From contig JBDRUH010000028.1 of assembly GCA_039801225.1 (NCBI GenBank), forward strand, positions 5,953-17,550: 11,598 nt of DNA. The letters are read 5' to 3'. A model generated the notes under the pieces. It was not told the DNA's origin, searched no databases, and saw only the letters and a list, made by a program, of their open reading frames with translations. Origin of the DNA: a candidate division WOR-3 bacterium. Its GTDB lineage: Bacteria; Hydrothermota; Tepidihabitantia; Tepidihabitantales; Tepidihabitantaceae. Positions 1 through 11,598 of this stretch are shown here, one piece after another; positions within the stretch are counted from its first letter, which is position 1, and every line of letters starts with the position of its first letter. A program made the position numbers and the translations under genes.

Positions 1-161
1 TGTTTTAATAATTGGGACCCCTCGCCCCGTCATTCCGACCGAGCCCCTCACCTCTGTCATTCCGACCGAGCCAACGGCGAGTGGAGGAATCCCTTCGCTC
101 GGGGCAGGCTTTGGTATTAGAGATTGTTTAGGATTTAGTGCTTTGAAATTAGGATTTAGAA
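1..161. repeat. Composite REP-like/MITE-like repeat, copy 1 (left arm cut off by window edge)
   Basis: Near-identical to 7161-7324. GTCATTCCG units at 29 and 56, core GCCAACGGCGAGTGGAGGAATCCC, CTTCGCTCGGGGCAGGC module, then heptamer-rich arm TTGTTTAGGATTTAGTGCTTTGAAATTAGGATTTAGA. Confidence 0.93.
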
Positions 162-179
162 CATATTAAATGGTTTGGC

Positions 180-209
180 TTGACATTATCCTTAATGCCG
201 ATTTATAAT
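180..209 (+). promoter_or_regulatory. sigma70-type promoter of glmM-glmS
   Basis: TTGACA at 180-185, 18-nt spacer, TATAAT at 204-209. Both hexamers match consensus exactly. Confidence 0.8.
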
Positions 210-215
210 TCACTT

Positions 216-1592
216 ATGTCGCAGCCGATTTTTACCATCTCCGGATTAAGAGGAGTGGTTGGCAAGACCCTCTTTGATGAGACGGTTCGGAAATATGCCG
301 CCGCTTACGGCAAATTTCTTGGCGGAGGGACGCTGGTCATTGGCAGAGATACCCGCCCCTCCAGCGAAGCGATTGCTCAGTCAGCCGAAGAAGGGTTAAA
401 AGAGACCGGATGTCAGGTGGTGGATTTAGGAGTCTGCCCGACACCAACAGTTGTTCACTCTGTCCGAACGCATCAGTCTCAGATAAAGGGAGGGCTAATG
501 ATCACCGCCAGCCATAATCCCCTGGAATGGAATGGGATAAAGTTCGTCATATCACCCGGAAGGTTTCTACTTCCGGAGGAGTTTGAGTCATTCCGCATTT
601 TTTTAGGCAAAGCCGACCTGCCCGGTGCCGCTACACCTTCCAGCCGAGAGCCGTTAGCCGAAAACCGAAAGCCGATCTGTCCTATAGAAAATCACCTGCA
701 GGCGATCTTGATGAATCCTTTATTCAAAGATGTAAAAGGTAATAACCTGCGCATTGGCATTGATGCGGTAAATGGGGCCGCCGCCATTATCGCAGATAAA
801 CTACTTCAGGAGTTCGGCTGTGAAGTGGTAAAAATTAACTGCACGCCTGAGAGGTTAAAAAAGGAAGGGTTTCCCCACAGACCAGAACCCACCGCCGAAA
901 ACACCACCGAACTGGCAGAACTGGTAAAGAAAGAAAAACTTGATGCCGGATTTGCCTATGACCCTGATGGTGACCGGTTCAGTTGTATTGATAATAACGG
1001 TAACCCTTTGGGTGAAGAGGCAACAATCTGCCTTGCCTGCCTGTTCCTTTTGCAGTTTGGCGCCGCAAGCCAAAAACCAATAGTTGTCGTCAACCTTTCT
1101 ACCACCCAGGCGGTTGAAGATATCTGCCACCGTTTCGGTGCCAAGGTGGAAAGGGCACCGGTGGGCGAAGTTTGGGTGGTAAAGAGAATGTTAGAGTGCG
1201 GGGCAATATTAGGCGGCGAGGGCAATGGCGGGGTAATCCTACCCGAGATAAACCTCACCCGGGACGGTTTGGTTGCCAGTGCCATTGTCCTCGGTCTTCT
1301 ATCCCGAACAAAAAAACGCCTTTCAGAAATCAGACAGGAAATACCGAGGTATTTCATCGCGAAGTCGACGATAACCCTAGAGCATTTTAATCCGGAAAGT
1401 TTAATTGCCGGTTTTAGTTGGCGGTCTATTGACCAAAGCGATGGACTTAGGATGACCGGTGATGGTTGGTGGTTCCACATCCGGAAAAGTAATACCGAAC
1501 CATTAATCCGGGTGGTGTGTGAGGCAAAGGACCCCGCTCAAGCAAAATTGATTATTGAAAAGGTGGGCGGTCGGCTCAGGAGTCTTGGCTAA
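216..1592 (+). CDS. glmM: Phosphoglucosamine mutase (alpha-D-phosphohexomutase family)
   Basis: ISGLRG N-terminal motif, GRDTRPS, catalytic TASHNP, metal loop DPDGDR, sugar loop GEGNGG, RKSNTEP. Adjacent to glmS. Start moved to ATG 216 because the track's TTG at 180 is the -35 box. Confidence 0.85.
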   Translation: MSQPIFTISGLRGVVGKTLFDETVRKYAAAYGKFLGGGTLVIGRDTRPSSEAIAQSAEEGLKETGCQVVDLGVCPTPTVVHSVRTHQSQIKGGLMITASHNPLEWNGIKFVISPGRFLLPEEFESFRIFLGKADLPGAATPSSREPLAENRKPICPIENHLQAILMNPLFKDVKGNNLRIGIDAVNGAAAIIADKLLQEFGCEVVKINCTPERLKKEGFPHRPEPTAENTTELAELVKKEKLDAGFAYDPDGDRFSCIDNNGNPLGEEATICLACLFLLQFGAASQKPIVVVNLSTTQAVEDICHRFGAKVERAPVGEVWVVKRMLECGAILGGEGNGGVILPEINLTRDGLVASAIVLGLLSRTKKRLSEIRQEIPRYFIAKSTITLEHFNPESLIAGFSWRSIDQSDGLRMTGDGWWFHIRKSNTEPLIRVVCEAKDPAQAKLIIEKVGGRLRSLG

Positions 1593-1594
1593 TG

Positions 1595-1603
1595 TAAGGA
1601 GGT
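1595..1603 (+). promoter_or_regulatory. Shine-Dalgarno of glmS
   Basis: TAAGGAGGT ending 4 nt before ATG 1608. Confidence 0.85.
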
Positions 1604-1607
1604 GGCG

Positions 1608-3458
1608 ATGTGCGGAATTGTCGGTTATATCGGGGAAAAGGATGTTCTTAATGTAATATTGATTGGTTTAGAAAGGCTGGAGTATCGGGGTTACGACTCC
1701 TGCGGTATTGCGATTCTCCAAAAAGAGGGCATCAAAATCTGTAAAACTGCCGGCAGACTCCAGCAATTAAAATCGCTTTTACCAAAAACCCCATTTTCCG
1801 GAAAAGTGGGCATCGGTCACACCCGTTGGGCAACCCACGGTGAGGTGAACAACGAAAACGCCCATCCCTTTACCGACTGCACCGGAAAGATTGCCTTATG
1901 CCACAATGGAATTATTGAGAATTACCGGGAGTTACGCGACCGACTTGTAAAAGAAGGTCATAAATTTGTCTCATCAACCGACACCGAGGTCATTGTTCAT
2001 CTCATTGAGTCCCATTACTCTCCACCGTCTAAAAAAGACACCAAGGAAGGACTTTTTCAGGCGATCAGAAAGGCGACCGCCGAACTGAGGGGCGCTTATG
2101 CACTCCTAATTATTTCCACCGATGTTCCGGACACCATTTATGCGGTGAAGATGGGAAGTCCGATAGTTATCGGCAAGGGTAAAGGTGAAGTTCTGGTTGC
2201 TTCGGACGAACCAGCCCTGGTAGGACTCGCCCGGCAATTGCTGATAATGGAGGACGGTGAAATCGCCACAATCTCCCCGGAGTCCATTTCTCTAAAGAAC
2301 TTTTCTGGCGAACCGGTCCTTAGGCAATTTTCTCCATTATTTCTTAAACCTAGGCAAATTTCCAAGGGTCGTTATGCCCATTTTATGCGCAAGGAGATAT
2401 TTGAGCAACCCAAGGTTCTAAAGGCAAATATTGAACGCCGATTCAAAGACGATATTATAATTCTCGGACCCGATTTTCTTCTCTATCCGGACTTTATTGA
2501 ACAAATCGACCGTATTGTCATTCAGGCATGCGGCACCTCTTATCACGCCGGGGTGGTAGGTAAATACTACTTTGAAAAATTTTCCCGTATCCCGGTTACC
2601 GTGGAAATAAGCTCCGAGTTACGCACCAGCGAATTTCTATTTAGTGAAAGCACCCTGATGATAGCGATCAGCCAGTCTGGCGAGACCGCTGATACCCTTG
2701 CGGCACTCCGGGAAGCCCATTGCCGGGGAATGAAGACACTCGGCGTTATAAATGTTCCGCGTTCCTCAATCGCCCGGGAGGCAGATTCCACAGTTTACAT
2801 CCATGCCGGACCAGAAATCGGTGTTGCCTCAACCAAAGCCTACACCGCCCAGATTCTCAATCTTCTCGCGCTGGCTTTCTACTTTGGCCGAGTGCGTAAC
2901 TCAATTCCTCCTGAGCGTCTCAAAGAGGTCAAAAACGACCTGCAACGACTTCCCGACCTGATAAAAGGAATTCTCAAAATTGACCGTCAGGTTCGGGAGA
3001 TAGCAGCAAGGCTCGCCTTCGCCCGAGACTTCATCTTCTTAGGCAGAGGGATAAACTACCCCAGCGCCTTGGAAGGTGCACTAAAACTGAAGGAGATCGC
3101 CTATGTCCATGCCACCGGTTATCCGGCCGGAGAAATGAAACACGGTCCTATCTCTTTAATTGACGAAAAGGTGCCGGTCATCGGTATTGCACCCAAGGAT
3201 TCGGTCTATGATAAAATGCTCTCCAACCTGGCAGAAGCGAAGGCACGCAAGGGGAAAATAGTGGCGGTTGGAACTGAGGGCGATAAAGGGATTAAGGAAA
3301 TCGCCGATGAGGTTTTTTATATTCCTGAAGTACCGGAGTATCTTTCTCCTATTCTCGTCGCCCCACCCCTGCAACTTTTAGCCTACCATATCGCGGTTCT
3401 GCGCGGCTGTGATGTTGATAAACCGCGCAACCTTGCTAAGTCGGTAACGGTTGAGTAG
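1608..3458 (+). CDS. glmS: Glutamine--fructose-6-phosphate aminotransferase (isomerizing)
   Basis: MCGIVG start (the Ntn catalytic Cys must be N-terminal, so the start is 1608), LEYRGYDS, GHTRWATHG, SQSGETADT, ASTKA, GEMKHGP, C-terminal PRNLAKSVTVE. Confidence 0.98.
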   Translation: MCGIVGYIGEKDVLNVILIGLERLEYRGYDSCGIAILQKEGIKICKTAGRLQQLKSLLPKTPFSGKVGIGHTRWATHGEVNNENAHPFTDCTGKIALCHNGIIENYRELRDRLVKEGHKFVSSTDTEVIVHLIESHYSPPSKKDTKEGLFQAIRKATAELRGAYALLIISTDVPDTIYAVKMGSPIVIGKGKGEVLVASDEPALVGLARQLLIMEDGEIATISPESISLKNFSGEPVLRQFSPLFLKPRQISKGRYAHFMRKEIFEQPKVLKANIERRFKDDIIILGPDFLLYPDFIEQIDRIVIQACGTSYHAGVVGKYYFEKFSRIPVTVEISSELRTSEFLFSESTLMIAISQSGETADTLAALREAHCRGMKTLGVINVPRSSIAREADSTVYIHAGPEIGVASTKAYTAQILNLLALAFYFGRVRNSIPPERLKEVKNDLQRLPDLIKGILKIDRQVREIAARLAFARDFIFLGRGINYPSALEGALKLKEIAYVHATGYPAGEMKHGPISLIDEKVPVIGIAPKDSVYDKMLSNLAEAKARKGKIVAVGTEGDKGIKEIADEVFYIPEVPEYLSPILVAPPLQLLAYHIAVLRGCDVDKPRNLAKSVTVE

Positions 3459-6005
3459 TTAAAAGTTACCCAGTGGCTCATATAGTTTAAAGCCGAGTGT
3501 CCAGCGAAGGGCAAAGGGTCTCTCCCCTTCTTCTGGATGGCTTTTCCAAATTGGAAAGTCGGCATAAAACATTCCCAACTTCAGCCGGATTCCGGCATCA
3601 AACAAGGGCTTAAAGAAATCGGGTTGATTTAGACTGTCAGCAACATTACCAATATCAAGAAATGGTTGTAAGCCGAGAAACGGCAGGTGTAAATTTATAT
3701 TTATACCATAAGCATATCTACCATGGTGATAAACTCCGTAGTATCCCCGGCAGTTCACATCTCCATCATAGTGCCAGCGCTCCTGACCCGAGAAAGAGCC
3801 TTTGTATCCCCAGGAGAGCGGCTCTGCAGGTGTATATGAAAGCCCACCAGAGAGGTAAAACTCCTCCTGGGCGGGCGCGCTCCCCGATATTAACCCGGCA
3901 AATAGCCGGATGGTGAAAGGAGTTATGCCGGGGAGAAATGTCGTAGATTTTTCCTCCAGACTTATCTTGGTATATTGGAACTGCGACAGAACCGGCTTGA
4001 GCGCTCTGCTGAATGTGAGTCGGTGCTTGAATTGAAAAAATGGCGTCTCGCTCCAACTCCCTAAGGTGGTTTTGATTTCTCCAGTGCGCCCCTTTTCCCA
4101 GGCGCGGGCATCTCTTCCGGTGGTGTCAAGAAGTTCATAAAGCCGATACCCAATATTGAATTCGCTTCTCGGTAGCCGGAAAGGCGGACCGATTTCACCA
4201 TTGAGATATACCCTTACACCCCGGTCCCGGAATGAGTTGTCACCGGTAAGACATAATCTCAACCGGCAGGGAGAAAAGAGAAGCGGAGTTTGATAACTGA
4301 TTCCGGTATGCCAGTCCGACTTGTTGGAGTTATAGTTCTCCAGAATGGTCCACTGATGTTCGCCCCGGAGAGGTCCAGCGTCAATGAATCTTCTTCCTTG
4401 GAGCCAGACTCCGGGCTGAAACCCACGATAGTTGTCATACCAAAACCAGGGACCATAAAAAATCTGATAGGTCTCAAAATCGGGAATTGCAAAAATGGGG
4501 TTAAAAAGCTTAGGTTTAGGTCTGGGTTCAGGTTGAGTGTAGGGCACTCTGTTTTGGCAGGTCGATGTGTGACTACCTCCAGATTTACTTTCCTTAACTG
4601 TAATCGGGAAAGCAAGGTTAAAGCCTTGCTCTACCGCTTTAACCTTGGCCTCATCTCCAGCAATGTCCGTGATGCTATTTATTAATGCTTCAACTGTCGG
4701 CGAAGTGCCCCGCTGGGAAAAAAGATAGTGCCGGAGGCAAGAGTCAAATACCATTGTCCCCAGTTCTTCTTCTATTTTACTAAAAACCAGCACCGCCTGC
4801 GATTTACCCACCGCCTCCCGGGTGAAACGGTCCGGTGTTTTTTCAAAGGGAGTAATTATCGGACGGGAGAGGTGATTGGTTGCAGCAATATAGTAATAAA
4901 TACGGTGCAGGTATTCATCAGAAATTCCCTTCAGGAAAGGAATGTTTATTGGCAGGTCAAGTAAATTATCAGCGCCATAAAGGGTTTTTAGATAGCGCAT
5001 CGCCGCATAAGCGGCAAGACCATCGGTTAATGCTGGGTTTTTCTCGCTCTCCGGGTTAACGATTTGACCAAACCATTGACGGGCTATCTCGGTTACTATC
5101 TGCCGTTCCAATAACCGGGTGCCGGGCACTGGTTTCTGATTAAAAATCACTATTCCCGGGGCAGAAATCTCTCCAGGCGCAATGCCAGTTCCATCAACAA
5201 TCGTCAACTGAGGAAAAGGATAATTTCCAAACCACCGGCTAAAAAGCCCCAGACTCAAACGGGCATAAGAGATGATTGCTGACGCTTGCTTTGCCAGGTG
5301 TTGGGAAAGAAAAAGATTAACTCTTGGGGTGGTTGAAGAGTCGGTAAATATAACAAACCGTTGCCCGACAACTAAGCCAAAGTCAGACACATTATTAGCC
5401 CGGAAACGATATCCCGCCTGAGAGCCGGATGATAACGGCTCACCGCTACCCGCCACTTTATAACCCGGTGGCACAACCAATGATATTAGGTAGTCGGCAA
5501 ACACAACTCCACCGGTATCACTTTTGACTTGAGGATGCCAATGAGTAAGTATAAAAACTGAACCCTTTCTTCCCAGATTTTGAATAAGGGCTGGCAGCTT
5601 AGTTGTGAATGATAGTTCTATTACCACTGAATCACCCGGGCTCAACGGCTGGGGAAGAAACAGTTCCATATCAGTCTCATCAATACGATATCGAGCAGGG
5701 GTATTCCCACATTTGAGGAACTCAATTTCAATATCACCCCGCTCCTTTCTACTCAAACGGGTGAAATCATACTGTCCGTTCCTTTCCAGTTCTCTTACCA
5801 GTCGGGTTTGCCGATTGCGAAAAGCGTTCGGGTAAAGCAAGAAGTGAAGTGAGTATAGCGCTTCGGCACTCTGGTTCCTGACGGTTATGGTGCTAATTCC
5901 ATTGATGACGGCTTTTTTCGGCTCAAGCACGGCATTTATTCTATAGGTTATATTAGCAGGGTGAAGCGACAAAAAAATCAGCCCAAGAAAGCAGGAAATT
6001 ACCAC
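3459..6005 (-). CDS. Exported protein: degenerate M1 aminopeptidase-like domain plus C-terminal Omp85/BamA-like beta-barrel
   Basis: Hydrophobic N-terminus. M1-like segments YRINAVL, FLLYPNAF, FGNYPFPQLTIV, TEIARQWFG. Barrel-like segments FYLSGG, NCRGY, FLDIGNV, DAGIRL and terminal Phe. GTG start overlaps the upstream stop. Confidence 0.75.
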   Translation of the reverse strand: MVISCFLGLIFLSLHPANITYRINAVLEPKKAVINGISTITVRNQSAEALYSLHFLLYPNAFRNRQTRLVRELERNGQYDFTRLSRKERGDIEIEFLKCGNTPARYRIDETDMELFLPQPLSPGDSVVIELSFTTKLPALIQNLGRKGSVFILTHWHPQVKSDTGGVVFADYLISLVVPPGYKVAGSGEPLSSGSQAGYRFRANNVSDFGLVVGQRFVIFTDSSTTPRVNLFLSQHLAKQASAIISYARLSLGLFSRWFGNYPFPQLTIVDGTGIAPGEISAPGIVIFNQKPVPGTRLLERQIVTEIARQWFGQIVNPESEKNPALTDGLAAYAAMRYLKTLYGADNLLDLPINIPFLKGISDEYLHRIYYYIAATNHLSRPIITPFEKTPDRFTREAVGKSQAVLVFSKIEEELGTMVFDSCLRHYLFSQRGTSPTVEALINSITDIAGDEAKVKAVEQGFNLAFPITVKESKSGGSHTSTCQNRVPYTQPEPRPKPKLFNPIFAIPDFETYQIFYGPWFWYDNYRGFQPGVWLQGRRFIDAGPLRGEHQWTILENYNSNKSDWHTGISYQTPLLFSPCRLRLCLTGDNSFRDRGVRVYLNGEIGPPFRLPRSEFNIGYRLYELLDTTGRDARAWEKGRTGEIKTTLGSWSETPFFQFKHRLTFSRALKPVLSQFQYTKISLEEKSTTFLPGITPFTIRLFAGLISGSAPAQEEFYLSGGLSYTPAEPLSWGYKGSFSGQERWHYDGDVNCRGYYGVYHHGRYAYGININLHLPFLGLQPFLDIGNVADSLNQPDFFKPLFDAGIRLKLGMFYADFPIWKSHPEEGERPFALRWTLGFKLYEPLGNF

Positions 6006-6661
6006 CCATTGCCCCCTTCGCTTTGCCGAACTACCGGCGTGAAAACCTCAAGACAAATTTTCTGAATCTCGTTGAGTATTCTTTCATCCAGCCCCTGTTT
6101 CTTGAATTGCTTTACCAGACGGGAAAACTCTCCGGACCAAGCATCAGGAGACACCACCCGAATAACAGTGCAAATAGACCGAAAGAACGAAAAATAACCC
6201 CGGCGGCTAATAGCAGGCATCCGTTTAAACCGGAAAATATCGTCAACGGCAACTTCTGCCTTTTTCACCAACTGCCATAACCGCTCTCCCTCTAAAGCCT
6301 TTAATTCATCAGCCTTATCTTTGGGTAAATGTATCGCGGTTTCTCTTGACCGGGGAGAAAGAATTACTACCGGCTCACTTGTCTCTAATTCACCTTCGCC
6401 AAGAGTAATTTTAGCCAAAACATCTGCCACATCCCTCCAAGTTGCTCCACAGGCATTAAGGAACCCGGTGAGTGTCCGCAGCGTCGGATTGGGCACAAGC
6501 CCTTTTTCCAGCCTAAGTATGTATTTATACCCATGTTTAGGATTCAAACCTAACTTCTCTGCCAATTTCATCTGCGATATACCCGCCTTAACTCGCAACA
6601 TCCTTAACCGCTCACCAAACTCCTCCATACCTCTTAGCGCAAATTTCTTTTTTGATACCAT
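5999..6661 (-). CDS. XRE-family helix-turn-helix transcriptional regulator with uncharacterised C-terminal domain
   Basis: FGERLRMLRVKAGISQMKLAEKLG...ILRLEKGLVPNPTLRTL matches the HTH_XRE pattern. Alternative start ATG 6628. Confidence 0.85.
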   Translation of the reverse strand: MVSKKKFALRGMEEFGERLRMLRVKAGISQMKLAEKLGLNPKHGYKYILRLEKGLVPNPTLRTLTGFLNACGATWRDVADVLAKITLGEGELETSEPVVILSPRSRETAIHLPKDKADELKALEGERLWQLVKKAEVAVDDIFRFKRMPAISRRGYFSFFRSICTVIRVVSPDAWSGEFSRLVKQFKKQGLDERILNEIQKICLEVFTPVVRQSEGGNGW

Positions 6662-6698
6662 ATCTATTTAAGAATAGATAATTTTAATCCTCTGTCAA
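6661..6698 (-). promoter_or_regulatory. Putative promoter and operator of the XRE gene
   Basis: Minus-strand TTGACA (6698-6693), 16-nt spacer, TATTCT (6676-6671). Overlapped by inverted repeat TATCTATT-N4-AATAGATA (6661-6680). Confidence 0.55.
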
Positions 6699-6837
6699 AT
6701 TTTTCATCAGCGGTCTAAACATAAATAGTAGATTGTTGTCGCTTTCTCATATTTACTGTGTTTCAATTAAAGACACTTCATCCAAGTATATAATATATAG
6801 GAACTTTCCGATTCAAACTCACATAATTAAAATTTAA

Positions 6838-6860
6838 TATGTCTCATATTATGAGACATA
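6838..6860. promoter_or_regulatory. Perfect 23-bp palindrome, candidate protein-binding site
   Basis: TATGTCTCATA-T-TATGAGACATA, with 11-bp arms. Confidence 0.5.
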
Positions 6861-7100
6861 ACTCATTTCTGGTATTATAGTAAAAATCATAAGGTCTTAA
6901 AATATAAGAATTTATCCACTTGAGCGAATATGGGCATAGAAATTGCTGTATTTTTATGAAGGGGGGAATTTAATAAGTGGTGCAGTGTCGGACAAGCAGG
7001 TATGGCAGAAATAAAGGGAAGGATGAGGAGGTTGAGATGAACATTATGCTTTGGAAGTTGTAGGGGAAACCTTGGCAAATCGCCCCCGCTTATGAGAAAC

Positions 7101-7324
7101 TCTAAATCCGAAATCCTAAATTCTAAACAAATTCAAAGCACAAATGTTCTAAATCCAAAATGTTTTGATAATTGGGACCCCTCGCCCCGTCATTCCGACC
7201 CCCTCGGCTCTGTCATTCCGACCGAGCCAACGGCGAGTGGAGGAATCCCTCTCGGCTTCGCTCGGGGCAGGCTTTGGTATTAGAGATTGTTTAGGATTTA
7301 GTGCTTTGAAATTAGGATTTAGAA
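7101..7324. repeat. Composite REP-like/MITE-like repeat, copy 2 (complete)
   Basis: Terminal inverted repeat TCTAAATCC (7101-7109) / GGATTTAGA (7315-7323). Imperfect heptamer arms (AAATCCG/AAATCCT/AAATTCT) enclose a GC-rich core with GTCATTCCG at 7189 and 7212. Confidence 0.93.
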
Positions 7325-7340
7325 GATGTACCCTACTGCT

Positions 7341-7631
7341 TTAATTTGTGACCTTAGCAACTTTTATTTCCATCGTCTGTGGTTTGTCCCGCCGGTCGTC
7401 TATTTTAATCGTGGTGAGCAGACGGGCGCACCCCATCTGGGCAAGGGTATCATGAATCTCCTTGACTACAGAAAAGACCTTCTCCCACTCCCCTTCTATG
7501 CAGGTGCCCATCGGATTCACCGCATATTTCAAACCGCTTTTTTTAATTAACTCAATTGCCGTTTTAACAAACTGACTAACACCGGTTGAACCGGTGCCAA
7601 CTGGCACAACGCTTAACTCAATAATTATCAT
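7341..7631 (-). CDS. MTH1187/DUF77 family thiamine-binding protein
   Basis: ELSVVPVGT...VSQFV, NPMGTCIEGEW, TTIKIDDRRDK. SD GGGGGTG upstream. Confidence 0.88.
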   Translation of the reverse strand: MIIIELSVVPVGTGSTGVSQFVKTAIELIKKSGLKYAVNPMGTCIEGEWEKVFSVVKEIHDTLAQMGCARLLTTIKIDDRRDKPQTMEIKVAKVTN

Positions 7632-7648
7632 TTCACCCCCTCTCTCTT

Positions 7649-8167
7649 TTAAATAAATTGCTCAAACCGGTCCTTTGTCGCCTTACATATCGGACATTTA
7701 CCAGGCGGTTCTGCTCGGGCACAGAGATAGCCACACACCTGGCAACGCCAGACTGGATAGGCAAGGCGGACCACCCCGGTCTTTGCCTCTTTCTTCTCCG
7801 TCACCGTGTAACCTTCGGTAACAAACTGTGGTGGTCGTCTTTCCGGAATAGACCGGTGAGAAATTTTTCCATTAATCCAGTCTTCACTAACATAAAGGGC
7901 ACAGTAACAGGCACCAAACTCCTCTATGTCCGAGTCCCGATAATAGCAGGGGCAGATGATGTCAATGTCCTTTGCCTTCTGCCCCAAGGGCAACCGGCAG
8001 GGGCAGGCGGGATAACCGTAACGCTCCTTATTTGTCAAAAGCCCTGCCACCAGTTTCAGCGTGAACTCCTTATCCGGATTGAGGTAATACCCCGCCTCTT
8101 CAGCCTCCTTTTTCAACTGCTCGTAAAACTTGAGCACCTCGGGTGCGAGCCCTTCTCCCATACTCAA
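7649..8167 (-). CDS. Ferredoxin:thioredoxin reductase catalytic-subunit homolog with C-terminal rubredoxin domain (ferredoxin:disulfide reductase, FDR-type)
   Basis: CPC, CPC and CYC motifs. Rubredoxin-like WRCQVCGY...CPIC. ATGA overlap with the upstream gene (alternative start 8161). Confidence 0.92.
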   Translation of the reverse strand: MSMGEGLAPEVLKFYEQLKKEAEEAGYYLNPDKEFTLKLVAGLLTNKERYGYPACPCRLPLGQKAKDIDIICPCYYRDSDIEEFGACYCALYVSEDWINGKISHRSIPERRPPQFVTEGYTVTEKKEAKTGVVRLAYPVWRCQVCGYLCARAEPPGKCPICKATKDRFEQFI

Positions 8168-8445
8168 ATGCCCAAGAGTTGCTTTATTTTCTCTTCATCA
8201 AACCCGACTACCACCTCATTGTCAATCTGAACTGTCGGAAAGGAACTGCGCGGGTTAAGCTCCTGCACCCGTTTTATCGCCTCCGACCTTTCTTCCCCCT
8301 GGCAAAGGTCAACATCAATGTATTGATATTCTATATTATTACTCTCCAGCAACTCCTTCGTTTTACGACACCAGCCACAGGTGGAAAGGGCATAAAGGGT
8401 TACCCGGTGCTGGTTATTTGTTCCGGCCACTTTCTTAAAGTTCAT
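8164..8445 (-). CDS. Glutaredoxin/NrdH-like redoxin (methanoredoxin-like)
   Basis: LYALSTCGWCRKTK active site, SFPT cis-Pro loop, VVGF. SD AGGAGG. Confidence 0.92.
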   Translation of the reverse strand: MNFKKVAGTNNQHRVTLYALSTCGWCRKTKELLESNNIEYQYIDVDLCQGEERSEAIKRVQELNPRSSFPTVQIDNEVVVGFDEEKIKQLLGI

Positions 8446-8458
8446 CCTTCCTCCTTTT

Positions 8459-8992
8459 CTATAATTTTTCTCCGCATTCCGGGCAGGTTGTTACCCCCTT
8501 GGGCAGCGGCTTTTTGCAGGCAGGGCAGCGGATTATTTTCACACCACAGGGTTGACAGAACTCGGTCTCACCTGAAACCGGTTGATTGCAGTAGGGACAT
8601 CGGCACACCTTTGCGCCCTCCTTCTCCTTCACCTTGCGCAAATAGTCCGCTATCGCCGCATGCAGGGCATCGGCCCCCAAGTTGGAACAATGGAGTTTAT
8701 TTGGTGGTAGACCGCCCAGTTCCTTTGCCACCTCTTCGTTGGTAATCTTCAGCGCCTCCTCAATCTTTTTTCCCTTCGCCATCTCACTCACCATTGAAGA
8801 TACCGCAATCGCCGCACCACAACCAAAGGTCTTAAACTTCACATCGGTTAAAACGCCATCCTTCACCTTAATATAAAATGTCATCATATCACCGCATACT
8901 GGATTGCCCACCTCACCCACACCATCGGGGTCTTCAATCTCACCGACATTTCGCGGGTTGCGAAAATGTTCCATTACTTTTTCCGAATACAT
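8459..8992 (-). CDS. iscU: Fe-S cluster scaffold IscU/NifU-N with C-terminal double zinc ribbon
   Basis: YSEKVMEHFRNPRN, GNPVCGD, FGCGAAIA, LPPNKLHC. Four extra C-terminal CxxC motifs. SD AGGAGG overlaps the upstream stop. Confidence 0.93.
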   Translation of the reverse strand: MYSEKVMEHFRNPRNVGEIEDPDGVGEVGNPVCGDMMTFYIKVKDGVLTDVKFKTFGCGAAIAVSSMVSEMAKGKKIEEALKITNEEVAKELGGLPPNKLHCSNLGADALHAAIADYLRKVKEKEGAKVCRCPYCNQPVSGETEFCQPCGVKIIRCPACKKPLPKGVTTCPECGEKL

Positions 8993-9003
8993 TAAATTTC
9001 CTC

Positions 9004-10230
9004 CTAATTATTTTCTTTATGATTTTCCTCTTGTCCAGATTTGACCGCATAAGGGTCTTCTCCCTTGAGATAGCGGGCGTAAAGCGGTGAGAGGTTGCGT
9101 AACCGCTCAACAATCGCCGGCAGACGCGCCAGCAGATAGTCAACATCCTCATCGGTATTGTCCTTACCCAAAGTAAGGAGCAGAGAGGATTGGGCGATAG
9201 CATGGGGAAGACCGATAGCGAGTAAAACATGCGATGCCTTAAGCGTCCGGGCGGTGCAGGCCGAACCCGATGCTGCGGCAATACCCTCATCATCCAGGGA
9301 CAAAAGCAATGCCTCGCCTTCAACGAATTCAATGCATAGGCTAACATTGCCCGGAATTCGCTCTTGGGGATGACCGGTAAACAAAATTCGCTCAATTTTT
9401 TGTGGCAGTTCATCTCTGAGTCGCTGGGCAAGCCGGTTCATACTCGCTGACCAGGTGGAAAGGTTTCGCTGACATATTTCTGCCGCCTTGCCCATTCCGA
9501 CAATTGCCGGTAGGTTTTCGGTGCCAGCACGTCTGCCCCGTTCCTGAAAACCACCCTCTATCAGAGGGCTTATCCGGGTCTGGGGCTTGATATAAAGCGC
9601 ACCGACACCCTTCGGTCCATAAAAGGACTGGGCAGAAAATGAATAGGCGTCAATGTCAAGTTCGCTAACATCCACCGCTATTCTGCCCACCGCCGCAGTG
9701 CCGTCCGAATGCACTAATACACCCTGTTCATGGCAGACCTTCACTATTTCCTTAAGCGGCTGAATGGTGCCAATCTCATTATTGGCATGCATTATTGAGA
9801 CAAGAATCGTGCCCGAGTGAATCGCCTGAGCCACCTCCTTCGGGTCAACCCGGCCAAACTGGTCAACCTTCACCACCGTCAACTCAAACCCCTGCCTTTT
9901 CAAACTTTTTACCGGCTCAAAAACCGAGGGGTGTTCAATTGCCGAAATGACAATATGGTTTCCCTTTGCTCGGTTTGCCCCAGCAAAGCCTTTTATCGCC
10001 AGGTTGTTACTCTCTGATGCCGAAGCGGTAAAAATAATTGAGTTAGCCTTAGCGTTAATCAGCCGGGCGACCTGCTCTCTTGCCCTTTCCAAAGCATCCC
10101 GGGCAATAATGCCAAAATGGTGAAGACTCTGGGGATTGCCAAATTTTTCTTTCAGAAAAGGAAGCATCTCCTGAAGCGCCTCAGGCAGGAGCGGTGTTGC
10201 CGCCGCATGGTCAAAGTAAACTCTTCTCAT
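9004..10230 (-). CDS. iscS: IscS/NifS-family protein with degenerate PLP catalytic site
   Basis: FGNPQS, IEHPSV, HANNEIGTIQP, FYGPKGVG, RAGTEN and SGSAC are present, but SAHK reads SAQS and SLRFS reads SLLLT. Confidence 0.9.
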   Translation of the reverse strand: MRRVYFDHAAATPLLPEALQEMLPFLKEKFGNPQSLHHFGIIARDALERAREQVARLINAKANSIIFTASASESNNLAIKGFAGANRAKGNHIVISAIEHPSVFEPVKSLKRQGFELTVVKVDQFGRVDPKEVAQAIHSGTILVSIMHANNEIGTIQPLKEIVKVCHEQGVLVHSDGTAAVGRIAVDVSELDIDAYSFSAQSFYGPKGVGALYIKPQTRISPLIEGGFQERGRRAGTENLPAIVGMGKAAEICQRNLSTWSASMNRLAQRLRDELPQKIERILFTGHPQERIPGNVSLCIEFVEGEALLLSLDDEGIAAASGSACTARTLKASHVLLAIGLPHAIAQSSLLLTLGKDNTDEDVDYLLARLPAIVERLRNLSPLYARYLKGEDPYAVKSGQEENHKENN

Positions 10231-10755
10231 TTACTATTAGACTACTTTTCGGGAATAAGGGATTTGAAAATTCTGAAAAACAAGGTCAAATATTATTTTA
10301 GATGAAAACAGGCAAAAGGCAAACCAAAGGCTGAATTCAATATTGATTTTCACCCGGTTTTAAAATAAAAATTTCATTAGATTTTTAGATGGACTGGAAC
10401 TTTTCCTTTTGACTTTCTTCTCAATTCAGATTTTTTACCGCTTTTTAGTTTAGAACTTAGTGTCAAAGAAAAAAACCGTTTAACCCAAATTTTTAGACCA
10501 AGTTTTAACACTATCCCTTCACTTGATTTACCACTTGAATTTAAATCATATTTTAACATCAAACCAAAAACCTATTTAGGAAAGGGTTTTACCACCCTAG
10601 TGCTGGAGGGGACAGCCCCCCAGGTAAACCTGTCTTTAAATTAAGTTATTTAATTGCGAGACTTAACTCAATTTTAGCCATTAGAATTTTGTGTATATAT
10701 AAATACACTTAGCCTTTACACACTTTTCCTTAAAGAAAGAGTTAGGATTGTAGTT

Positions 10756-10900
10756 ATCATTCCGTAACCCTCGGCTCCGTCATTCCGAGCCCCTCGGCTC
10801 TGTCATTCCGACCGAGCCCCTCACCTCCGTCATTCCGACCGAGCCAACGGCGAGTGGAGGAATCCCTTCGCTCGGGGCAGGCTTTGCCGAGGAATCCCTC
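10756..10900. repeat. REP-like repeat, copy 3 (expanded core, no heptamer arms)
   Basis: TCATTCCG units at 10757, 10780, 10803 and 10830. Same core as copies 1 and 2, plus a second GAGGAATCCC. Confidence 0.92.
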
Positions 10901-10907
10901 AGAAGAA

Positions 10908-10965
10908 GGATAAGGTTAAGGTTGAGGAGTGGCTGTGGTCCGTCCTCTTAACCTTAACCTATATC
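10908..10965. repeat. Imperfect hexamer-repeat hairpin
   Basis: GGATAAGGTTAAGGTTGAGGA pairs with TCCTCTTAACCTTAACCTATATC. Confidence 0.7.
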
Positions 10966-11282
10966 TGCGGATTCGTGGTATCTTCATCAGAAGCGGTTGA
11001 GGCGTGCATATCCGGAAAACCTCAAAAAGTCACTCACCACCAACCCGCAAAATATCTGAACTGAAGCCCATCCCTTTCCACCTCCTCATATGCACCCTTG
11101 AGTCCTGAACCAAATATTTATATCCACCACCAATTCCAAGTTTCAATGAGTATTGATCGGCGAGCAAAAAACTGCGCCCCTGCTAAATAAAAAAGATATC
11201 GGTCAGAGGAGACCGAGGAGAAAAGATGGCGGTCGGCTTCCTATCCTCCCTTCTTGGTTCTCTTACTTTGACAAGGGGGGAT

Positions 11283-11598
11283 TCAACGCTCCTGTGCCCA
11301 ATCCTCGCTTTCGGATGAAACTTTCGCCCGATTCGGGTAAAGCGCCTTGAGACACATCTCCTTAAGAAAACTCTTCTCCGCTACGGTCATCTGACTGAGG
11401 ATTAGTTCCTGCAAAAAGGGATGGGTGAATGTTAATCTTACTTCACCCTGAACCACCTCTTCCTTAAAGAAACCTCTCTTAATCAGTTCAGCCGTAAGGG
11501 CGACGAACTCCCTCCCCTCCATTTTTGAAACGGTTAAGAGGTCCTTTTGCTTAGGCGAAATGTCCAGAACCGCGGCGAGTTTCAAAAGGCAAACCGCT
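11283..11598 (-). CDS. 3' end of a gene running in from the window edge; resembles the winged-helix region following STAND/AAA-type ATPase domains
   Basis: The frame is open to the window edge. LLKLAAVL...ELIKRGFFKEE...LTFTHPFLQELILSQM resembles the F-x-H-x-L-x-x-E pattern. Confidence 0.55.
   Translation of the reverse strand, partial: AVCLLKLAAVLDISPKQKDLLTVSKMEGREFVALTAELIKRGFFKEEVVQGEVRLTFTHPFLQELILSQMTVAEKSFLKEMCLKALYPNRAKVSSESEDWAQER

Follow-up and report, generated by a model that had tools for sequence, protein, structure and literature searches.

The operon analyzed here raises the question of what an IscS homolog devoid of its catalytic lysine may do beside the scaffold protein IscU, and where such a pair obtains sulfur and electrons. 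The operon resides in a stretch of 11,598 nucleotides (the window) of a candidate division WOR-3 genome, labelled G000 and 88.8% complete. The WOR-3 family of the source organism is denoted f1, a sister WOR-3 family f2. Five tightly packed ORFs, all on the minus strand, encode an IscS/MisS-like putative pseudo-desulfurase (408 aa; 9004..10230), an IscU with a C-terminal double zinc ribbon (177 aa; 8459..8992), a glutaredoxin/NrdH-like redoxin (93 aa; 8164..8445), a putative ferredoxin:disulfide reductase (FDR), made by an FTR catalytic domain and a C-terminal rubredoxin domain (172 aa; 7649..8167), and, last of the cluster, a protein of the MTH1187 family (96 aa; 7341..7631). The ORF coordinates confirm the co-orientation and the gaps of 11, 13, -4 and 17 nt given in the original prediction, the start of FDR overlapping the redoxin stop by 4 nt. 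Identical genes in identical order were found in all 26 f1 loci fetched, which belong to 12 genera, and the grouping is therefore more than chance. A weak sigma-70-like promoter match, TTGCCT-16-TAAAAT (10295..10322, minus strand), precedes the start of IscS by 65 nt; sigma-70-like matches are no more numerous in the region than in shuffled sequences, and this one is thus a mere candidate.

The IscS-like protein spans the entire aminotransferase class-V fold (Pfam Aminotran_5, PF00266, E 1.9e-80, profile positions 1-371 of 371), and matches PDB 4eb5 with an E-value of 8.9e-121. It scores below the NCBIfam equivalog cut-offs of both NifS (476.7 vs 530.75) and IscS (385.2 vs 643.2). Residue numbering and Lys-less calls refer to alignments to E. 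coli K-12 IscS. Five residues are replaced, K206 by S202, H205 by Q201, Q183 by A179, R354 by L351, and T76 by S72. The S-x-H-K motif reads SAQS, Ser202 occupying the place of the PLP lysine. H104, N155, D180, S203, T243 and the loop Cys328 (C325, within ASGSACTAR) are retained. The K206S change is found in 26/26 f1 loci. IscS is similarly Lys-less in 16/16 cases from other WOR-3 families, and in each of the 120 closest 90%-identity clusters; Cys328 is retained throughout f1, in the other WOR-3 families and in the closest-cluster sets. The protein is, by its residues, predicted to be a pseudo-enzyme unable to work as a PLP desulfurase.

The IscS tree places the WOR-3 clade outside a 43-row clade with support 98. 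The latter includes a Lys-less clade of 5 rows (support 98), two members of which feature K to D changes, and which we infer to be of the A. fulgidus type. The IscS of A. fulgidus is described as inactive, and a Cys-ligand role has been proposed for it (PMC7585200; bioRxiv 10.1101/2024.03.20.586028). The WOR-3 operon shares with A. fulgidus IscS2-IscU (4eb5/4eb7/4hvk) the Type-I IscS fold with the PLP lysine replaced and the loop cysteine kept, the adjacent IscU gene, and the absence of Hsc, IscA and Fdx genes. In contrast to A. fulgidus, the lysine is replaced by Ser instead of Asp, with Q183, H205 and R354 gone as well; IscU bears a double zinc ribbon, and the operon continues into redoxin, FDR and MTH1187. 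The view of IscS as a protein other than a desulfurase, put forward in the original prediction along with the lack of the lysine, is thus upheld, as further catalytic residues are gone and the loop Cys is kept as in A. fulgidus, where a ligand role is proposed (PMC7585200).

IscU retains the features of a scaffold. The IscU domain (Pfam NifU_N, 6.3e-51) covers residues 1-125, with ligands C33, D35, C58, H101 and C102 in the places of C37, D39, C63, H105 and C106, and the LPPVK-type motif LPPNK at 95-99; the zinc ribbon (DZR, 8.7e-8) covers residues 130-177, approximately, and features four CxxC. The ribbon is a separate small ORF in many relatives. IscU passes the NifU_clost equivalog TIGR03419 (201.7 bits, cut-off 187.9), and is the sole NifU_N match detected by profile search in the source genome. 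SUFBD_core (PF01458) was not found by the same type of search in this genome, 88.8% complete as it is. Of 41 family genomes, one gave a SUFBD_core match, whereas NifU_N was found in all 41. The window includes no hscA, hscB, iscA, fdx or iscX, as anticipated. HscB, IscA, Fdx and IscX were not found in the source genome by tblastn with the E. coli K-12 proteins, which detected only an Hsp70 at 42% identity and, weakly, a Rrf2-like sequence, both on other contigs. Of the canonical iscR-iscSUA-hscBA-fdx-iscX operon, the IscS and IscU homologs alone were found.

Adjacent IscS-like and IscU-like genes, with HscAB, IscA and Fdx not found, are typical of MIS (MisS plus MisU), the two-component core of anaerobes devoid of chaperones, A-type carrier and Fdx (PMC13066941, PMC12192291, bioRxiv 10.1101/2024.03.20.586028). 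In contrast to MIS, described with a cysteine desulfurase (PMC12192291, PMC13066941), the WOR-3 partner lacks the catalytic residues of an active MisS and is presumably dead, and the redoxin, FDR, MTH1187 and the zinc ribbon are stable additions to the operon. We regard the operon as the housekeeping Fe-S system of the organism, of MIS type, with a pseudo-desulfurase like that of A. fulgidus at its core.

The MTH1187 gene bears on another function. The protein scores 109.8 bits against TIGR00106 (cut-off 54.7) and belongs to the thiamine-binding-protein family (Thiamine_BP, PF01910, 6.3e-36). No other gene accompanies IscU as persistently in f1 and f2, and the two are linked even where the redoxin-FDR pair is missing; IscU-MTH1187 alone is kept in one genome (G014). 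TusA/DsrE2 relays, found beside related IscS genes (see below), feed many sulfur pathways. The operon could accordingly be regarded as a unit that channels sulfur to thio-cofactors such as thiamine, rather than one chiefly for Fe-S assembly, the IscU-like protein being a sulfur carrier like SufU. We deem this highly improbable: IscU has lost no scaffold residue (C, D, C, H, C, LPPxK), exceeds the NifU_clost cut-off, and is the sole scaffold candidate in a genome where SUF was not found. Moreover, MTH1187 is absent from 59/59 distant FDR loci, and among 80 metagenomic IscS loci was found just in the 2 of f1 type.

A canonical Lys-bearing NifS/IscS-type gene was found at contig C15 of the source genome. 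Its product retains His-Lys, Arg354 and the loop Cys, and has S at the Q183 position. Orthologs (53-80% identity, two partial) reside in 37/41 family genomes, G000 included, and in one (G013) the ortholog adjoins IscU. The original prediction featured a cysteine-independent system, in which sulfur comes from sulfide or polysulfide, IscS acts only as ligand or carrier, and the chain from ferredoxin to FDR to redoxin frees sulfane sulfur or keeps thiols reduced. Some data are in line with this model: IscS appears dead; A. fulgidus IscS, and the sulfide use described for minimal systems (PMC7585200, PMC13066941, bioRxiv 10.1101/2024.03.20.586028), provide precedents; the sulfane-sulfur carriers TusA/DsrE2 generally flank Lys-less IscS; the canonical ortholog was not found in 4/41 family genomes, G016 (95% complete), G031, G033, and G064. 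Yet to call the organism cysteine-independent is unsupported, given the canonical desulfurase gene at C15. Neither TusA nor DrsE_2, which might carry polysulfide sulfur, was found in the source genome. As a whole, the model is improbable; what stands of it is the seemingly dead IscS and the linkage shared by many genomes.

The f1 operon is ordered IscS-IscU-DZR-Grx-FDR(+Rd)-MTH1187, the f2 operon IscS-IscU-DZR-DsrE2-TusA-rubredoxin-MTH1187, IscS being Lys-less in both. DsrE2-TusA-rubredoxin in f2 and Grx-FDR in f1 thus hold an equivalent slot. Full-length DrsE_2 was found in 3/41 f1 genomes. Anaerolineae carry both modules, the TusA-DsrE2 relay and Grx-FDR. In the set of 80 metagenomic IscS loci, TusA/DsrE2 reside beside 21/36 Lys-less IscS vs 0/44 canonical IscS. 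Since these genes accompany Lys-less IscS as a class, a sulfur supply from elsewhere than the adjacent IscS fits the data.

The redoxin is a glutaredoxin-like thioredoxin fold with an N-terminal CxxC (PF00462, 2.3e-14). The active-site motif CGWC, at residues 23-26, is found in 25/26 f1 loci. The protein scores below every NCBIfam equivalog cut-off, the best being the YruB family (67 vs 88.55). FDR (FeThRed_B 6.6e-23, RUBY_RBDX 2.2e-13) features the motifs CPC (55-57 and 72-74), CYC (87-89), CQVC (142-145) and CPIC (158-161), all of which align to PDB 4tpu (E 3.1e-60, residues 10-172). The entry is named only 'Rubredoxin', and we take it to be the M. acetivorans FDR. Identity with the plant/cyanobacterial FTR was rejected, as the protein has CYC instead of CHC, and FTR catalytic chains match weakly (E at least 1.6e-6). 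Methanosarcina FDR has the same combination of FTR catalytic domain and rubredoxin, and a small NrdH/Trx-like redoxin encoded alongside. Its reported client in M. acetivorans is a thioredoxin, and in M. barkeri the class III ribonucleotide reductase (RNR; PMC6262447). In WOR-3 f1 and in Anaerolineae, by contrast, the genes of the pair lie within a Lys-less iscSU cluster.

The redoxin gene lies directly upstream of FDR in 59/59 distant loci, and the two genes are a portable module. In 47 of these loci no IscS-family match was seen in the fetched stretch, and one further locus has a weak 23% class-V aminotransferase match alone. Recurrent neighbours are pyruvate/2-oxoacid:ferredoxin oxidoreductase (POR), rubrerythrin, ferritin and peroxiredoxin. 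POR genes adjoin Grx-FDR in 15 loci; rubrerythrin, ferritin, peroxiredoxin or nitroreductase genes in others. Sister WOR-3 families have Grx-FDR beside antioxidant genes (rubrerythrin or peroxiredoxin), away from the Lys-less IscS. Seven FDR loci, six from Anaerolineae/Thermoflexales and one from another bacterium (L066), have a different Lys-less IscS (K to T, H104D, Q183H), which branches elsewhere in the IscS tree, with support of its own. Grx-FDR has been thus joined to Lys-less IscS-IscU in at least two separate lineages, WOR-3 f1 on one side, Anaerolineae and L066 on the other, and the linkage extends beyond one genome. IscS/IscU-family genes at 6 kb or less from FDR were found in WOR-3 f1, Anaerolineae, L066, two Myxococcota MAGs and a Spirochaetia MAG. 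The IscS/NifS near FDR is canonical and Lys-bearing in three loci (L024, L035, L065).

The association is not reciprocal. Only 2/36 Lys-less metagenomic IscS loci carry Grx-FDR. Genome G022 has Lys-less IscS-IscU-MTH1187 without Grx-FDR, and a full-length FDR was not found in it. In a Methanoperedens genome (K to D) and in a Methanosarcinaceae genome (K to T), the Lys-less IscS gene does not adjoin the FDR encoded there. The co-occurrence of Lys-less IscS with FDR and redoxin, the subject of a proposed neighbourhood survey, thus holds in the f1, Anaerolineae and L066 loci above, and fails in most metagenomic loci; a strict dependence on the redox pair is unsupported.

Two readings of the pair were weighed. 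Grx-FDR may provide a general ferredoxin-linked reduction of thiols, acting on class III RNR, peroxiredoxin or other disulfides, with no direct role at the scaffold. Its placement in the f1 iscSU operon would then reflect gene-order drift, or the advantage of co-expression for FDR as an Fe-S/rubredoxin protein. The autonomy of the pair, the mostly IscS-unrelated contexts, the antioxidant neighbours in sister families, the G022 genome, the known Methanosarcina clients (PMC6262447), and the class III RNR (NrdD) encoded at contig C8 of the source genome argue for it. However, NrdD (tblastn, the genome's own protein) adjoins FDR in 0/99 FDR-centred loci, IscS/IscU-family genes flank FDR in several unrelated lineages, and the f1 pair sits exactly in the slot of DsrE2-TusA-rubredoxin. 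A canonical system of TrxB, over the curated cut-off, and thioredoxins is also encoded in the source genome, which makes FDR-Grx an additional reductase system of a more specialised kind. General thiol reduction is possible, if doubtful.

The alternative, the reading we favour and deem plausible though short of probable, is that ferredoxin, FDR and redoxin form a chain providing the dithiol reductant of the IscS-IscU scaffold complex; the portability of Grx-FDR, mostly far from IscS, its antioxidant neighbours in sister families, genomes G022 and G014, the archaeal genomes with Lys-less IscS away from FDR, the canonical IscS/NifS near FDR in three loci, and the presence of NrdD are points against it. 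By analogy with A. fulgidus IscS-IscU, the dead IscS would dock on IscU, its loop cysteine being either a cluster ligand or a sulfur-accepting thiol. Gene linkage suggests that reduced ferredoxin may pass its electrons to FDR, at the rubredoxin domain and the 4Fe-4S/disulfide centre, and that FDR in turn would reduce the CGWC redoxin. The redoxin would act on IscS-IscU, converting sulfane sulfur (persulfide) to sulfide, keeping the ligand thiols reduced, or both. The same reducing job is done by Fdx in canonical ISC, and by DTT in vitro. Sulfur would most likely come in trans from the C15 NifS-type desulfurase, or as free sulfide. In sister lineages the corresponding operon slot is taken by a TusA-DsrE2 persulfide relay and a rubredoxin.

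Canonical ISC has in common the IscS-IscU core, which requires two electrons per sulfur, and FDR-redoxin would play a part similar to Fdx/FNR, or to DTT in vitro; DTT sustains cluster assembly by IscS/IscU faster than Fdx (PMC4547094). In contrast to canonical ISC, the WOR-3 system has no [2Fe-2S] Fdx, HscAB, IscA, IscX or adjacent IscR, and the putative donor is a dithiol protein, in place of a ferredoxin that delivers single electrons directly. A 2026 review describes the electron donors of MIS as unclear (PMC13066941). According to a 2024 preprint, E. coli is not complemented by the iscSU genes of A. fulgidus or of M. thermoacetophila on their own; these archaeal genes cannot stand in for the E. 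coli systems, and the preprint asks which factor is lacking (bioRxiv 10.1101/2024.03.20.586028).

We tentatively suggest that Lys-less IscS-IscU may be a distinct and widespread Fe-S machine, which receives sulfane sulfur via TusA-DsrE2 or a desulfurase in trans, and reduces it on the scaffold through dedicated low-potential electron modules, either rubredoxin or ferredoxin, FDR and redoxin, the reductase being hard-wired in the WOR-3 operon. MIS is regarded as an ancestral Fe-S machinery, and the idea, if true, would supply both its missing electron donor and its missing factor. Candidates are the ferredoxin-driven FDR-redoxin pair, fixed in the iscSU operon of the WOR-3 family and of Anaerolineae, and the TusA-DsrE2 relay, residing beside most Lys-less IscS sampled and no canonical ones. 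Should these ideas be wrong, the operon still is a clean example of a conserved pseudo-desulfurase. The relay variant is also featured by a Methanosarcinaceae MAG (TusA-DsrE2-IscS(K to T)-IscU-DUF59), whose cluster presumably corresponds to isc1 of Methanosarcina acetivorans (IscS1 MA0808, IscU1 MA0807). Methanosarcina is genetically manipulable, appears to carry the TusA-DsrE2 variant, and has FDR too; in the MAG, FDR resides on another contig.

Five co-oriented genes are packed on the minus strand of the window, and in this respect the original prediction was accurate, as seen from ORF coordinates, gaps and Pfam/NCBIfam identities. They encode a class-V aminotransferase of the IscS/NifS type (IscS*, the Lys-less IscS homolog; 9004-10230), an IscU (NifU_N; the NifU_clost equivalog was passed) with a C-terminal double zinc ribbon (8459-8992), a glutaredoxin-like protein (Grx; 8164-8445), an FTR catalytic-subunit domain fused to a rubredoxin domain (FDR; 7649-8167), and an MTH1187-family protein (7341-7631). 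Gaps between the ORFs measure 11, 13, -4 and 17 nt. The FTR-rubredoxin protein matches PDB 4tpu along residues 10-172 (E 3.1e-60), which we take to be the ferredoxin:disulfide reductase (FDR) of Methanosarcina acetivorans. In a promoter/terminator scan of the cluster region match counts were not above those of shuffled sequences, and one weak promoter-like site was noted upstream of IscS*. Rfam and tRNA searches of the window gave no matches.

In the alignment to E. coli K-12 IscS, K206 is replaced in IscS* by S202, H205 by Q201, Q183 by A179, R354 by L351 and T76 by S72; H104, N155, D180, S203, T243 and the loop Cys328 (C325 in IscS*) are retained. The HMMER alignment to PDB 9wep likewise places SAQS against SAHK. 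Ser occupies the Lys position in 26/26 orthologs of the window organism's family (f1), and Ala, Thr, Gly or Gln in 16/16 orthologs from five other WOR-3 families; Lys is absent from all the 120 closest 90%-identity clusters. Judged from these residues, the active site is dead, as had been proposed, and the loss of lysine is old and maintained. The scaffold is intact, since IscU features C33, D35, C58, the LPPNK motif, H101 and C102. The window IscU carries the double zinc ribbon (8462-8605) as part of the same protein; many relatives encode the ribbon in its own ORF of 57-65 aa, which overlaps or abuts the IscU stop (L100:4526-4720, L163:5070-5243 and others; L denotes fetched loci), and the ribbon is therefore a module travelling with IscU.

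Sampling of 36 further f1 genomes found full-length FDR in 28. All the f1 loci fetched with 5-kb flanks (26/26) feature the order IscS*-IscU(-zinc ribbon)-Grx-FDR-MTH1187 in a single orientation. Among the remaining family genomes, G022 carries Lys-less IscS-IscU-zinc ribbon-MTH1187 without Grx-FDR, and a full-length FDR was not found anywhere in its genome; G014 has IscU-MTH1187 only. In G013, the one family genome (of 41) with SufBD, a canonical Lys-bearing IscS adjoins IscU, and FDR is absent; in G004 the FDR gene runs into N's. MTH1187 still adjoins IscU where Grx-FDR is missing (L144, from G022), even where IscS* is missing too (L143, from G014), and resides also in the DsrE2-TusA variant of the WOR-3 family f2 (L162-L163). 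No other accessory gene is as persistent in these WOR-3 families.

The window genome (G000) measures 1.50 Mb in 72 contigs, and is 88.8% complete. The window IscU is its sole NifU_N match; SUFBD_core was not found in the genome, nor were HscB, IscA, Fdx and IscX in tblastn searches with the E. coli proteins. On this basis the five-gene cluster most probably represents the housekeeping Fe-S machinery, of the minimal ISC (MIS) type. In the 41 family genomes, NifU_N was found in 41 and SUFBD_core in 1. A canonical desulfurase paralog, in which the His-Lys pair, Arg354 and the loop Cys are present, resides on contig C15 of G000; it is 44% identical to IscS*, and has no IscU beside it. Orthologs of 53-80% identity, two of them partial, mark 37 of the 41 family genomes, G000 included, and were not found in G016, G031, G033 and G064. 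It had been predicted that sulfur comes from sulfide or polysulfide rather than cysteine. Because a canonical desulfurase is kept by nearly every family genome, a fully cysteine-independent system is improbable. The original interpretation is partly supported, the dead IscS and a linkage extending beyond one genome among its points that stand. Neighbours of the C15 gene (TackOD1/Mrr-like, LspA, archease) give no pointer to a sulfur acceptor. G000 further contains a TrxB that passes the curated cut-off, a class III ribonucleotide reductase and two genes of the thioredoxin family; TusA and DrsE_2 were not found in it.

An FDR scan over species-representative genomes led to 59 distant loci, in many bacterial and archaeal phyla. 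Directly upstream of FDR all 59 have a Grx-like gene, and MTH1187 is present in none of the loci; the Grx-FDR pair is thus a portable module. Subunits of 2-oxoacid:ferredoxin oxidoreductase flank the pair in 15 loci, and other recurrent neighbours are rubrerythrin, ferritin, peroxiredoxin and nitroreductase; NrdD adjoins FDR in 0 of 99 FDR-centred loci. The many unrelated contexts of the pair, and the occurrence in G022 of Lys-less IscS-IscU without it, speak for the main rival explanation, that Grx-FDR is a general ferredoxin-linked thiol system merely sitting in the operon; we regard this as somewhat less likely than a direct role on the scaffold.

An IscS-family gene (>150 aligned residues) was found in 11 of the 59 distant loci. 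Seven feature a different Lys-less type (K206T, H104D, Q183H, R354 kept): L010, L014, L015, L018, L021 and L062, from closely related Anaerolineae/Thermoflexales, and L066. IscS is canonical in three (L024, L035, L065), and in L009 the alignment does not cover the Lys site. Fragments of the Anaerolineae type, cut by contig edges, are present in L016 and L017. The linkage of Lys-less IscS to Grx-FDR is thus found beyond one genome, in f1 as in Anaerolineae and L066. The Anaerolineae cluster has the order IscS(K->T) - IscU-DUF59 - TusA - DsrE2 - small Grx-like - rubredoxin-like - Grx - FDR. In L014 (5225-5479) the small Grx-like ORF, located between DsrE2 and Grx-FDR, contains an in-frame TGA at the very position expected for the first Cys of CxxC (K-G-TGA-L-F-C), and is a candidate UxxC selenoprotein. 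In a Myxococcota MAG (L035:2991-11600; genes named by reading translations, without Pfam) the FDR pair has canonical NifUS and genes of antioxidant type as neighbours: a MnmA-like tRNA thiolase, Grx, FDR and a ZIP transporter (opposite strand) are followed by a three-domain NifU, a canonical NifS, and rubrerythrin-like, thiol peroxidase-like and desulfoferrodoxin-like genes.

The same operon slot is differently filled in other lineages. The f2 cluster reads rubrerythrin - IscS* - IscU - zinc ribbon - DsrE2 - TusA - rubredoxin - MTH1187. DsrE2-TusA follow IscS* also in the family f7 and in three loci of the family f5 (L171, L174, L176); the fourth f5 locus (L177) has a partial DsrE2 match only. 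Grx-FDR is located elsewhere in f2, f5 and f7. In f1, Grx-FDR, with its own rubredoxin domain, takes the position of DsrE2-TusA-rubredoxin, and full-length DrsE_2 is present in only 3 of 41 genomes. Genomes of f5 contain, besides the Lys-less gene, two tandem IscS-like genes 41-46% identical to IscS* (G047:C17:10115-12539, G044:C50:13725-16238, G040:C55:11002-13328, G052:C32:38089-40418).

A reverse survey was made by a metagenome scan seeded by Lys-less IscS, with a motif common to most IscS, and the 80 loci closest in sequence to the first query were kept; 36 lack Lys and 44 have it. TusA and/or DsrE2 reside within 21 of the 36 Lys-less loci, and in 0 of the 44 canonical ones; where each flank is 2 kb or longer, the figures are 12/19 and 0/18. 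The Fisher test on the full table (p = 5.5e-10) overstates the case, because it is not corrected for relatedness. Grx-FDR-MTH1187 was found in 2 of the 36 Lys-less loci, both of f1 type, and in 0 of the 44 canonical loci; the predicted co-occurrence is seen in f1, Anaerolineae and L066, and is rare among metagenomic loci. Classical rubredoxins (near 3/36 Lys-less, 0/44 canonical loci) are too few to weigh. In a Methanosarcinaceae MAG the order is TusA-DsrE2-IscS(K->T)-IscU-DUF59, and FDR is located on a different contig; in a Methanoperedens genome K->D IscS-IscU has no FDR nearby. Around a Lys-less IscS-IscU core, the TusA-DsrE2 (delivery) and rubredoxin/FDR-Grx (electron) modules appear to be accessories that can replace one another or be combined.

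Three K->Q loci are worth describing. In the metagenomic locus L181 (3935-11532) a Grx-like ORF and a gene for a thioredoxin-reductase-like flavoprotein come before Lys-less IscS-IscU-zinc ribbon-TusA, and genes for rubredoxin-rubrerythrin, rubrerythrin, a fusion of flavin reductase and rubredoxin, and a flavodiiron-like protein come after it; the 'FDR' match of L181 was rejected, being to the rubredoxin domain of rubrerythrin only. In L192 (7541-8686) and L200 (7846-8775) NadA (quinolinate synthase, a 4Fe-4S enzyme) comes after Lys-less IscS-IscU.

Lys is absent from 24 of the 150 nearest 50%-identity IscS representatives. In an unrooted FastTree tree of 153 IscS sequences (SH-like support; 11 fragments/fusions dropped) 3 or more changes on starred branches are required to account for the Lys-less label, and the WOR-3 IscS* clade is not part of the supported (98*) clade of 43 rows that holds the K->T clade, as fits independent linkage to Grx-FDR in the two lineages. 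In the FDR tree, 27 f1 sequences are on one side of a 95* branch, together with none of the 14 FDRs of other WOR-3 families; this fits, and does not prove, acquisition by transfer.

None of the parts falls outside known families, and dead IscS homologs next to IscU have been described before. According to PMC7585200, A. fulgidus IscS is inactive since Lys is changed to Asp, and it donates a Cys ligand for the IscU-bound cluster; Lys is missing from M. acetivorans IscS1 as well, IscU1 measures 24.2 kDa, and four genes of unknown function cluster with the pair. PMC6262447 states that M. acetivorans thioredoxin is reduced by FDR, and cites by title a work in which the M. barkeri class III RNR receives electrons from FDR. 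A 2026 review calls the electron donors of MIS and SMS unclear (PMC13066941); a 2024 preprint (bioRxiv 10.1101/2024.03.20.586028) reports that iscSU of A. fulgidus and M. thermoacetophila do not complement E. coli, and asks what archaeal iscSU is missing. IscS/IscU assembly is faster with DTT than with Fdx/FNR/NADPH, according to PMC4547094. A literature search covering few subscription papers retrieved none joining FDR/FTR/rubredoxin/Grx-like or TusA/DsrE2 with Lys-less IscS/IscU. Two features appear undescribed, the fixed joining to FDR-redoxin and the broader association of Lys-less IscS with TusA/DsrE2; together they make an open question on minimal Fe-S systems testable.

We tentatively favor ferredoxin, FDR and redoxin as a chain of reductants acting on the IscS*-IscU complex. 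IscS* would bind IscU and contribute Cys325; reduced ferredoxin would reduce FDR via the rubredoxin domain, and FDR in turn the CGWC redoxin, which may reduce persulfide sulfur and/or disulfides on the complex. Sulfur might be supplied by the C15 desulfurase in trans, or as sulfide.

Downstream of the cluster lie an HTH gene (5999-6661) and a gene for an 848-aa protein with a weak M1-peptidase match (3459-6005). The same order recurs in 7 f1 loci, and is synteny by descent, without evident link to the operon. Copies of an intergenic repeat about 150 nt long, which has ~25-nt internal units around GTCATTCCGACCGAGCC, flank the operon on both sides (7177-7327, 10744-10886), with a further copy at the window start (21-164). 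As the repeat is dispersed over the genome (62 HSPs in 37 contigs of G000 by blastn), the flanking copies were rejected as borders of a mobile unit. The ~1 kb upstream of IscS* (10231-11282) is AT-rich, holds a repeat copy and contains no ORF of 100 aa or more; position 11598 is the contig end. In 10 f1 relatives this ORF-poor stretch is replaced by the arginyl-tRNA synthetase gene, directly upstream of IscS*.

Follow-up and report, generated by a model that had tools for sequence, protein, structure and literature searches.

Lys-less IscS proteins described to date

The IscS protein of Archaeoglobus fulgidus carries the name of a cysteine desulfurase but is described, in the available parts of PMC7585200 and PMC8918507, as having exchanged the usual lysine for aspartate, as having no desulfurase activity, and as using its cysteine as a ligand. 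According to the available part of PMC8918507, the cluster so ligated is the [2Fe-2S] cluster of IscU. The same text makes clear that the protein is not free of cofactor: PMP is bound non-covalently, and a D199K variant still binds PMP. Sulfide has been proposed as the source of sulfur (PMC8918507, PMC7585200, PMC13066941, in the parts available). As far as its available part goes, PMC8918507 treats the inactive protein as an unusual single example and leaves the questions of sulfur source and cofactor open.

A second archaeal protein, M. acetivorans IscS1, is reported to be without the catalytic lysine and is proposed to act like the IscS of A. fulgidus (PMC7585200, part available). A literature search for a bacterial clade of such proteins gave only these two archaeal cases; Garcia et al. 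2022 was outside its coverage. What is known, then, is the inactive IscS of the A. fulgidus kind; the breadth of the bacterial clade considered here was not found in the literature searched.

An IscS-like protein that has lost its catalytic residues

The window analysed is a stretch of 11,598 nucleotides of DNA from a WOR-3-type bacterium, whose own genome is 88.8% complete. Two features of the window are the starting point:

9004..10230, minus strand: Lys-less IscS/NifS-type (MisS-like) gene, 408 aa (P0001); Aminotran_5, E 1.9e-80
10295..10322, minus strand: promoter-like site TTGCCT-16-TAAAAT (9/12), 5' of the IscS-like start, weak evidence

The promoter-like site is no better than chance, because the scan gave 9 sites against 6.9 +/- 2.7 in shuffled sequences. 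The gene translates as one open, full-length frame of 408 aa, and close relatives, at 68-74% identity, carry the label candidate division WOR-3. The match to PF00266 spans residues 4-366 and assigns the protein to the class-V aminotransferase fold, IscS/NifS type I; PDB 4eb5, which is A. fulgidus IscS, matches it with E 8.9e-121. The top NCBIfam match is NifS (TIGR03402), at 476.7 bits, under the cut-off of 530.75. Scores against NF010611 (395.4 bits, cut-off 548) and TIGR02006 (385.2 bits, cut-off 643.2) fall short as well.

The residues that matter for catalysis and for cofactor binding lie as follows:

9931..9933, minus strand: His100 (codon CAC), equivalent of the PLP-stacking His104, kept
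9694..9705, minus strand: Asp176-Gly-Thr-Ala179 (DGTA, canonical DAVQ); the PLP-N1 Asp is kept, the Gln183 equivalent is Ala
9625..9630, minus strand: Gln201-Ser202 (codons CAG, TCC) where the His-Lys pair of the PLP Schiff base would stand, from alignment to Lys-bearing chains
9238..9258, minus strand: mobile-loop segment from Cys325 (invariant; SGSAC) to Lys331 (clade signature)
9178..9180, minus strand: Leu351 (SSLLLTLG) where the Arg for the substrate carboxylate (E. coli Arg354) would stand

In the alignment to solved Lys-bearing desulfurases, Ser202 falls under the lysine of HK, Ala179 under the glutamine of DAVQ, and Leu351 under the arginine of RFS. The equivalents of Lys206, His205, Gln183, and Arg354 are all replaced (Ser202, Gln201, Ala179, Leu351), and those of His104, Asp180, and Cys328 are all present (His100, Asp176, Cys325). 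A sequence-only reading of this DNA had already claimed that SAHK reads SAQS with Ser202 as TCC at 9627-9625, that DAVQ reads DGTA, that SxRFS reads SLLLT with Leu351 at 9180-9178, and that Cys325 is intact at 9258-9256. The codons bear it out throughout, including those at 9705-9694 for DGTA, CTC for Leu351, and TGC for Cys325. In E. coli IscS, activity is abolished by K206A, Q183E, and H104Q (PMC9978102, part available). Judged by its residues alone, the protein from the window would be inactive as a desulfurase.

The losses are conserved

The losses are common to all 120 proteins among the matches listed, that is, the query and 119 homologs at 57-100% identity. Within these 120 the lysine column holds 116 Ser, 3 Gln, 1 Thr, and no Lys, the column of residue 351 holds no Arg, and the Cys is kept in every protein. 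One might still suppose that a gene without its catalytic residues is a decaying pseudogene, or an artefact of assembly or sequencing, but the missing residues are all that could be cited in favor. Against it stand the open, full-length frame, the recurrence of the substitutions in all 120 proteins from many assemblies and across more than eight phyla, and the many invariant positions. The conservation among these 120 refutes pseudogene and sequencing error alike, leaving this explanation with practically no probability; the sequence-only reading, too, had held that the changes were unlikely to be sequencing errors.

The pattern was followed further among the 368 nearest distinct sequences, 184 Lys-less and 184 Lys-bearing, pooled in one alignment. 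In the Lys-less group Cys325, Asp176, and Glu73 are present in 100% and His100 in 98%; the loop Cys stands at 100% in the Lys-bearing group as well. The two groups differ at the Gln183 column (Ala in 94% of the Lys-less, Gln in 96% of the Lys-bearing), at the Arg354 column (Val/Leu/Met against Arg in 182/184), and at Lys331 of the loop (92% against 9%).

A search with a 10-row alignment gave 601 stretches, the best 80 of which serve as named loci, a sample rather than a census and one with few WOR-3 records. Twenty-three of these best 80 of 601 are without the Lys, 21 of them bacterial and 2 archaeal. They fall under nine phylum labels (one locus has no phylum label), among them Nitrospirota, Chloroflexota, Thermodesulfobacteriota, Elusimicrobiota, Aminicenantota, Actinomycetota, Nitrospinota, and Bathyarchaeota. 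At the Gln site the 23 have Ala in 21, Gly in 1, and Ser in 1; at the Arg site 22 have Val/Leu/Ile and the row of the other ends at a contig edge; the Cys is present in all. The losses of Lys, Gln, and Arg thus travel together across the Lys-less loci. Such conservation marks the protein as under selection and not decaying. Nor is the case a rarity, for the clade to which it belongs is very large and conserved. A loss pattern of the A. fulgidus type is common and conserved in bacteria, as judged by 23 of the best 80 of 601 loci and by half of the 368 pooled sequences.

The Lys-less proteins are all named 'cysteine desulfurase', a systematic annotation error. It had been foreseen, from the DNA, that pipelines would misname the protein in this way, and both the source names and the score against the NCBIfam subfamily NF002806, which at 307 bits passes the cut-off of 304, agree. 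The misnaming carries over into the way sulfur and Fe-S metabolism is reconstructed for uncultured anaerobes.

Could the name nonetheless be correct, with a different lysine, Lys331 or Lys207 of YGPKG, serving as Schiff base or general base in a cysteine desulfurase or some other B6 enzyme? The conserved pocket residues His100 and Asp176 would fit, as would the prevalence of Lys331 in the Lys-less group. Lys207, however, is rejected in the role of Schiff base, since Lys-bearing enzymes conserve it just as well (96% vs 88%), and in some Lys-less members it has become Arg, Gln, Pro, Asn, Thr, or Ser. Gln183, His205, and Arg354 were lost together with the Lys, and A. fulgidus IscS, which shares the losses of Gln and Arg, has no activity and even in its D199K form binds PMP (PMC8918507, part available). 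I consider the idea very improbable. Nevertheless, the strong conservation of the B6 pocket (His100, Asp176, Thr237) means that some cofactor-dependent chemistry may remain.

The probable IscU partner

The IscS-like gene is followed on the same strand by a string of four genes:

8459..8992, minus strand: IscU scaffold with a double zinc ribbon as C-terminal fusion; NifU_N, E 6.3e-51, DZR
8164..8445, minus strand: glutaredoxin-like protein, 13 bp after IscU; Glutaredoxin, E 2.3e-14
7649..8167, minus strand: fusion of a ferredoxin:thioredoxin-reductase (FTR) catalytic-type domain with a rubredoxin-like domain; FeThRed_B, E 6.6e-23, RUBY_RBDX, E 2.2e-13
7341..7631, minus strand: MTH1187-family thiamine-binding-type protein, end of the conserved string; Thiamine_BP, E 6.3e-36, TIGR00106, synteny

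IscU starts 11 bp after the stop codon of the IscS-like gene, keeps the cluster residues Cys33, Asp35, Cys58, His101, and Cys102, and is the sole NifU_N match in its genome. IscU is found within the flanking DNA of all 11 loci of the same family (own locus included), and five near-complete relatives (96-100% completeness) have one IscU each, adjoining the Lys-less gene. Over the wider range of the 23 Lys-less loci named among the best 80 of 601, IscU is present in 17. The glutaredoxin-like gene holds the same position in all five family relatives examined. The FTR-type/rubredoxin gene, whose synteny is also conserved, overlaps the glutaredoxin stop by 4 bp and matches PDB 4tpu with E 3.1e-60; a literature search on the FTR-like/rubredoxin enzyme of M. 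acetivorans gave nothing useful.

The predicted IscS-IscU complex has an ipSAE of 0.76, the best control reaching 0.00; 116 of 157 solved complexes attain this mark, as do 2 of 215 mismatched pairs. Three runs of the model share at least 72% of contacts, with a partner pLDDT of at least 89. The modelled interface is made up of residues 30-38 and 54-62 of IscU (the cluster cysteines) and residues 302-314, 323, 332, 342-347, and 379-397 of the IscS-like protein. The model supports binding through the canonical interface, and since IscS-IscU complexes have already been solved, it expresses likeness to known complexes, not proof of binding by the Lys-less copy.

In three more distant WOR-3 families (L127-L129) the Lys-less gene does not adjoin IscU, and no IscU lies in the 5-8 kb covered, so the partnership may not hold clade-wide. 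The neighbours there are rubrerythrin-like genes with a peroxiredoxin, a PAS domain with a ferritin-like DUF2383, and PdxA with a DsrE-like gene. From such copies one could argue that the function is unrelated to IscU, perhaps regulatory or concerned with redox or iron stress, and that adjacency to IscU is merely inherited synteny. I see only a slim chance of this, given that the gene in its own family always adjoins the single IscU, that the association extends to 17 of the 23 loci counted above, and that the modelled interface is the canonical one.

Possible Fe-S assembly without a desulfurase on the scaffold

No alternative scaffold came to light in these genomes. SufB/D (PF01458) had no match in the own genome and was found in none of five relatives of 96-100% completeness, and no A-type carrier (PF01521) was found in the own genome. 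One Nfu-type gene lies elsewhere in it. In this one WOR-3 family, no de novo Fe-S scaffold system other than the Lys-less IscS with IscU is recognisable. The own genome also encodes, on another contig, an IscS/NifS-type paralog that bears the Lys. This putative desulfurase has Ser at the Gln183 position, where 20 of 21 Lys-bearing paralogs of relatives, putative desulfurases likewise, have Ser or Ala.

I propose that the Lys-less protein is a non-catalytic partner of IscU, like A. fulgidus IscS, with either sulfide or the Lys-bearing paralog supplying the sulfur, and I put the probability of this at about 0.72. An IscS/NifS-type (MisS-like) protein would no longer be a PLP-lysine desulfurase but would have kept its dimeric scaffold and its mobile-loop Cys. 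It would bind the IscU encoded just downstream via the usual IscS-IscU interface and present Cys325 to the cluster site (Cys33, Asp35, Cys58, Cys102). There Cys325 may serve as a fourth ligand, or may relay persulfide, during assembly of the [2Fe-2S] cluster. Cysteine turnover on the Lys-less protein would not supply the sulfur; its source would be free sulfide or the paralog. I infer, too, that the B6 pocket would still hold PMP or PLP non-covalently, after the manner of the A. fulgidus protein.

An alternative view is that the main task of the dead IscS is to carry persulfide, akin to SufE/SufU, with sulfur passing from the Lys-bearing paralog, or from a SufS-like class-V protein, to Cys325 and then to IscU, and not arriving as free sulfide. 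The paralog accompanies the Lys-less gene in the own genome, and of 19 further WOR-3 genomes sampled with the Lys-less gene 18 have the paralog as well; Cys325 is invariant, and the conserved glutaredoxin and FTR-type/rubredoxin genes downstream would suit thiol/persulfide redox chemistry. Yet the paralog is unlinked to the operon, and in one genome (G061), 96% complete and possessing the Lys-less gene, no Lys-bearing IscS/NifS-type paralog was found, so the paralog cannot be the universal sulfur donor. A relay overlaps with the non-catalytic partner proposed here, the source of sulfur being the sole difference, and as a separate explanation it is possible but rather doubtful.

The proposal of a non-catalytic IscU partner can be carried further. 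Perhaps a large anaerobic bacterial clade, this WOR-3 family included, conducts housekeeping Fe-S assembly with no desulfurase step on the scaffold complex, the dead IscS being an obligate co-scaffold of IscU and Cys ligand, and sulfide being used directly. I offer this tentatively, as something that is probably not so. The B6 cofactor of the dead IscS might then be purely structural, and reduction of the thiols would fall to the glutaredoxin and the ferredoxin-type disulfide reductase encoded alongside. If it is true, then the oddity of A. fulgidus would be but one visible case of a widespread biogenesis of the ISC type that does not depend on cysteine. The Lys-less proteins provide many new bacterial test cases for how the IscS-IscU machine works without desulfurase chemistry.

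Comparison with known systems

Does the protein descend with that of A. fulgidus? It scores 406.6 bits to 4eb5 and 425.9 to the Lys-bearing archaeal chain 9wep; an Asp-type Bathyarchaeota protein (L061) scores 505 bits to 4eb5 vs 436. By sequence A. fulgidus IscS belongs with a clade of the Asp type (L061, L082, L105), and these three stand in for it in the trees, its own sequence being outside them. The P0128 representative was also tried as the A. fulgidus cluster and rejected, scoring better against the 9wep series; a literature search on the PDB codes 9wep, 9wer, and 9wfe gave no relevant paper. In free trees the stand-ins are placed with Lys-bearing sequences of archaea and away from the bacterial Lys-less group, with an SH-aLRT of 100 for the split. 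A tree constrained to one clade, with the same stand-ins for A. fulgidus, has a log-likelihood 5.45 higher and a p-AU of 0.626, so a single clade is not rejected. The sequence-only reading had called the protein a bacterial member of the A. fulgidus class. The bacterial host, the losses, and the loop Cys hold, and the gene adjoins an intact IscU as that of A. fulgidus does; on shared descent the results diverge, the free trees separating the two and the AU test (p 0.626) allowing a single clade. What it said of A. fulgidus IscS itself was accurate: the Asp and LLLTLG are seen in 4eb5, and the inactivity and the Cys ligand are in the available parts of PMC7585200 and PMC8918507.

Compared with canonical IscS/NifS, the protein shows full-length homology (E. 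coli IscS, 1p3w/3lvl, E 4.7e-93; T. maritima NifS-like, 1ecx, E 9.1e-78) and shares the Cys loop, the YGPKG motif, and the IscU-binding surface. It differs from them in the four replaced catalytic positions and in scoring under the equivalog cut-offs. The minimal ISC system (MIS, MisS-MisU; Garcia et al. 2022), which has no dedicated chaperones or A-type carriers, offers the same pairing of S and U genes; for the WOR-3 pair the search of the genome covered A-type carriers and SufB/D and found neither. MisS, however, is a cysteine desulfurase by description (PMC13066941, PMC12192291, parts available), whereas the WOR-3 protein is without the catalytic residues. M. acetivorans IscS1, compared through its description in the available text alone, is Lys-less like the WOR-3 protein but archaeal.

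The nearest likeness in kind is to A. fulgidus IscS2 (PDB 4eb5, 4eb7, 4hvk, 4r5f), also a type I IscS/NifS fold that has lost the Schiff-base Lys. Its sequence in 4eb5 reads SSND with Asp199, DATA, and GTLLLTLG, so that both proteins have Ala at the Gln183 equivalent (DATA, DGTA) and Leu at the Arg354 equivalent, within LLLTLG. Both keep the loop Cys and the His and Asp of the B6 pocket, and both are encoded with an IscU that retains all cluster ligands, Asp35 included. They differ at the Lys position itself, where the WOR-3 protein has Ser202 (Gln in most other bacterial members) and A. fulgidus Asp199, and next to it, Gln201 against Asn. The phosphate loop has changed from GGT to SAS in the family of the WOR-3 protein, unlike A. 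fulgidus IscS, the mobile loop has Lys331-Ala332 against Gln-Pro, and the host of the WOR-3 protein, unlike that of A. fulgidus IscS, is a bacterium.

Catalytic residues of P0001

The gene at issue encodes P0001 (also written iscS*), an IscS/NifS-like protein, and lies beside a gene for the scaffold protein IscU:

9004-10230, minus strand: iscS-like gene for P0001 (408-aa translation), PF00266 class-V aminotransferase fold, full length, E 1.9e-80
8459-8992, minus strand: IscU gene, starting 11 bp after the P0001 stop codon
9238-9240, minus strand: Lys331 of P0001, clade signature on the mobile Cys loop
9235-9237, minus strand: Ala332 of P0001, clade signature on the same loop

P0001 falls below the equivalog cut-offs of both its top NCBIfam match, NifS TIGR03402 (476.7 bits, cut-off 530.75), and IscS NF010611 (395.4 bits, cut-off 548), and narrowly clears that of the looser 'IscS subfamily' model NF002806 (307 vs 304 bits). 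When it is aligned with solved Lys-bearing desulfurases, Ser202 falls opposite the lysine of HK, Ala179 opposite the glutamine of DAVQ, and Leu351 opposite the arginine of RFS. The equivalents of E. coli Lys206, Gln183 and His205 are absent, the Arg site holds a hydrophobic residue, and His100, Asp176 and Cys325 are kept. The codons and motifs picked out in the sequence-only reading are confirmed: Ser202 (TCC, 9627-9625), Leu351 (CTC, 9180-9178), an intact Cys325 (TGC, 9258-9256), DGTA (residues 176-179) and SAQS (residues 199-202). According to the accessible part of PMC9978102, E. coli IscS loses its activity through H104Q, D180G, Q183E, K206A or C328S, and the R354K variant stays active.

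Distribution of the Lys-less proteins

That sequencing errors are an unlikely cause, as the sequence-only reading had argued, is borne out by relatives of P0001. A word-indexed protein search listed 120 proteins, the query and 119 matches at 57-90% identity, and the losses are common to all of them: the Ser202 column is without Lys throughout (it reads Ser in 116, Gln in 3 and Thr in 1), Arg never occurs in the 351 column, and every one has the Cys. Several are named 'cysteine desulfurase (family protein) [candidate division WOR-3 bacterium]'. When 121 genomes of the phylum were sampled, the 30 best-matching loci divided cleanly. Lys is absent from all 20 that reach 51% identity, which belong to the window's own family, to three others in the same order and to one more in the same class; all 10 with 49% identity or less have DAVQ, HK and R.

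The pattern recurred in an exhaustive HMMER search over 50%-identity representatives, of which the best 150 were read: 125 have both Lys and Arg, and 25 are missing one or both, Lys being gone in 24. The Lys site of the Lys-less representatives holds Gln, Ser, Gly, Arg, Asn, Thr, Asp, Leu, Ala, Met or Pro. In ten such clusters, with labels that include Nitrospirae, Latescibacteria, Gemmatimonadota, Zixibacteria and 'bacterium BMS3Abin14', every named member is called cysteine desulfurase. Pipelines do give these proteins the name that the sequence-only reading predicted, and P0001 itself passes NF002806.

A scan of one genome per species gave at least 601 matching stretches, and among the best 80, which were kept as the sample, Lys is missing in 23: 7 Nitrospirota, 6 Chloroflexota, 2 Thermodesulfobacteriota, 2 Bathyarchaeota, 1 unlabelled, and one each labelled Myxococcota, Aminicenantota, Elusimicrobiota, Actinomycetota and Nitrospinota. 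All 23 have the Cys. Their Gln site is Ala in 21, Gly in 1 and Ser in 1; at the Arg site 22 have Val, Leu or Ile, and the remaining row is cut short by the contig end. One locus in a MAG labelled Nitrospirae bacterium (L049) falls inside the Lys-less clade yet keeps the Lys (GHK); Cys replaces the Gln and Gln the Arg, and the protein may represent an intermediate stage or a reversion.

Sequences from the word search, phylum sample, HMMER representatives and species scan were pooled and aligned, giving 368 distinct sequences, of which 184 lack the Lys and 184 have it. In this set, which is enriched for relatives of P0001 and whose members are not independent, the Lys-less group conserves Cys325 (100%), Asp176 (100%), His100 (98%) and Thr237 (90%). 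Lys331, six residues beyond the Cys on the mobile loop, is found in 92% of the Lys-less group vs 9% of the Lys-bearing group, and the next column is Ala in 77% of the former vs Pro in 83% of the latter, so that Lys-Ala replaces the Glu-Pro of the Lys-bearing enzymes (LKASHVL vs LEPSHVL). Lys207 (YGPKG) was considered as a substitute lysine and rejected, since it is equally typical of Lys-bearing enzymes (96%) and variable in some Lys-less ones.

Genomic context

The window belongs to contig 28 of a genome that spans 1.5 Mb in 72 contigs and is an estimated 88.8% complete. In it the window's IscU, which keeps Cys33, Asp35, Cys58, His101 and Cys102 and has a double zinc ribbon at its C-terminus, is the sole NifU_N match; there is one Nfu-type gene, and neither a SufB/D core nor an A-type carrier was found. 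Five same-family relatives (96-100% complete) agree: no SufB/D was found in any, and each has exactly one IscU, adjoining the Lys-less gene. The Lys-less IscS-IscU pair is therefore the only recognisable de novo scaffold system in the window's family. Farther off, in three more distant WOR-3 families (L127-L129), no IscU lies near the Lys-less gene within the 5-8 kb read. There it adjoins two rubrerythrin-like genes and a peroxiredoxin (G010), a PAS domain and a ferritin-like DUF2383 protein (G066), or PdxA and a DsrE-like sulfur-carrier-type protein (G110).

The double zinc ribbon (window 8459-8610) consists of four CxxC pairs; both the window and two relatives (L120, L122) have it as part of the IscU protein. 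At L121, L124, L125 and L126 a similar Cys-rich piece occupies a separate overlapping ORF in another frame, directly after a short IscU; a small gene of its own, a frameshift or differing assemblies could account for this.

The next three genes after iscS*-iscU (7341-8445, minus strand) are a glutaredoxin-like gene, a gene that fuses a ferredoxin:thioredoxin-reductase-catalytic-type domain to a rubredoxin-like domain, and an MTH1187-family gene. The fusion matches PDB 4tpu (E 3.1e-60), which I take to be the ferredoxin-dependent disulfide reductase of M. acetivorans. All five genes are kept together in each of the five same-family relatives examined (L120-L124), and they may serve the assembly system as a module for thiol or persulfide redox chemistry. 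The neighbouring genes (window 180-3458, plus strand; 3459-6661, minus strand) are ordinary: a GlmM-type phosphoglucosamine mutase (best match an archaeal-type model, below cut-off), GlmS, a large protein that weakly matches M1 peptidases, and an HTH gene. Two relatives (L120, L121) share the synteny of the HTH and M1-like genes.

A second IscS/NifS-type gene of the same genome (contig 15, L001:1489-2658) has GHK, SGSAC and VRFS, with Ser at the Gln position, and reaches 515.9 bits with the NifS model. Among the other 19 sampled genomes that carry a Lys-less gene, 18 have one or more further IscS/NifS-type matches, and all 21 ORFs read in those 18 have HK, Arg and Cys, with Ser or Ala at the Gln site in 20. 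G061 (96% complete) is the one genome without such a match, its next-best class-V protein being SufS-like (163 bits). The activity of these DAVS or DAVA paralogs (the contig 15 copy and L130-L146) is itself of interest, because Q183E kills E. coli IscS. The best-scoring PDB chains (9wep, 9wer, 9wew, 9wf8, 9wfb, 9wfe, 9wfy), a series of 406-aa 'cysteine desulfurase' variants, vary at the same positions, e.g. VVFS for VRFS and DAAP for DAVQ; a literature search found no paper naming them.

A proposed role with IscU

I propose that P0001 is a non-catalytic partner of IscU, and put the probability at roughly seven in ten. The kept Cys and pocket residues, the role proposed for Archaeoglobus fulgidus IscS and a model of the complex all point this way. 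P0001 modelled with IscU residues 1-125 gave an ipSAE of 0.76 (best control 0.00), a mark that 116 of 157 solved complexes attained, against 2 of 215 mismatched pairs. Runs share at least 72% of contacts, partner pLDDT is at least 89, and IscU 30-38 and 54-62 contact IscS 302-314, 323, 332, 342-347 and 379-397. Because IscS-IscU complexes have already been solved, the model shows likeness to them, not binding by P0001 itself. Sulfur for the pair would come from sulfide or from the Lys-bearing paralog. The clade-conserved Lys331 counsels caution about the non-catalytic reading, as do the loci of the three distant WOR-3 families where no IscU is near, and the conserved B6 pocket leaves room for some cofactor-dependent chemistry.

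Comparison with Archaeoglobus fulgidus IscS

The accessible text of PMC8918507 describes A. fulgidus IscS as carrying Asp199, with PMP bound non-covalently (also in the D199K variant), and as having no desulfurase activity; its proposed role is that of a scaffold partner only, giving one Cys ligand to the [2Fe-2S] cluster, with sulfide as the hypothesised sulfur source. The Asp and the LLLTLG named in the sequence-only reading are there: alignment with PDB 4eb5 reads DATA, SSND (Asp199) and GTLLLTLG, in agreement with what was available of PMC7585200 and PMC8918507. Judged from sequence, the bacterial Lys-less clade keeps just the features called for by such a role.

Does it also share the archaeal protein's ancestry? 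P0001 scores 406.6 bits to 4eb5 and 425.9 to Lys-bearing 9wep. Closest to A. fulgidus IscS are Asp-type Bathyarchaeota proteins, L061 scoring 505 bits to 4eb5 vs 436 to the 9wep series. Trees were built with the trait columns taken out and with Asp-type rows standing in for the A. fulgidus sequence itself. With FastTree (111 rows) the Lys state changes three times. An IQ-TREE PMSF quick tree of 54 rows, hand-picked from the 111, splits 26 bacterial Lys-less rows and L049 from the other 27 (SH-aLRT 100), and the three Asp-type rows (L061, L082, L105) fall in an archaeal group (starred, 98) with Lys-bearing sequences. A tree forced to unite all 30 degenerate rows as a single clade has a log-likelihood 5.45 above that of the free search and a p-AU of 0.626, so the data do not choose between one origin and two. 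The suggestion that P0001 belongs to the A. fulgidus class of pseudo-desulfurases thus stands for the pattern of loss; as to common descent, the free tree separates the two and a single clade fits as well. The strings that both have, D-x-T-A and L-L-x-T-L-G, can be explained by shared ancestry or by convergence.

No description of a bacterial Lys-less IscS clade was found in the literature searched, on which the supplements of the founding paper of the minimal ISC system (MIS) could bear. An inactive IscS paralog that works with IscU is already known from A. fulgidus, and Methanosarcina acetivorans IscS1 is noted as having no Lys in the accessible part of PMC7585200. What this analysis adds is how broad and how conserved the bacterial clade is, the systematic naming of its members as cysteine desulfurases, and a Lys-less pair as the sole recognisable scaffold system of the window's WOR-3 family.
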